This document shows, one piece after another, positions 1 to 64,000 of a DNA stretch of 64,000 nt. Each line of letters opens with the position of its first letter. Within the stretch, counting starts at the first letter, position 1. Origin of the DNA: an uncultured Bacteroidaceae bacterium (lineage in GTDB: Bacteria; Bacteroidota; Bacteroidia; Bacteroidales; GCA-2748055); assembly GCA_964479445.1 (NCBI GenBank), contig CAYZMH010000002.1:43367-107366 (forward strand). Reading direction: 5' to 3'. Position numbers and translations under genes: made by a program. Under the pieces are notes generated by a model, which was given only the letters and a program-made list of their open reading frames with translations, did not search any database and was not told where the DNA came from.

Positions 1-899
1 AATTACTGAGTATTCCTGATGACTATAGCGTACTTTTCCTGCAGGGGGGAGCAAGTATGCAGTTTTGCATGGTTCCTTATAATTTGATGGCTTCCAAATC
101 TGCATATTTAGATACCGGATCTTGGGCTTCCAAAGCCATTAAGGAAGCAGGATTATTCGGAGAGGTTGATGTGGTAGCTTCATCAAAAGATGCAACGTAT
201 AATTATATTCCCAGGCAATACAGTGTTCCAGAAGATGCAGATTATTTTCATATTACTACAAATAACACCATCTATGGTACAGAGATTAAGGATGATTTGG
301 ATATTTCAATTCCCCTAGTAGCGGATATGTCTTCAGATATTTTTTCCAGACCCATGGATGTTTCAAAGTATTCGCTCATATATGGTGGTGCGCAAAAAAA
401 TCTGGCTCCATCGGGGGTGACTTTTGTGATTATAAAAGACGATATCATTGGCAATCTTGATCGTTCGATCCCCACCATGTTAGACTATAGAACCCATATT
501 GATAAAGAGTCAATGTTCAATACACCACCTGTTGTGGCAGTTTATGCTGCTCTTCAAACACTGAAATGGTATAAACAACAAGGAGGCCTTAAAGCAATGC
601 ACACGGCAAACAGGAAAAAAGCAATGGCTCTATATGAAGAGATTAAGAGAAATAAGCTGTTTATTCCGACAGTTGAAAAGGAAGAGGATCGTTCAATTAT
701 GAATGTAACATTTATCATGCATGAAGATTACAAAGAGCTTGAGTCAGGTTTCCTCGAGTTTGCCACTGCTAGGGGAATGATTGGTATAAAAGGTCATCGG
801 TCAGTAGGGGGATTCAGAGCTTCACTTTATAATGCATTACCGCTATCAAGTGTTGAAGCACTAATTCAGGTTATGCAGGAATTTGAGAAAAATAATTAA
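1..899 (+). CDS. serC: phosphoserine aminotransferase, 5' end outside the window
   Basis: The frame is open from nt 3 ([21 protein letters not shown]...), so the ATG at 57 is internal. SerC-like class-V aminotransferase sequence ([21 protein letters not shown]). serA follows directly. Confidence 0.9.
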
Positions 900-918
900 T
901 ATACAAAACTCAAGGAAT

Positions 919-1839
919 ATGGCACAAGTATTGATAGCAACCGTAAAACCCTTCTCGCCAGCTGCTATTGCAGAGGTGAAGAAAGTCACTGAGGAAGCAG
1001 GATACACATTGGATCTTTTGGAAAAGTATAAAGATCATTCTGATTTAAAGAGTGCTGTCAGGAATGCAGATGCTCTTATTGTTCGAAGCGATAGAGTTGA
1101 TCAGGAGGTTATTGAATCGGCAGAAAACCTTAAAATCATTGTACGTGCTGGGGCGGGCTATGATAATATAGATCTTGAGGCGGCCTCAAAAGCAGGGGTG
1201 GTTGTTATGAATACACCCGGTCAGAATTCAAATGCTGTTGCAGAATTGGGTATAGGTATGATGATCTATTTGAACAGGAACGGATTCAATGGCACTGCTG
1301 GAACAGAGTTAAGAGGAAAGAAAATTGGAATTCATGCTTATGGTTATGTGGGAAGAATTGTGGGGATGATTGCAAAAGGCTTGGGAATGAAAGTCTATGC
1401 ATATGATCCGTATGTTGATAAAGTATATATAGAAAACGATGGTGTGAAATGTGAGGAGAGTCTGGAATCTCTTTACCGTAAATGTCAATATATCTCCTTA
1501 CACATCCCGGCAAACGAAAAGACTAAAGAGTCAATCAACTTGGAGTTAATGGCATTGATGCCGGAAGGTGCGACTCTTATTAATACAGCCAGAAAAGAGG
1601 TTATTCATGAACCTTCATTGCTTTCAGTGTTCAAACAGAGATCTGATTTCAGGTACATTTCAGATATTGCACCGGATTGCAAAGAAGAAATCATGAATAA
1701 TTACCCGGGGCGTGCATTTTTTACCCCTAAAAAAATGGGTGCTCAAACTGCTGAGGCTAATCGGAATGCAGGTATTGCAGCCGCAAAGCAGATTGTAGCG
1801 TTTCTGGAGAAGGGAGATACTACTTTCAAAGTGAACTAA
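919..1839 (+). CDS. serA: D-3-phosphoglycerate dehydrogenase (short form, D-2-hydroxyacid dehydrogenase family)
   Basis: ATG at 919 (MAQVLIAT...). The track start at 883 is a TTG overlapping serC. Motifs RAGAGYDNID and NAD-binding GYGYVGR are present. The gene sits next to serC. Confidence 0.8.
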   Translation: MAQVLIATVKPFSPAAIAEVKKVTEEAGYTLDLLEKYKDHSDLKSAVRNADALIVRSDRVDQEVIESAENLKIIVRAGAGYDNIDLEAASKAGVVVMNTPGQNSNAVAELGIGMMIYLNRNGFNGTAGTELRGKKIGIHAYGYVGRIVGMIAKGLGMKVYAYDPYVDKVYIENDGVKCEESLESLYRKCQYISLHIPANEKTKESINLELMALMPEGATLINTARKEVIHEPSLLSVFKQRSDFRYISDIAPDCKEEIMNNYPGRAFFTPKKMGAQTAEANRNAGIAAAKQIVAFLEKGDTTFKVN

Positions 1840-1871
1840 TTATTTTGTAGCATCAATGTAAAAGTGTGAGC

Positions 1872-3125
1872 ATGGCCGTAATAAAACCATTTAGAGGGTA
1901 CCGCCCACCGGTAAAATATGTGAAAGATGTAGCATCCAGACCTTATGATGTCCTTGATTCTAATGAAGCCAGGATGGAGGTAAAAGGGAATCCCCATTCA
2001 TTTCTGCATGTGGTGAAACCTGAAGTTGACCTGCCTGAAGATATTGATCTTCACTCCGAGCAGGTGTATCAAAAGGCGAAAGAAAACCTTCAGCAACTGA
2101 TAAACAAGGGGTTCTTTATTAAAGATGATCAAGAAAGCTTCTATGTATATGCCCAAACGATGAGAGGCAAGACTCAATATGGTCTGGTTGGTTGTGCTTC
2201 AGTCGAAGATTATTTAAACGATGTAATTAAAAAACACGAACTTACAAGACCCGATAAGGAGGAAGATCGAATGAACCATATACGGGTGACAGGTTTTAAC
2301 GCGGAACCAGTTTTTTTTACATATCCCGATCATCGCGGAGTTGATGAAATAGTATCAAGAACAATAAAACAACGTTCAGTATATGATTTTATAACCGATG
2401 ATGGAATCGGACATCAGTTCTGGGTCTTGAACGACAAGACAGATATCCAGATGATCCAGAATTATTTTCAGAATGAGATACCGTGCACCTATGTAGCTGA
2501 TGGCCATCATCGAACTGCAGCCGCCGCTTTGGTGGGGAATGAAAGAAAGAAACAGAACCCGCATCATCATGGGGATGAAGACTACAACTATTTCTTAGCA
2601 GTTCATTTCCCGTCATCTCAATTAACTATTATCGATTACAATAGAGTGGTGACAGATTTAAACGGAATGAGTGCTGATCAGTTTATTGAAGAGTTAGGGA
2701 AGGGTTTCATTGTAACAAAAATGGGAGAAGATCTATATAAACCGGAAGCAATTCACACATTTAGTATGTATTTAGATGGTTGCTGGTACAAGCTGGAGGC
2801 AGAGCCTGAAACCTTTGATGATTCAGATCCGATTGGCTGTTTGGATGTTACAATACTTTCCGAGCAAGTATTGAGCCCTATACTCGATATTTCTGACCTT
2901 CGAAAGTCAAAGCGTATAGATTTTGTAGGGGGTATTCGTGGTTTAATTGAACTAAAAACAAGGGTAGATAGTAGAGAAATGAGTGTTGCATTTGCGTTAT
3001 ACCCTGTCTCTATGAAACAGCTCATGGATATTGCAGATAATGGGATGATCATGCCACCAAAAACCACATGGTTTGAACCAAAATTGCGAAGCGGCCTGGT
3101 AATTCACTCACTGGACGAAGACTGA
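1872..3125 (+). CDS. DUF1015 family protein
   Basis: ATG at 1872 (MAVIKPFRGYRP...); the track start at 1866 is a GTG. The N-terminus and the ADGHHR motif recall DUF1015, a family I remember as often following serA/serC in Bacteroidota. Confidence 0.7.
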   Translation: MAVIKPFRGYRPPVKYVKDVASRPYDVLDSNEARMEVKGNPHSFLHVVKPEVDLPEDIDLHSEQVYQKAKENLQQLINKGFFIKDDQESFYVYAQTMRGKTQYGLVGCASVEDYLNDVIKKHELTRPDKEEDRMNHIRVTGFNAEPVFFTYPDHRGVDEIVSRTIKQRSVYDFITDDGIGHQFWVLNDKTDIQMIQNYFQNEIPCTYVADGHHRTAAAALVGNERKKQNPHHHGDEDYNYFLAVHFPSSQLTIIDYNRVVTDLNGMSADQFIEELGKGFIVTKMGEDLYKPEAIHTFSMYLDGCWYKLEAEPETFDDSDPIGCLDVTILSEQVLSPILDISDLRKSKRIDFVGGIRGLIELKTRVDSREMSVAFALYPVSMKQLMDIADNGMIMPPKTTWFEPKLRSGLVIHSLDED

Positions 3126-3126
3126 A

Positions 3127-3795
3127 ATGGACATTATAGATAATTGGGCAGAACTTATAGAAAAAATACCGTCGGGTATTAAGGTTGTAGCTGTTTCTAA
3201 AACCAAACCGGTTGAATTAATAAAAGACCTGTATCATGCTGGACAAATGGATTTTGGAGAAAATAAAGTCCAGGATTTAACAGAAAAAAAGGAGCGTTTA
3301 CCTAATGCTATTAAATGGCACATGGTAGGTCATCTTCAATCAAATAAAGTTAAACATATTGCTCCTTTTGTAAACATGGTGCATAGTGTTGATAGTTTGA
3401 AACTACTAAAAGTGATTGATAAAGAGGGACAAAAGAAAGATCGTAGGATTGACTGTTTGCTTCAGATTCATATCGCCAGGGAGAGTTCTAAATACGGTCT
3501 TAACAGAGGACAGTTGGATCAGCTTCTGAAGGAACTTGATCTTTTAAAACTTAATAACATTAGCATTAAGGGTTTAATGGGAATGTCTACCTTTACCGAG
3601 GATAGAAATCAAATAAGAAGGGAATTTCAAAACCTGAGGAAAATATTTGAAGATTTGAAAAATGGCTTTTTCTCCGAGCAAAAAAGTTTTACTGAATTAT
3701 CAATGGGAATGTCACAAGACTACAGAATAGCCATTGATGAAGGAAGCACGATGATTCGTGTTGGGAGTATTATCTTTGGACCTCGAAATTACTAG
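3127..3795 (+). CDS. yggS: YggS-family pyridoxal-phosphate homeostasis protein
   Basis: 222 aa with the VVAVSKTKP PLP-lysine context, HMVGHLQSNK and a C-terminal MIRVGSIIFG. Starts 1 nt after the DUF1015 stop. Confidence 0.85.
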   Translation: MDIIDNWAELIEKIPSGIKVVAVSKTKPVELIKDLYHAGQMDFGENKVQDLTEKKERLPNAIKWHMVGHLQSNKVKHIAPFVNMVHSVDSLKLLKVIDKEGQKKDRRIDCLLQIHIARESSKYGLNRGQLDQLLKELDLLKLNNISIKGLMGMSTFTEDRNQIRREFQNLRKIFEDLKNGFFSEQKSFTELSMGMSQDYRIAIDEGSTMIRVGSIIFGPRNY

Positions 3796-3800
3796 AAATC

Positions 3801-4784
3801 ATGAATAAAACAGATCTCTCCGTAACGTACGCAGGTTTAACACTAAAAAGTCCCGTTATAGTTTCAAGCAGTGGACTTACAAGTTCTGTTGAACGGATAA
3901 AAAAAATCGCAAATGCTGGAGCAGGGGCTGTTGTGCTTAAATCCTTGTTTGAAGAACAGATCCAATACGAGGTTGGTGAATTAATAGGGGGGGCAGATTA
4001 TCCTGAAGCATTAGACTACATTAATACCTATGCAAGGGATAACTCGGTTCAGCAGTATCTTAAATTAATTTCTGATTCCAAGAAAGCTGTTGATATACCA
4101 GTTATGGCGAGTATCAATTGTCATTCTGCCAGTGAATGGACTGATTTTGCCTTTGAGATAGAAGAAGCGGGAGCTGATGCTGTTGAACTAAATATTTATT
4201 ATCCAGGGATCAATCCAGAAAAGGATCCCAGAGAATATGAAAAGGTCTATTTAGATATAGTAGACGAGGTGCAAAAAAAAGTGAAGATTCCTGTTGTGAT
4301 CAAATTAGGGTCTCATTTTACAAACCTAGCCTGGTTTGTACATCAGCTTCAAATACGTAAAGTTGCAGCAGTCGTCTTATTCAACAGGTTTTATGCACCG
4401 GATATCGATCCGGAAACAATGACTATGGGAGCGGCAGAAGTTCTTAGCACTCCAGCTGAAATAAGAAATTCCCTTCGATGGGTTGGTATTATTTCTTCGA
4501 AGATTGATAAAATTGATATTGCTGCTTCAACAGGGGTTCATAGTGGTCTGGGGGTGATAAAGCAGCTTTTAGCAGGAGCTGAAGCTGTCCAGATATGTTC
4601 CGTTCTCTATAGGAATGGGGTTGACTACACAAAGAACATAGTTAACGAAGTTAAAAATTGGATGGAGAAGAAACAGTATTGGAATATAGAAGAATTTCGC
4701 GGTAAAATGAACTATTCTAATTTAGCTGACCCCGAAACTTACGAACGAGCTCAATTTATCAAATATTTCTCAAAAATGCATTGA
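3801..4784 (+). CDS. dihydroorotate dehydrogenase-like (class-1 PyrD/DPD-like TIM-barrel) protein
   Basis: 327 aa with an N-terminus like PyrD family 1 (L.V.YAGL.LKSPV..SSG), AGAGAVVLKS and ELN.. segments. Substrate specificity cannot be read from the sequence. Confidence 0.6.
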   Translation: MNKTDLSVTYAGLTLKSPVIVSSSGLTSSVERIKKIANAGAGAVVLKSLFEEQIQYEVGELIGGADYPEALDYINTYARDNSVQQYLKLISDSKKAVDIPVMASINCHSASEWTDFAFEIEEAGADAVELNIYYPGINPEKDPREYEKVYLDIVDEVQKKVKIPVVIKLGSHFTNLAWFVHQLQIRKVAAVVLFNRFYAPDIDPETMTMGAAEVLSTPAEIRNSLRWVGIISSKIDKIDIAASTGVHSGLGVIKQLLAGAEAVQICSVLYRNGVDYTKNIVNEVKNWMEKKQYWNIEEFRGKMNYSNLADPETYERAQFIKYFSKMH

Positions 4785-4794
4785 TTAATATTGG

Positions 4795-5322
4795 TCAGGA
4801 TTTCTGGATCATATCAGCCATTGCCTCCAGTAATCTTCGCTTCTCGGGTGAAGAAGCTGATAAATGATTTCTGATTGTTTGAATACAACGCGTTTTAAGC
4901 TTGTCACTTACCTCAGGCACAGCATCCTCTATAACGGAATAACTTTCTAGCGCAATTTCGTATTGTTCCATGATGGCAATATGTACGAAGGTTTCTATGT
5001 ACTCATGGAAATCAAGTCTGTTTTGCCAGCAGGATGATACCAGATCTTTGCGGATAGCTGAGTATTGCTTATTCTCGATGGCATCCATAATCACATTGGC
5101 AGCATCTTGGTATTTCAAATCATTCAGTAGTTTGACGGATTCATTGTAGACAGTCTCTTCCGGCTCCTTTATCATTAGTTTAAAAATTTCAGGAAGTATC
5201 TCAGGTGTTCCGGTAGCCCTCATCTGCTCTAATGCACTTTTTATTGCCTGGACATTTCCTGAGCGCAGTGCTTGGATTTGTTTCTTTTCTCTCTCTTTTC
5301 TATTCCTTGCTGCATTTTCCAT
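4795..5322 (-). CDS. hypothetical all-helical (HEAT/ARM-like) protein
   Basis: 175-aa ORF that starts 2 nt after the stop of the upstream TPR gene. No signal peptide. The helical repeat-like composition is the only clue to function. Confidence 0.5.
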   Translation of the reverse strand: MENAARNRKEREKKQIQALRSGNVQAIKSALEQMRATGTPEILPEIFKLMIKEPEETVYNESVKLLNDLKYQDAANVIMDAIENKQYSAIRKDLVSSCWQNRLDFHEYIETFVHIAIMEQYEIALESYSVIEDAVPEVSDKLKTRCIQTIRNHLSASSPEKRRLLEAMADMIQKS

Positions 5323-5324
5323 TA

Positions 5325-6545
5325 TTAAAACTCGTTACAATTTTTATTTAAAAAACTTACTGCATTTAAATATCCCTGTCGATGCGCTTTTTTAAAATTG
5401 CGACATGCCTCTTCCTTTAAGCCGGAAGCAAGGGCTGATTTTCCACGTAGGTACCATGTTTCTCCATTAAAGGGATCGAGGTCGAGTGCCATCGAATAGT
5501 CTTTTAATGCGTATTGGTGCATTGTGGTTGCAGCATATGCTTTGCCACGTGATATGAAATATTGTGACATCCCACTCTCAAGCTCCAAAGCCTTGTTGAA
5601 AAATGTTAGTGCCTCTAAATATTGTTCCATCGCAAAATACACCTTACCTTGTAGATGCATAGCCTCATGGCTATCAGTGTAGTATGTGCGATATTGTTTT
5701 ATTAATCGAATCGCATCTTTGTATCTTTTCGATTCAAGCATGATACCGGCAGTCTCCAGGTAAAGTCTGAAACGGTCAGGTTCCTGCCGTATCACTCGCT
5801 CATAATCAGCGATTGCTTCATCAACTTTTCCAATATCTTGCAAAACTCTCGCGCGCAACAGTAAGGCTTCAATGTGATTGTAATCCGAACGAACCGATTG
5901 GTTCAGGTCATGCACCGCTTGCTTCGTATTACCTGTTTCAAAAAATATCTTAGCCTTCAGGTAATGAACCTCACTTTTATTAAATCCTTTCTCCTCTAAC
6001 TCATTCAGGTGGTTCATCGCTTCAGGGTATTGTCCGGATGATACCAGGTATTCAGCCTCTTGAAGTTCTTTTTCATAATAAGGGTACCATGTTTTCTCAC
6101 TCCACAGGTTTTTCCATTCAGGATGATGTTCTAAACTAACTAGGTCGGGATCCAGAAGAATCTCTTTCTGAGGTAGTTTGTATCTGGAATTAAGATGCTG
6201 ACGGATATAGAAGATCGCTTGTTCCGGATTATCCAGACGAGATTCTGCTTTAGCAAGCATAAAGCTTGCTTTCCCTTTAAACCTTTTATTAACCCGTATA
6301 AAATCGTTCTTCGAGGCTTCAATACGACCCTCCTTGAATAACAACTTGCCGCGCTGGAAAGTGGCTTCATAATTTCCTGGTTCGGATACAAGGATCTGAT
6401 TTAATAGAATTAGTGCGCTGTCGGATTGTTCTTTTAACATCAGAGCCCTGGCCTTAAGAAACAGGTCGGGTTTCTGCTGACTGTAGACCCCGGATATGTT
6501 AAATAGCCAAAGAAATACGATGATCAGTAATTTCTTCATGGTCAA
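5325..6545 (-). CDS. secreted tetratricopeptide-repeat protein
   Basis: N-terminal signal peptide (MKKLLIIVFLWLFNISGVYSQ) and repeated 34-aa TPR-like units (A..Y...G..Y...G....A). Starts 3 nt after the T9SS cargo gene stop. Confidence 0.75.
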   Translation of the reverse strand: MTMKKLLIIVFLWLFNISGVYSQQKPDLFLKARALMLKEQSDSALILLNQILVSEPGNYEATFQRGKLLFKEGRIEASKNDFIRVNKRFKGKASFMLAKAESRLDNPEQAIFYIRQHLNSRYKLPQKEILLDPDLVSLEHHPEWKNLWSEKTWYPYYEKELQEAEYLVSSGQYPEAMNHLNELEEKGFNKSEVHYLKAKIFFETGNTKQAVHDLNQSVRSDYNHIEALLLRARVLQDIGKVDEAIADYERVIRQEPDRFRLYLETAGIMLESKRYKDAIRLIKQYRTYYTDSHEAMHLQGKVYFAMEQYLEALTFFNKALELESGMSQYFISRGKAYAATTMHQYALKDYSMALDLDPFNGETWYLRGKSALASGLKEEACRNFKKAHRQGYLNAVSFLNKNCNEF

Positions 6546-6548
6546 TTA

Positions 6549-9164
6549 TTATTCAAAAAACACCTCATTTTCGTCTCCCGAATAAACATAAATGAATCCG
6601 GTTAATGTATAAGACTCCAGACCACTGAGCCGATATTCAAATACCTCACATATATAATAATAGACTCCCGGTGAAACAAGCTCATTGCTATCCAGTAATT
6701 TTCCATCCCATTTGATATCCGGGTCTTCTGTTTTGTAAACCAATAATCCCCACCTGTTAAATACTTGAAAATCGACTTTTTCAACATATGAAGTTCGAAG
6801 AGCCTTGTAAGTATCGTTGATATCATCGTTGTTCGGGGAGAATACATTGGGGAGTTCATACCCGGTACACTCATCCAGGCAAACCCTGATGGAGGCATTT
6901 GATTCATTGGAAAATGAATCAATAGCCGTTACGTAATAGCAACCTGTTAGTGATTCGGCTGGAATGTGATTATAACTAGTGTCATTTCTGTTTGAAAATG
7001 ACTCTATTAGTGAGGTGTCGCCAGAAATCGTTGAAGAATAATAAAGTTTATAACCGACCACATCAGCAGAGCAAACGGGATCATTGAAATACCAGTTGAG
7101 ATGATTATAACCGCTATCGCATAGAGATTGTCCGTTTAAGGTAGGCGGACATGGCGCAATGGAGTCAACAGGCATTGTGCAGTTCTCGTGACTATAGTTT
7201 GTGTTCTCATATAATATCCCATCAATATTTCGCCATCCTGTGCTTTTTATCCTGTAACAATAGTTTTTCCCATTTTGAAGAGCTGAATCTGTATAGAAAG
7301 GATCTGTTGTATAACCAATTGAATCATAAACACCAGTTTGTTCATTAAGACGATAGATTGTATAGTCATAATTGATCCAGGGGACATTTTTGACGATATC
7401 TATCTCAATCTGATTATCGGTTCCTTTTAAGTAAGGAACCATGGTGGATCCCAATTCTATTTTGTCAGGATCACTTATGAGAAAACGGTTTCCTGGTGTG
7501 TCATTATATAGCTCTATTTTGTATGAGTATGGCCATTCCAAGGTGTTAACATTCTGATCAATATATAATGTATCCTGGGAGTTGGCTGTAGAGAAAGAAA
7601 GGGTTTCCTGCAACTCCTGACCAAAAAAGTCATTATAACGATAGATTACATATTCAAAAGGTCCAGGAAGGGTGTCTAATTCATTAGGATGAGCCCATTT
7701 AAGAGTTACCTCACCTGATTCAGATTGATCGGTAACAGTCACCACCAGTTGTGATGGGGTGCCTGCAATCAGAGGAGAGCATGCTTCAGGTGAAGGATAG
7801 CTACGAGTGCCGTCTGGATATATAGCAACTACTGCATAACAATATTCAACACCTTGTTCTAATCCATTACCACTTCCCATATCTGTATAAATAGTATCAG
7901 AACGTGCTGATGTAGACCCAATCTTTTCATAACCAGTCGATGGAGGTATGCCATTGGTGCATGAATCGGGAAGATAAGCCGCTGGGCCATCTTTTCTATA
8001 TATTTCATATCCCACTACATTCGGACAATTATCAGCATTCCAAACAACTGTTATGCTATTTGATGCAGGTATTAATGTGGGACGATCCGGAGCAGGACCT
8101 ATGATCTTGATATTGACATTTTTAATATCAACTAGATTAGTCTCCTGATTATTGTCTTCTGCTTTAAAAATGACCGTGTAGGGTTGCTGACGAACATGAC
8201 GGCAATTAGTTGCCCACCGAAATGTTGCTTCACTATATCCAATATCAACTAATTCTGAATTAATAGTATAGCTAGCGGGTGATTCGTTAACAACAAACGG
8301 ACCTCCCGAGGCTGATTGCCTTAGTGAATCATTGTCTATATCAGTCGCAATTACATCAAATTCAATGAGCTCTCCTGCTTCAATACAATAGCTTGGTAGC
8401 TCATTTTGTTCTGGAGGGTGATTATCAGTGTCATAAACCTCTATCTGCATATCTCTCACAATATTGCCTATTTTCACTCCGTCTCTCCACTCCTCTATGT
8501 CGATGGCGATGTTATAAATTCCAGTATCAACAGGAGTTATCCATGTAAGATCACCGGTGATGGGATCTACATACAATGTGTCACTTGATTGAGGGAGGGT
8601 GTAATTTTCAATAGGTTTTCCATCTTCTTCTGTGCATACTGTAAGTTTGTATGAAATACTGTCTCCATCCGGATCGTAAGCTGCCGGATTGTGAATAAAT
8701 ATCTGGTTTAAGGCTGCCCTGTCAATAGGAGGATTAAGAAGTATAGGAGTCGAATTCTTACCTACGGTAGGATTTATTGTGATTGTAGTCTTTATAGAAA
8801 ATACAACATTCACAGAGTTAGGAATATTTTTTACACCCAGGTTCCTGTTAGGATCTTGAACTACAATCTCATACGTACCTGCACCTGGAAATGTATGCTG
8901 CGTTATATAGGTGTTCTTTTGATAAAAATTTGGAAGTTTTGTAATGGACTTTCTCTGGGCATAAGAGAAGGTATTGTCACCCCATTGTACCTCTAATTGA
9001 GAACGATCGGCCTGACTCAGAGTGTAGGTAAATGTGGTAATAGTGATTTCATAGGTAAGCTCATCGAGCTGTGTGAGTGTTATTTCACCAGCACGGTTAT
9101 GAGTTGCAAACAATTGATTACTGCTTAACAGGAATAATAGTACTGCCTGAAAGATCCGTTTCAT
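6549..9164 (-). CDS. T9SS type-B sorting-domain (gliding-motility-associated C-terminal domain) cargo protein with Ig-like/FN3-like repeats
   Basis: Signal peptide followed by ATHNRAGEIT. The C-terminus LPNVFSPNNDDINDTY...FNRWG..V......WDG......PGVYYY matches the type-B sorting (CHU_C-like) pattern. Confidence 0.8.
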   Translation of the reverse strand: MKRIFQAVLLFLLSSNQLFATHNRAGEITLTQLDELTYEITITTFTYTLSQADRSQLEVQWGDNTFSYAQRKSITKLPNFYQKNTYITQHTFPGAGTYEIVVQDPNRNLGVKNIPNSVNVVFSIKTTITINPTVGKNSTPILLNPPIDRAALNQIFIHNPAAYDPDGDSISYKLTVCTEEDGKPIENYTLPQSSDTLYVDPITGDLTWITPVDTGIYNIAIDIEEWRDGVKIGNIVRDMQIEVYDTDNHPPEQNELPSYCIEAGELIEFDVIATDIDNDSLRQSASGGPFVVNESPASYTINSELVDIGYSEATFRWATNCRHVRQQPYTVIFKAEDNNQETNLVDIKNVNIKIIGPAPDRPTLIPASNSITVVWNADNCPNVVGYEIYRKDGPAAYLPDSCTNGIPPSTGYEKIGSTSARSDTIYTDMGSGNGLEQGVEYCYAVVAIYPDGTRSYPSPEACSPLIAGTPSQLVVTVTDQSESGEVTLKWAHPNELDTLPGPFEYVIYRYNDFFGQELQETLSFSTANSQDTLYIDQNVNTLEWPYSYKIELYNDTPGNRFLISDPDKIELGSTMVPYLKGTDNQIEIDIVKNVPWINYDYTIYRLNEQTGVYDSIGYTTDPFYTDSALQNGKNYCYRIKSTGWRNIDGILYENTNYSHENCTMPVDSIAPCPPTLNGQSLCDSGYNHLNWYFNDPVCSADVVGYKLYYSSTISGDTSLIESFSNRNDTSYNHIPAESLTGCYYVTAIDSFSNESNASIRVCLDECTGYELPNVFSPNNDDINDTYKALRTSYVEKVDFQVFNRWGLLVYKTEDPDIKWDGKLLDSNELVSPGVYYYICEVFEYRLSGLESYTLTGFIYVYSGDENEVFFE

Positions 9165-9658
9165 TCTCGCTTCAGCTTCATTACAGCGTCCCTCTTGTGA
9201 ACATCAAATTTTATACCATGTTCTTCACCTTCTGAACCAATAATAGTGAGGTTTGTTTGATCTGGAAAAATATCCACCAATAATCCATTGTAAATGTACA
9301 AAGAATTTGGTTTATTGATAATCTTTGACCTCAATTCTATCATCATCGACTGGTCTACAATATCTACATTTTTAATCTCTATTTTCCAGGGTATTCCGTT
9401 TTGCATAGAAGAGAATCTGAATGATGATGTCAAATAGGTCCTGTACCAAGAGGAGCTGAAAAGATCTTCGACCTCTAGTTTATGGTGCTGACCATTATAG
9501 TGAAAATAGGCAGTTTCCCAGTCATCTTTAAAAGTCTGAATGGTAACGAGTAGCGAATCTTTTTTAACTACAATATTAGTAACGGAAACATGAAGAGGAT
9601 GAGCCCTAACCACGCTACCAATAAACAACAAAACAATAATACTTATTAAATTTCGCAT
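9161..9658 (-). CDS. small secreted protein, DUF6702-like
   Basis: 165 aa with a signal peptide, then HPLHVSVTNI..., a pattern I associate with DUF6702. Its stop overlaps the next gene's start by 4 nt (ATGA). Confidence 0.5.
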   Translation of the reverse strand: MRNLISIIVLLFIGSVVRAHPLHVSVTNIVVKKDSLLVTIQTFKDDWETAYFHYNGQHHKLEVEDLFSSSWYRTYLTSSFRFSSMQNGIPWKIEIKNVDIVDQSMMIELRSKIINKPNSLYIYNGLLVDIFPDQTNLTIIGSEGEEHGIKFDVHKRDAVMKLKRE

Positions 9659-9677
9659 GTATAGTTTTTCAGTAAAC

Positions 9678-11081
9678 CTAAGTTAGATTTTTCACACTAC
9701 TGATTTCCATATAACTAGCGCCATGATGCGCTCCGAAGTTTCCACCTACTACAACTACACGATCACCAGGTAATATCTTCTCCTTTTGCAAAAGTTTTTT
9801 TAATGCAGGTTTAACAAAATCGTGTTTAGAATCAGAATCAGCATAATACTCAGGTAAAACGCCAAAAGATAGTGTTAGCTCCCTCATGGTACGCTCACTG
9901 TAACAGTAGGCAATGATCTCTTTTCTTCCACGATAACCGGCCATATTGCGGATTGTACGCCCCCATGTTGTATCGCATATTATCGCCTTGGCATCTAAAC
10001 TGATGGAGGCTTCCACTGCTGATTTGCTGAGAAAAGCAGAGATATCCGTAGATACAACTGCAAGATCTGTCTCATGAAAATCTTTCCGACTTGATTCAAT
10101 TTCATATGCAATTTTTGCCATGGTATGAACTGACTCCAACGGGAAATCTCCGAAAGCAGTTTCACCACTCAGCATCAATGCATCAGTCTTTCCCCAAACA
10201 GCATTCGCAATATCATTGACCTCTGCTCGTGTAGGTCGAGGTTCTTTTATCATGGAATGAAGCATTTGCGTAGCAATGATAACAGGTTTTCTTCGACTGA
10301 TACCTTTTTTGATCAAAAAATTCTGTACAGAAGGTATTCTTTCAAAAGGTATTTCGATGGCAAGATCTCCCCTTGCTACCATAATTCCATAGGCAATATC
10401 CAATATCTCGTCAATATTGTCTACCCCTTGCTGGTTTTCAATCTTTGCTATAATCTTTACATTGCTATTATTAGCATCGATGATCTCCTGAATATCCATC
10501 AAATCTCTCTTATTTCGAACAAAGGAGTGAGCAATGAAATCTATGTCGTGCTCTATGGCAAACTGAACATACAACCTGTCTTTTTCTGAAAGTGAAGGCA
10601 GGTTAAAAGCGGACTCCGGTACATTAATTGATTTTTTGTTCTTTATTACACCCTGATGGCTGGCCTTGCATACCAAATAGTCTTTGTATTTCTTAGTTAC
10701 ATGTAACTCAAGATACCCGTCATCCACAAGTATGATCTTTCCTACATCCATTTCTTCGATGAAATGATTATAGCTTACATTGAAAGCAGAATCCCCTTCT
10801 TTTTTTGAATCTGCGTTGTAAATACGAACTTCCTGATGCTTCTCAACCGCGATCGGTTGTTTTATATCTGTAGTACGTATTTCTGGCCCTTTTGTATCCA
10901 GCAATAAGGCTATTTTATTGGAAACTGCGCGCACATTTTTAACGATAGTTAAAGTTTCTTCCGGGGATTGATGCGCTGTATTTAATCTGACTACATTCAT
11001 TCCGGCTTCAAATAGAGAACGGATAAAATCCACTTCACAATTCAGATCGGAGATAGTAGCAACAATTTTAGTCTTTTTCAT
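9678..11081 (-). CDS. pyk: pyruvate kinase
   Basis: MKKTKIVATI..., NVVRLNTAH, LLDTKGPEIRT and MVARGDL..EIP motifs. I prefer the ATG at 11081 because the track's TTG at 11102 lies inside a candidate -7 promoter box. Confidence 0.9.
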   Translation of the reverse strand: MKKTKIVATISDLNCEVDFIRSLFEAGMNVVRLNTAHQSPEETLTIVKNVRAVSNKIALLLDTKGPEIRTTDIKQPIAVEKHQEVRIYNADSKKEGDSAFNVSYNHFIEEMDVGKIILVDDGYLELHVTKKYKDYLVCKASHQGVIKNKKSINVPESAFNLPSLSEKDRLYVQFAIEHDIDFIAHSFVRNKRDLMDIQEIIDANNSNVKIIAKIENQQGVDNIDEILDIAYGIMVARGDLAIEIPFERIPSVQNFLIKKGISRRKPVIIATQMLHSMIKEPRPTRAEVNDIANAVWGKTDALMLSGETAFGDFPLESVHTMAKIAYEIESSRKDFHETDLAVVSTDISAFLSKSAVEASISLDAKAIICDTTWGRTIRNMAGYRGRKEIIAYCYSERTMRELTLSFGVLPEYYADSDSKHDFVKPALKKLLQKEKILPGDRVVVVGGNFGAHHGASYMEISSVKNLT

Positions 11082-11099
11082 AACTTTTTTTTTACATCG

Positions 11100-11107
11100 C
11101 AAAAGTA
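11100..11107 (-). promoter_or_regulatory. candidate Bacteroidota -7 promoter box (TACTTTTG on the minus strand)
   Basis: Exact match to TAnnTTTG, 19 nt upstream of the pyk ATG at 11081. Confidence 0.45.
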
Positions 11108-11220
11108 GCCATAGCTTGTTAGTAAGGGAAATAAATTTAAGTTAATTATTTAATAACTCTTTGATCAACTAGTACCATCAAAAAAGAATGTGTAATTTCA
11201 ACTACTTAGAATCTTTCATT

Positions 11221-12135
11221 ATGGAAAGCATACAATGGGAAGATGAAATAAAAGATTTCTCGCACTTTTTGAAGCTCGAGAAGGGGTTAAGCGAGCATAC
11301 TATTAATGCATACATATCTGATTTGTATAAATTGTCGAACTATTTTACATATCATGATATGGTGGTTTCACCAGGAGATGTTACTTCAGATCAGTTGCAG
11401 CAATTCATTCAATGGATTAATGATCTTGGATTAAGTGCCCGCTCCCAGGCAAGGATTGTATCAGGAATAAAAAATTTCTTCCGCTATATGGCTTTAGAGG
11501 AGGTAATAGATAAAAACCCTGCTGTTCTGATTAAATCACCCCGAATAAAGAGGGAACTTCCCGAAGTGCTTTCGGTAGAGGAAATAGATCTGATCCTATC
11601 ATCGATTGATCTTAGCTATCCTGAAGGTCGCCGAAACAAAGCAATGTTGGAAATACTTTATTCATGTGGATTGAGAGTAAGTGAACTGATCAATCTTCGT
11701 CTTTCCCATATTGATAAATCAAAAGGATTTATCAGGATAATAGGGAAAGGGGATAAAGAGAGGTTGGTACCAATTAGTAAAAAGGCACTGCAGGAGATCG
11801 ACTTTTACTTACCCGATCGTAATGCACTTCCAATTGATACAACCAACAAAGATATTGTATTTCTTAACAACAGGGGAAGGCAGCTTTCACGAGTAATGGT
11901 GTATACTATTGTCAAACAATTGGCGCAACGAGTGAGTCTTAAAAAGAAAATCAGTCCGCATACATTTCGACATTCATTTGCTACTCACCTTATAGAAGGG
12001 GGAGCTGATCTTAGAGCTGTTCAGGAGATGCTCGGTCATGAATCCATAATGACCACCGAAATATATACCCACCTTGATCGTGATTATTTAAGAGAAGCTA
12101 TCATTAGTTATCATCCGCGCTCCGGAAAAAGCTAA
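11221..12135 (+). CDS. xerD: site-specific tyrosine recombinase XerD/XerC family
   Basis: SAM-like N-terminal domain (FL..E.GLSEHTINAY) and a catalytic region with R...HTFRHSFATHL...LGHESIMTTEIYTH. Start taken at the second Met (MESIQWEDE). No flanking repeats or phage genes. Confidence 0.8.
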   Translation: MESIQWEDEIKDFSHFLKLEKGLSEHTINAYISDLYKLSNYFTYHDMVVSPGDVTSDQLQQFIQWINDLGLSARSQARIVSGIKNFFRYMALEEVIDKNPAVLIKSPRIKRELPEVLSVEEIDLILSSIDLSYPEGRRNKAMLEILYSCGLRVSELINLRLSHIDKSKGFIRIIGKGDKERLVPISKKALQEIDFYLPDRNALPIDTTNKDIVFLNNRGRQLSRVMVYTIVKQLAQRVSLKKKISPHTFRHSFATHLIEGGADLRAVQEMLGHESIMTTEIYTHLDRDYLREAIISYHPRSGKS

Positions 12136-12269
12136 TTCCGGTCCTCCTTCCCCCTTTTTTATAGTAGATAATCATTACCTGTTGATTAACTGCGTGTTAA
12201 TAAAGAACCTCCCCTTGAATTCTCGCAACAATTTAACTCTATTTAGAATAGATTTTACAAATTTTTGAG

Positions 12270-12277
12270 TACCTTTG
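12270..12277 (+). promoter_or_regulatory. candidate -7 promoter box TACCTTTG for ppdK
   Basis: Exact TAnnTTTG match; the box ends 60 nt upstream of the ppdK ATG (12338). Confidence 0.45.
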
Positions 12278-12337
12278 TATTTCATTTTTCGAAAAGACGA
12301 TAAACTGTTCATTATTAACACTTAAAAGTTATATAAA

Positions 12338-15064
12338 ATGTCTAAAGTTAAGCGAGTCTACACCTTTGGAGATAAGAAGGCTGAAGGAAGAACTGACATG
12401 AAAAACCTGCTGGGTGGTAAGGGAGCCAACCTGGCTGAGATGAATTTGATTGGTGTTCCAGTTCCTCCGGGATTTACTATTACAACCGATGTGTGTACAG
12501 AATACAATTCGGTAGGTAGTGAAAAAACAATCGAACTTATCAAAGAGGAAGTTGAGGCTGCCGTAAAGAATATCGAGGATATTATGGGAACCAAATTTGG
12601 CAGCAATGAGGATCCCTGCCTAGTTTCGGTGCGTTCAGGAGCAAGAGTGTCGATGCCAGGTATGATGGATACAGTATTAAATCTCGGAATGAATGAGGAT
12701 GCTGTTAAAGGATTGATTAACAAAACTGGAAATGAACGGTTTGCCTGGGATAGTTACCGTCGCTTCATACAAATGTATGGAGATGTAGTTTTAGGAATGA
12801 AACCCGCTTCCAAGCAAGATGTCGATCCGTTTGAAGAGATTATTGAAGAAGTAAAAGAGAATAAAGGCGTTGAACTTGATATTGAACTTACAGTTGATGA
12901 CCTGAAAGAATTAGTCGATCGCTTTAAGAAAGTGGTTAAAGAGCGAACAGGAAGTGCATTCCCGACTGATCCTTGGGAGCAGCTGTGGGGATCGATCATG
13001 GCCGTATTTGATAGCTGGAACACAGAGCGCGCAATTTATTATCGTGCTATGCACCAAATTCCCGAGGAATGGGGTACTGCTGTAAATGTTCAGGCTATGG
13101 TGTACGGTAATATGGGTGACAGCTCAGGAACAGGAGTAGCATTTACCAGAGATGCTGCTACAGGAGAGAACATCTTTAATGGAGAGTATCTTATCAATGC
13201 TCAGGGTGAAGATGTAGTTGCTGGTACTCGTACGCCTCAACAGATCACGAAAGAAGGTTCATTTCGTTGGGCCAAACTTGCACAGGTCGATGAAGAAGAC
13301 AGGGCGAAAAACTATCCATCTCTGGAAGAGATCATGCCAGATGTTTACAAAGAACTCTTTGATGTTCAGAAACGATTAGAGGAGCACTACGGTGATATGC
13401 AGGACCTTGAGTTCACTATTCAGGAGGGTAAACTATGGCTTCTTCAGACCAGGAATGGTAAGAGAACGGGTGCCGCAATGGTGAAAATAGCAATGGATCT
13501 TCTGCGGGAAGGTAAAATCGATGAGAAAACGGCAATTCTCCGTCAGGAACCAAATAGATTGGATGAGTTGTTGCATCCAGTATTCGATAAGAAAGCTATA
13601 TCAAATGCTTCGGTTGTTGCAAAAGGACTTCCAGCTTCACCCGGTGCTGCTACCGGTCAGGTGGTTTTCTTTGCAGATGAAGCAGAAGAATGGGCTGAAA
13701 AAGGAAAAGAGGTTGTACTTGTTCGAATTGAGACTTCCCCTGAAGATCTTAAGGGCATGAACGTGGCCAATGGTATTCTTACTGCCAGGGGAGGTATGAC
13801 TTCCCATGCAGCAGTTGTCGCCCGGGGAATGGGTAAATGTTGTGTTTCTGGAGCAGGAGGTGTGAAGATAAATTACCGGGAGAAAACGATGAAAGTGGAT
13901 GGAAAAGTTTTCAAAGAAGGGGATTGGATATCACTTAATGGTTCAACAGGCGAGGTATATGATGGGAAAATAGATACAATTGAACCCGAATTAAGCGGAA
14001 ACTTCGGAGAGGTTATGGATCTTACGAATAAGTTTGCAACCATGCATGTTAGAACCAATGCAGATACACCCAATGATGCTACCGTTGCTCGAAATTTCGG
14101 TGCTCAGGGTATCGGTCTTTGCCGTACCGAACATATGTTCTTTGAAGGTGATCGCATCAAAGCCATGCGTGAAATGATTCTTGCTTCAGATGAAGAAAAG
14201 AGGAGGAAGGCGCTCAATAAATTATTGCCGATTCAACGTCAGGATTTTGAAGGCATATTTGAAGCCATGCATGGACTGCCGGTTACAGTGCGTCTACTTG
14301 ACCCACCTTTACATGAATTTATGCCACATGAAGAGGAGAACCAGAAAGATATGGCGAAAGAACTGGGAATTTCACCTGAGGAAGTCAAGGCTAAAGTCGA
14401 AGACCTGGATGAATTCAATCCCATGCTGGGTCACCGGGGATGCCGCCTTGGGAATACCTATCCCGAGATTACTGAAATGCAAGCACGTGCTATTATCGAA
14501 GCTGCGCTGAATCTCAAGAAAAAGGGAGTAGAAGCCATTCCTGAGATTATGATTCCACTTATTGGCACGGCAGAAGAATTTAAAATGCAGGAAGAAATTG
14601 TTCGCAAAACTGCCGATAAAGTCTTTGCCGAGATGAATGATACCATTGAATATCATGTAGGAACAATGATTGAAATTCCGAGAGCGGCGCTTACTGCAGA
14701 TGAAGTATCGAAGCATGCAGAATTCTTCTCTTTTGGAACCAATGATCTTACGCAAATGACATTTGGTTACTCAAGAGATGATGCTGGTAGATTCTTGCCT
14801 GTTTATCTGAAAAAAGGATTGCTTAAGCATGATCCTTTCCAGGTTCTTGATCAAACAGGAGTCGGACAATTAGTTGAGATGGGAACGAAAAAAGGAAGAG
14901 CTTCCCGATCGGACCTTAAGGTTGGAATTTGTGGAGAACACGGAGGAGAACCCTCTTCTGTGGAATTCTGTAATCATGTAGGAATGAACTATGTAAGTTG
15001 TTCTCCATTCAGAGTTCCTATCGCACGACTGTCAGCTGCTCAAGCTGCTATTAAGCAGTCATAG
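12338..15064 (+). CDS. ppdK: pyruvate, phosphate dikinase
   Basis: 908 aa with the phosphohistidine motif GGMTSHAAVVARGMG, a PEP-utilising C-terminal domain (GICGEHGG) and a full-length PPDK-like N-terminus (YTFGDKKAEG...LLGGKGANLAEM). Confidence 0.95.
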   Translation: MSKVKRVYTFGDKKAEGRTDMKNLLGGKGANLAEMNLIGVPVPPGFTITTDVCTEYNSVGSEKTIELIKEEVEAAVKNIEDIMGTKFGSNEDPCLVSVRSGARVSMPGMMDTVLNLGMNEDAVKGLINKTGNERFAWDSYRRFIQMYGDVVLGMKPASKQDVDPFEEIIEEVKENKGVELDIELTVDDLKELVDRFKKVVKERTGSAFPTDPWEQLWGSIMAVFDSWNTERAIYYRAMHQIPEEWGTAVNVQAMVYGNMGDSSGTGVAFTRDAATGENIFNGEYLINAQGEDVVAGTRTPQQITKEGSFRWAKLAQVDEEDRAKNYPSLEEIMPDVYKELFDVQKRLEEHYGDMQDLEFTIQEGKLWLLQTRNGKRTGAAMVKIAMDLLREGKIDEKTAILRQEPNRLDELLHPVFDKKAISNASVVAKGLPASPGAATGQVVFFADEAEEWAEKGKEVVLVRIETSPEDLKGMNVANGILTARGGMTSHAAVVARGMGKCCVSGAGGVKINYREKTMKVDGKVFKEGDWISLNGSTGEVYDGKIDTIEPELSGNFGEVMDLTNKFATMHVRTNADTPNDATVARNFGAQGIGLCRTEHMFFEGDRIKAMREMILASDEEKRRKALNKLLPIQRQDFEGIFEAMHGLPVTVRLLDPPLHEFMPHEEENQKDMAKELGISPEEVKAKVEDLDEFNPMLGHRGCRLGNTYPEITEMQARAIIEAALNLKKKGVEAIPEIMIPLIGTAEEFKMQEEIVRKTADKVFAEMNDTIEYHVGTMIEIPRAALTADEVSKHAEFFSFGTNDLTQMTFGYSRDDAGRFLPVYLKKGLLKHDPFQVLDQTGVGQLVEMGTKKGRASRSDLKVGICGEHGGEPSSVEFCNHVGMNYVSCSPFRVPIARLSAAQAAIKQS

Positions 15065-15088
15065 GCTGTAGAACATCCCAATAAAAAA

Positions 15089-15121
15089 GGCAGTAAAGTT
15101 TGATTTACTGCCTTTTTTTTT
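15089..15121 (+). terminator. rho-independent terminator after ppdK
   Basis: Perfect 9-bp stem ggcagtaaa/tttactgcc (15089-15097 with 15104-15112), 6-nt loop, then a run of 9 T. Confidence 0.85.
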
Positions 15122-15200
15122 GACCTTTGGATGCATACCAGACCATCGTATCTTCCAATATAGATCTGGGTTATCCATGATTCTAAGTAAATAGTTTTAT

Positions 15201-16820
15201 ATGAATCCACGTATATCGCAATCAGACTTGGATGAGTTAGGTATTTATAATGCCAGAGAAATCCTTCATAATCCTACTTATGATCACCTATTTTCTGATG
15301 AACTTGATCCTGATATGAGCGGGTTTGAGAAAGGGACACTAACTGATTTTGGAGCTGTTAATGTACGAACTGGTAGATTTACAGGACGGTCACCAAAAGA
15401 TAAGTATATACTTATTGATGATACCACCAAGGATACAGTTTGGTGGAAAAGTGAGAAAGCCAAATCTTCAGATAATAAACCCATTACAAGGGAAATTTGG
15501 GACCACGGCTATAAACTTGCGGCAAAAGAGCTTTCGGGAAAAAAATTGTACGTAGTAGATTGTTTTTGCGGTGCTAATGAGAACAGCCGACTTAGGGTAC
15601 GTTTTATTATGGAGGTAGCATGGCAGGCACACTTTATTAAAAATATGTTTATCAGACCCAGCGAAAGCGAATTGGATGACTTCGAACCCGATTTTGTAGT
15701 ATTGACTGCTTCAAAAACAACGAATCCCGACTGGAAAAAACAAAACCTGAATTCAGAGGTATTTGTTTTTTTTAATCTTACTGACAGGAGAGCGGTAATA
15801 GGGGGATCATGGTATGGGGGTGAGATGAAAAAAGGCGTCTTTTCTGTAATGAATTTTTTCCTGCCTCTGGAGGGGATTGCCTCCATGCATTGCTCGGCGA
15901 ATGTGGGAAAAGAAGGAGATGTGGCAATTTTCTTTGGCTTATCGGGTACGGGAAAAACTACACTCTCCACAGATCCTAAACGGGCTCTCATTGGAGACGA
16001 TGAGCATGGATGGGATGACCATGGTGTATTTAACCTCGAGGGTGGATGTTATGCCAAAACTATCCATCTCAAAAAGGAAAGTGAGCCGGATATATATAAC
16101 GCGATTAGAAGGGATGCCTTGCTTGAAAATGTAACTGTTATGAGTGATGGATCGGTGGATTTCAATGATGATTCTATAACAGAAAATACTAGGGTATCTT
16201 ATCCGATTTATCACATAGAGAATATCGCTAAACCTGTGTCAAGAGCCGGCCATGCCAAGAAAGTTATTTTTCTCACTGCAGATGCCTTTGGTGTAATTCC
16301 TCCCGTATCAATACTATCACCAGATCAAACCCGGTACCATTTCCTTTCAGGATTTACATCTAAATTAGCAGGTACGGAGGTTGGTATTGATAAACCAGTA
16401 CCAGTGTTCTCTGCTTGTTTTGGTGCTGCTTTTTTGTTATTACATCCCACACGCTACGCTCATGAACTAGTTAAACGCATGGAAGAATCGGAAGCAAAAG
16501 CATATTTGGTTAATACAGGATGGAATGGAACAGGAAAGCGTATATCGATAAAGAATACCCGATCTATTATTGATAATATCTTAAATAACCAGGTATATAA
16601 AGTAAATACACGGGTAATACCTTACTTTAATCTTGAACTACCAATATCATTACCCGGCGTAGATGACAAAATACTTGATCCACGTAATACGTATGAGCAT
16701 GTATCTGAATGGGAACAAAGAGCCAATGAGCTAGCCAGGAAGTTTATAGAGAATTTCGAACAATTTACGGATACTGAAGAGGGTAAAAGATTGATTGCTG
16801 TAGGTCCCCAGGTTACGTAG
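15201..16820 (+). CDS. pckA: phosphoenolpyruvate carboxykinase (ATP)
   Basis: 539 aa with the kinase-1a motif [21 protein letters not shown] and NTGWNG. Confidence 0.95.
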
Positions 16821-16843
16821 AAATCAGATTATAGCTACTAACC

Positions 16844-17509
16844 ATGATACCGAATTCATCAGAGTTACTGGGTGTTGTTTGGCCACTAATACTAGCCTAT
16901 TTATTAGGTTCAATTCCAACTGCCGTTTGGATTGGCCGGTGGTTCTACCATATTGACATACGGAAGTATGGTAGCAAAAATGCCGGTGCAACAAATGTAA
17001 TGAGAGTCCTGGGGATTAAAGCAGGAGTCCCGGTACTTCTGATTGACATGTTTAAAGGATGGGCAGCGGTATCATTAATGGTCTTTCAAAATTATTATAA
17101 TCAAGATAGCGAACAAGGAGTAGTTTATGCGATTTGCCTGGGTGTTTTGGCAGTAATGGGTCACATATTTCCAGTTTTCGCGGGTTTTAAGGGAGGTAAA
17201 GGTGTAGCAACAGTAACCGGTGTTTGTGCCGGGTTGGTTCCTTTAGCTACGATTACTGCTTTTATGCTATTTCTAATAGTGGTTATTCTAACCAAATACG
17301 TGTCATTAGGCTCTCTGAGTGCAGCAGTTTATTTCTCAGTTTACATATTATTAATTGTTCCGCATAGCATTATTTCCATGCGGGTTTTTTCTGTAATTGT
17401 AACTCTTTTAATTATTATAACCCACAGAAAGAATATTCACCGTTTGTGGAAAGGTGAGGAAAATAAAGCAACTTTTCTCTACAAGTCACAGAATCTCAAA
17501 TCCGATTAA
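16844..17509 (+). CDS. plsY: glycerol-3-phosphate acyltransferase PlsY
   Basis: Polytopic membrane protein with YLLGSIP...D.RKYGS.N.GATN..R.LG and GFKGGKGVAT motifs. Confidence 0.9.
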   Translation: MIPNSSELLGVVWPLILAYLLGSIPTAVWIGRWFYHIDIRKYGSKNAGATNVMRVLGIKAGVPVLLIDMFKGWAAVSLMVFQNYYNQDSEQGVVYAICLGVLAVMGHIFPVFAGFKGGKGVATVTGVCAGLVPLATITAFMLFLIVVILTKYVSLGSLSAAVYFSVYILLIVPHSIISMRVFSVIVTLLIIITHRKNIHRLWKGEENKATFLYKSQNLKSD

Positions 17510-18297
17510 ACTGTTTTTTCCCCGAATTCATCTTCCAGTTTTTGAGTAAGAGCTTTAATTCCAATGTTCTTTAGCAAAATGCCGTTTTCTGCTGTTGAAA
17601 TCTGACCTGTCTCCTCTGAAACAATGATTACGAATGAATCGGTGACCTCAGATATTCCGAGAGCGGCTCGGTGACGTAAACCATATTCCGGTGGAAGGTC
17701 TAGTTTTTCTGTTACAGGTAGGATAACTCTTGCAGCTTTTAAAGTCTCACGATCGATGATCAAGGCTCCGTCATGTAATGGGGCATTTTGATTGAATATA
17801 CTCAAAATCAAACGACTTGAAGTTATTGCGTTCAGAATGTCACCCGTTTCTGCATACATATTCATATTTGATTTTCTTCGAATTACAATCAGAGCACCTG
17901 TTTTAGTCTGAGACATTTGCATAACAGCTTTGAGTATAGATTTGACTCTTACACGCGGTTTTGATTCAAATCTGAGATTCAAAAACTTCTCGATACTGAG
18001 TCGATTGCCATCTATGTATCTTGATCCCATATAAATGAGAAAGCGCCTTATCTCTTGCTGGAAAACAATGATCAAAGCTATTACCCCCACTCCAATTACC
18101 TGCCCGATAATTGACGAAAGCAGTTCCATCTGTAAGGCCCGAACTACCCACCAAAAAACATATATGCCTGCGATTGCCAGGATTATATTAAGAGCAACCG
18201 TTCCCCTGACCAGCAGGTATAGTTGATAAAGTAGCAAAGCAACAAGAAAAATGTCAATTATGTCAAGTAATCGAATATGTATAAATAGTGGAAGCAT
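17506..18297 (-). CDS. cdaA: diadenylate cyclase (c-di-AMP synthase), CdaA type
   Basis: Three N-terminal transmembrane helices plus a DAC domain with HDGALII and RHRAALGISE...VSEETG.IS motifs. Its stop overlaps the convergent plsY stop by 4 nt. Confidence 0.85.
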   Translation of the reverse strand: MLPLFIHIRLLDIIDIFLVALLLYQLYLLVRGTVALNIILAIAGIYVFWWVVRALQMELLSSIIGQVIGVGVIALIIVFQQEIRRFLIYMGSRYIDGNRLSIEKFLNLRFESKPRVRVKSILKAVMQMSQTKTGALIVIRRKSNMNMYAETGDILNAITSSRLILSIFNQNAPLHDGALIIDRETLKAARVILPVTEKLDLPPEYGLRHRAALGISEVTDSFVIIVSEETGQISTAENGILLKNIGIKALTQKLEDEFGEKTV

Positions 18298-18341
18298 GGA
18301 AGTGCGATTCTATAACAAATGTACAAAATGCAAATAAAAGG

Positions 18342-19220
18342 TTACCATTGATATTTTTTGGTTTCCAGAAATATTTTTATTGCCTCTCGAGCTTCATTAA
18401 CGTCATGAACTCTAAGGATATTGACCCCCTTTAAAAGTAATATCATATGAAGAGCGGTTGTACCATTGAGACTATTTTTGGCAGAGGTGTTTAGTAGCTT
18501 TGAAACCATAGATTTTCGGGATATTCCGGCTAGAATAGGTAATTCAAATAGTTGAAAATCATGAAGATTGGCTAATAATTGGTAATTGTGGTCTAATGAT
18601 TTACCAAAACCAAAGCCGGGATCAATTACAATATCGTTGATCCCTTTTTTCTTGAGTATGGTTATTTTCTCTGAAAAGAAAGCTATGATTTCATCTACAA
18701 CATTCTCGTATTGAGGGCTCAATTGCATATTGCTGGGTGTCCCTTTCATATGCATAACTATGTATGGAACTTGCAGTTTGGAGATGGCATCAACCATTTC
18801 AGCATCATCTTCAAATGCAGAAATGTCATTAATAATGTTCACTTGATATTTTTCTATCATTTTGTAAGCCAGAGAAGATTTGGTAGTATCAAGTGAAATG
18901 ATTGCGTCGGGATAGGACTTCCTTACCTGTTCAATTACAGGTAATAACCGCTCTTCTTCCTCCCCGGGATCTACTCGATTGGCACCCGGTCTGGATGATT
19001 CGGCTCCAATGTCAAGAATGTCAGCTCCCTGCTCAAGTAGCTCTCCGGCTTTATCAACAGCGATCCGTGGCTCTATGTACTTTCCACCATCATAGAATGA
19101 GTCTGGAGTAACATTTATTATTCCCATAATTCTTGGTATGGATAAATCTAAGATTTTACCACCACAATTCAATGAGAGATTCGTTGAAAAAAAATTATCT
19201 TTAGATTCATTTGCTGTCAT
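18342..19220 (-). CDS. folP: dihydropteroate synthase
   Basis: Pterin-binding domain with MGIINVTPDSF.DGG, DIGAESSRPG and NDIS patterns. Lies upstream of cdaA on the same strand. Confidence 0.9.
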   Translation of the reverse strand: MTANESKDNFFSTNLSLNCGGKILDLSIPRIMGIINVTPDSFYDGGKYIEPRIAVDKAGELLEQGADILDIGAESSRPGANRVDPGEEEERLLPVIEQVRKSYPDAIISLDTTKSSLAYKMIEKYQVNIINDISAFEDDAEMVDAISKLQVPYIVMHMKGTPSNMQLSPQYENVVDEIIAFFSEKITILKKKGINDIVIDPGFGFGKSLDHNYQLLANLHDFQLFELPILAGISRKSMVSKLLNTSAKNSLNGTTALHMILLLKGVNILRVHDVNEAREAIKIFLETKKYQW

Positions 19221-19342
19221 AAGGTTTCACTAAATTCATTGTCATTTCAAATGAAAACACACAATAGCACAGCAACTGGATTGCTATGCTCAGGAGAAGC
19301 AGACAAATTAAATAAAATTATTTACATAAAGGTGTTCATTCC

Positions 19343-20023
19343 ATGAGTTTTGTTGTTGTAGAAGGATTAGACGGATCTGGGAAATCGACACAGGTTGCTT
19401 TACTGAAGGAATATCTTAAAAAAGAGAGTATTCCATTTAAGTATCTGCATTTCCCAAGATTGGAAGAAGGGGTGTATGGTAAATTGATTGCAAGGTTTCT
19501 CAGAGGTGAAATGGGGCGAATTGATCAAGTCGATCCGTATCTTGTGGCACTTATTTTTGCAGGAGATAGAGGAGATGCAAAAGAGATGATCTGTTCCTGG
19601 ATAAAAGATGGGTATTTTGTCTTGATAGATCGTTATGTGTACTCTAACATAGCATTTCAATGTGCAAAAATCAATGCAGTGTATGAGCAAACTCTTCTTC
19701 GCGATTGGATCCTTCAGTTTGAATTTTCACACCTGGGCTTACCTGTTCCCGATATTAATCTTTTTTTAGATGTACCCTTGAAATTTATACAGGAAAAACT
19801 AAAGGCCTCAAGGTTAGGACCCGACCGGTCCTATCTAAAGGGTAAAACAGATATCCATGAAGATGATCTGACTTTTCAACAAAAGGTGAGAGAAATATAT
19901 TTGTCGCTTAGGGGGAAGGTGGATAATTTAAAGATTATTGATTGTTCATCCAATAATAATATACAATCCCCAAATATTATTTTTGAAAAACTCAGGAAGG
20001 AACTTCCACTGAAATCAAAATAA
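19343..20023 (+). CDS. tmk: thymidylate (dTMP) kinase family protein
   Basis: P-loop VVEGLDGSGKSTQ, DRY motif (LIDRYVYSN) and a lid region. 226 aa. Confidence 0.7.
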   Translation: MSFVVVEGLDGSGKSTQVALLKEYLKKESIPFKYLHFPRLEEGVYGKLIARFLRGEMGRIDQVDPYLVALIFAGDRGDAKEMICSWIKDGYFVLIDRYVYSNIAFQCAKINAVYEQTLLRDWILQFEFSHLGLPVPDINLFLDVPLKFIQEKLKASRLGPDRSYLKGKTDIHEDDLTFQQKVREIYLSLRGKVDNLKIIDCSSNNNIQSPNIIFEKLRKELPLKSK

Positions 20024-20034
20024 ACTATGACTCT

Positions 20035-21399
20035 ATGAAGCAAATACGATTGATAAGCCGTCTGATAATTGGAGTGACATTTATATTTAGTGGATTTGTC
20101 AAAGCTATTGATCCACTGGGATCTGCATATAAGTTTTCAGACTATTTCACCGCTTTTAATCTGGATTTTCTTCAACCAATTACGATTGTTTTTGCTATTT
20201 TGCTATCCTCATTTGAATTTGTCCTTGGACTGGTCATATTACTAGGTTACCTGAAACGTGGGTCGTATTGGTTGCTCCTACTTTTTATGAGTTTCTTCAC
20301 GTTGCTTACATTTTTTCTTGCCCTGTTCAACCCGGTTTCAGATTGTGGTTGTTTTGGAGATGCAATAATTATGACGAACTGGGAAACATTCTTTAAAAAC
20401 CTGGTTTTAATGGTGTTCGTTCTTATATTGTTTGGTAACCGAGAGAAAGAAAAAGATGTTCTTCATAAAAACCTCGAAAAAACTTTGGTGTTTCTATTTT
20501 TCGCTGGGATTGTTTACCTGTCTGTTTATAGCTATTTTCACCTTCCAATAATAGACTTTAGGCCTTATGATATAGGAACCTATATACCGGATGAGATGGA
20601 AATTCCAGAGGACGCTCCTGTAGATGAATATAAGACAACTCTTATCTACAGAAACAAAATCACAGATAAAGAGAGTCGTTTTAGTGTTAAAGATTATCCA
20701 GGGGATACGGCAGTTTGGGAATTTGTAGAAAGTGAGTCAGAACTTGTAAGTAAGGGGTATGAACCACCTATTCATGATTTTGTAGTAGCTGATCAGAATG
20801 GAAATGATGTGACAGATCATATTCTCGGCAGCGGGGATTATAGTCTTCTAGTGATATCTCATGATTTGAATCTCGCTGATTCAGCATATCTGGCAAAACT
20901 GAATAGCTGGGTGAAACTTGATCGTTTTGCAAATGATTTAGAGGTGTATCCCATAACATCTACTACAACTGCTGAAATTGAAAAGTTAAAAGAGAAATGG
21001 CAGTTGAACTATGATTTTTTTACGGCTGATGAAATAATGCTCAAAACCGTAATAAGATCTAATCCTGGTTTTGTCTTGATAAAGAACGGAACTATAATTG
21101 GTAAATGGGCCAAACGAGATTTTCCAGAATTAGAACATTGGAATTCCGATTGGCCTGAACTAGTTGATCAGGACCCCTTAGAATATGATCCGGGGATGGC
21201 GATGTTAATAGAAAATGGGGTAATGGAGAATCCGGACTGGAACATCATTCGTTTTGATAAATCAGCTACCAGGACTGTCTCGGAAGAATCGCATAATCAA
21301 ATTGAACAAAAAAACTGGCTCATATTTATTCTCACTGTGTTATTTATTGTTTCAATTTTACAATTAATCCCTAACAGAACAAGATACAATCGTGGTTAA
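20035..21399 (+). CDS. DoxX/MauE-like membrane protein fused to a Cys-less thioredoxin-fold-like domain (BT_3928-like)
   Basis: The N-terminal half has 4-5 transmembrane helices with a DCGCFG motif. The soluble middle part resembles AhpC/TlpA-type folds but has no CxxC. A C-terminal transmembrane helix is present. Confidence 0.55.
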   Translation: MKQIRLISRLIIGVTFIFSGFVKAIDPLGSAYKFSDYFTAFNLDFLQPITIVFAILLSSFEFVLGLVILLGYLKRGSYWLLLLFMSFFTLLTFFLALFNPVSDCGCFGDAIIMTNWETFFKNLVLMVFVLILFGNREKEKDVLHKNLEKTLVFLFFAGIVYLSVYSYFHLPIIDFRPYDIGTYIPDEMEIPEDAPVDEYKTTLIYRNKITDKESRFSVKDYPGDTAVWEFVESESELVSKGYEPPIHDFVVADQNGNDVTDHILGSGDYSLLVISHDLNLADSAYLAKLNSWVKLDRFANDLEVYPITSTTTAEIEKLKEKWQLNYDFFTADEIMLKTVIRSNPGFVLIKNGTIIGKWAKRDFPELEHWNSDWPELVDQDPLEYDPGMAMLIENGVMENPDWNIIRFDKSATRTVSEESHNQIEQKNWLIFILTVLFIVSILQLIPNRTRYNRG

Positions 21400-22474
21400 T
21401 TGGATTATCGGCAAGATACTATACGGACTTGGGGTTCTTTGGGGTGTTGTGACACTTGTATTTTTCCTTTTTCACGTTTTGCCCGGTGACCCAGCAAGAA
21501 TGATGCTTGGGCAACGTGCGGATCTTCGCTCAATAGAGAGGATTAATACAGAACTGGGCTTAGATCGACCAGTATCCCTTCAGTACTTGCGTTACATAAA
21601 TGATTTATCACCCCTGTCTTGGCATAATTTCAGTGACCCTGATAACTACTTTTACCTAAACAGTAACCGTCTTGATAAAGCTATACCTCTATTAAAATTC
21701 GGGCATAATTCAGGAATTGTTCTGAAAAAACCTTATTTAGGGGTTAGTTTCCAAAACCGGACTCCGGTTCATATATTAATTGGGGATGTTTTACCAAATA
21801 CACTCTTGCTTGCAACTGTCGCAATTATCTTTGCAAGTTTCTTTGGAGGATTATTAGGAATTATAGCCGCAATGGTTAAAAATTCGGCACTTGATAAATT
21901 TGTACTTTTCATAAGTGCCATTGGAATGTCTTTACCCTCTTTTTTTTCAGCGATATTATTTGGCTGGATCTTTGCTTTTGTCCTTGCTGAGCATACGGGG
22001 TTAAATCTTACAGGAAATATTTATGAGATAGATGATTTTGGGAACGGTAAAGTGCTGCGGTTGAAAAACCTTATATTACCTGCATTCACGTTGGGTATAC
22101 GCCCTCTATCTATAGTTGTGCAGCTTACCCGCAATTCACTTCTTGAGGTTCTAAATCAAGATTATATCAGGACCGCCCGCGCAAAGGGCTTAGGCTTTTT
22201 GCGAGTATTAAGGAAACATGCCTTAAGAAATTCGCTGAATCCGGTTATAACTGCTGTAAGTGGTTGGTTTGCATCACTTATGGCAGGCGTGGTATTTGTT
22301 GAATACATTTTTGGATGGAAAGGACTGGGCTATCTCATAGTGGATGCACTTAATCAATATGATATGCCCGTAGTATTGGGATCAGTAATTACAATTGCCA
22401 CAATATTTGTCTTGGTTAATATTTTTGTTGATCTGATCTATTCACTTTTAGATCCACGTATACGTTCTTTATAA
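21392..22474 (+). CDS. ABC transporter permease, DppB/OppB (binding-protein-dependent) family
   Basis: GTG start overlapping the previous gene by 8 nt. EAA-loop region (YIRTARAKGL....L.KHALRN) and six predicted transmembrane segments. No ATPase or binding-protein gene is adjacent. Confidence 0.75.
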   Translation: MVNWIIGKILYGLGVLWGVVTLVFFLFHVLPGDPARMMLGQRADLRSIERINTELGLDRPVSLQYLRYINDLSPLSWHNFSDPDNYFYLNSNRLDKAIPLLKFGHNSGIVLKKPYLGVSFQNRTPVHILIGDVLPNTLLLATVAIIFASFFGGLLGIIAAMVKNSALDKFVLFISAIGMSLPSFFSAILFGWIFAFVLAEHTGLNLTGNIYEIDDFGNGKVLRLKNLILPAFTLGIRPLSIVVQLTRNSLLEVLNQDYIRTARAKGLGFLRVLRKHALRNSLNPVITAVSGWFASLMAGVVFVEYIFGWKGLGYLIVDALNQYDMPVVLGSVITIATIFVLVNIFVDLIYSLLDPRIRSL

Positions 22475-22528
22475 GTATGAATTATTCTTATATTTACTTC
22501 ATTATAAATGATAAACTAGACATCGATT

Positions 22529-23278
22529 ATGAGAAAAAAAATTGTAGCTGGAAACTGGAAAATGAATACGGAATTACAAAATGGACTGGAGTTAGCGCGC
22601 TCAGTTGAAGAGCATGGAAAAAACCTCGAAAGCGATGCGCTATTAATTATAGCTCCGCCATTTACTCATCTGGCTAAGATTAATGAGGTGATTCAAAGTG
22701 TAAAACTTGCCTCCCAGAATTGTGCATCAGAGGAGAAAGGGGCTTATACAGGAGAAGTTTCGCCAGATATGCTTAAGTCTGTTGGCGTGGAATATGTAAT
22801 ATTAGGTCATTCCGAACGGAGATCTTATTACCAGGAAGATAACACATTGATCAATAAAAAGATAAAACTTGCACTTGCTAAAGGGTTGAAACCCATTTTT
22901 TGCTGCGGGGAGGCATTAAATGACCGCGAGGAGGGCAGACTTTTTGATGTAATTAGAAAGCAGGTAGAGGTTGGTCTCAAAGATGTTTCCCCATCGGAAT
23001 TGGACCAGGTGATAATTGCTTATGAACCAGTCTGGGCAATAGGAACAGGAGTTACTGCCACCCCAGAACAAGCACAGGAAATGCATCATTTCATAAGGAG
23101 TCTCATAAAGGAACTATATGATGCAAATATTGCTGATCAGACTACATTGCTTTATGGGGGAAGTTGTAAACCTGGCAATGCCAGGGAATTGTTTGCCAAT
23201 CCGGATGTTGATGGAGGTCTGATTGGTGGCGCTTCATTAAAAGCAGAGGATTTTATTCAAATCGCAAATTCTTATTGA
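22529..23278 (+). CDS. tpiA: triose-phosphate isomerase
   Basis: VAGNWKMN, GHSERR, AYEPVWAIGTG and GGASL motifs. Confidence 0.95.
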   Translation: MRKKIVAGNWKMNTELQNGLELARSVEEHGKNLESDALLIIAPPFTHLAKINEVIQSVKLASQNCASEEKGAYTGEVSPDMLKSVGVEYVILGHSERRSYYQEDNTLINKKIKLALAKGLKPIFCCGEALNDREEGRLFDVIRKQVEVGLKDVSPSELDQVIIAYEPVWAIGTGVTATPEQAQEMHHFIRSLIKELYDANIADQTTLLYGGSCKPGNARELFANPDVDGGLIGGASLKAEDFIQIANSY

Positions 23279-23294
23279 TAATGGAAATGGAGGT

Positions 23295-24128
23295 ATGATG
23301 AGATACCTGCAATACACATTTTCCGGGATTAAGGATGCTGAAAGGGCTGAACAATTGATCGCAGAATTGTTGGCACTATCATTTGAAGGCTTTTTAGAAG
23401 AGAAGGATCGAATTACTGCGTATATTCGGGAAGATAATTATCATCGTGATATGAAGCAATTTATAAGTGAATTACCAAGCGAATTTCATGAATATAAATT
23501 AAGCATTCAGCATTTAGAGGAGATTAACTGGAATTCCGCTTGGGAAAAAAGTTTTCAACCAATTACGATTGCGGATCAAATTTATCTGCGGGCCCCTTTT
23601 CATGCCCCCAATCCAGAAGCTAAGTATGACCTGGTAATTGAACCAAAAATGTCTTTTGGTACCGGCCATCACCAAACGACCCGTTTGATGATGGAAGCTA
23701 TGTTAGGTGTCAATGTTGATAAGAAGGTTGTCTTGGATATGGGAACAGGTACCGGAGTATTGGCAGTTTTCGCCTCATTACTTGGGGCTGAAAGAGTACT
23801 CGGACTGGACATTGATAATTGGTCCCTGGAAAATGCAAGGTATAATGTCCTGAATAATTCAGTTGGTAAAATTCAAATTGATAAGAGAGATAATAGTATC
23901 TGGGAAAGTCATAAATTTGATATTGTTTTAGCCAATATTAATAAGAATGTCCTTCTGAAAGATCTCAAATATTACAAGTCGGTTCTTACCTCCTCAGGTA
24001 TTATTATAATTAGTGGTTTATTAGGATCTGATCTGTCCGTCATTGAGAAGGAAGCATTTAACGTAAACTTAAACATTAAAGATATTCTCAGAGAAGACGA
24101 GTGGATTGCTCTAATATTGACTAAATAA
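23295..24128 (+). CDS. prmA: ribosomal protein L11 methyltransferase
   Basis: PrmA pattern I.P.MSFGTGHH.TT and the SAM-binding motif LDMGTGTGVLA. Confidence 0.85.
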   Translation: MMRYLQYTFSGIKDAERAEQLIAELLALSFEGFLEEKDRITAYIREDNYHRDMKQFISELPSEFHEYKLSIQHLEEINWNSAWEKSFQPITIADQIYLRAPFHAPNPEAKYDLVIEPKMSFGTGHHQTTRLMMEAMLGVNVDKKVVLDMGTGTGVLAVFASLLGAERVLGLDIDNWSLENARYNVLNNSVGKIQIDKRDNSIWESHKFDIVLANINKNVLLKDLKYYKSVLTSSGIIIISGLLGSDLSVIEKEAFNVNLNIKDILREDEWIALILTK

Positions 24129-24171
24129 TAAAAAATTTTACTACGACTTGCTGTAGATTAAAGAATTGCTT

Positions 24172-27100
24172 ATGATTCATTTTTATCGTCTGCTCTTAAT
24201 AGCGATCATCAGTCTACCAATGAGTCATCTTTCAGCCCAGTACCTGGAATCTTTTTCCCAGGATACAGGAAAATATATTCAGGAACTTGATCAGCTTTTT
24301 GGTAATTTGCTTTCCGATAAGGAGGAGGAGGTTTATGAAAATTTCACAGTAATATGGGATTCACTTGAGCATCATAACCGCGCAGCCATAATGCAGGTTT
24401 CTGAATTAATGCTTCAACGAGATTGCAGGGCCAGACCGTATTTTGTATCTTTTCTTGAAATTCTTAATTCCTTCATTCGCAACAAAAAGACAGAACTGGG
24501 ATTCAATGAATGGATTAGTGGGTATCGGATTTTTCTGTCAGATGAGAAAACTTTGCTGAAACAGATTCGTAATCTTCAAGAGACAACATTATCGGTTTTA
24601 TCGGAGAATAAATTGTATGAATCCGTATCATTGGAATGGCGGTTGGGTGCCAGGAACTTTCACTTCAGTTCAAAAGGTGGTCAGTTGAGAATAGTAACAG
24701 AGGGAACCAACTTAACGTGTCATTCTGCAGGAGATAGTATTTACATAACAGATGTATATGGATATATCAATCCTGTGAATACTTTTTTTATTGGCTCTCA
24801 CGGAAAAGTATATTGGAAGCATGTTGGCTTCGAATCAGATGAGACTTTTGCTGTCCTTGATCAATATAAAATTGATCTTCGATCGCCAGGTTATAGTGCA
24901 GATTCAGTGCTGCTTACACATGGAGAAATATTCTCGAAACCTGTTCTGGGAAGAATAGAAGACAAAGTTAGTGCATATAAGAATCCGGAGCAGGCAAAGT
25001 TTCCTAAATTTTTTACATATCAAAGTACCTATGAGATCAATGATTTAACGGAAGGAATCAATTTCAGGGGAGGGTTGTCTCTCCAGGGTGCCAATCTTGC
25101 AGGAACTGGGACTGAAACGGATGTTGCCAGATTGGAAATTCATAGTAAAGATACCCTTCGCGTTAGGCTTAAATCCAATTTGTTTCTCTTCAATAATAGA
25201 ACGATACGAAGTAATCATTCGCAGGTTTCCATATTCATCGAACAGGATTCTATTTACCATCCGGATCTCGTATTTGTATACCAGATCCCGGAACAGGAGA
25301 TGCGTCTTACAAAATCTGATGTGTATACCTCTCAGGGACCTTACGCAAACACATACCATAATGTGGATATGAATTTCGATGAATTGTATTGGAAGCGGGA
25401 TAAGCCGGTAATGCGACTTCAACCAGCATTAGGTACGTCTATTGGTCGTGCTTTCTTTGAATCAAATGATTTTTTCAACTATAAATTCTATAATAGCCTG
25501 CAGGGGATGGATTTTCAAAATCCATTGGCTATGCTTTGGATGTATGCAAATGACTTGAAAAGAAAGACTTTTCCAGTAAAATCCTATGCAGTTTACCGGG
25601 GCGTTGCACCCTATCAGATAAGGCATCAGCTGATGAATTTATCCAAGATGGGATTTGTGTATTTTGATGATGAGGAAGATCAGGTAACATTAAGGGATAA
25701 ATTATATGATTTCATTGATGCTAGTTTGCAAAAGAATGACTACGATGTAATAAGGTTCATTTCAAGAACCGAATCCAGGGAGTACAATGCATCATTGAAT
25801 CTGCTAAATAAAGATCTAATAATAAATGGAATACCTAATATCTTCCTGAGCGATTCTCAAAATGTGAAACTGGTGCCCGAAGATAATCAAATCATAATGA
25901 AGCGAAACAGGGATTTCCAATTCAGTGGTTCTATTGATGCTGGTCTCTTCAAGTTTCATGGTCAGAACTTTTTCTTTGAATATGATAGTTTTAAAATCAA
26001 TTTGCAGGATATAGATTCATTGGAGCTTACTGCAAAAGCCGGCAAAAAGGATGAATACGGAAATGAAATGATGACAAGTATTGATAATAAAGTAGAGCAA
26101 ATCACCGGAGAGTTATTGATCGATGCACCTTCGAATAAATCAGGATTGGAGAATTATCCAAAATACCCGGTTTTTACAAGTCGTGAGAATTCTTTTATAT
26201 ATTTTGATGAAAAGACTATACAGGATGGGGTTTATAACAGAAATGTGTTTTATTTTGAATTATTCCCCTTTTCTATAGACAGTCTTGATAATTTTACTCG
26301 CGACGCTCTGAAACTGGAAGGCACATTCGTTTCAGCAGGCATTCTGCCTCCCCTGGAGCTGGAAATGTCTTTGAGACCAGATAACTCTTTGGGTTTTTAT
26401 TTGCAAACTCCCGAGGAGGGACTTCCTGTCTTTGATGGTAAAGGAATATTTTACGAGGATTTAGAAATGAGCAGTAAAGGACTGCATGGATACGGTTCGC
26501 TGGATTATCTTACGTCCACAACCTGGTCTGATGATTTCCTTTTTCACCCCGATTCTGTGCTTACAACTTCCAGAAGATTCCTGGAACGTGAGGAGGAGAG
26601 TCCGGTGAGCTTTCCGTATGTGGAAAATTCGGTTGCCGAAATCAGGTGGTATCCCCCTAAAGATGTGATGAATATAAATAGAGTTGAAAAGACCTTTACC
26701 ATATTCAATGATAGTATTTATTTTGGAGGTGATTTAGCGTTAACACCAGCAGGGCTGAGGGGAACAGGGCCACTGGCGCTAAAAGATGCACGCATAGAAT
26801 CTTCAGCTTTTAAATTCCTTGCTCAAGAGATCATTGCAGATTCGGCAGGTGTTATGCTTAAAGCTTCTTCAGCGGAGGAATTTGCATGGATAACCGAAAA
26901 TGTCAGAATTCATATACAATTAAGGGTACGTCAAGGAGAATTCCATGCTAATAAGGATTTTACTACAGTTTCATTTCCACAAAATATGTATGAAACTAGA
27001 TTAGATCATATGACCTGGGATATGGATAATCAGGAAGTCGAAATGCAGCAGAAAGAGTTGTTGGAAGAAAACAGGGTGGATATTGGAATTGATACAGTAA

Positions 27101-28662
27101 TGACCAACGGACCTACATATTTGTCGTTACATCCTCAGCAGGACTCTCTGAGATTTGTTGCCCCCCTTTCAATATACAACTACGCAGAAAGAGACTTGAA
27201 TGGGAGGGATGTTCCGTTTATTCAAATTGGTGATGCTTACGTATTTCCTTATAATGGTAATGTAAGCATAGAGGAAAAAGCAAAGATGGATGTGTTAAAG
27301 AAGGCGAAAATCCTGGCCAATACCGAAAGTCGATATCATTTATTGAGGGAAGCAAATATTAGAATTAAATCTCGTAATTACTATAGTGGGTCTGCTACTT
27401 ACGATTATGAGGATGAGTTTGGAAATATTTATCCATTCAGATTAGAGGAGGTCGAAATGGATACTTCAATCGAAACCAGGGGGCGTGGGAGTGTTACAGA
27501 ACTGGACAGCTTTATGTTAAGCCCTTACATGGCATACCAGGGAGAGATCCGGATGTTTGCAGATAATGAACTGCTTACTTTTGCAGGTGGAGTGAAATTG
27601 ACACACGATTGCCCGATAAATAAACAATGGTTAAAATTTGAAACTGAAATAAATCCGGATAGTATTATGATTCCGGTAGACCCAAGAATGCAGAATGTAA
27701 ATCTGAATAATATCTATGCCGGAACACTGATTGCTAGAGATTCTACCCACATTTACCCCACTTTCTTTTCTGGTAGAAAAGACTACTTTGACAGAAATAT
27801 CACTTATGCTGACGGATATCTCTATTACAATAAGACTGAAGAGAAGTATGAGCTGGCATCATTAGCGAAACTTGAGGATCATGCAGCAGCGGGAAATTAC
27901 CTTACACTTAAAACCGATTCCTGTCATCTTTATGGAGAAGGAATCATTGATATGAATTTAAATTATGGAAAGGTGGATTTGGTAACAGTTGGTAATGTAG
28001 TGCATAAAACGAGATCCAATAGACTGAATATGCATGTAATGCTGGGGCTGAATTTCTTCTTTAATAAAGAGGCCTTAAAGGTTTTTGGTCATGAGATTGA
28101 TAGTCTACCTGATCTGGATCCGGTGGACCTTACTACTACGTTTTATAAAAAAGGGATGAAAAATCTGGTAGGAACTGAGACCGCTGAAAAATTGGAAACA
28201 GAAATGGGTTTATATGGTTCCTACTCTGAGATTCCAGATACTATGTCTCATACCATTCTTTTTAATGATGTCAGGTTATCCTGGAATCAGGATACCAGGT
28301 CTTATCGTTATAATGGTGAAGTGGGAATTGGTTTGGTTGGAGACGTGCAGGTGAATAAGAAGGTGCATGCTTATATGGAATTTGTTGAAAAGGGTTCCGG
28401 TGATATTTTTGACATATATCTGAAAGCAAATGATAATGTTTGGTATTATTTAGCATTTAGCCCCGGAGGAATGCAGGTTCTCTCTTCCAATAAAAAATTT
28501 AATCAAATTGTTTTTGAGCTTAGAGCTAATCAACGAAGAGTGAAATCCAGGGCCGGCGAGCCAAGTTATATCTATTCTTTATCCTCGAACAGAAGAATGC
28601 AATTGTTCCTGGAGCGTTTTCTTTATTATGAAGAAGAGCAAAAACTCCATAATGAACAGTGA
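24172..28662 (+). CDS. large (1,496-aa) secreted protein of unknown function
   Basis: Uninterrupted 4.5-kb ORF. ATG at 24172 (the track start at 24166 is a TTG). N-terminal signal peptide ending ...SHLSAQ. I recognise no catalytic or sorting motif. Confidence 0.7.
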   Translation: MIHFYRLLLIAIISLPMSHLSAQYLESFSQDTGKYIQELDQLFGNLLSDKEEEVYENFTVIWDSLEHHNRAAIMQVSELMLQRDCRARPYFVSFLEILNSFIRNKKTELGFNEWISGYRIFLSDEKTLLKQIRNLQETTLSVLSENKLYESVSLEWRLGARNFHFSSKGGQLRIVTEGTNLTCHSAGDSIYITDVYGYINPVNTFFIGSHGKVYWKHVGFESDETFAVLDQYKIDLRSPGYSADSVLLTHGEIFSKPVLGRIEDKVSAYKNPEQAKFPKFFTYQSTYEINDLTEGINFRGGLSLQGANLAGTGTETDVARLEIHSKDTLRVRLKSNLFLFNNRTIRSNHSQVSIFIEQDSIYHPDLVFVYQIPEQEMRLTKSDVYTSQGPYANTYHNVDMNFDELYWKRDKPVMRLQPALGTSIGRAFFESNDFFNYKFYNSLQGMDFQNPLAMLWMYANDLKRKTFPVKSYAVYRGVAPYQIRHQLMNLSKMGFVYFDDEEDQVTLRDKLYDFIDASLQKNDYDVIRFISRTESREYNASLNLLNKDLIINGIPNIFLSDSQNVKLVPEDNQIIMKRNRDFQFSGSIDAGLFKFHGQNFFFEYDSFKINLQDIDSLELTAKAGKKDEYGNEMMTSIDNKVEQITGELLIDAPSNKSGLENYPKYPVFTSRENSFIYFDEKTIQDGVYNRNVFYFELFPFSIDSLDNFTRDALKLEGTFVSAGILPPLELEMSLRPDNSLGFYLQTPEEGLPVFDGKGIFYEDLEMSSKGLHGYGSLDYLTSTTWSDDFLFHPDSVLTTSRRFLEREEESPVSFPYVENSVAEIRWYPPKDVMNINRVEKTFTIFNDSIYFGGDLALTPAGLRGTGPLALKDARIESSAFKFLAQEIIADSAGVMLKASSAEEFAWITENVRIHIQLRVRQGEFHANKDFTTVSFPQNMYETRLDHMTWDMDNQEVEMQQKELLEENRVDIGIDTVMTNGPTYLSLHPQQDSLRFVAPLSIYNYAERDLNGRDVPFIQIGDAYVFPYNGNVSIEEKAKMDVLKKAKILANTESRYHLLREANIRIKSRNYYSGSATYDYEDEFGNIYPFRLEEVEMDTSIETRGRGSVTELDSFMLSPYMAYQGEIRMFADNELLTFAGGVKLTHDCPINKQWLKFETEINPDSIMIPVDPRMQNVNLNNIYAGTLIARDSTHIYPTFFSGRKDYFDRNITYADGYLYYNKTEEKYELASLAKLEDHAAAGNYLTLKTDSCHLYGEGIIDMNLNYGKVDLVTVGNVVHKTRSNRLNMHVMLGLNFFFNKEALKVFGHEIDSLPDLDPVDLTTTFYKKGMKNLVGTETAEKLETEMGLYGSYSEIPDTMSHTILFNDVRLSWNQDTRSYRYNGEVGIGLVGDVQVNKKVHAYMEFVEKGSGDIFDIYLKANDNVWYYLAFSPGGMQVLSSNKKFNQIVFELRANQRRVKSRAGEPSYIYSLSSNRRMQLFLERFLYYEEEQKLHNEQ

Positions 28663-28672
28663 AAGGCTATAA

Positions 28673-29173
28673 TTAATATTCAGACCGGCTTCCAAGCTCA
28701 ATAATCTCGAGGTTCCTGGGGCGACCTTTAATTATATCTAATCGAACAGCTGTCCGGACTTCATGAAATCCCTGGTAACCAGCAGATCCAGGATTTATAT
28801 GCAAGAAACCATGTTTTTTGTCTGCTATTATCTTTAGTATATGAGAATGTCCGGATATAAAAAGATCCGGGGGATTAGACATAATTTTTTTTCGAACTTC
28901 AGCTTCATACCTTCCGGGATACCCCCCAATATGAATCATGTATATATCCATCTCGGCACGATTAAGTCTTTGCTCGCGCGGAATATGTGATCTTATCTCG
29001 GATCCATCAATGTTACCAAAAACTGCTTTAACGGGTTTAAATTCTTCTAACCTTCTGAGAATATCAATATTTCCAATATCTCCCGCATGCCAGATTTCAT
29101 CGCAGTTTTTGAAAAATGTGAACAGTTTTTGGTCCAGGTATCCATGAGTATCCGATAAAAAACCAATTTTCAT
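28673..29173 (-). CDS. metallophosphoesterase, YfcE/MJ0936 family
   Basis: MKIGFLSDTHG, GDI, GNIDG and GHSH motifs. Start moved to the ATG at 29173, because the track's 41-codon extension would overlap the divergent rsmE start. Confidence 0.8.
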   Translation of the reverse strand: MKIGFLSDTHGYLDQKLFTFFKNCDEIWHAGDIGNIDILRRLEEFKPVKAVFGNIDGSEIRSHIPREQRLNRAEMDIYMIHIGGYPGRYEAEVRKKIMSNPPDLFISGHSHILKIIADKKHGFLHINPGSAGYQGFHEVRTAVRLDIIKGRPRNLEIIELGSRSEY

Positions 29174-29232
29174 ATGTTTACAGACTATAAATATGAAGAT
29201 GAAATTACTATTTTTATAAAATAATCTGAAAC

Positions 29233-29934
29233 ATGCATATCTTTTATACACCAGGAATTGTGGGTGAATTTTATGAGTTGAATGAAGAGGAGTCAAGGCA
29301 TTGTGTCAAGGTTTTGCGGATGAAGACTGGTGATCAGGTACAGGCCATAGATGGTGAGGGAGGACTTTATGAAGGGGAGATAATTGCAGTTCATCAAAAA
29401 AGATGCGCAATACAGATACACCAGTCGAAGCAGAACTACAAGCCACTTGCTTATGATCTTACCGTTGCTATAGCTCCAACAAAAAAAATGGATAGATTTG
29501 AATGGTTCCTGGAGAAGGCAACGGAGATCGGAGTAAGTCGAATCGTTCCTATTATTTGTGAACGTTCCGAGAGAAGTGCCTTTCGGTCAGACAGGGTGGA
29601 AAAAGTTGTAGTTGCGGCAATGAAGCAATCAGTCAGAGCCTATAAACCAAAAATTGAATCCCCTGTGGCTTTTTATGAATGGATAAAACGTGATTCGAAT
29701 CAGAACGGGTATATTGCACATTGTCACAATTTACGCAAAGAATCGCTATGGAAAATAGCATTATCAGACAGTATAAGAATAGCCATTGGACCGGAAGGGG
29801 ATTTCACAAAAGAAGAGATAAAAAGAGCTGAAGAGTGCAGATTTAAAGGGGTGTCATTGGGAGCATATCGTTTGCGAACCGAAACCGCTGGAATTTTGGC
29901 ATGTTCAGCAGTCTTTTTCTCGAAAGAAAAATGA
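29233..29934 (+). CDS. rsmE: 16S rRNA (uracil1498-N3)-methyltransferase
   Basis: N-terminal PUA-like domain (H...VLRMK.GD) and a SPOUT C-terminus (IGPEGDFT..E). Confidence 0.85.
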   Translation: MHIFYTPGIVGEFYELNEEESRHCVKVLRMKTGDQVQAIDGEGGLYEGEIIAVHQKRCAIQIHQSKQNYKPLAYDLTVAIAPTKKMDRFEWFLEKATEIGVSRIVPIICERSERSAFRSDRVEKVVVAAMKQSVRAYKPKIESPVAFYEWIKRDSNQNGYIAHCHNLRKESLWKIALSDSIRIAIGPEGDFTKEEIKRAEECRFKGVSLGAYRLRTETAGILACSAVFFSKEK

Positions 29935-29965
29935 CAAGCTATTCCGGATATCCAGAATAGCTTGT
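29934..29965. terminator. perfect 11-bp hairpin between convergent rsmE and a small ORF (possible bidirectional terminator, no U-tract)
   Basis: acaagctattc (29934-29944) pairs with gaatagcttgt (29955-29965) around a 10-nt loop. It starts at the last base of the rsmE stop codon and ends 1 nt before the stop of the minus-strand ORF. Confidence 0.4.
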
Positions 29966-30154
29966 CTACATACCTGCTCTGTTTAATGTACGTTTCACTA
30001 AATCAATTCCTGGATCTACCTCACAGGCAGCGAATACGGATTTGAGAAAGTCGTTCCTGAACAAATTGCATCCATCTTGTGTACAAAGAGAGAATTCAGG
30101 TATGGAAAAATCGTCTACAAGGTAGAAAAGGGTAGAAGTTTTGTTCATAGGCAA
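29966..30154 (-). CDS. hypothetical 62-aa protein downstream of the ECF sigma gene
   Basis: Only an ORF with a favourable position: same strand, 58 nt after the sigma gene, ending at the hairpin. No transmembrane segment or anti-sigma motif is visible. Confidence 0.3.
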   Translation of the reverse strand: MPMNKTSTLFYLVDDFSIPEFSLCTQDGCNLFRNDFLKSVFAACEVDPGIDLVKRTLNRAGM

Positions 30155-30212
30155 TCTGATTATATTTACCTAAAGAACGTTTAAAAAGAGGAATTATTGC
30201 GCCCAAAAACAC

Positions 30213-30803
30213 TTATACCATCGTTAGAGAGACATTGTTTACTTCAATTAATTTCCTAAGGTTTATTAATGCATAACGCATTCTTCCTAAGGCAGTATTT
30301 ATGCTTACTCCGGTTTGCTCAGCAATCTCCTTGAAGCTTAACCCACCAAAATGTCTTAAAAGAACTACTTCTCTTTGATCATCCGGCAATTCTTCGATCA
30401 GTTTTCGAATGTCTGTCCGGATCTGATTCTCAATGATTAGGTCTTCTACGTTATCTTCTGAAAAATCTTGGTTATTAAATAGATCAACCTCCGAATCATC
30501 GTTTGAGATGGAGTTTAACTGCTTCTCTTTTCGGAAATGGTCTATAATCAGGTTGTGTGCTATCCTTATGACCCAGGATAAGAATCGTCCATTATCTCTG
30601 TATTTACCACGCCTTAACGACTGGATAACTTTAATAAAAGTTTCTTGAAATATATCCTCCGTTAGGGCTTGATTCTTTACATTCAGAAGAATGTAGGTAT
30701 ATACCTTTCGACGGTGTCGGTTAATTAATTCTTCTGCGGAGGATTCGTCACCTTGTATAAACGCTTGTACCAATGCCTGGTCAGTCAGACTATCTCTTTT
30801 CAC
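30213..30803 (-). CDS. RNA polymerase sigma-70 family factor, ECF subfamily
   Basis: Region 2 (DIFQETFIKV...) and a region 4 helix-turn-helix (LSFKEIAEQTGVSINTALGRMRYA). 196 aa. Confidence 0.85.
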   Translation of the reverse strand: MKRDSLTDQALVQAFIQGDESSAEELINRHRRKVYTYILLNVKNQALTEDIFQETFIKVIQSLRRGKYRDNGRFLSWVIRIAHNLIIDHFRKEKQLNSISNDDSEVDLFNNQDFSEDNVEDLIIENQIRTDIRKLIEELPDDQREVVLLRHFGGLSFKEIAEQTGVSINTALGRMRYALINLRKLIEVNNVSLTMV

Positions 30804-30914
30804 AATTTATTCCTTATTGGTTCAGCGTAAAGGTGTTTCGATAGGCTTTTAATCTTTTGTTTCTAACTTATTTACTTCGCAATTAAGTGAAAAAATATCT
30901 TAATGCAAAATCAT

Positions 30915-30922
30915 TACCTTTG
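30915..30922 (+). promoter_or_regulatory. candidate -7 promoter box TACCTTTG for uvrA
   Basis: Exact TAnnTTTG match ending 28 nt upstream of the uvrA ATG (30951). Confidence 0.5.
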
Positions 30923-30950
30923 TTTTTCGAAATAAAACAAAACAAAATCT

Positions 30951-33743
30951 ATGCCAGAACACGGTGAAATAGGGATTTTTATTAAAGGGGCCAGAGTTCA
31001 TAATCTAAAGAATATTGATTTGCAAATAGCAAGGGATCATTTGATTGTAGTAACTGGAGTTTCTGGCTCAGGAAAGTCTTCACTGGCATTCGACACTCTT
31101 TATGCAGAAGGGCAGAGAAGGTATGTTGAAAGTCTATCGGCTTATGCTCGCCAATTTCTTGGTCGAATTGATAAACCCGATGTCGATTTTATTAATGGAA
31201 TTCCACCTGCAGTTGCCATTGAACAGAAAGTCAACACAAGAAACCCTCGGTCCACTGTAGGTACTTCAACAGAGATATACGATTATCTTAAACTTCTTTA
31301 TTCTCGCATAGGCAAGACCATTTCACCAATTTCAGGTAAAGAAGTTAAGCGTCACAATGTAACAGACGTTGTCAATTTCATTTTATCAAATAACAAGGGA
31401 ACAAAGTTGGTGATTCTGTCACCAAAGAAAATTCATCAGGATAAAAGTATTGACTATCAGTTAGATCTTTTCGCGCAACAGGGGATGACTCGTGCTTTGT
31501 TTCAAAATCAGCTCGTTCAACTTTCGGATCTCAATGTAAAAGAAGATTTAAGCTCTCTTAATGAAATTGATTTGGTTGTCGACCGGGTTGTATCCAGTAA
31601 TAAGAATGAGAACAGGAGTAGATTGGGTGACTCCATACAAACGGCATTTCAAGTAGGGAAAGGACATTGCTCTGTCTGGAATCCGGAATATAAATTACGA
31701 AGTGATTTTTCAAACCGTTTTGAGCTGGACGGAATGACCTTTGAAGAACCATCGGAGCATTTATTCAGTTTCAATAATCCACTTGGTGCGTGTCCGATTT
31801 GTGAGGGATATGGTATGGTTATTGGCATAGATGAGGATTTAGTCGTACCGCGTAAAGATCTCTCTGTTTATGATGATGCAATAGTTTGCTGGAAAGGTGA
31901 GAAAATGAAAAGATGGAAAGAGCGTCTGATTATGAATGCTGATAAATTTAGATTCCCTGTTCATAAGCCCTATTATGAACTTACAGACGAGCAGAAAAAT
32001 ATCTTGTGGAGAGGGAATAGATATTTCAAAGGATTGGATGCATTTTTTCGTCATCTTGAGAAAAAGAAGTATAAAATACAGTATCGTGTAATGTTATCGA
32101 GATATAGAGGTAAGACCACATGTTACGAATGTCGAGGAACACGATTACGAAAAGAGGCCGATTATGTTAAGGTGGGTAATAAATCAATATCCCAGTTGGT
32201 TCAGTTGCCGATAAGTGAGCTTGTACATTATTTTAGTACTCTTTTTCTGGATAATTTTGACCAGGAAGTAGCAGGTCGACTTCTTCATGAGATACAATCC
32301 CGGCTCGACTTCCTTATGAATGTTGGATTAGGCTATTTAACGCTTAACAGACTCTCTTCCACACTATCAGGAGGTGAGAGTCAGCGAATTAATCTTGCTA
32401 CATCTCTTGGTAGCAGTCTGGTTGGGGCATTATATATATTGGATGAACCTAGTATTGGATTGCATTCGAGAGATACCAACCGTCTTATAAATGTTCTTAA
32501 AAACCTTACTGGTCTTGGAAATACGGTTTTAGTTGTAGAACATGATGAGAAAATCATACGCTCTGCAGATATAGTAATTGATATGGGACCGCATGCAGGA
32601 AGAAATGGAGGCGAGGTGATATATCATGGTGCAAGTAATAGTATGGATAGTTCTACCCCGGGTTTGACAGCAGCATATTTATCGGGGAGTAAACGAATCT
32701 CTATACCTGCTGAGAGGCGCAAATGGAATAACTTTATTGAAGTTATAGGTGCTCGGGAGAATAATTTAAAAGGGATTAATGTTAAGATCCCTCTCAATGT
32801 ATTTACAGTAATTGCCGGCGTTAGCGGATCAGGAAAATCTTCCCTTATTAGTCAGATTCTATACCCTGCCATGAAAAAATCTTTGCATGGCAGTGGTGAT
32901 AAACCGGGCAAGTATGATATTATTGAAGGAGATCTTCATTTACTCGATCGCATAGAATTTGTAGATCAGAATCCTATTGGAAAATCTTCGCGATCGAATC
33001 CGGTTACCTACCTAAAAGCATTTGATGAAATTAGATCTCTCTTTGCCAATCAGTCAGGGTCAAAAGCCAGGGGATTCAAACCTGCTCATTTTTCTTTTAA
33101 CGTAGATGGAGGAAGGTGTGATGATTGTAAGGGAGAGGGAGAGATTAAAGTTGAGATGCAATTTATGGCAGATGTTCACCTTGTTTGTGAGACTTGCAAA
33201 GGGAAAAGATTTAAAGATGAAATACTGCAGGTTAAGTACAGGAACAAGAACATTCATGATATTCTTGAGATGACGGTTAATGAAGCGATTGATTTTTTTA
33301 ATCAGGCAAAGCCATTAATTAATGAAAGAATCGTGAAAAGACTTAAACCACTTCAGGATGTTGGATTGGGTTATGTTAAACTGGGTCAGTCTTCCAGTAC
33401 ACTGAGCGGAGGAGAGAGTCAACGTGTTAAATTGGCATACTTCCTCAGTAAGGAATCGGAGCGTGAAAAAGTGATGTTTGTTTTTGACGAACCAACTACC
33501 GGATTGCACTTTCATGACATTTCAATGCTTTTAGATGCTTTTTTTGCTTTGATAAGAAATGGTCATACAGTGATCGTAATTGAACACAATTTGGAGGTTG
33601 TTAAATCTGCTGATTGGATTATAGAACTTGGGCCGGAAGGTGGAGAAAATGGAGGTTTTCTTGTTTTCGAGGGTGTTCCGGAATATTTAATCGAAAAACA
33701 AACATATACATCCAAATACCTAATAGAAAAAATGAGCGATTAA
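30951..33743 (+). CDS. uvrA: excinuclease ABC subunit A
   Basis: 930 aa with two ABC ATPase modules (GVSGSGKSSL twice, LSGGESQR twice) and zinc-finger Cys pairs (CP.CEG, C..C.G). Confidence 0.95.
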   Translation: MPEHGEIGIFIKGARVHNLKNIDLQIARDHLIVVTGVSGSGKSSLAFDTLYAEGQRRYVESLSAYARQFLGRIDKPDVDFINGIPPAVAIEQKVNTRNPRSTVGTSTEIYDYLKLLYSRIGKTISPISGKEVKRHNVTDVVNFILSNNKGTKLVILSPKKIHQDKSIDYQLDLFAQQGMTRALFQNQLVQLSDLNVKEDLSSLNEIDLVVDRVVSSNKNENRSRLGDSIQTAFQVGKGHCSVWNPEYKLRSDFSNRFELDGMTFEEPSEHLFSFNNPLGACPICEGYGMVIGIDEDLVVPRKDLSVYDDAIVCWKGEKMKRWKERLIMNADKFRFPVHKPYYELTDEQKNILWRGNRYFKGLDAFFRHLEKKKYKIQYRVMLSRYRGKTTCYECRGTRLRKEADYVKVGNKSISQLVQLPISELVHYFSTLFLDNFDQEVAGRLLHEIQSRLDFLMNVGLGYLTLNRLSSTLSGGESQRINLATSLGSSLVGALYILDEPSIGLHSRDTNRLINVLKNLTGLGNTVLVVEHDEKIIRSADIVIDMGPHAGRNGGEVIYHGASNSMDSSTPGLTAAYLSGSKRISIPAERRKWNNFIEVIGARENNLKGINVKIPLNVFTVIAGVSGSGKSSLISQILYPAMKKSLHGSGDKPGKYDIIEGDLHLLDRIEFVDQNPIGKSSRSNPVTYLKAFDEIRSLFANQSGSKARGFKPAHFSFNVDGGRCDDCKGEGEIKVEMQFMADVHLVCETCKGKRFKDEILQVKYRNKNIHDILEMTVNEAIDFFNQAKPLINERIVKRLKPLQDVGLGYVKLGQSSSTLSGGESQRVKLAYFLSKESEREKVMFVFDEPTTGLHFHDISMLLDAFFALIRNGHTVIVIEHNLEVVKSADWIIELGPEGGENGGFLVFEGVPEYLIEKQTYTSKYLIEKMSD

Positions 33744-33770
33744 ATCTGTTAAATTAGAATATGTTTTTTG

Positions 33771-33800
33771 AAAAAAAACCGGGATAGAAGTTCCCGGTTT
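33771..33800. terminator. bidirectional rho-independent terminator between uvrA (+) and the 147-aa gene (-)
   Basis: 8-bp stem aaccggga/tcccggtt (33777-33784 with 33792-33799). It is flanked by A8 on one side (a U8 tract on the minus-strand transcript) and TTT on the other. Confidence 0.75.
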
Positions 33801-33824
33801 GTCTGTCTGAAATCGAAATCGATG

Positions 33825-34268
33825 TTAATTATCCTTGAAGCCGAACATGATGGCTACACATCCCTCTTCAGGTTCTTCAACCTGACCTTCTGGGACAGGT
33901 ACTTTAACTATTATTTTTAGCTGTTGGCTAGATTCCAACCTGAAATCCCACTTCCACTCGTAATCTTTGTATTTATTATTATACAATACCTTGCCGTTAC
34001 TATCGATAACCCTGAATTCTATATCATTAAGATTATTGGCACCACAAACACCTATACGATAATCGGTATCCGAGTAAAATGTCTTGTACAATTCAGCTTC
34101 CTCTCCTTCTATTAACAGAGCAGCATGGTAATTACCATCATGCTGATAAGGGGATAAACCGACTTTACAAATCTTTTTTGCAAACTGTTTGCACTGGGCA
34201 TTAACCGGCCTTGGTATTATAGCGACAAATGCAATAATTGTGAGTAAGAGTATGCCTTTTCTCATCAT
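33825..34268 (-). CDS. hypothetical secreted protein (147 aa)
   Basis: Signal peptide ending ...VNAQ followed by Cys-containing beta-rich sequence. No recognised family. Confidence 0.6.
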   Translation of the reverse strand: MMRKGILLLTIIAFVAIIPRPVNAQCKQFAKKICKVGLSPYQHDGNYHAALLIEGEEAELYKTFYSDTDYRIGVCGANNLNDIEFRVIDSNGKVLYNNKYKDYEWKWDFRLESSQQLKIIVKVPVPEGQVEEPEEGCVAIMFGFKDN

Positions 34269-34278
34269 TTTTCAGTAT

Positions 34279-35208
34279 TTAAGAAATATAGCTATTTCTG
34301 ATTTCTTTTACTTTGCCAACTAATTCGTCAAAAACTTCTCGCGTAAGATTGATTGTTGATTCCGATTTAAGCGTCGTAATGTTGGTTTCCGGGTCAACCA
34401 CAGCAGTATTCTCTCCCTGTTCGATCGTTATTTTATCAAATGTGGTTTTCAGATCGCGGATATCTTCTAATACTTTTTGTGCATCTGGATCATCTCCGGC
34501 TTCCTTTAATAAACTGATCATAATATCAATCGAAAGCTTTTGATCTACTATGCGGTCAACGATTTTGTTGTTCTCAATGGGAGCATCACCAACAAGATGA
34601 GTAGCTATGTGCAATCCTTCTACCCATCCACCAACAAGGATTATTGTTGCGGTACTTTCTAATCCCTGTTCTTTCAAGTATGAGCTTGAGTTCAAAAGTG
34701 TTTCTGATATTATGTCAATTATTACTTCCCTGTTGTTGATGTTATCTTCCAGGCGTTGAATGGTGGATTCATCAATTGCATCAAGAATGTTCAACCCATC
34801 TGCCATCTTCTTTGCGACTTCAATATAACTGAGTGTTGTTTGTGTTTGATCAAACAAACTGGCATAACTCAAATCAGTAGTATAAATTCCCAGGTTGAGA
34901 GCCATACTGAGGTTCGTGAGGTAATTCGATGAATTTTCAATTGGATTTAAGAGGCTTTCATCATAGGTTGCCCCAGCATTTTGGAGAATTTTTGCAGTTT
35001 CAATAGGGGAGGGAAGCGAATAGAAGACCCGTTTGGCTGTTTTGAATCGCTCCTGCGTTGTTTCGTCAATACCAGATTCAAACTCTTCATCCATCTCACT
35101 GCTGGTGTCATTTTGTTTGGGTCCGGACTTGCAACCTGCTACCGACAACGATATCGATAGAATGGTAATCGCTATAATTTTGCCAGACTCAAGAAGTTTT
35201 TTATTCAT
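34279..35208 (-). CDS. hypothetical lipoprotein (about 309 aa, helical)
   Basis: Start taken at MNKKLLESGKIIAITILSISLSVAGC (lipobox SVAGC). Followed by an acidic linker and a helical domain. Ends 10 nt before the next gene. Confidence 0.6.
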   Translation of the reverse strand: MNKKLLESGKIIAITILSISLSVAGCKSGPKQNDTSSEMDEEFESGIDETTQERFKTAKRVFYSLPSPIETAKILQNAGATYDESLLNPIENSSNYLTNLSMALNLGIYTTDLSYASLFDQTQTTLSYIEVAKKMADGLNILDAIDESTIQRLEDNINNREVIIDIISETLLNSSSYLKEQGLESTATIILVGGWVEGLHIATHLVGDAPIENNKIVDRIVDQKLSIDIMISLLKEAGDDPDAQKVLEDIRDLKTTFDKITIEQGENTAVVDPETNITTLKSESTINLTREVFDELVGKVKEIRNSYIS

Positions 35209-35417
35209 AGGGTCATGATTTAAGATTACTCGGAACACTTCTTATGAAGTAAAATTAATACTTTTTTTTTAATTTCAAAAGATGCTGTTTTATCCATAAA
35301 AACCAATAATGACAGGGGTTTGCTCCATTCCTGCAGATAAAATTGAAAGGATTAAAATCTTTGCCCGATAGCCCCGTTTAATCCAAGTAATTACAAGCAA
35401 TGCTCAATATAGGGGTT

Positions 35418-35452
35418 AAAAAAAAAACCGCAAAGGTATTTGCGGTTTTTTT
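35418..35452 (-). terminator. rho-independent terminator after the MORN-repeat gene (bidirectional shape)
   Basis: 9-bp stem aaccgcaaa/tttgcggtt (35426-35434 with 35439-35447) and a 4-nt loop. A10 lies on the plus strand (a U10 tract for the minus-strand transcript) and T7 on the other side. Confidence 0.8.
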
Positions 35453-35471
35453 CTGTAAGAGTGATTATGGA

Positions 35472-35912
35472 TTATTTATAAATCTCTTTGCGAACAAGGT
35501 TTCTATCTTTATCCCATGACTTCCATGTTCCTGTTCTTTCTCCTTGTTCATATTCAAATTCATAGCGTTTCATACCGTTTTTATCCCAGATAATCCATTT
35601 TCCGTGTTTCTTATTGTTCTTATAGTTTGCGATAGCTACAATCTGCTGATTCTGGCCATATTGTACCCAGGTACCATCAAACTCACCGTTTTCAAATGAC
35701 CTGATCTCAGAGATAGTACCATTGTCATTTAGCAGTTTATAGGTTCCGTCCAGATCATTTTCATCTAAATTGGTAAACTCTTCTTTCGAGAGTGAAAAAA
35801 CTATTTTGCCTTCATTGGCATTGTTTTCAGCAAGAATTTTTTGCGGATCTCCCTGCCCATATGCAATACCTGCAATTGCTACGATTGCTGAAATGATAAA
35901 TATTTTTTTCAT
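35472..35912 (-). CDS. MORN-repeat-variant / YwqK-family protein with signal peptide
   Basis: 146 aa with a signal peptide and repeated G....Y..G....G.W motifs (NGEFDGTW, KKHGKW, GERTGTW). Confidence 0.7.
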   Translation of the reverse strand: MKKIFIISAIVAIAGIAYGQGDPQKILAENNANEGKIVFSLSKEEFTNLDENDLDGTYKLLNDNGTISEIRSFENGEFDGTWVQYGQNQQIVAIANYKNNKKHGKWIIWDKNGMKRYEFEYEQGERTGTWKSWDKDRNLVRKEIYK

Positions 35913-35978
35913 GGCGATATGAAGTTATATTAGATACTTCTACACAATAGATTATCAATGTCGTTTACTTAATTAATA

Positions 35979-35986
35979 CAAAGTTA
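35979..35986 (-). promoter_or_regulatory. candidate -7 promoter box (TAACTTTG on the minus strand)
   Basis: Exact TAnnTTTG match 67 nt upstream of the ATG at 35912. Confidence 0.35.
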
Positions 35987-36095
35987 ATAAATATTTAACA
36001 TAACGTCAGTCCCTCAACCAAATATATTGTACCGATCACAATAACATAAATTTATCTCATCGGCATGGGTTAACATAAAATTAACACGTACCTTG

Positions 36096-36974
36096 TCAGA
36101 AGAGTCCGTCGGATAGTAATAACTCATATTCGTTATTGAGCTCATCTGTCCAGCCTACCATATAGCGGCTAAATTCACCGATATGCTGATCCATAATATT
36201 CGTTGCATAAGGATCCTGCATAATATCAAAGGGGAATTGCTTACGAGCAAAACGAATTCGTTTTCGATTATTTCGTTCATAGGTTCGATAAAGATCAACA
36301 GCACCGAAGAGGTGTAGAAAATTGTGTGCAATTTCAGCGGGGTATTTATAGCTTACTATTGCAAATTCAATGTCCGCAGTTGTATAGGTATTTACGGCCA
36401 AAGAAATGTCATCTCTGAAATAGTTATTTACGAAAAACATCAGGGCTACGCTTTCGACATTATATTCATCTCTTAAGAAAGCTACGAGCCTTTCTTTGTT
36501 ATCGGGTTTTTTCATTGGAGGAATACCGTCCTTTTCTTTAACATACATAGATTCTCCAACCATCTTTGAAACATAATCTCCCCAACGGTTTAGCGAAGCC
36601 ATTCCTTTTTTTAAATTGGGATCTGTGATAGACTGTTTGACGGTTTCTCTTGGTAGGTTTCTGTTAATGGTTGCATATTCGTTGCCAATATAATAGTCTG
36701 TCTTAATGTTAAGAGTAATATCATTCTTCTCGGCCTGCCCTTCAATCCACCTTTTTGCAACATGAATGGAATCAATCGTTGATAATATATCAAATTCCGT
36801 CCAGGGGTAGGTGGTTCTTGTATCCACAAAAACGAAATATAACAATACATCGTCACGAAGGTCTTTGCAAACATTATTATACCTCGCTTTACTAAAATCT
36901 TTTATGATCGAAGAAGGAGCCAGAAAAAATAGACTGGTAACTATTATAATAAGGATCTTATACTTATGCATCAT
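36096..36974 (-). CDS. hypothetical secreted protein with an HNFLH...GAVDLY motif (degenerate metallopeptidase-like?)
   Basis: Start moved to ATG 36974/36971 (MMHKYKILIIIVTSLFFLAPSS is a signal peptide). The track's longer ORF would overlap nth. The motif AHNFLHLFGAVDLY resembles HExxH...G..D.Y with Glu replaced by Asn. Confidence 0.55.
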   Translation of the reverse strand: MMHKYKILIIIVTSLFFLAPSSIIKDFSKARYNNVCKDLRDDVLLYFVFVDTRTTYPWTEFDILSTIDSIHVAKRWIEGQAEKNDITLNIKTDYYIGNEYATINRNLPRETVKQSITDPNLKKGMASLNRWGDYVSKMVGESMYVKEKDGIPPMKKPDNKERLVAFLRDEYNVESVALMFFVNNYFRDDISLAVNTYTTADIEFAIVSYKYPAEIAHNFLHLFGAVDLYRTYERNNRKRIRFARKQFPFDIMQDPYATNIMDQHIGEFSRYMVGWTDELNNEYELLLSDGLF

Positions 36975-37050
36975 TATAGCAATCTCTTTTAGATGCTTTA
37001 ACAAATGTAATAAAAACTCAATTAATGATAAGAGTATCTTGATATATAGA

Positions 37051-37692
37051 TTATTTGTGTGTTTGGCTGTAATATTTACAAACATCTGTGAGTCCGCATT
37101 TCTCACATTTTGGTTTTCTGGACAAACAAACATATCTCCCGTGAAGAATAAGCCAGTGGTGGGCCTTATGTACCAATTCTTCGGGTATGTATTTGATGAG
37201 TTGCATTTCTGCCTGAAGCGGGTCTTTAGCATGAGTTGTTAAACCAATTCTTGATGCCACCCTGAAAACATGGGTATCTACAGCCATTGCGGGTTTTGAG
37301 AAAGCAACAGATAGGATGACATTAGCTGTTTTTCTGCCAACACCTGGAAGTGTTATCAACTCTTCCAATGAAGAGGGAATTTTATCGTTAAATTGTTCAT
37401 GTACCACCTTTGCCATGCTCACAAGATGATTTGCTTTATTATTAGGGTATGAACAGCTTTTTATTAATTGATATACATCATAAGTTGTTGCTTGAGCAAG
37501 ATCATTTACTCTGGGAAAAAGTTCGAAAAACCCCGGTGTAATCATATTTACACGCTTATCCGTGCATTGTGCTGATAAGATTACTGCTACTATTAATTCA
37601 TAAGGATTATTATATGACAACTCCGTCTCTGCAATAGGCATTTTCTCGGAAAAGTATTGAATCATTCGCTCGAAACGCTCTTTTTTTGTCAT
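37051..37692 (-). CDS. nth: endonuclease III
   Basis: Helix-hairpin-helix motif LPGVGRKTANV, VDTHV, and the C-terminal 4Fe-4S motif C-x6-C-x2-C-x5-C (CLSRKPKCEKCGLTDVC). I prefer the ATG at 37692 because upstream starts overlap or abut a -7 box. Confidence 0.9.
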   Translation of the reverse strand: MTKKERFERMIQYFSEKMPIAETELSYNNPYELIVAVILSAQCTDKRVNMITPGFFELFPRVNDLAQATTYDVYQLIKSCSYPNNKANHLVSMAKVVHEQFNDKIPSSLEELITLPGVGRKTANVILSVAFSKPAMAVDTHVFRVASRIGLTTHAKDPLQAEMQLIKYIPEELVHKAHHWLILHGRYVCLSRKPKCEKCGLTDVCKYYSQTHK

Positions 37693-37710
37693 GCTTTCTA
37701 CTTTACACAT

Positions 37711-37718
37711 CAAATATA
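37711..37718 (-). promoter_or_regulatory. candidate -7 promoter box (TATATTTG on the minus strand) for nth
   Basis: Exact TAnnTTTG match 19 nt upstream of the ATG at 37692. Confidence 0.45.
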
Positions 37719-37867
37719 CATAATCCTATGATCATCGTGACTGCTATTTTCTCATAGAGTAAATCTCTGTAAATTGTTAATTATTTCAATATATTTCAGG
37801 AAAACAGTAAATTATTCCCCTCAAAGTTTAATAAATCATTAAAACCAAGCCTTATTTATTTATGTTT

Positions 37868-37899
37868 TTTGTTTTTTCAAATTATAATAACTACGTTTA
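37868..37899 (+). promoter_or_regulatory. candidate promoter of the aromatic leader/operon (TTTG-N20-TACGTTTA)
   Basis: -33-like TTTG (37868-37871) and an imperfect -7 box TACGTTTA (37892-37899, last G replaced by A), about 59 nt upstream of the leader ATG. Confidence 0.3.
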
Positions 37900-37957
37900 C
37901 CGACACAAATTACTGGTATTCATAAATACATTGTAATTTATCAGAAGAACATTTGTT

Positions 37958-38029
37958 ATGAGCAATTACGGTTACACTTATTATTTTTATTATTTCTTCT
38001 TTGGATCAGGGGAAAAACCGGGATGCTAG
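37958..38029 (+). CDS. aromatic-amino-acid leader peptide (23 aa: MSNYGYTYYFYYFFFGSGEKPGC)
   Basis: ATG...TAG mini-ORF read codon by codon. 6 Tyr and 4 Phe codons fall within 12 consecutive codons (37967-38002). It lies between a candidate promoter and a terminator that abuts pheA. Confidence 0.65.
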   Translation: MSNYGYTYYFYYFFFGSGEKPGC

Positions 38030-38060
38030 GTATTCAAAATATAGTTGGTAAATCCCGGTT
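38016..38060 (+). promoter_or_regulatory. antiterminator pairing of the attenuator
   Basis: aaccgggat (38016-38024, the last codons of the leader ORF) is the exact complement of atcccggtt (38052-38060). That second segment includes 7 nt of the terminator's 5' arm, so the two structures are mutually exclusive. Confidence 0.6.
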
Positions 38061-38078
38061 AAACCGGGATTTTTTATT
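38050..38078 (+). terminator. attenuator terminator immediately upstream of pheA
   Basis: 9-bp stem aaatcccgg/ccgggattt (38050-38058 with 38064-38072) and loop ttaaa. The U-tract tttttatt (38071-38078; its first two T also close the stem) runs into the pheA ATG at 38079. Confidence 0.7.
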
Positions 38079-38915
38079 ATGAAAAGAATTGCAATTCAAG
38101 GTGGTTACGGAGCTTTTCATGAGATAGCAGCTCACTATTATTTTAAGAATGAAGAACTTGAAATTCTTCCGAAAAACACATTCAGAGATATGCTTTCTAC
38201 ATTAAAGAAGCAAAAATCTGAATATGGAATTATGGCAATAGAGAATTCATTGGCCGGCAGTATTCTTCCAAACTACAACTTATTGATGGATACTCCAATG
38301 AACATCATAGGAGAGGTTTATCTCAGGATAAAACAAAACCTCGTAGCCTTGAAAGGAACGAGGGTTGAGGAGTTGAAAGAAGTATATTCTCATCCAATGG
38401 CAATACTCCAATGCACAGAGTTTTTCAATAAATACCCTTCAATCCGTTTGATAGAAAGTGCCGATACTGCACTGAGTGCTAAAGAGATTGCGAATAAAAA
38501 CATAAGATACACGGGTGCAATCTCAAGCAAACTGGCTGCCACAAAGTATGGTCTGGAAATTCTTGCTGCAGGAATTGAAACGAATAAGATGAATTACACA
38601 CGCTTTTTGATTCTAACAGAAAATGGAGGTGCTATATCAAAAAGCAACGTAAATAAAGCCTCTATACACTTTGCACTGGCCCATAAAATCGGATCACTAT
38701 CAAAAATACTTTCAATATTCTCCTTTCATGAGATAAATCTGGCTAAAATACAGTCTATGCCAATTATTGGTAAGGAATGGGAGTATCAGTTTTATGTAGA
38801 TCTGGAGATAGACGATTACGATATGTATCAACGTTCTATAGAAGCAATCAAACCATTTACTTCAGGTTTGGGAATCATGGGAGAGTATGAAAAAGGGAAA
38901 GTGTATTTTGAATAA
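38079..38915 (+). CDS. pheA: prephenate dehydratase (PDT + ACT domains)
   Basis: 278 aa. PDT domain (IAIQGGYGAFHE..., YTRFLIL) and a C-terminal ACT-like regulatory domain. Confidence 0.9.
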   Translation: MKRIAIQGGYGAFHEIAAHYYFKNEELEILPKNTFRDMLSTLKKQKSEYGIMAIENSLAGSILPNYNLLMDTPMNIIGEVYLRIKQNLVALKGTRVEELKEVYSHPMAILQCTEFFNKYPSIRLIESADTALSAKEIANKNIRYTGAISSKLAATKYGLEILAAGIETNKMNYTRFLILTENGGAISKSNVNKASIHFALAHKIGSLSKILSIFSFHEINLAKIQSMPIIGKEWEYQFYVDLEIDDYDMYQRSIEAIKPFTSGLGIMGEYEKGKVYFE

Positions 38916-38927
38916 AATAATTATGTT

Positions 38928-40013
38928 ATGGTGGTAGATGTTCGACTGAAACCATTTGTAAAGGTTGAAATGAGTACTAGAGTTCCAATTCTTCTGGCCG
39001 GACCATGTAGTGCTGAGTCAGAAGAGCAGGTGATGGAAACGGCAAGAGGAGTTGCAAAATTAGGTGTCAAGATTTTCCGGGCAGGAATCTGGAAGCCAAG
39101 AACTCGTCCCAATGCCTTTGAAGGTGTGGGGCCTGAAGGTCTTGGATGGCTTCAGAGAGTTAAGCGGGAACTGGGATTGTTAGTGGCCGTGGAAGTGGCG
39201 AATGTAAAACATGTCTATGAAGCGCTGAAATATGGTGTGGATATTATCTGGATTGGAGCACGAACCACAGCAAACCCATTTGCCGTTCAGGATATAGCTG
39301 ATAGTTTAAAGGGTGTGAATATACCTGTAATGATCAAGAATCCGATCAATCCGGATGTTGATTTGTGGATAGGAGCCATAGAACGTATCAATCATGCAGG
39401 GATTGATCAAATTGCTGCTATTCACAGGGGGTTTTCCAGTCATGAGCAGACGATTTTTAGAAATATTCCGCACTGGCAGGTTCCAATAGAATTGCGCAGA
39501 CGAATCCCTGATTTACCGATCATAACTGATCCAAGTCATATATGTGGGAACAGGGCTTTATTATATGATGTATCTCAGAAAGCAATGGACCTGAATTTCG
39601 ATGGATTGATCATTGAAACTCACAATAATCCGGATAAAGCGTTGAGTGATGCCAAACAACAGCTTACGCCAGAGGGATTAAAAAATCTCCTCGATCGGCT
39701 TATTCTCAGGGACCCGGAAGTGAATGAGGAATTAATGCTTACATTGGCAGAGCTGAGAGATCAGATTGATAAATTGGACGATAAAATAATCAACCTTCTT
39801 GATCAACGTATGCGGGTCTCTGAACAAATAGGTGCCTATAAAAAGGAGAACAATATTACAATTTTGCAGACCAAAAGATGGGATGATATGTTGAGAAGCC
39901 GTCTGAATCTAGGTGCAAAGAAAGGATTGAGCGATGAAATGATTAGCAAAATATTCCGAGCAGTGCATCAGGAATCAATTAATAAACAAACCCAAATCAT
40001 GAATGAGGACTAA
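38928..40013 (+). CDS. bifunctional 3-deoxy-7-phosphoheptulonate (DAHP) synthase type I-beta / chorismate mutase (AroQ at C-terminus)
   Basis: KDO8PS-like DAHPS core (LLAGPCSAES, FRAGIWKPRTRP.AFEG, DPSH) followed by a type-II chorismate mutase helix pattern (LR..ID.LD..I..LL..R...S..IG.YK). Confidence 0.85.
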   Translation: MVVDVRLKPFVKVEMSTRVPILLAGPCSAESEEQVMETARGVAKLGVKIFRAGIWKPRTRPNAFEGVGPEGLGWLQRVKRELGLLVAVEVANVKHVYEALKYGVDIIWIGARTTANPFAVQDIADSLKGVNIPVMIKNPINPDVDLWIGAIERINHAGIDQIAAIHRGFSSHEQTIFRNIPHWQVPIELRRRIPDLPIITDPSHICGNRALLYDVSQKAMDLNFDGLIIETHNNPDKALSDAKQQLTPEGLKNLLDRLILRDPEVNEELMLTLAELRDQIDKLDDKIINLLDQRMRVSEQIGAYKKENNITILQTKRWDDMLRSRLNLGAKKGLSDEMISKIFRAVHQESINKQTQIMNED

Positions 40014-40019
40014 TAACTC

Positions 40020-41048
40020 ATGGTGAAGCTAATACTGCATACCAAAGATCAGAAATCAACGATCCTAATTGGGAAAGATATTTTTTCAAAAATACAGCAA
40101 CTTCCTTATCATAACTTGTTTTTATTGATTGATGAAGAGGTGAATATTTTACACCATGAAAAATTCTCTTCATTTAATAAACTTATTATCCCCCGTGGAG
40201 AGACAAACAAAAATTTAGGCACAGTAGAGAATGTTGGAAGACAGTTGATCGATAGAGGAGCAGACAGATCTTCATTTATTGTAGGAATTGGAGGGGGATT
40301 GGCTTGTGATATTGCAGGATTTACAGCATCTGTATATATGCGAGGGGTCCGTTTCGGTTTTATTGCCACAACACTTCTTGCACAAGTTGACGCAAGTGTA
40401 GGTGGGAAAAATGGTGTGAACCTGGATGGATATAAAAATATGATAGGGGTTATTCGTCAACCTGATTTTATATGGTGTGATACTACTCTTCTGTCAACAC
40501 TTCCTCAAAAAGAATGGTTATCAGGTTTGTCGGAGATAGTTAAATATGGTGCTATCAGGCAGAAAAGTCTTTTTCAATATATGGAGAAGAATAACCATCT
40601 ATTGAAAGATCAAAATAGCGAGATAATTGAGCACCTGGTATCAGAATCAGCGCGTACCAAGGTGGCTATTGTTGAGTCAGATGAGCAAGAAAATGGAATT
40701 CGCAAATTATTGAATTTTGGTCACACCCTTGGCCATGCAATTGAACGATTATCCGGACTTCTGCATGGAGAAGCTGTTAGCATAGGAATGGTTCTGGCCT
40801 CAAGGCTGTCTTTCAATATGGGTTATTTGAAAATCGATGAAGTGGATAGACTGGAATCATTGTTAAAACGTATAGGATTACCCGTTACAACCTCTATTGA
40901 TCACAAGCAATTGTTTGAGACACTGCAAAAAGATAAAAAAAGACAGGGAGAGGAAATGCATTTCATTCTATTAAAAGGTATAGGGGATGCTTTTATAAAA
41001 AAAATAAAACTGCCTGATCTAAAGGCTTTCATTTATGATCTGTATTAG
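40020..41048 (+). CDS. aroB: 3-dehydroquinate synthase
   Basis: GGGLACDIAGF, SVGGKNGVNL and the metal-binding GHTLGHAIE...HGEAV motifs. Confidence 0.9.
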   Translation: MVKLILHTKDQKSTILIGKDIFSKIQQLPYHNLFLLIDEEVNILHHEKFSSFNKLIIPRGETNKNLGTVENVGRQLIDRGADRSSFIVGIGGGLACDIAGFTASVYMRGVRFGFIATTLLAQVDASVGGKNGVNLDGYKNMIGVIRQPDFIWCDTTLLSTLPQKEWLSGLSEIVKYGAIRQKSLFQYMEKNNHLLKDQNSEIIEHLVSESARTKVAIVESDEQENGIRKLLNFGHTLGHAIERLSGLLHGEAVSIGMVLASRLSFNMGYLKIDEVDRLESLLKRIGLPVTTSIDHKQLFETLQKDKKRQGEEMHFILLKGIGDAFIKKIKLPDLKAFIYDLY

Positions 41049-41667
41049 CATTGGAGATCTGGATAGGATCAACGAGGTAAATCAAATTTTACCTCCTGTG
41101 GTGGAACTGCGACTGGATTTAATCAAACATGATCCGGAAAAAGTTTTATCACTTCTTGATCCATCAATAACTGTTATTGGAACATTCAGGAAAGAAAATG
41201 AGGATCAATCTCAACAGCGAGAGCAATTAAAGAAATGTATGGACTACGGTGTTCAATATATTGATCTCGAAGTTGATAACTCTACTGGATATCTTGAAGA
41301 ATTAGTGGAGTACGCCCATAGCAGAAATGTTGAAGTCATTATGTCATGGCATAATTATTTTACTACTCCTGAAAGGGATCAATTGAATAAGATGTTAGCA
41401 ATGTGTTATTCCAAAGGTGGAGATATTGCAAAAATTGCCTGTATGGTAACCAATGAGCAACAACTAGCACGTCTTGTTTCACTCTATGAAGTGGAAGGCA
41501 GAAAAGTTATTGTAGGAATGGGAGAAATGGGCAAGATTTCCAGGTTTTCTGCAATTTATTATGGTGCAGAATTTACTTTTGCAGCCGTGTCAGAAAATCG
41601 ATTAACAGCACCAGGGCAACTAACCTATAAACAAATTTTGGAACTAAAGGAAATATTTGAGTCATGA
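41035..41667 (+). CDS. aroD: type I 3-dehydroquinate dehydratase
   Basis: VELRLD motif near the N-terminus and the MGE.GKISR Schiff-base lysine region. Overlaps aroB by 14 nt. Confidence 0.8.
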   Translation: MICISIGDLDRINEVNQILPPVVELRLDLIKHDPEKVLSLLDPSITVIGTFRKENEDQSQQREQLKKCMDYGVQYIDLEVDNSTGYLEELVEYAHSRNVEVIMSWHNYFTTPERDQLNKMLAMCYSKGGDIAKIACMVTNEQQLARLVSLYEVEGRKVIVGMGEMGKISRFSAIYYGAEFTFAAVSENRLTAPGQLTYKQILELKEIFES

Positions 41668-42677
41668 ATAGTTTTGGAAAATTTTTCCGAGTAAGTATAT
41701 ATGGGGAATCTCATGGTTTGTCACTTGGAGTCATTGTAGATGGTTGTCCGTCTGGGATACCTCTGGAGCAATCAGATTTTGAACATGATCTTACACGACG
41801 AAAAAGTGGTGCCAGAGGCACAACACCAAGACGGGAGGATGATATTCCAATGTTAAAATCGGGAGTATTTGAAGGGTATACTACCGGAGCTCCTGTACAT
41901 ATTCAATTTGAGAATAAAAATACACGTTCAAGGGATTATACAGAACTTCGGAAAACTCCCCGACCAGGTCATGCTGATTTTACAGCTACAGCAAAATATG
42001 GAGGCTACGAAGATTATCGCGGAGGGGGACACTTTTCAGGACGTCTTACACTGGGATTGGTAGCTGCAGGAACAATTGCAAAAAAAATAATTGTACCATC
42101 AAAAGTCGAGAGTATTATAAAAGAAGTAGGAGGAAAAGAGGATATTCAGAATGCAGTTATGGAAGCTTTAGAAAACCAGGATTCTATCGGAGGAATCATT
42201 GAATGCACAGTAAATCAATTGCCAGTGGGTTTAGGGGAACCCTTCTTTGATTCATTTGAATCAGTAATGAGCCATATGGCATTTTCTATCCCGGCCATTA
42301 AGGGAATTGAGTTTGGTGCAGGTTTCCAAGCAGCCAGCATGAAAGGAAGTGAACACAATGATAATTTTATCACAAAAAACGGAAACACCGAAACCAACCA
42401 TGCAGGAGGTATAAATGGTGGGATAACAAATGGTAATCCGGTTATTTTTAGGGTCGCAGTGAAACCTACTTCCAGTACACATCAATCACAGAGAACGCTG
42501 AATTTTAAAACAGGTAAGCTCACAGATCTCCAGGTTGAGGGCAGGCACGATACCTGTATAGCTCTTCGTGTACCCGTGGTACTTGAAGCCGCTACTGCTA
42601 TTGTCACTGCAGACCTGATGCTACAGAGTCATCATATTTCCAGAATATTAAAACCCAAAAACGACAAAATAATATGA
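41664..42677 (+). CDS. aroC: chorismate synthase
   Basis: GESHG, RPGHAD and GGG.SGR motifs. 4-nt ATGA overlap with aroD. Confidence 0.9.
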   Translation: MNSFGKFFRVSIYGESHGLSLGVIVDGCPSGIPLEQSDFEHDLTRRKSGARGTTPRREDDIPMLKSGVFEGYTTGAPVHIQFENKNTRSRDYTELRKTPRPGHADFTATAKYGGYEDYRGGGHFSGRLTLGLVAAGTIAKKIIVPSKVESIIKEVGGKEDIQNAVMEALENQDSIGGIIECTVNQLPVGLGEPFFDSFESVMSHMAFSIPAIKGIEFGAGFQAASMKGSEHNDNFITKNGNTETNHAGGINGGITNGNPVIFRVAVKPTSSTHQSQRTLNFKTGKLTDLQVEGRHDTCIALRVPVVLEAATAIVTADLMLQSHHISRILKPKNDKII

Positions 42678-43453
42678 GAATTGTTATTCTTGGTGCAGGA
42701 AACATGGGATCATGGTTGGTGGAATCACTATGCCTTGATTACGAAGTAGGAGTCTATGATGCCGATCGTTCCAGGTTGAAGTATTTTTTTAATTCACGTA
42801 AGTTTCTATATTTAGAAGAAATATTTGATTTTACGCCCGATATAGTTATCAACGCAGTAAACCTTGAGAAGACAATAACTGCTTTTGAAGAAGTATTACC
42901 CTATCTTCCCGGTGATTGTATACTTGCTGATATTACTTCTGTGAAAAAAGGTTTAGCAGATTATTATAAGAATATAAACAGGCCTTTTGTATCAACTCAT
43001 CCTATGTTTGGTCCTACTTTCGGGGATGTGAAAAATCTACAGGATGAGCATGCAATAATCATATCAGAGTCAGATAAAAAGGGGGCTGATTTTTTCAGGG
43101 AGTTTTATGATAATCTTGGGTTAACAATTCATGAATATTCATTTGATCAACATGATCAAACAATCGCTTATTCCTTATCGCTTCCTTTTTCATCCTCATT
43201 GGTCTTTGCATCTTGTATGAAGAAACAGGATGCGCCAGGAACTACATTCCGTAAACATATGGTTATCACAGAAGGTTTGTTGTCTGAGGATGATTATCTT
43301 CTATCCGAAATATTGCTTAGTCCTTATAGCCTTGAACAGGTTGAAAATGTCAGAGATCAGTTAAATGATCTGATCCGTATAATTAAGAAGGGTGATAGCG
43401 ATGAATTTAAGTCGCTATTTGAAAAGCTGCGCCAAAATATTGGAATGCATTAA
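42674..43453 (+). CDS. tyrA: prephenate dehydrogenase
   Basis: NAD-binding ILGAGNMGSW and the catalytic region HPMFGP. 4-nt overlap with aroC. Confidence 0.8.
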   Translation: MRIVILGAGNMGSWLVESLCLDYEVGVYDADRSRLKYFFNSRKFLYLEEIFDFTPDIVINAVNLEKTITAFEEVLPYLPGDCILADITSVKKGLADYYKNINRPFVSTHPMFGPTFGDVKNLQDEHAIIISESDKKGADFFREFYDNLGLTIHEYSFDQHDQTIAYSLSLPFSSSLVFASCMKKQDAPGTTFRKHMVITEGLLSEDDYLLSEILLSPYSLEQVENVRDQLNDLIRIIKKGDSDEFKSLFEKLRQNIGMH

Positions 43454-43649
43454 TATACATATGGATTTCATAATTTCAATATTATTGGCCAATTTCTGGT
43501 TGTTTGTTAACATTACATACACTAATATAATCTGTATGATATATGTAAGGGGGCGAGTGTTATAACTATAATTGACTATAAACTTGCCGGGCAGAATTTA
43601 TCCGATTCACCAGGCGATTTTATGATGCGGAAAAAGAATAATCATAAAT

Positions 43650-44981
43650 TCAGTCATCATATATCTGAAGCTTTAACACTTTTTTAGTATGATCCGTAAC
43701 TTTAAAACGATTATCAATTCTGAGTCCGATAATCCACACAATGTTCTTCCCTGAAGCTAATATCCAGGTGTTTTTTTTAACGGGAACCGGAATTTTGTTA
43801 TCAATAAAGAAATCGCTCACCTTCTTCATATGATCCATACCCAGTGGGTAAAAATAATCTCCGTGCATCCATTTTCTGACGGTAAGGGGAAAATGCAGCT
43901 TATCCATATCAAGGAAGGCAATCTGATTATTATTTGAAATGTCTTCATTGCGAAAAGTTTCTAATATTTCCATCTCCGCTGCAAAGGGTAGTTGATAATT
44001 CCTTTCGGCTGAATCAATATAATAACGCTCGAAATTCGTATTATCATTGTTTTTAATTATATAAAAAGCGTCGCGGTCTTTATATAATTTATGTGTTGTC
44101 GATATGAAGACTTTGCCGGACGGCGCATCCAATATTTTAGCTATGGAGCTACATTGATCCTTTGTAAAATTATAGGGATGAAACAGTTCATAAAGCCATG
44201 TCTTTAATGGAGAAAGCTCTTTTATATCGCTTATGTTGATAACTATATGATGATTTTGTTGAATGAATAATCGCTTTCTGACTGAGTTGATGTGCGATTT
44301 GTATATTGATGCAATATCCGAAAAACGATGGATGTTATCTTCCATTGTATCAACAAAAGATGGATTTAGTTCCTCGAAGGCGGGGATGATATCGTGTCTG
44401 ATTTTGTTACGTTGATATTTCTTGCTGGCGTTACTTGAATCTTCCCGGTAAGCAAGTCTTTTAACTCGCGCATAAGAATATATATCTTTTCGGCTTGAAA
44501 ATAGAAGAGGCCTTATATAGTGATTATTTTTAACCGGAATCCCGGTAATCCCTTTTATTCCTGTTCCACGGCCTAGGTTAATAAAAAAAGTCTCTACGGT
44601 ATCGTTTTTATTGTGCGCGGTAGCGATATGATCATAGTGCAGATAATTACGAATTTCATCAAACCACTTATAGCGCAATTCCCTTGCAGCCATTTGGACT
44701 GAAATACCATGCTCGTTTGCATGTATTTCAGTATCAAAACGTTGAACGAATATTGGCAGGTTATTCGAATCAGCTAAAGATCGGACAAATGCTTCATCTA
44801 ACTCAGACTCATTACCTCTTAGTTGAAAATTACAATGCAAAATAGCAACTTTTATACCCCCTCTGACAAAAAGATCTGTCATTACCACTGAATCAACTCC
44901 ACCACTTACTGCCAGCAAGATAGAATCACTTTCGTGAAATAATTCGTTTTGCTTACTGAATGATAGAAGTTTCTCCCACAT
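43650..44981 (-). CDS. tilS: tRNA(Ile)-lysidine synthetase
   Basis: PP-loop LAVSGGVDS, the TAHN.ND..ET motif, and a C-terminal substrate-binding domain. Confidence 0.9.
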   Translation of the reverse strand: MWEKLLSFSKQNELFHESDSILLAVSGGVDSVVMTDLFVRGGIKVAILHCNFQLRGNESELDEAFVRSLADSNNLPIFVQRFDTEIHANEHGISVQMAARELRYKWFDEIRNYLHYDHIATAHNKNDTVETFFINLGRGTGIKGITGIPVKNNHYIRPLLFSSRKDIYSYARVKRLAYREDSSNASKKYQRNKIRHDIIPAFEELNPSFVDTMEDNIHRFSDIASIYKSHINSVRKRLFIQQNHHIVINISDIKELSPLKTWLYELFHPYNFTKDQCSSIAKILDAPSGKVFISTTHKLYKDRDAFYIIKNNDNTNFERYYIDSAERNYQLPFAAEMEILETFRNEDISNNNQIAFLDMDKLHFPLTVRKWMHGDYFYPLGMDHMKKVSDFFIDNKIPVPVKKNTWILASGKNIVWIIGLRIDNRFKVTDHTKKVLKLQIYDD

Positions 44982-45355
44982 AAGTCTGAAAGTTACAACT
45001 TTTTATATTTCATCTATTTCTCGGAAAAAATAAAAAAACCGTATTCCAATGAGAATCTTGTTACCAGGAGAAAACCATTTTTTCCGGAGAGATAGACATG
45101 AATTCTTATCTGTTATTTGTCAAGGCATTAGAGCTCTATTAAGTTTGCAGCACAAACATATTCATATTTCTATATTATACGATGTTAGCAGATATTTGTC
45201 TACATTTCTGCTAGACACATCAGTCATGAAATAACAATAGAAGATAGATGATAATTCATGATAGATCTAATTGTCTTAAACTATTAAATCTACCAGATAC
45301 TATAAAATAAAAAACAAATGTATCTTTAAAAAGATGATTCAAAAACGATTATTTA

Positions 45356-46831
45356 TTAATATGCTTTAGCAAATAAAACTCGGAATTCAGATGGTTTGCC
45401 ACTGTAGACACAAGTACCCTTCTCTTGCTTTATGTTAAAAGGTATAGCTCTTATAGTAGCCTTGGTCTCTTCTTTTATTTTTTGCTCAGTCTCCTCAGTT
45501 CCATCCCAATGAGCCTCTATAAACCCTCCCTTTTTTTCCAGGATCTCTTTAAACTCTTCCCAGTTATTCACAGAATGAGTGTTTTTGTCACGAAAATCTT
45601 TTGCTTTGCTGTAGATGTTTTCTTGAATACTCTCCAACAACTCATTGATATATTTGGCAACGCCCTCTTGTTTGATCACCTCTTTTTTAAGTGTATCCCT
45701 TCGGGCGATCTCAATAGTTTTATTTTCTATGTCCCTGGGACCCAAAGCTACTCTTATAGGTACGCCTTTGAGCTCATATTCGGCAAATTTCCATCCGGGC
45801 TTTTGTGTATCGCGGTTATCATATTTGACGGAAATTCCATACGCTTCTAGTTCTTTTTTTATGCGTTTTGCATTTTCGTTAATGGCTGGTAATTGTTCAT
45901 GTCCTTTGTATATGGGGACAATTACTACCTGTATAGGGGCCAGGCGAGGAGGTAGTATTAGACCATGATCATCGGAGTGAGCCATGACAATAGCACCCAT
46001 AAGCCTTGTCGATACTCCCCAGGAAGTTGCCCATACATAATCCAGTGACCCCTCTTTATTTGTGAACTGCACATTAAATGCTTTGGCAAAGTTCTGACCA
46101 AGGAAATGTGAGGTGCCTGCTTGTAAAGCTTTGCCATCCTGCATAAGAGCTTCAATGCAAAAAGTATCCAGCGCCCCTGCAAAACGTTCTGCAGGTGTCT
46201 TTCTCCCCATGATCACAGGTATAGCCATATAGTTTTCAGCGAAATCAGCATATGTTTCAATCATCAATTGCGTTTCATCAAGTGCTTCCTGTTTTGTTGC
46301 ATGTGCAGTATGGCCCTCCTGCCATAAGAACTCTGCTGTCCTGAGAAATAAACGGGTACGCATTTCCCACCTTACAACATTTGCCCACTGATTAATAAGT
46401 AATGGTAAATCACGATATGATTGAATCCAGTTTTTATAGGTATTCCATATGATAGTCTCTGAGGTCGGGCGTATCACCAACTCTTCTTCCAGTTTTGCAT
46501 CCGGATCGACGATTACACCTCCTGTCTCTTCATCATTCTTCAATCGATAATGTGTGACCACGGCACACTCCTTTGCAAAGCCTTCTACGTGATCGGCTTC
46601 CCTGCTAAAAAAAGATTTGGGTATAAACAGAGGGAAATATGCATTTTCATGCCCCGTTTCTTTAAATTTACTGTCCAGGATGTCACGCATTTTTTCCCAG
46701 ATGGCATAACCGTAGGGCTTAATAACCATACATCCTCTTACGGCAGAATGCTCAGCCAGATCGGCTTTGATCACTAAATCATTATACCATTGTGCGTAAT
46801 TCTCTTCTTTACTTGTCAGTACCTTTGCCAT
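45356..46831 (-). CDS. proS: proline--tRNA ligase (archaeal/eukaryote-like type)
   Basis: 491 aa with class II motifs (FRDE-like [20 protein letters not shown]), no bacterial INS editing domain, and a terminal ...FAKAY tyrosine typical of this ProRS type. Confidence 0.9.
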
Positions 46832-47005
46832 GATCTTACTCTAGTAATGTTTAATAAAATTACAAAGAAAGCAAAAAAAGAAGAAGAGGGAAACACAGCC
46901 ATCCTCATACCCTGCTAAATAAACGTAAGATAATTCTATGTCTATTATTGGAAATTCACCAGGCGTATCAAATATTTTAACTTGGAAAAGCCTGTAGACG
47001 AATAA

Positions 47006-49105
47006 TTAAAAACGCAATCCCATAACCAATACATCATCAATCTGGTCCATATCTCCTTTCCATTCATCAAAGACCATTCGTAGTATCTTTTCTTGCTCTT
47101 CCATCGGCCGGTCATGCATTTCTAATAATAAATCTTTGAAGGGACGATACTTGAATTTCTTACCCTGGGGGCCTCCAAACTGATCGGGAAAACCGTCTGA
47201 AAATAGATAAATTCGGTCACCCTGTTTTAACGTTATGGTTTCCCTGGTAAAGTCCGTCATATTATCATAATAAGCAACTGGCATGTTATTACCCTTATAC
47301 TCATTCATTTTCCCTTTATGTATGATGTACATTGGGTTATTTGCACCAGAGAATTCAAGATCTCGTGTTGATGGATCATAAATCAGAACCACCATATCCA
47401 TACCGTCTTTCTGTTCACCGGGTTTTCCTTCCTGCTTCAGGGTGCGTGCTATGCTGCTTCGGAGTTGATTGAGTATTTCATCAGCCTGAATAACATCTTT
47501 TTCGTTGACAATTTCGTGCAACAAAGTTATTCCCAGCATGCTCATAAGGGATCCGGGTACACCATGACCAGTGCAATCCACAGCAGCAATCACAATCTTA
47601 TTTTCTTTTTGAGCAATCCAATAGAAATCCCCGCTTACAATATCCCTGGGCCTGAAAAAGATAAAATGCTCTGCAAAAAGATTTTCAAATACTTCGTTCG
47701 GCGGAAGAACAGTGCTCTGGATCTTCTTGGCATAATCAAAACTGTACTTAATCTCCTTATTTTGCTTTTCAATCTGCTCCTTTTGAAGTTGGATCTCCAG
47801 GGTTCTCTCTTTTACTTTATCTTCTAACTCCCTGTTGACCTTATCCTTTAAAATGGCATTTTCACGCAATTGATCTATTATTCTTCGTTGCGCTCGCTCG
47901 CGGTCACGTTTGAGCAGGTTGATCTTTTCACCCATACCAACTGAAAAAGTAATAATCTGCAGAGTAACCCCAATTTCCAGCCCATGTTTGCCAATGGTGA
48001 AATTTTTTAATGAAAACAGAAGGATAACACCTAATATGAGAAATATATTGGCAGTCAGAAAATATCGTGCAGGTTGAAAATGCTTTTTCTTTAGGATGAA
48101 CGCGGGCACTATTGCAAGAAAGAGCGAAGCAATGGCTGCCAGAAAATTTACAGAAAGCGTCACAACAGAAGGAATCTTAAAGATGATCATGATTATGCTC
48201 ATAGCTAAGCCACCAACGGTGAATCCTATGGCAATGAGTAATATCCGATCCCAGATCTTAAGATTTTTTGAAGTGTCTAAATAGGATCTTCCAAAAAGCA
48301 GGAATGACAATAGAAATACCTGTAATAGAAGCGTATTGATCGGAGCATCTGTAAACTGGGGTGTTAACTCATAAATGTACCCCTCTTTCAGAATGAAGAA
48401 TCCCAGGAAAGCGATAATATAGAAAATGTAATAGAGGTAACTTGATTCACGTACCTTTAAATAAAGGGGAATGTGATAAAGAATCATGATGACCAGTATG
48501 CCTAAGAAGATACCGAAAAGAAGCCTCCGGGATCGATCCTTTCGAATGACTGAATCGTGGGTTGATACTGTGAAAGTCAAGTCAGTGAGTACAGAACTCT
48601 CTATCATTGCAACCCTGAGAAACAGGGTATCTCGAGTGCCTGGATTCATGTAGAATCGCAATTCATCAGAGCCACTGATATTAACATCCTTGGCTCTGGG
48701 TTGAATATTCTTTCCCGATAAACGTTCGGTAATAACTCCGTTTGGAAATTTCTGGTAAAGTTTGTATTCTCCAAATGACGAGAATATATTGGGTTGGAGA
48801 TGAAAGGATATTTGATGCGAAGAACGATTTAGAAAGATAAAACGAAACCATATACAATCCCCTGGTTCAATTGTTTCTAGCCTCAATGATGGATTTTTAA
48901 AATCCAGCTGTTGAAAATCTCTTCTGAAAGCCGGGGTAAAAAGTTCGGGAGGATGAATGTTGCATTGAGGATCGTGCAAAAATTTCATCTGATAGTCAGT
49001 GATAGATTCCTGCGAGACATAATCTGTAAGGACAATGACTTTTTGCGAGTAAGTCATTGAAGTCACCAGAAGTAATAGTATTGCTAGTATTTGGCGCATA
49101 CCCAA
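47006..49105 (-). CDS. 7TM-DISM receptor fused to a PP2C/SpoIIE-type serine phosphatase
   Basis: Signal peptide, extracytoplasmic beta-rich domain, seven predicted transmembrane helices, a coiled coil, then a SpoIIE-like domain (SGDFYW, AAVDCTGHGVPG, DGMDM, FSDGF.DQ, DDVLVMG). Confidence 0.8.
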   Translation of the reverse strand: MGMRQILAILLLLVTSMTYSQKVIVLTDYVSQESITDYQMKFLHDPQCNIHPPELFTPAFRRDFQQLDFKNPSLRLETIEPGDCIWFRFIFLNRSSHQISFHLQPNIFSSFGEYKLYQKFPNGVITERLSGKNIQPRAKDVNISGSDELRFYMNPGTRDTLFLRVAMIESSVLTDLTFTVSTHDSVIRKDRSRRLLFGIFLGILVIMILYHIPLYLKVRESSYLYYIFYIIAFLGFFILKEGYIYELTPQFTDAPINTLLLQVFLLSFLLFGRSYLDTSKNLKIWDRILLIAIGFTVGGLAMSIIMIIFKIPSVVTLSVNFLAAIASLFLAIVPAFILKKKHFQPARYFLTANIFLILGVILLFSLKNFTIGKHGLEIGVTLQIITFSVGMGEKINLLKRDRERAQRRIIDQLRENAILKDKVNRELEDKVKERTLEIQLQKEQIEKQNKEIKYSFDYAKKIQSTVLPPNEVFENLFAEHFIFFRPRDIVSGDFYWIAQKENKIVIAAVDCTGHGVPGSLMSMLGITLLHEIVNEKDVIQADEILNQLRSSIARTLKQEGKPGEQKDGMDMVVLIYDPSTRDLEFSGANNPMYIIHKGKMNEYKGNNMPVAYYDNMTDFTRETITLKQGDRIYLFSDGFPDQFGGPQGKKFKYRPFKDLLLEMHDRPMEEQEKILRMVFDEWKGDMDQIDDVLVMGLRF

Positions 49106-49177
49106 GGATGCCTTTGAAACGTAAATATATTAAAGATTGAATAATATGTTGGTATATTTTGTTAAATCCGGGGTTTA

Positions 49178-49203
49178 TTCGTGAAGTAGAAGTCTTTCAC
49201 GAA
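49178..49203. promoter_or_regulatory. perfect palindrome TTCGTGAA-N10-TTCACGAA in a divergent intergenic region (candidate operator)
   Basis: Read directly: 49178-49185 is the reverse complement of 49196-49203. It lies 73 nt upstream of the receptor gene start and 76 nt upstream of the FG-GAP gene start. Confidence 0.3.
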
Positions 49204-49278
49204 GGCTTTGAAGTGAAATTCGACACTGCCTATTGGTGTTAGGTCAAGGAAAAATGTATATTTACTCAAAAATTTTTT

Positions 49279-51354
49279 ATGTTCCGCCTCTCAACGAGAT
49301 TTGGTTCGTTTGTGCTTCTGTCTTTTCTTCTCTCCATTGCGGGTTGTCGAAGCGGCCTCAGGCAAACTCACCTCTTTAAGGACAGCTTTGATACCATGCA
49401 GAGGGGATATATATCTGCTGATGTGGGAAAATTAGCACCATTTAAATACTCCCCAAAAGCAGGGCAAAAAGCAGGCTGGACAGTTACTGCCTTTGAACCG
49501 GAAACAGGATATAGTTCTGCATGGGAGATTGTTAAAGGAGAAGATGGTCATTTTTTGAAACAAAATTACCATAACATCACTGAATCCTTCGACCTTGAAA
49601 CAAGACATACCCGACCTGCGATTATAGCAGGTGACAGCCTGTGGCAGGATTATACCATTGAGGTGCAATTTAGCCCGAATGCTCTCATGGATCAATGTGG
49701 TGTAATGTTCAGATATCAGAATGACCGAAGTTATTACTTTTTCGGAATGGATGGTAATCGACTTATGCTTAAATTAGTAGACCAGGTAACAGCCCCTTAT
49801 CGGCCCTTTGAACGTGTTCTTGCATCCAGGCGGTTTGAATGGGAAACAGGTACGAGATATGGCGCTGTGATTTCATTGAGAGAAGATAGGATTTACGCAT
49901 TGCTGAATGATTCCATTAACCTGTTAGCAAAGGATAATACCCTTAATCATGGGAAAATCGGACTTACAACGGATGTACCAGCAGATTTTTTTCAGGTTGA
50001 AGTGAAAACATTGAATTCTGAAAAAAGAAAATTAAGAAGAAAGCGACGTAAGTTAGCCAATGCCACTGCAATAAGACTTGAAGAAAATCCTAAAGCAGTA
50101 CTATGGAAAAAAGTAAAGACCATCGGATACATTGATGGTAACCACCTGCGCTTTGGAGATCTTAATGGTGATGGGCAAAAAGATGTGCTGGCAGGTCAGG
50201 CAAGACCTGAATACTCAGACGATAATGGTTATTGTGAGCTTAGTTGTCTGACTGCCATGACATTTGATGGGGAATTGCTTTGGCAAAAGGGCATTCCTGA
50301 TTCTGAGATTTCAGAAGAACATCATAACCTTCCTCTTCAGATTCATGACCTGGATGGTGATGGGAGAAAAGAAGTTATTTACGTTCAGAAAAACAACCTT
50401 ATTATAGCGGAGGGTAAGACGGGTAAGATATTAAAATCTGTTTCTCTGCCGGTTACAGGTAAGAACAATGATAACTTAGAAAAAGAACATAGTTGTTTCT
50501 TGTATTTCTGCGATTTACAGGGGAAGGACAGAGATGGGGACTTGTTATTGAAAGACTGCAATTCAGTTATTTGGGCTTATGATACACAGTTAAATCTCAT
50601 GTGGAGCCTGCCTGTTTCAAAAAGTAACTATGCCTATGCCTGGGATTTCGACAACGATGGAAAAGATGAAATAGCTACTGGATATTCTCTAATCGATAAT
50701 GACGGAACTCTGTTGTGGGATAATCACCTGTCTATTGGAGGAGAGGCATATGCTGTTACTGCAGCCCGTTTAAATCATCCGGCCGATAGCTCATTGAAGA
50801 TGATTTATGCTGCCGGTGACTGGGGCATGTTACTAAAAGATACTACCGGTAAGATAATAAAACATAATCCCGTAGGCCATATACAAAAAGTATCCATTGC
50901 GAATTACCGTGCTGATATGGATGGTTTAGAGATGATTAGCGTCAATTATTGGGGTAATCAGGGCATTGTGAATTTCTATAATGCTCAGGGAGACATTTAT
51001 AACACATTCGAGCCGGGTCCATTCGGAAGTTTATGCTTTCCTGTGAACTGGAAAGGAGACGGAGAGGAGTTCTTTTTATTAAATGCCAGTCCGGGAGACG
51101 GTGGCATGTTCAATGGCAAAGGTGAATTGGCCGTAGCCTTTCCAGATGATGGGCACCCAGAGATGTTTAATGCTGCTTTGGATGTTACAGGTGATGTGAG
51201 AGATGAGGTCATTGTCTGGAGTCACAATGAGATCTGGGTTTATACTCAGGATGATAGTCCGCGTACAGGAAAATTGTATGAACCTGTTAAAAACCCATTA
51301 TACAACTATTCTAATTATAACCTGATTGTGTCCAGACCCGGATGGAATCAATGA
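49279..51354 (+). CDS. lipoprotein with an N-terminal concanavalin/LamG-like (DUF1080-like) domain and a C-terminal FG-GAP/VCBS-type beta-propeller
   Basis: Lipobox LSIAGC and a jelly-roll-like N-domain (W.DY.IEV.F...G..FRY). A polybasic linker (KRKLRRKRRK) follows, then repeated Ca-binding-like DxDGDGxxE loops (DLNGDGQKDV, DLDGDGRKEV, DFDNDGKDEI). Confidence 0.65.
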   Translation: MFRLSTRFGSFVLLSFLLSIAGCRSGLRQTHLFKDSFDTMQRGYISADVGKLAPFKYSPKAGQKAGWTVTAFEPETGYSSAWEIVKGEDGHFLKQNYHNITESFDLETRHTRPAIIAGDSLWQDYTIEVQFSPNALMDQCGVMFRYQNDRSYYFFGMDGNRLMLKLVDQVTAPYRPFERVLASRRFEWETGTRYGAVISLREDRIYALLNDSINLLAKDNTLNHGKIGLTTDVPADFFQVEVKTLNSEKRKLRRKRRKLANATAIRLEENPKAVLWKKVKTIGYIDGNHLRFGDLNGDGQKDVLAGQARPEYSDDNGYCELSCLTAMTFDGELLWQKGIPDSEISEEHHNLPLQIHDLDGDGRKEVIYVQKNNLIIAEGKTGKILKSVSLPVTGKNNDNLEKEHSCFLYFCDLQGKDRDGDLLLKDCNSVIWAYDTQLNLMWSLPVSKSNYAYAWDFDNDGKDEIATGYSLIDNDGTLLWDNHLSIGGEAYAVTAARLNHPADSSLKMIYAAGDWGMLLKDTTGKIIKHNPVGHIQKVSIANYRADMDGLEMISVNYWGNQGIVNFYNAQGDIYNTFEPGPFGSLCFPVNWKGDGEEFFLLNASPGDGGMFNGKGELAVAFPDDGHPEMFNAALDVTGDVRDEVIVWSHNEIWVYTQDDSPRTGKLYEPVKNPLYNYSNYNLIVSRPGWNQ

Positions 51355-51470
51355 CCGATCAACGCCACAAGCGACTCCGGTTAATGAGATTGGCGAGTTC
51401 ATTATTATTTTCTTATATTGCATCAGTCCTATCATTATCCAGCAGAAATTAGATGGCGAAAGCTGGCATT

Positions 51471-51485
51471 TGGCACGAACTTTGT
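51471..51485 (+). promoter_or_regulatory. promoter-like element upstream of the low-complexity lipoprotein gene: sigma-54-like TGGCAC-N5-TTGT, or a -7 box variant GAACTTTG
   Basis: TGGCACGAACTTTGT read directly. The spacing fits the -24/-12 consensus TGGCAC-N5-TTGC with one mismatch in the -12 GC. The overlapping GAACTTTG differs from TAnnTTTG at position 1. Confidence 0.3.
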
Positions 51486-51535
51486 TTACTATAGAGTAAA
51501 CAGTTTATGAAGTAAATATACCGGGAGGAAATGTC

Positions 51536-53278
51536 ATGAAAACTTTAACATTTATATTCGTTGGTTCAGCACTGGTTCTTGCATCCTGCGGTACATCAAG
51601 GTACGCCGCCGTTTCGGAGTATGATGATGTATATTACAATGCAAGGAGAGCAGAAAAAGAAGCTGAACTGGCTGCTCAACAAGCAGCAGCAGCACAAAAT
51701 CAATCGGCAGTTACAGCCGAAGAAGCAATGGCAGCAGAGCCTGTTCCACAGCAAAACGTTAACCAGCCAGCCTATGCACAGGAGGAAGAATTAAGTGATT
51801 ATGAGAAATATCGCTTGGAAATGGAAGCAGAAATGCTGGGTGAATCCTATGAGCCGGAAGGAAGTGAAGAGCAGTATACCGATTATTCCGAAGACCAGTA
51901 TTATGAGGAAGATCAGCAGCAAGATGCTCCCGTAGTTATCAATAATAACTACTATGGAAGCGATTACTATTATTCTTCACGGATAAGACGTTTTTCAGAC
52001 AATTATTACGGATGGGATTACTATGACCCCTATTATACCGATCTTCACTTCTACACGGGTAACAGGTGGCATTGGGGATTTAACATAGGATTTGGATATC
52101 CCTCCTGGGGAGCCTCCTATTCGTATGGTTATCCCTATTACAGGCCGTATTACAGACACCATAGCTGGTATAGCCCCTGGTATTATGACAGCTGGTACTA
52201 TAGCGGGTGGCACAGCCCTTACTATTACCGTTCATATTACAGCTATGACTATTATAACGGCTACAACAGGGGGTACTACGACAGCCGCTATTACACCGCA
52301 TCATCCAACAGGTACAGCACATATTACAACAGCCGTATTCCTTCCAGGTCGTCTTATGGGTATAGCAGCCGGACACCGGGAAATAATAGCTCAAGCAAGG
52401 GGAAAACCTATAATGACCCGAGATACCGAACCAGAGGTACCTCATCTTCTGCCGGTACGGTCAGAGGTGCTTCGGGTGATACCCGGAACAAAACATTAGT
52501 GGATCCGAAATCAGATGTGAAATCCAGATCAGGTAACCAAGGCGCAACCCGCACTCGGGGCAATGATAGCGATGTAAGAGGTGCAACCCGTACGCGAACA
52601 GGTAATGAGGGAAACTCCGATGAGAATAGGACAGACAGGGGCAATCACTACGGGAATGATAAACCTGACAGGAACCCAAATGATCGCGGTAATCAGGATC
52701 CTCACAATAACAGCAAAACAAACCGATCTAATGTAGACCGGAATTCCTCCAGTGAAAGAAAGAATAATGTTAGGACAACGAGAACAGCTCCTTCGAACCG
52801 CAGTACTGTAAAAAGGAGCGGGGAGAACAGGAATAGTTCAGCAACAAGGACCTATACACCGAGTTATACCAAACCGCGAACCAGCTCCTCCTCACAATAC
52901 AACAGGAGTACGCCCAGTCGTAGTAGCAGTTCCTATTCGCGTTCGGGTAACAATAGGTCAAGCAGTAACTACTCCCGTCCAACCAATAGCTCAAGGGAAA
53001 GTTACTCTCGTTCAAGCAGCAGTTCAAGCAACAGGAAAAGCTACAGCCGCCCCAGCAGCTCAAGCAGCAGAAGCTACAGCCGCCCCAGCAGCTCAAGCCG
53101 GAGTAGAAGCTACAGCTCACCAAGTCGCTCCAGTAGTTCCAGGAGCAGCTCCTACAGTCGGTCAAGTAGCTCTCGCAGCAGCTCCTACAGCCGCTCAAGT
53201 AGTTCACGCAGTAGCTCAGGTAGTAGTGGAAGCCGCTCTTCAAGCCGAAGCTCAGGGCGATCTGGTGGCAGGCGCTAA
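51536..53278 (+). CDS. extreme low-complexity lipoprotein (acidic Q/A/E module, Tyr/Trp-rich module, Ser/Arg/Asn/Thr-rich basic tail)
   Basis: 580-codon ORF with a signal peptide and lipobox (LVLASC). GGGAGGA lies 6 nt upstream of the ATG. The composition is read directly from the translation. The gene is followed by a hairpin and an outer-membrane-protein gene. Confidence 0.7.
   Translation: MKTLTFIFVGSALVLASCGTSRYAAVSEYDDVYYNARRAEKEAELAAQQAAAAQNQSAVTAEEAMAAEPVPQQNVNQPAYAQEEELSDYEKYRLEMEAEMLGESYEPEGSEEQYTDYSEDQYYEEDQQQDAPVVINNNYYGSDYYYSSRIRRFSDNYYGWDYYDPYYTDLHFYTGNRWHWGFNIGFGYPSWGASYSYGYPYYRPYYRHHSWYSPWYYDSWYYSGWHSPYYYRSYYSYDYYNGYNRGYYDSRYYTASSNRYSTYYNSRIPSRSSYGYSSRTPGNNSSSKGKTYNDPRYRTRGTSSSAGTVRGASGDTRNKTLVDPKSDVKSRSGNQGATRTRGNDSDVRGATRTRTGNEGNSDENRTDRGNHYGNDKPDRNPNDRGNQDPHNNSKTNRSNVDRNSSSERKNNVRTTRTAPSNRSTVKRSGENRNSSATRTYTPSYTKPRTSSSSQYNRSTPSRSSSSYSRSGNNRSSSNYSRPTNSSRESYSRSSSSSSNRKSYSRPSSSSSRSYSRPSSSSRSRSYSSPSRSSSSRSSSYSRSSSSRSSSYSRSSSSRSSSGSSGSRSSSRSSGRSGGRR
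53039..53215 (+). repeat. in-frame 33-bp (11-codon) tandem repeats encoding SYSRPSSSS(S)R / SSSYSRSSSSR units
   Basis: agctacagccgccccagcagctcaagc occurs at 53039 and again at 53072 (27 identical nt), and agctacagc occurs again at 53108. gcagctcctacag occurs at 53145 and 53178 (33-nt spacing). Confidence 0.8.
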
Positions 53279-53291
53279 TACACAAATGTAA

Positions 53292-53326
53292 TCCCGGACA
53301 GGAATGGCATTCCTGCCGGGACTTTT
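53292..53326 (+). terminator. strong intercistronic hairpin with a short U-tract between the lipoprotein and the beta-barrel gene
   Basis: 13-bp stem with one bulged A (tcccgg-a-caggaat / attcctgccggga, 53292-53321) and loop ggc, followed by cTTTT. It lies 14 nt after the stop codon and 36 nt before the next ATG. Confidence 0.55.
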
Positions 53327-53361
53327 ACCGAACCTTTCGTAATCAATAAAAAGATAACGTT

Positions 53362-54837
53362 ATGAAAAAATTGTTTCCAATAATAGCACTGTGCCTGTTA
53401 ACTTCATCTTTGCTGAGGGGACAGGATCAGGTACAGGCATTGAAATATTCACAGATTTATCCGGTAGGCTCCGCACGGTTCTCATCCATGGGAGGCGCCA
53501 TGGGGGCTGTCGGCGGTGACTTTACTGCTGCCTCTGTGAATCCGGCCGGACTGGGTCTTTATCGTTCATCCGAATTGGTTTTTACACCGGTATTCTACTG
53601 GAGTAATTCAACATCAAATTATCTGGGAAATGCAGTAAAGGATACTAAATATAATCTGAATATAGGTAACCTCGGACTTGTCTCATCTTACAATACAAAC
53701 CGGGAAAACGGATTGGTAGGTGCATCTCTTGCCTTTGGATATAACGGAATGAATAATTTTCATAACAGCACCGTTATGACAGGCATCAATGAAAACTCCT
53801 CCCTTCTGGATAATTTTACGGACTTTGCTAATAACAATCCCAATAACCTTGACCCCCTCTATGAGCAACTGGCATTTGATACCTATGTAATGCCCTATGA
53901 TTCAACAGCAGGTAATTATTGGCACTACCTGCAACCTTTTGAGGATTATGACTATGATGGTTACGGTCAGGAGCAGACGAGACTGGTAGAATCCCGGGGC
54001 TATATAGGAGAATATACCTTTTCCGGTGCACTAAATATCAGTCACACCCTCTATTTTGGTGCTACAATAGGGATAAACGCCCTGCGATATTATGAAGACG
54101 TCTACCATACAGAAACTGATGTCAATAACCTGGAACCTGAATTCCACTCCTTCCGATTCAGAGAGTTTTACAGAACGAGAGGAGTAGGGTATAATTTTAA
54201 ACTTGGGGTGATCTTTAAACCCATTCATATTTTGCGGATTGGAGCATCATTCCATAGTCCTACTCTCTATAACCTGAATGATGAGAAGTTTACAGACATG
54301 AATTCAACATGGGATTCAAGTACGGGATTTCCCGATGAATCAGCTTCGTCAGCCAAGCATGCAAAGGAGTATCAACTGCAAACTCCACTCAAAGCTTCGG
54401 TCAGTGCAGCAGTGCTTGTGGGCAGATTGGGACTTGTCTCAGCTGAATATGAATATGTGGATTATAGTAAGGCCAACCTGGATAGTCCGGGATATAAGTT
54501 TTTCGATGAAAATGACGCCATTCGAAATGCTTTCCATTCAACCCATAACCTCAAAGCGGGGGCGGAAATTCGCCTGAACCCTTTGTATCTGAGGGGTGGC
54601 TTACAATATTATATGAGTCCTTTTGAAGAAGAACGTAATGGTTCCGATATCTGGGTTTACTCGGCAGGACTCGGTGTGCGGTCCAACAACACCTTCCTGG
54701 ATATTGCATACACCCTTGGAACCCGTTCCGAAGCCTATGGACTTTATGCCCATGAACCAGGTCAGGAACTGTATGAAGTGTCGATGAACGATTATGCTAT
54801 GAATAAGGTAATGGTCACCATGGGAGTAAAATTCTAA
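53362..54837 (+). CDS. outer-membrane beta-barrel protein, FadL/TodX-like (UPF0164-like)
   Basis: Signal peptide, an N-terminal GSARFSSMGGAMGAVGGD...NPAGLG motif typical of FadL-like barrels in Bacteroidota, alternating beta-strand pattern, and a C-terminal ...MGVKF aromatic terminus. Confidence 0.7.
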   Translation: MKKLFPIIALCLLTSSLLRGQDQVQALKYSQIYPVGSARFSSMGGAMGAVGGDFTAASVNPAGLGLYRSSELVFTPVFYWSNSTSNYLGNAVKDTKYNLNIGNLGLVSSYNTNRENGLVGASLAFGYNGMNNFHNSTVMTGINENSSLLDNFTDFANNNPNNLDPLYEQLAFDTYVMPYDSTAGNYWHYLQPFEDYDYDGYGQEQTRLVESRGYIGEYTFSGALNISHTLYFGATIGINALRYYEDVYHTETDVNNLEPEFHSFRFREFYRTRGVGYNFKLGVIFKPIHILRIGASFHSPTLYNLNDEKFTDMNSTWDSSTGFPDESASSAKHAKEYQLQTPLKASVSAAVLVGRLGLVSAEYEYVDYSKANLDSPGYKFFDENDAIRNAFHSTHNLKAGAEIRLNPLYLRGGLQYYMSPFEEERNGSDIWVYSAGLGVRSNNTFLDIAYTLGTRSEAYGLYAHEPGQELYEVSMNDYAMNKVMVTMGVKF

Positions 54838-54857
54838 ACCAACCATAATATAAATGC

Positions 54858-55553
54858 TTAATGACCGGGGTGCGTTTTGCGGATCCCGGTTTTTTCTGAA
54901 TATATACTGCATTTTAGAATTTCAGAAGCGCGACTTCCCTCATTAAATAACAGATCAAGGATGCTTAAGTTGGATATAAATCCTATCCGGTCTTCAAATA
55001 CCTGTTGATATTTTACAGGATGAAAATCAGGATAGATTTCTCCGGGTTTTTTTTTGGGATGAATCCCCTCACGCGGATCATCTGAGTGCTCAACAGGAGT
55101 GAAGTGGGAACTGATAACCAGTTCTTTGCGTATTTGAAGAAGATCCAGTGTGATTTGTAATGCTTCCATGTTTAGATCCAGTAAAAACTTATACCTGCTT
55201 GTGTAGAGTGGTAGGAACTCGTCTTGTATGAATTCGAAATAGGGGGCTGCCCGATAGGAGTCTCGAATTCCGCGCCAGTGTTCTTTTTGCCATGGTTTAT
55301 CATAATCAATTTGTGCGTCTTTCATTGACAATTTTCGACCATGAAACTTTTTCACGGGAATCGATAGATTGATAATTCCATTTGCACCCGCAATCCTGCA
55401 CCGGTTTCGGTATGTTTGTTTCATGTAATGATCATGCTGCTCTATTATAATACTCTTTTTATTGATAATCATTGCATAAAAGAGTATTGGCCCATGATAT
55501 AAACAAGGATATATTGGTGTGTCCATATCCTGCAAAAATAAGGGTAATTCCAA
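54858..55553 (-). CDS. WbqC family protein
   Basis: The segment IEQHDHYMKQTYRNRCRIAGANG...LSIPV is the WbqC signature region as I recall it. The start could instead be the Met at 55526. Confidence 0.7.
   Translation of the reverse strand: MELPLFLQDMDTPIYPCLYHGPILFYAMIINKKSIIIEQHDHYMKQTYRNRCRIAGANGIINLSIPVKKFHGRKLSMKDAQIDYDKPWQKEHWRGIRDSYRAAPYFEFIQDEFLPLYTSRYKFLLDLNMEALQITLDLLQIRKELVISSHFTPVEHSDDPREGIHPKKKPGEIYPDFHPVKYQQVFEDRIGFISNLSILDLLFNEGSRASEILKCSIYSEKTGIRKTHPGH
54864..54895 (+). terminator. rho-independent terminator after the beta-barrel gene
   Basis: Stem accgggg/tcccggt (54864-54870 with 54884-54890), followed by TTTTT. It lies inside the last codons of the convergent WbqC-family ORF. 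Confidence 0.6.
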
Positions 55554-55643
55554 TGAGATCTCTGCAACTAATACATTAGAATTGGTCTAAATAAATATTG
55601 TGTTCGTCGTTGGAAATCATCATGCTTGTTGATTGGTTTGAAG

Positions 55644-55651
55644 TATCTTTG
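55644..55651 (+). promoter_or_regulatory. candidate -7 promoter box TATCTTTG for the DUF362/polyferredoxin pair
   Basis: Exact TAnnTTTG match ending 25 nt upstream of the ATG at 55677. It ends 1 nt before the track's upstream ATG (55653), which argues against that start. Confidence 0.45.
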
Positions 55652-55676
55652 AATGGAATTGAAAATGGTGAGAGAT

Positions 55677-56594
55677 ATGAAAAGAAGAACATTTATTAGA
55701 AGCAGTATAGGAGCCGGGCTACTGGCGGGTTCCGGATTAGCTATGGCACCCATTGCTAAAGGGATGGCAGCCCCCTCTGCACAGAACAATCCTGATTTGG
55801 TGGCAATCCTGGGAGGAGAGCCGGATACGATGTTTGACAGGGCAATTCAAGAGTTTGGAGGTATGGGATCCTTTGTAAAAAAGGGTCAGAAAGTTGTGGT
55901 GAAACCCAATATTGGATGGGATGCAACTCCGGAACGGGCGGCAGATACAAATCCATTGCTTGTGAAAAGGATCATCGAACACTGCTTTAGCGCAGGAGCA
56001 AGCAAGGTTATGGTTTTTGATCATACATGTAACGAATGGACCGCCTGCTATAAGAACAGCGGTATCGAAGGAGCCGTTAAAGAAACCAAAGGCCAAATCG
56101 TTCCGGGAAACAGTGAACGCTATTACCAGGAAGTGAGTATCCCATCAGGAAAATCACTCAAAAAGGCAAAGGTTCATGAACTCATACTCGACTCGGATGT
56201 GTTTATTAATGTACCAGTTTTGAAAAACCACGGTGGGGCAAAAATGACCATCAGCATGAAAAATCTGATGGGGATCGTCTGGGATCGCAGGTACTGGCAT
56301 CAGAACGATTTGCACCAGTGTATTGCTGATTTTGCTGCTTATCGTCAACCCGATTTGAATATAGTGGATGCTTACCGGGTAATGAAGCAGAATGGCCCCA
56401 GGGGTACATCGGTGAATGATGTGACGACTATGAAGGCTCAGTTGATCTCAACCGATATGGTAGCTGTTGATACAGCCGCTACTAAACTATTCGGGATGGA
56501 CCCTGATAAAGTGACCCACCTGGGGCTTGCAGAAAAAGCAGGTGTAGGGACTATGAACCTGGATAGCCTTAACATATCAAGGCTGAAGGTTTAA
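55677..56594 (+). CDS. DUF362 domain protein with a twin-arginine (Tat) signal peptide
   Basis: MKRRTFIRSSIGAGLLAGSGLAMAP has the RR-x-F-I Tat motif. The body (VVVKPN.GW......A.TNP..V....E......GA..V.V.D) resembles DUF362. Confidence 0.7.
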   Translation: MKRRTFIRSSIGAGLLAGSGLAMAPIAKGMAAPSAQNNPDLVAILGGEPDTMFDRAIQEFGGMGSFVKKGQKVVVKPNIGWDATPERAADTNPLLVKRIIEHCFSAGASKVMVFDHTCNEWTACYKNSGIEGAVKETKGQIVPGNSERYYQEVSIPSGKSLKKAKVHELILDSDVFINVPVLKNHGGAKMTISMKNLMGIVWDRRYWHQNDLHQCIADFAAYRQPDLNIVDAYRVMKQNGPRGTSVNDVTTMKAQLISTDMVAVDTAATKLFGMDPDKVTHLGLAEKAGVGTMNLDSLNISRLKV

Positions 56595-56607
56595 TCTACC
56601 AAATACT

Positions 56608-58185
56608 ATGAATTATAAGGTACTGAAATATGCCAGGGTTGCCCTGGCCGTCCTCTTTATTGTTTTGATTTCTGTATCATTCCTTGATTTCAGGGATTGG
56701 ATGCCTACCCGGATGGTGAATTCAACACTATACCTTCAATTCATCCCCTCTTTGCTGAATTTTTTTAAAGTGATCAGCATCTCTGTAATTGGCTTTGCAG
56801 TAGTGATCCTGCTAACAGCACTTTTCGGCCGGGTATACTGCAGCGCTATTTGTCCCCTGGGTATTTTTCAGGATGTTGTGGCCCGGATATCACGCCTCTT
56901 TAAGAAGCGAAAAAAATACAGGAAACAGAAGCCCTATCCATGGCTTCGATACTCTATACTGGCCGGAGTGATACTTCTTTTTTTTATATCCGGACCACTT
57001 ATTTTAAGTCTGACCGATCCTTATAGCATCTATGGCAAGTTCATGGTAGCGCTTTTCAAGCCCGCACTTCTGTTTGTTAATAATGGGTTGGCCTCAGTGG
57101 CAGCCAGTATGAATGTATACAGCATCTACAATGTGGATCCTGTTTACTTCCCATGGCAGGCAATGGTGGTGGCAAGCCTGCTGTTCTTATTGATCGTGAT
57201 TATGTCAGGTAAGTGGGCACGCCTTTATTGTAATACGATCTGCCCCGTGGGAACCCTGCTTGGCCTGATATCTTCAAAAGGGTTGTTCCGCATACATATT
57301 GACAATGAAAGCTGCACTCTCTGTGGCAAATGCCAGGTGAGCTGTAAAGCAGGCTGTATCGATTTGAAAAACAAAGCTGTAGATAATTCCCGGTGCGTGA
57401 GCTGTTACAACTGCCTCACCGTTTGCCAGGATGATGCCATTCATTACAGGACGAAGAAAGCAACCCTTCCGGTCGCTGAAAATAAAAATGAAGTGGATAC
57501 CTCGAACAAGAGAGACTTCCTCCGTTTTCTGGTTGCAGGCATGGTGGGCCTTTGGGGTATCCGCCGGACAAAAGCCCGTTCTCCGCAGGATCCTATTAAT
57601 AAAAATCCGACAACCGTACCGATCGATAGAAAATATACGGTCATACCCCCGGGATCCATGGGCCTGGATCACTTTAAAAATGCCTGTACCGCCTGTCAGC
57701 TTTGTGTAAATCAATGCCCTACAGGTGTTTTGCAGCCCTCTGTCACCGAACTTGGCATCGAGGGTTTCATGCAACCCTTTATGAACTATAACCAGAATTA
57801 CTGTGAGTTTGAGTGCCACCATTGTACCAATATCTGTCCGACAGGAGCTATTCTTCCATTGAAACTCGAAGAAAAAAAGACCACCCAGATCGGTAAAGTC
57901 ACCTTTATCAAGGAGAATTGTGTCGTATACACGGAAAATACCGCATGCGGATCTTGCTCAGAACACTGCCCCACGCAGGCAGTCAGAATGGTTCCCTATA
58001 TCGGGGATCTGACAATCCCTGAAACCGATAACAGCATCTGTATTGGATGTGGAGCCTGCGAGTACGCGTGCCCGGTCATTCCTTTCAAAGCCATTTACGT
58101 GGACGGAAATCCTATCCATGAATTAGCACAGAAACCAGAATCTAAAAAGGTCGAAGAGGATGAAATTGAGGAGTTTCCGTTCTAA
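56608..58185 (+). CDS. membrane-bound polyferredoxin (NapH/MauN-like transmembrane domain plus multiple 4Fe-4S ferredoxin motifs)
   Basis: The N-terminal half has transmembrane helices and two CxxxCP(L/V)G motifs (CSAICPLG, CNTICPVG). The C-terminal half has six CxxCxxC(xxxC)-type motifs (CTLCGKCQVSC, CVSCYNCLTVC, CTACQLCVNQCP, CHHCTNICP, CGSCSEHCP, CIGCGACEYACP). Confidence 0.8.
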   Translation: MNYKVLKYARVALAVLFIVLISVSFLDFRDWMPTRMVNSTLYLQFIPSLLNFFKVISISVIGFAVVILLTALFGRVYCSAICPLGIFQDVVARISRLFKKRKKYRKQKPYPWLRYSILAGVILLFFISGPLILSLTDPYSIYGKFMVALFKPALLFVNNGLASVAASMNVYSIYNVDPVYFPWQAMVVASLLFLLIVIMSGKWARLYCNTICPVGTLLGLISSKGLFRIHIDNESCTLCGKCQVSCKAGCIDLKNKAVDNSRCVSCYNCLTVCQDDAIHYRTKKATLPVAENKNEVDTSNKRDFLRFLVAGMVGLWGIRRTKARSPQDPINKNPTTVPIDRKYTVIPPGSMGLDHFKNACTACQLCVNQCPTGVLQPSVTELGIEGFMQPFMNYNQNYCEFECHHCTNICPTGAILPLKLEEKKTTQIGKVTFIKENCVVYTENTACGSCSEHCPTQAVRMVPYIGDLTIPETDNSICIGCGACEYACPVIPFKAIYVDGNPIHELAQKPESKKVEEDEIEEFPF

Positions 58186-58190
58186 TCAAA

Positions 58191-59600
58191 TCAGTGGTCG
58201 CTCCTGACTATCTTGAAGAGCCGGTTCCAGCGGATACCTCCATATTCCTTGTCAAGACTTAACCAGATAAGACGGGGTTTTCCGATTATGTGATCCTCGG
58301 GTACAAATCCCCAGAATCTTGAGTCCGCCGAACTGTGCCGGTTATCACCCATCATGAAGTAATAATCCATGGCAAAGGTATAACTCTCGACAGGCTCATC
58401 GTCAATGAAAATTTTTCCCTCTTGCACCTGTAAACTATGTTTCTCATAAGCCTCAATGATCCTGCGGTATAGCGGAAGATTATCCAGGGTCAATGAGACG
58501 GTTACCCCTTTACCGGGCACCTCAAGAGGCCCGAAATACTCCAGGTTCCAGGGATAACGGCTGTCATGCGGAAAAATATCCCGGTCAAACTCACCCTCCT
58601 CAAACATTACAACCGGCCTTACCTGGATCACACCGGGAATTTCGGTTACCTGCCTGGCCTGATCGGAAGTAAGGGCAAACGTGTAATTCGGATTGTTGCG
58701 AATATCCGCCGACTCCCTGCTTACACCAAATTCTTTCAGCTTCCTGGGATTGATAGGGGTGCCATTGGTTTTGACCCGGTGAAAACGCTGTATCCCTTCA
58801 AATTCAGGCTGGGGCTCCCCGTTGACAATTACCTGGTTTTCTACGACCTTCACTATATCCCCGGGAATCGCTATACATCGCTTAATGTAATTATCCCGTC
58901 GATCAACCGGCCGCGTTTCAATGTCATAGATCTTGTGAATCTGCTTTCGTGCATATTGTTTGTATACACGGAACGGCAATTGCCGGTCATTCTGAGCTTT
59001 GTCCATCTGCATTAAAGCAGCCGCTTCGTCTCTTACCAAATCATAGTAATCGAAATTTCCCCTGGCATACTGACTTGGATCCGACTTCTCGAGGGCGACC
59101 GTATCGGATGCAGGAAAATTGAACACCACAATGTCGTTTCTCTTAACTTCACCAAAACCTTTCAACCGCTTGTAGGGTAGTTTGATCCACTCCAGGTAGG
59201 ACTGTTGACCCAGGACGGTATTGGGCAAAAACGGAATGGCCAGGGGAGTATTCGGAGTGCGGGGCCCATAAGCTGTTTTACTGACATAAAGATGATCCCC
59301 AACCAGTAGTGAATTCTCCATGGAAGGAGTGGGGATTTTGTAATTCTGAAACAGGAATATATTAATTAATGAAACGGCTATAATGGCGAAGATCAGGGCA
59401 TCAAGCCATTCAACCACCACACTGTTCTTCTTGTTCCGCTTTTTCCAGAACGTCCAGTTGACCTTCTTGGTTACATAAATGTCAAAAATGATCGGTAATC
59501 CTAAAAAAAACCAGTAGTTTTTTAACCAGATTACAAAAAGAATATAGAGAACCGCAGCTAAACCGAATTGGACATATCTGCTCTTGAAAAACTTTTTCAT
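58191..59600 (-). CDS. lepB: signal peptidase I (paralog 2 of a tandem pair)
   Basis: Catalytic Ser box [10 protein letters not shown], Lys box [11 protein letters not shown], and [18 protein letters not shown]. Confidence 0.9.
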
Positions 59601-59609
59601 GGTGTGCTT

Positions 59610-60932
59610 TTATTTTACTGCTTTAAAGATACGCTCTTTTCTTAATCCTCCAATGATCGATTCTTCAGGATCCACCGAAAACCATATCAGCACCGCTTTC
59701 CCCAGTAAATGATCTTCAGGAACAAAACCCCAGTAACGGGAATCAGCGGAGTTGTGACGATTGTCCCCCATAACAAAATAATAATCCATCGTAAATCGGT
59801 ACGATGAAGCAGGCTCTCCGTTGATAGTGATCATACCATTGTTATGCGCCAGCGTCTTTCCTTCGTATACTTCTATGACCCGCTTGTAAAAGGGTAGGGT
59901 TGTGCTGTCTAATGGGACCGTGATTCCCCTGCCGGGAACGAAGACCGGTCCGAACTGGTCGGCCGTAAAACGGTATTGATCCGAGTGGGGAAAGATCTCC
60001 GGATTTTGAAAAGATAATAATGGCTCAACAAATCGCTTGATACCCCTTACCTGGGGGTGATCATGCAGCCGGGCTGCCTCCCGGAGCGTTAAATAGATTA
60101 CGTGCAGGGAGTTGGCCGGATTATACGTTACCTCGTTCTCATCAGCTCCGAGTGAATCCAGGAAACCATGTGAGAATGGTTCCCCGGTTGTGGTTATGTA
60201 ATGCTTGAACTTGTAACTGCTCCGGTGCTGTAGCAATACACCATTGATGTAAACCAAACCGTCCAAAATAATCAGGGTGTCACCCGGAAGGGCAACACAT
60301 CGCTTAACATAATTTTCCCGCTTATCGACGGGATGAGCCATTAGATCAAAGTTCTCCTTGATATATGAGGCGCCGTACTTCCTGACCATGGAGTAATAGT
60401 TCTGACCGGGATACTGAAGCATCATCGTGTCTCCCTCCGGAAAACTGAACACGATTACATCATTCCGCTTTACCCGTGATAATCCCTTCAATCGTTTATA
60501 AGGTAAAGTGAGACGTTCTGAATAGGTTTTCCTGCCGGAAGATAAATACTCGGGCAATAAGGGAATGGATAACGGGGTGTTGGGCAGCCTGGGACCGTAT
60601 GCCAGTTTGCTAACAAAGATGAAATCTCCGGCAAGTAATGTCTCCTCCATAGATGGTGTGGGTATCTTGTAAGCCTCTATGAAAAGGATCTTAATACAAA
60701 CCGAAATCAACACAGCCAGCAACAGGATGGTAACCCATTCCAGGCTTTTTTTAATGAACCGGGGCAGGCTGTATTTCCTCAATGACCAGTCAATTACCCC
60801 CGTGATAAATATATCCAGTAAAACCAGGTTACCCAGTAAAAACCAGTAGACCTCTGTCCAGATAACCAGCAGCGACCATACCGCTGCAGTGATCATAAAC
60901 CAGGTTATGCCGGACCAGCGAAACTTCATCAC
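59610..60932 (-). CDS. lepB: signal peptidase I (paralog 1 of a tandem pair)
   Basis: Catalytic Ser box IPTPSMEETL, Lys box YVKRCVALPGD, and GDNRHNSADSRYWGFVPE. Its start directly abuts the dapB stop. Confidence 0.9.
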   Translation of the reverse strand: MMKFRWSGITWFMITAAVWSLLVIWTEVYWFLLGNLVLLDIFITGVIDWSLRKYSLPRFIKKSLEWVTILLLAVLISVCIKILFIEAYKIPTPSMEETLLAGDFIFVSKLAYGPRLPNTPLSIPLLPEYLSSGRKTYSERLTLPYKRLKGLSRVKRNDVIVFSFPEGDTMMLQYPGQNYYSMVRKYGASYIKENFDLMAHPVDKRENYVKRCVALPGDTLIILDGLVYINGVLLQHRSSYKFKHYITTTGEPFSHGFLDSLGADENEVTYNPANSLHVIYLTLREAARLHDHPQVRGIKRFVEPLLSFQNPEIFPHSDQYRFTADQFGPVFVPGRGITVPLDSTTLPFYKRVIEVYEGKTLAHNNGMITINGEPASSYRFTMDYYFVMGDNRHNSADSRYWGFVPEDHLLGKAVLIWFSVDPEESIIGGLRKERIFKAVK

Positions 60933-61643
60933 TTACACATTTAGTAAATCCTGCATGGTGAAAATTCCTTCCTTTCCTTGTATGAATTCCGAGGCCATAA
61001 CCGCCCCGGCAGCAAATCCTTTCCTGCTCTTGGCCTCGTGACTGATCCTGATCTTGTCAAGAGGAGAATCATAGGTTACCTGGTGATAACCTGTCACTTC
61101 CCCCTCACGTTGTGCTTCAATATGTATGTGCTTATCCTTTTCATCCTGGCTCCAGCAGGTTTTTCGCTCCAGTTGTTCGGTAATCTGCTCGGCCAGCGAA
61201 ATAGCCGTTCCGCTTGGAGCATCTTTTTTGTGAATGTGATGAACCTCCTTCATTTGCACATCATACTGCGGGAATTGATTCATCAGTTCGGCCAGCTTCC
61301 GGTTAATAGCAAATAGAATGTTGACACCGATGCTGAAATTGGAGGCGTAAAAAAGTGTTCCCTTTTTTTTCCGGCAGGCTTTTATAACCTCATCCCAGTG
61401 CTCCAGCCATCCCGTGGTGCCTGAAACTACCGGGATACCTTTGTCGAAACAGTGAAGGATGTTGCTGCGTGCAGATTCCGGGGTGGTGAATTCAATTGCT
61501 GCGTCTGTCTCCTCCATAGCAGGGTGAGACCAACCATTTGGATTATCAATATCAATAACCTGGGATATTTCATGCCCCCTCTCCCGGGCTATTGCTTCAA
61601 TGGCTTTTCCCATTCTGCCATAACCAATCAATGCGATTTTCAT
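60933..61643 (-). CDS. dapB: 4-hydroxy-tetrahydrodipicolinate reductase
   Basis: NAD(P)-binding MKIALIGYGRMG and the catalytic region E.HH..K.DAPSGTA. Confidence 0.9.
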   Translation of the reverse strand: MKIALIGYGRMGKAIEAIARERGHEISQVIDIDNPNGWSHPAMEETDAAIEFTTPESARSNILHCFDKGIPVVSGTTGWLEHWDEVIKACRKKKGTLFYASNFSIGVNILFAINRKLAELMNQFPQYDVQMKEVHHIHKKDAPSGTAISLAEQITEQLERKTCWSQDEKDKHIHIEAQREGEVTGYHQVTYDSPLDKIRISHEAKSRKGFAAGAVMASEFIQGKEGIFTMQDLLNV

Positions 61644-61757
61644 GCGTCTTATGTTTTTAATTATCAGATTGTGCTGCTATTAATAAATCGCGAAAAGATG
61701 TAATACTGTACTCCGGTCATAACACACCCCCTCCTGATTTTGAAAACCTCTCCACCG

Positions 61758-61765
61758 CAAAAATA
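61758..61765 (-). promoter_or_regulatory. candidate -7 promoter box (TATTTTTG on the minus strand) for dapB-lepB-lepB
   Basis: Exact TAnnTTTG match just downstream of the rplT terminator. The 115-nt distance to the dapB ATG is longer than for the other boxes here. Confidence 0.3.
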
Positions 61766-61788
61766 AAAGATTGTCGGCAAACAGAAAT

Positions 61789-61815
61789 AAAAAAGGCCGC
61801 CGGGTTTCGACAGCC
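61789..61815 (-). terminator. rho-independent terminator after rplT
   Basis: The minus-strand RNA ggcugucg-aaacc-cggcggcc forms an 8-bp stem (two G-U pairs) followed by U6. It lies 27 nt after the rplT stop. Confidence 0.55.
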
Positions 61816-61842
61816 TTATGTGACAATATACATTATTAAGAA

Positions 61843-62187
61843 TTATTGCACCTTCTTGACAACGGCTTCAAAAGCCTTCGGATCATTCATTGCAAGATCG
61901 GCTAATACCTTGCGGTTGATCTCTATGTTGTTTTTCTTCAACTTACCCATGAATTCAGAATAGGACATCCCATGAGGCCTAACCGCTGCATTGATTCGTT
62001 GGATCCAGAGAGCCCGGAATTCCGCTTTCTTCTTTCTACGGTCCCTGTAAGAATAACTTAACCCCTTCTCATACGCATTTTTGGCTACCGTCCAGACATT
62101 TTTCCTTCTTCCGAAATATCCTTTGGTATGTTTGTAAACCTTTTTGCGTTTTTGTTTGGACGCTACCGCGTTAACTGATCTTGGCAT
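61843..62187 (-). CDS. rplT: 50S ribosomal protein L20
   Basis: MPRSVN.V....RRKK......KGY.G.R sequence. 114 aa. Confidence 0.95.
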
Positions 62188-62278
62188 TTTATTTTCATGT
62201 TTTTGGATGTAAGCGCTTCATGGAAGTCTTTAATGCATTACAACCTGGTGAATACTATGATTACCGTCTCTTTTATGC

Positions 62279-62476
62279 TTACTTCATAGCAAGCAAACGC
62301 TTAATATTAGACTTATCCGCTTTGTGTACTTCACCAAAGTAAGTGAGGTTCCTTTTCCGCTTCTTTTCCTTTTTGGTCAATATATGACTCTTGTAAGCGT
62401 GCTTTCTTTTGATCTTTCCTGTTCCGGTGAGGGTAAACCTTTTCTTTGCTCCCGGATTTGTCTTCATTTTAGGCAT
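62279..62476 (-). CDS. rpmI: 50S ribosomal protein L35
   Basis: MPKMKT...[22 protein letters not shown] sequence. 65 aa. Confidence 0.95.
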
Positions 62477-62501
62477 TATTCCAAGTTTATCCTGTTATGT
62501 G

Positions 62502-63077
62502 TTACTTTTTAGATTTCGTTTTCGGAGAGAGGAACATCGTCATTCGCTTGCCTTCCAGCTTGGGGAGCTGTTCAACTTTTGCCAGCTCCTCCAGGTCCTG
62601 TGCCAGCCTGAGCAACAGTATTTCCCCCTTCTCTTTAAACAAAATGGTGCGCCCTTTAAAGAAAACAAAGGCCTTAACTTTTGCCCCGTCTTCCAGAAAC
62701 TTCTGGGCATGCTTTAACTTAAAATCATAATCATGATCATCCGTATTGGGCCCAAACCGTATCTCTTTCACAACGACCTTGCTGGTCTTGGCTTTTATCT
62801 CTTTTTGTTTCTTTTTCTGTTGGTAAAGAAACTTCTGATAATCAATAATCTTACAAACCGGTGGATCTGCCTTTGGGGAGATCTCTACCAGGTCCAGATC
62901 CATCTCATCCGCCATTTTCAGGGCTTCCGCCAGCGAATAAATGCCCTGGTTTTCAACATTTTCACCAACAACGCGTACAGTGTTGGCCCGTATTCTTTCG
63001 TTAATCCTGTGAGGGAACCTTTGTTCCTTGCGGGGAACATATCCTCCTCTTCTGTAATTTTGTTTGCGTCTTATAAT
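62502..63077 (-). CDS. infC: translation initiation factor IF-3, non-canonical ATT start
   Basis: The track ORF (from ATG 62915) starts mid-protein. The frame is open up to a TAG at 63087-63089 and encodes ...[41 protein letters not shown]..., the conserved IF-3 N-domain. The only near-cognate starts are ATT (63077) and ATA (63074). ATT is preceded by AGGAGG with a 5-nt spacer. Confidence 0.8.
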
Positions 63078-63090
63078 TAGATCCTCCTAT

Positions 63091-64000
63091 TTAGTGTATA
63101 TCAGAATCTATCGAAGAGAGTTGCCGCTCGACTTCCTGGTTGATCAATCTGGCAAACTCTGACCACTTCATAACCCCTTTATCTCCTTCACCCTGCCTTC
63201 TGACTGAAACGGTGTCGCTTTCCTGTTCCTTTTCTCCAACAATAAGAAGGTATGGAATCCGCTTTAACTCGTTATCCCTTATCTTCTTACCGATTTTTTC
63301 ATTCCTCCCGTCAATCAGGGTGCGAATATCGTAATTATTTAGGAATTTTGAAACTTTTTCTGCATAATCCTGGAACTTTTCGCTGATAGGCAGAACAACA
63401 GCCTGGTCGGGAGTAAGCCAGAGCGGAAATTTACCACCTGTATGTTCAATAAGCACCGCAACAAAACGCTCCATACTTCCAAAAGGTGCCCGGTGGATCA
63501 TGATGGGCCTGTGCTTCTGATTGTCATCCCCGATATACTCCAGGTCAAACCGCTCGGGTAAATTGTAGTCTACCTGGATGGTACCCAGTTGCCACTGCCT
63601 TCCAAGTGCATCCTTTACCATAAAATCAAGCTTGGGCCCGTAGAAAGCAGCTTCATCATATTCGATGATCGTATTGAGTCCCTTCTCTTCACATGCTTCA
63701 ATAATGGCTTGCTCGGCTTTTTCCCAGTTCTCCTCGCTTCCGATATATTTGCTGTGGTCCTCCTTGTCCCGAAGTGAGATCTGGGACACAAAGTTATTGA
63801 AATCCAGCGCTTTGAAAATATAAAGTATGATATCGATCACCTTTTTAAACTCATCTTTCAACTGGTCCGGCCGGCAAAAGATATGGGCATCATCCTGGGT
63901 AAACCCCCTGACTCTTGTTAAACCATGTAACTCTCCGCTCTGCTCATAACGGTATACCGTTCCAAATTCGGCATACCGGACAGGTAACTCTTTATAAGAG
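63091..64000 (-). CDS. thrS: threonine--tRNA ligase, 5' part outside the window
   Basis: The frame is open to the window edge. It encodes class II motif 2 ([35 protein letters not shown]), the catalytic core and the C-terminal anticodon-binding domain. The track 'start' at 63861 is an internal TTG. Confidence 0.95.

Follow-up and report, generated by a model that had tools for sequence, protein, structure and literature searches.

A candidate Tyr/Phe-sensing leader-peptide attenuator upstream of the pheA-tyrA operon in an uncultured Bacteroidaceae bacterium

Described leader attenuators and their relation to the Bacteroidales pheA locus

A leader-peptide attenuation element rich in Phe, Tyr and Trp codons has been described upstream of pheA-aspC3 in Flavobacterium psychrophilum, with its hairpins drawn (Guérin et al. 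2021, ISME Commun, PMC9723704, Table S7, SI D9). The transcription start site of this leader was mapped, and condition-dependent read-through and maximal expression of the operon in minimal medium were reported, the 5' UTRs being 20 nt long for the pheA leader and 15 nt for the hisG leader (PMC9723704). Bacteroides were described as potentially using a pheL gene (Gurvich et al. 2011, PMC3082878), and small ORFs reminiscent of leader peptides were mentioned, with no detail, in long 5' UTRs of B. thetaiotaomicron (Ryan et al. 2020, PMC7366714). An earlier note on the DNA studied here had held that leader-peptide attenuation is little characterised experimentally in Bacteroidota, a statement that has to be qualified in view of the F. 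psychrophilum pheA leader and the mention of a Bacteroides pheL. Vitreschak and colleagues are said to have covered the Bacteroidetes in a comparative study of attenuators in 2004. The mechanism is a textbook one that has already been predicted for pheA in this phylum, and the present locus is not new in kind; the understanding of attenuation is unchanged by it, and the same element is already described in Flavobacterium.

The element analysed here lies in a 64,000-nt stretch of DNA from an uncultured Bacteroidaceae bacterium (hereafter the window; positions are counted from its first letter). The GC content of this 64-kb window is 39.6%. The element agrees with the F. psychrophilum type in having a Phe/Tyr mini-ORF that lacks a Shine-Dalgarno (SD) sequence, a GGGA(U) strand 13-21 nt past the last aromatic codon, and a CCC...GGG terminator with a T-tract. 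Both organisms belong to the same phylum, and in both an SD-less ORF with interleaved Phe and Tyr codons (MNTNNTFYSNNSFYFYWNIGRDCYMVI in F. psychrophilum) is found directly upstream of pheA and runs through a GGGAU-type antiterminator strand. Under the same procedure as was applied to the window, the F. psychrophilum ORF was found to cross GGGAUUGU, which begins 13 nt beyond the final aromatic codon and pairs with the 5' arm of the terminator; in this terminator, as in that of the window, a CCCG...CGGG core is combined with a long T-tract. The two elements differ in class, as F. psychrophilum belongs to the Flavobacteriia and the window to the Bacteroidia; the F. psychrophilum leader also contains one Trp codon and its terminator is located further from pheA. 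Moreover, that element is backed by transcriptome data (transcription start site and read-through), whereas the element in the window is known from sequence alone.

The pheL-pheA leader of Escherichia coli similarly controls prephenate dehydratase by means of a leader ORF with regulatory codons and mutually exclusive hairpins (Gurvich et al. 2011, PMC3082878). It contains Phe codons only and has both an SD sequence and a region 1:2 hairpin, whereas the window has neither an SD sequence nor a region 1, and no sequence or structure homology between the two leaders was detectable with the Phe_leader family at E<=10. The window operon also differs from E. coli pheA in including tyrA and genes of the common shikimate pathway. 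In E. coli, tyrA is controlled separately through TyrR. The conceptual mechanism is the same as that of the E. coli trp leader, although the window leader has no Trp codons and no 1:2 pause/anti-antiterminator hairpin, and the region 1:2 pairing of the trp-type, four-segment arrangement was not found in it. Interleaved codons that answer a shortage of any of several end products are a feature of the multivalent attenuators of enterobacteria, where the thr leader senses Thr and Ile and the ilvGMEDA leader senses Ile, Leu and Val. The predicted response of the window leader is alike in this respect, but the thr and ilvGMEDA leaders are not homologous to it and respond to other amino acids.

No match to Rfam at the gathering level was found in the whole 64-kb window, and neither Phe_leader nor T-box gave a match at E<=10 within positions 37000-39000. 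The best match was to Trp_leader (RF00513), scoring 23.6 bits where the gathering threshold is 41, and rested on the terminator hairpin and the U-tract; it was rejected together with matches to MicC and SpF36, all of them being sub-threshold and terminator-driven. Rfam has no family for the Bacteroidota pheA leader element. The points of modest interest in this locus are the predicted joint sensing of Tyr and Phe, matched to an operon that runs from pheA to tyrA, the SD-less regulatory ORF, the lack of a region 1, and a conserved 17-nt ruler between the predicted site of stalling and the antiterminator.

The operon, the leader and its hairpins in the window

The operon occupies positions 38079-43453 of the plus strand, and its ORFs are tightly packed or overlapping. 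Matches to NCBIfam and Pfam identify them as pheA (prephenate dehydratase, 38079-38915), a DAHP synthase/chorismate mutase fusion (38928-40013), aroB (40020-41048), aroD (41035-41667), aroC (41664-42677) and tyrA (prephenate dehydrogenase, 42674-43453). The upstream neighbour is nth (endonuclease III, 37051-37713) on the minus strand, separated from pheA by a spacer of 365 bp. Since nth is divergent, a plus-strand terminator in this spacer can act solely on transcripts that are born within the spacer. An attenuator would account for this gap and would give the aromatic operon of these uncultured Bacteroidales a concrete regulatory logic.

A pheL-like leader ORF of 23 codons followed by TAG is present at positions 37958-38029 of the plus strand, with the product MSNYGYTYYFYYFFFGSGEKPGC. 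Tyr or Phe occupies ten of the twelve positions from codon 4 to codon 15; this regulatory codon run, YGYTYYFYYFFF (37967-38002, plus strand), consists of six Tyr codons (four TAT and two TAC) and four Phe codons (two TTT and two TTC), and no Trp codon is found anywhere in the translated ORF. When every ATG ORF with a length of 8-45 codons was considered on either strand of the 64-kb window, it was the only one to contain 8 aromatics in an 8-codon window and the sole aromatic-rich ORF with a terminator-like motif after it, and the scan gave no further leader-peptide candidates. The ORF has been overlooked by gene callers, being uncalled in all four metagenome contigs of the same species. These four contigs carry two SNPs across the region, both of them outside the helices, so that strain-level variation is uninformative.

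Transcription would begin within the 365-bp spacer, probably near position 37905, and the 5' UTR would then measure about 53 nt. This placement follows a putative Bacteroidota-type promoter on the plus strand (37868-37899), with a -33 TTTG (37868-37871), a 20-nt spacer and the -7 box TACGTTTA (37892-37899), which has one mismatch to TAnnTTTG. Between the window and its closest leader relative, no part of the spacer is better conserved than the TTTG-N20-TACGTTTA block. Exact TAnnTTTG boxes of the relatives are concentrated at 13-31 nt before the leader ATG. This points to short 5' UTRs, in agreement with the 20 nt and 15 nt of the F. psychrophilum pheA and hisG leaders; no exact box occurs at this distance from the leader ATG of the window. 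A AACATTTG box located 3 nt upstream of the leader ATG was ruled out as a promoter for being too close, and a scan for sigma-70 promoters, the wrong promoter type for this phylum, was uninformative (4 sites against 5.1 expected).

An SD-like core is absent upstream of the leader ATG of the window and is present in only 1 of the 78 leaders found in the window and its relatives. The positions preceding the leader ATGs are enriched in A, both at -3 (58% against a background of 33%) and at -9 to -12, a pattern resembling the Kozak-like one reported for Bacteroidota. Around the leader AUG the RNA is hardly more open than elsewhere, its mean unpaired probability being 0.47 against 0.46 overall. For a phylum whose translation starts independently of Shine-Dalgarno pairing, the locus provides a compact, sequence-defined system for transcription-translation coupling.

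The 5' strand of the antiterminator is found at positions 38016-38029 of the plus strand. Its first part, AACCGGGAT (38016-38024), lies in the final sense codons of the leader and is the exact complement of ATCCCGGTT at 38052-38060, and the remaining nucleotides (38025-38029) pair with 38045-38049. Both a pattern scan and folding identified an intrinsic terminator hairpin, AAATCCCGGT-TAA-ACCGGGATTT (regions 3 and 4; 38050-38072, plus strand), with a stem of 10 pairs (5 of them G-C) and a 3-nt loop, followed by TTTATTATG. The T-tract of this terminator, TTTTTTATT (38070-38078, plus strand), runs into the pheA ATG at 38079. The 5' arm of the terminator is common to the antiterminator helix. The pattern scan gave this single terminator-like site within 37500-38300, whereas shuffled sequences yielded 0.3.

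The antiterminator helix (38016-38060) alone folds with -18.8 kcal/mol, compared with -13.4 kcal/mol for the terminator hairpin alone, and the unconstrained minimum free energy (MFE) structure of 37940-38090 contains the antiterminator and not the terminator. The nascent RNA past the last Phe codon (38013-38062) has a folding energy of -19.8 kcal/mol, against a mean of -7.6 kcal/mol when its upstream part is dinucleotide-shuffled (z = -5.3). In the window leader folded without a ribosome, region 2 has a pairing probability of 0.98 with the terminator arm and of 0.00 with anything upstream; no pairing of a region 1 with region 2 is predicted. The absence of region 1 suggests that an untranslated window leader should read through by default, and that the antiterminator could re-form once the ribosome has been released. 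In the E. coli trp leader, by contrast, a region 1 that overlaps the regulatory codons pairs with region 2, so that a leader left untranslated leads to termination. From these predictions, the window element would be a three-segment attenuator. A small predicted hairpin on the plus strand (37993-38015; 37993-38000 with 38008-38015) appears only in MFE folds, where it stacks directly on the antiterminator, and it may serve in pausing or as an accessory helix.

The earlier note had described most of these features, namely an ORF at 37958-38029 with six Tyr and four Phe codons within 12 codons and no Trp codon, the complementarity of AACCGGGAT and ATCCCGGTT, and a terminator stem with a T-tract that reaches the pheA ATG. 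The translation, coordinates and sequences obtained here agree with it on each of them, and the match that it saw between the regulatory codons and the end products also holds, as the Tyr/Phe run precedes an operon with both pheA and tyrA. It had further suggested comparing the energies of the alternative folds; in our refolding the antiterminator is the more stable helix and the one found in the MFE structure of the free leader.

Conservation and covariation among related pheA loci

The comparison set comprised 80 loci from MAGs of uncultured Bacteroidales, one genome per species, whose pheA is 64-78% identical to that of the window. Seventy-six of their upstream regions were long enough to be scored for a mini-ORF, defined as an ATG ORF with at least 6 Tyr/Phe in 8 codons and located at most 450 nt upstream of pheA. 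Such an ORF is present in 71 of the 76 regions, compared with none of 380 dinucleotide shuffles and one of the 76 reverse complements. Overall, homologues of the Tyr/Phe-rich mini-ORF were found in 78 of 81 sequences (the 80 loci and the window), and in two of the three sequences without it the upstream DNA is shorter than 170 nt.

All but one of the 78 aromatic runs include two or more codons for each of Tyr and Phe. The runs occur in 50 distinct orders, the peptides range from 14 to 45 residues in length, and their flanks are freely variable. Since the order of the run and the flanks vary while the Tyr and Phe content is kept, selection acts on codon content and not on the sequence of the peptide. 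A terminator, consisting of a G+C-rich hairpin and a T-tract, was found downstream of the leader stop codon in all 78 leaders, the window included, with energies of -9 to -22 kcal/mol. The distance from the end of the terminator to pheA in the 77 relatives is 11-198 nt, and typically 20-100 nt.

The region from the last aromatic codon to the tail of the terminator was aligned with MAFFT for 76 sequences, giving 132 columns that were not fitted to any structure. Three conserved blocks (xCGGGA, GTCCCGG and xCGGGAC) are in register in this alignment. For the antiterminator (columns 33-40 with 92-99), 80% of cells are paired and 41 cells show double changes, whereas 28-53% of cells pair when the partners are slid, and the observed value was reached by none of 500 shuffles. 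The terminator has 86% of cells paired and 106 double-change cells, and again none of 500 shuffles reached the observed value. Taking the two helices together, pairing falls to 28-60% when the partners are slid by 1-3 columns. Examples of covarying arms are AACCCGCC with GGCGGG, GUCCCAAU with GUUGGGAU, GGCCCUG with CAGGG, and UCCCGAU with AUCGGGG. The alignment contains no conserved sequence outside the helices that would be fit for a ligand pocket.

A permutation of antiterminator strands against terminator arms across loci was also carried out. The near-invariance of the CCC/GGG core left it with a weak contrast (-11.8 against -9.7 kcal/mol; below 5% in only 10 of 76 loci), and column-wise covariation counts were substituted for it. 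An alignment of pheA upstream regions had been proposed beforehand as a check on the element, and it bears out both expectations, as the aromatic runs are kept and both helices covary. The 76-sequence alignment could seed the RNA-family model that is missing from Rfam.

Ribosome position, proposed mechanism and alternative readings

Counted from the first base of the last aromatic codon, the antiterminator strand of the relatives starts 13-21 nt (mode 17) downstream; the corresponding distance in the window is 17 nt. Relative to the stop codon, the position of the strand in the relatives varies from -34 to +11. As the spacing is fixed to the last aromatic codon and variable to the stop codon, the conserved ruler is measured from the predicted stalling site. 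In most of the relatives the stop codon occurs three codons after the run, where a terminating ribosome would cover the strand, which then lies beyond the ORF; the ORFs of the window and of a dozen relatives run through the antiterminator strand. A ribosome that passes the aromatic run is predicted to mask the strand under both of these arrangements. The 17-nt distance from the stall site to the antiterminator is a direct and falsifiable prediction on the ribosome footprint.

Nascent RNA was folded from the downstream edge of the ribosome to the loop of the terminator. When the ribosome occupies the last aromatic codon, upstream pairing of the terminator's 5' arm has P>0.5 in 75 of 76 loci; when it occupies the stop codon, this is so in 3 of 76. 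Part of this contrast is trivial, as pairing increases with the amount of upstream RNA that is left free. The upstream-paired share of the terminator arm is 77%, compared with about 57% when the upstream sequence is shuffled. In the window, the terminator is predicted to form with a probability of 0.02-0.16 when the ribosome is on the aromatic codons and of 0.91-0.93 when it is on the TAG. A pairing between regions 1 and 2 is predicted in 28 of the 76 relatives.

Equilibrium folding of full-length leaders with masked footprints was set aside, as the terminator was found at about 0.9 in every state for most of the relatives, and in the window an artefact was seen in the form of pairing across the ribosome (P=0.80 at the last Phe codon). 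Across the relatives, the switch is visible solely in nascent RNA in which the 3' arm of the terminator is still to be transcribed, which implies that the decision would be kinetic, and the model of the switch leans on the assumption of the usual kinetic folding order. The two-state switch proposed in the earlier note is supported by the conservation of the mini-ORF and both hairpins, by their covariation, by the spacing and by nascent-RNA folding; full-length equilibrium folding across the relatives does not display it.

With these sequence elements, their conservation, their spacing and the covariation of the two helices at hand, we consider it very probable that the locus is a functional ribosome-mediated (leader-peptide) transcription attenuator that senses Tyr and Phe and controls pheA-aroG/CM-aroB-aroD-aroC-tyrA. 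It combines the features by which leader attenuators are recognised, which are a cluster of cognate codons, an intrinsic terminator, an alternative antiterminator and a stall/stop geometry, the last of these being computational. The F. psychrophilum transcriptome indirectly supports a translated leader whose premature termination would respond to the supply of charged tRNA. Promoter use, translation of the leader, stalling, the kinetic choice of hairpin and the response to amino acids in vivo would then be as follows. On a transcript started in the spacer, a ribosome would load without an SD sequence at the AUG at 37958 and translate the 23 codons. When charged tRNA-Tyr or tRNA-Phe is scarce, it would stall within 37967-38002. 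With the last regulatory codon in its A site, its footprint would extend to about +12 nt and so end right before 38016. Left free, the strand at 38016-38029 would pair with 38045-38060 once these are transcribed, and the resulting antiterminator (about -19 kcal/mol) would sequester the 5' arm of the terminator and let RNA polymerase continue into pheA. If charged tRNA-Tyr and tRNA-Phe are both in supply, the ribosome would cross 38016-38026 to the TAG at 38027 and cover the strand, in which case the hairpin at 38050-38072 and the U-tract would form and transcription would terminate 1-6 nt before the pheA AUG. Through the interleaving of Tyr and Phe codons, a lack of either end product would de-attenuate the whole operon, a case of multivalent attenuation.

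The arrangement of the hairpins could also be read as acting mainly on the translation of pheA, with the leader ORF setting its efficiency either alone or together with attenuation. The terminator stem of the window ends at 38072 and the pheA AUG is at 38079, where the landing zone of an SD-less ribosome would be occluded, and the alternative folds bury or expose the 20 nt before this AUG, the antiterminator fold leaving 38061-38078 single-stranded. However, this proximity is not conserved, the distance being 11-198 nt in the 77 relatives, and the T-tract that follows every hairpin is the mark of a transcription terminator and not of a sequestering hairpin; we regard translational control as the main function as unlikely. 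A trans-acting factor such as a TRAP/PyrR-type protein, an uncharged tRNA or a small molecule might instead set the switch without stalling, with the Tyr/Phe ORF being incidental or simply a T-rich sequence. Genes for Tyr and Phe in the Firmicutes are under T-boxes, and the leader ORF here has been recognised only from the DNA letters and has no SD sequence upstream. Such a factor is nonetheless very unlikely, as T-box gives no match even at E up to 10 and no Rfam family reaches the gathering score, the frame, ATG and stop codon are kept around the Tyr/Phe run (71 of 76 loci against none of 380 shuffles), the 17-nt ruler has the last aromatic codon as its origin, and outside the helices no sequence is conserved that could form a ligand pocket.

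Conservation of the ORF would equally be expected of a functional aromatic micropeptide that acts in trans, the hairpin being merely its terminator, and some leader peptides do act in trans, for example peTrpL in Sinorhizobium. Here it is composition alone that is conserved, with order, length (14-45 aa) and flanks varying, and the element is always directly upstream of pheA and always accompanied by an antiterminator that overlaps the terminator; we find this explanation even harder to credit than that of a trans-acting factor. The least credible reading is that the ORF is an accident of an AT-rich spacer beside a stray hairpin. T/A-rich tracts readily give TAT and TTT codons in a window of 39.6% GC, but the shuffle, reverse-complement and whole-window controls oppose this reading, and the element is conserved in 78 loci with two covarying helices. 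It is effectively refuted, and the leader with its hairpins is evidently not a product of chance.

Transcription attenuation by a Tyr/Phe leader peptide is therefore the reading that we retain for the window. Whether its relatives form an uncurated, Bacteroidota-wide attenuator family that has no Rfam model and arose independently of the gammaproteobacterial pheL is a more tentative matter, to which we would give a little less than an even chance. Such a family would be distinguished by the joint sensing of Tyr and Phe through interleaved codons and by an SD-less leader ORF, and many of its members would lack region 1, the default of the untranslated leader then being read-through. In the window, where the terminator abuts the pheA AUG, this switch could gate pheA translation too. 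At least 14 of the 78 loci contain tandem leader-plus-terminator units, with two complete copies before pheA. If the family is real, this tandem duplication, seen in about one in five relatives, would sharpen the response in the manner of tandem riboswitches.

Attenuator units among related pheA loci

Comparison of the tandem units across the 78 loci (related Bacteroidales pheA loci with a leader, the window included) showed a single attenuator unit in the window, and two complete units arranged in tandem upstream of pheA in at least fourteen of the related loci (L053, L004, L036, L040, L042, L046, L047, L048, L052, L054, L059, L061, L067 and L068). Every unit in these tandem loci contains its own mixed Tyr/Phe leader ORF, followed by its own hairpin and T-tract. 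In L053, for example, the tandem region spans positions 2684-2957, where leader 1 (2684-2744) is paired with a terminator at 2774-2798 and leader 2 (2830-2917) with a terminator at 2926-2957.

One related locus, L021 (2300-3000), was observed to retain the terminator at its usual position, 23-41 nt upstream of pheA, but the search upstream detected no ATG-initiated mini-ORF carrying a run of aromatic codons. The missing mini-ORF could be explained by initiation at a codon other than ATG, by mutation or by a fault in the assembly.

Tryptophan codons in the leader runs

A Trp codon adjoining the Tyr/Phe run was found in 14 of the 78 related leaders, as in the runs FWYFFYFYFF and TWYYYFFFF, and is absent from the leader ORF of the window. 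Since the downstream operon contains genes of the common shikimate pathway, a Trp input may have been added in some lineages.

The leader region in same-species contigs

The pheA protein of the window is identical in four metagenome assemblies, on contigs of the same species (L081-L084; ERZ27257079, ERZ27257105, ERZ27257087 and JGI 3300007723), and their leader region is near-identical to that of the window, with only two SNPs separating them. One changes AAT to AAG in leader codon 3, and the other, A>C at 37928, falls within the putative 5' UTR. The leader ORF was called as a gene in none of the four contigs.

The sequence AACATTTG (37948-37955), which has one mismatch to the Bacteroidota -7 box TAnnTTTG, ends 3 nt upstream of the leader ATG. 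It was ruled out as the promoter of the leader ORF because the implied transcription start site would fall within or just past this ATG. It might conceivably act as a second promoter whose transcripts would escape the need for leader translation.

Neighbouring ORFs and RNA genes in the window

Across the whole window (1-64000), which has a GC content of 39.6%, no Rfam family reached its gathering score, and searches for tRNA and tmRNA genes found none. The mechanical ORF finder placed the nth (endonuclease III) ORF at 37051-37713 on the minus strand and a 378-aa ORF, with no match in Pfam or NCBIfam, at 36096-37232 on the same strand. With the coordinates given by the finder, the latter overlaps the 3' end of nth by about 180 nt, and its true start probably lies further downstream than listed.
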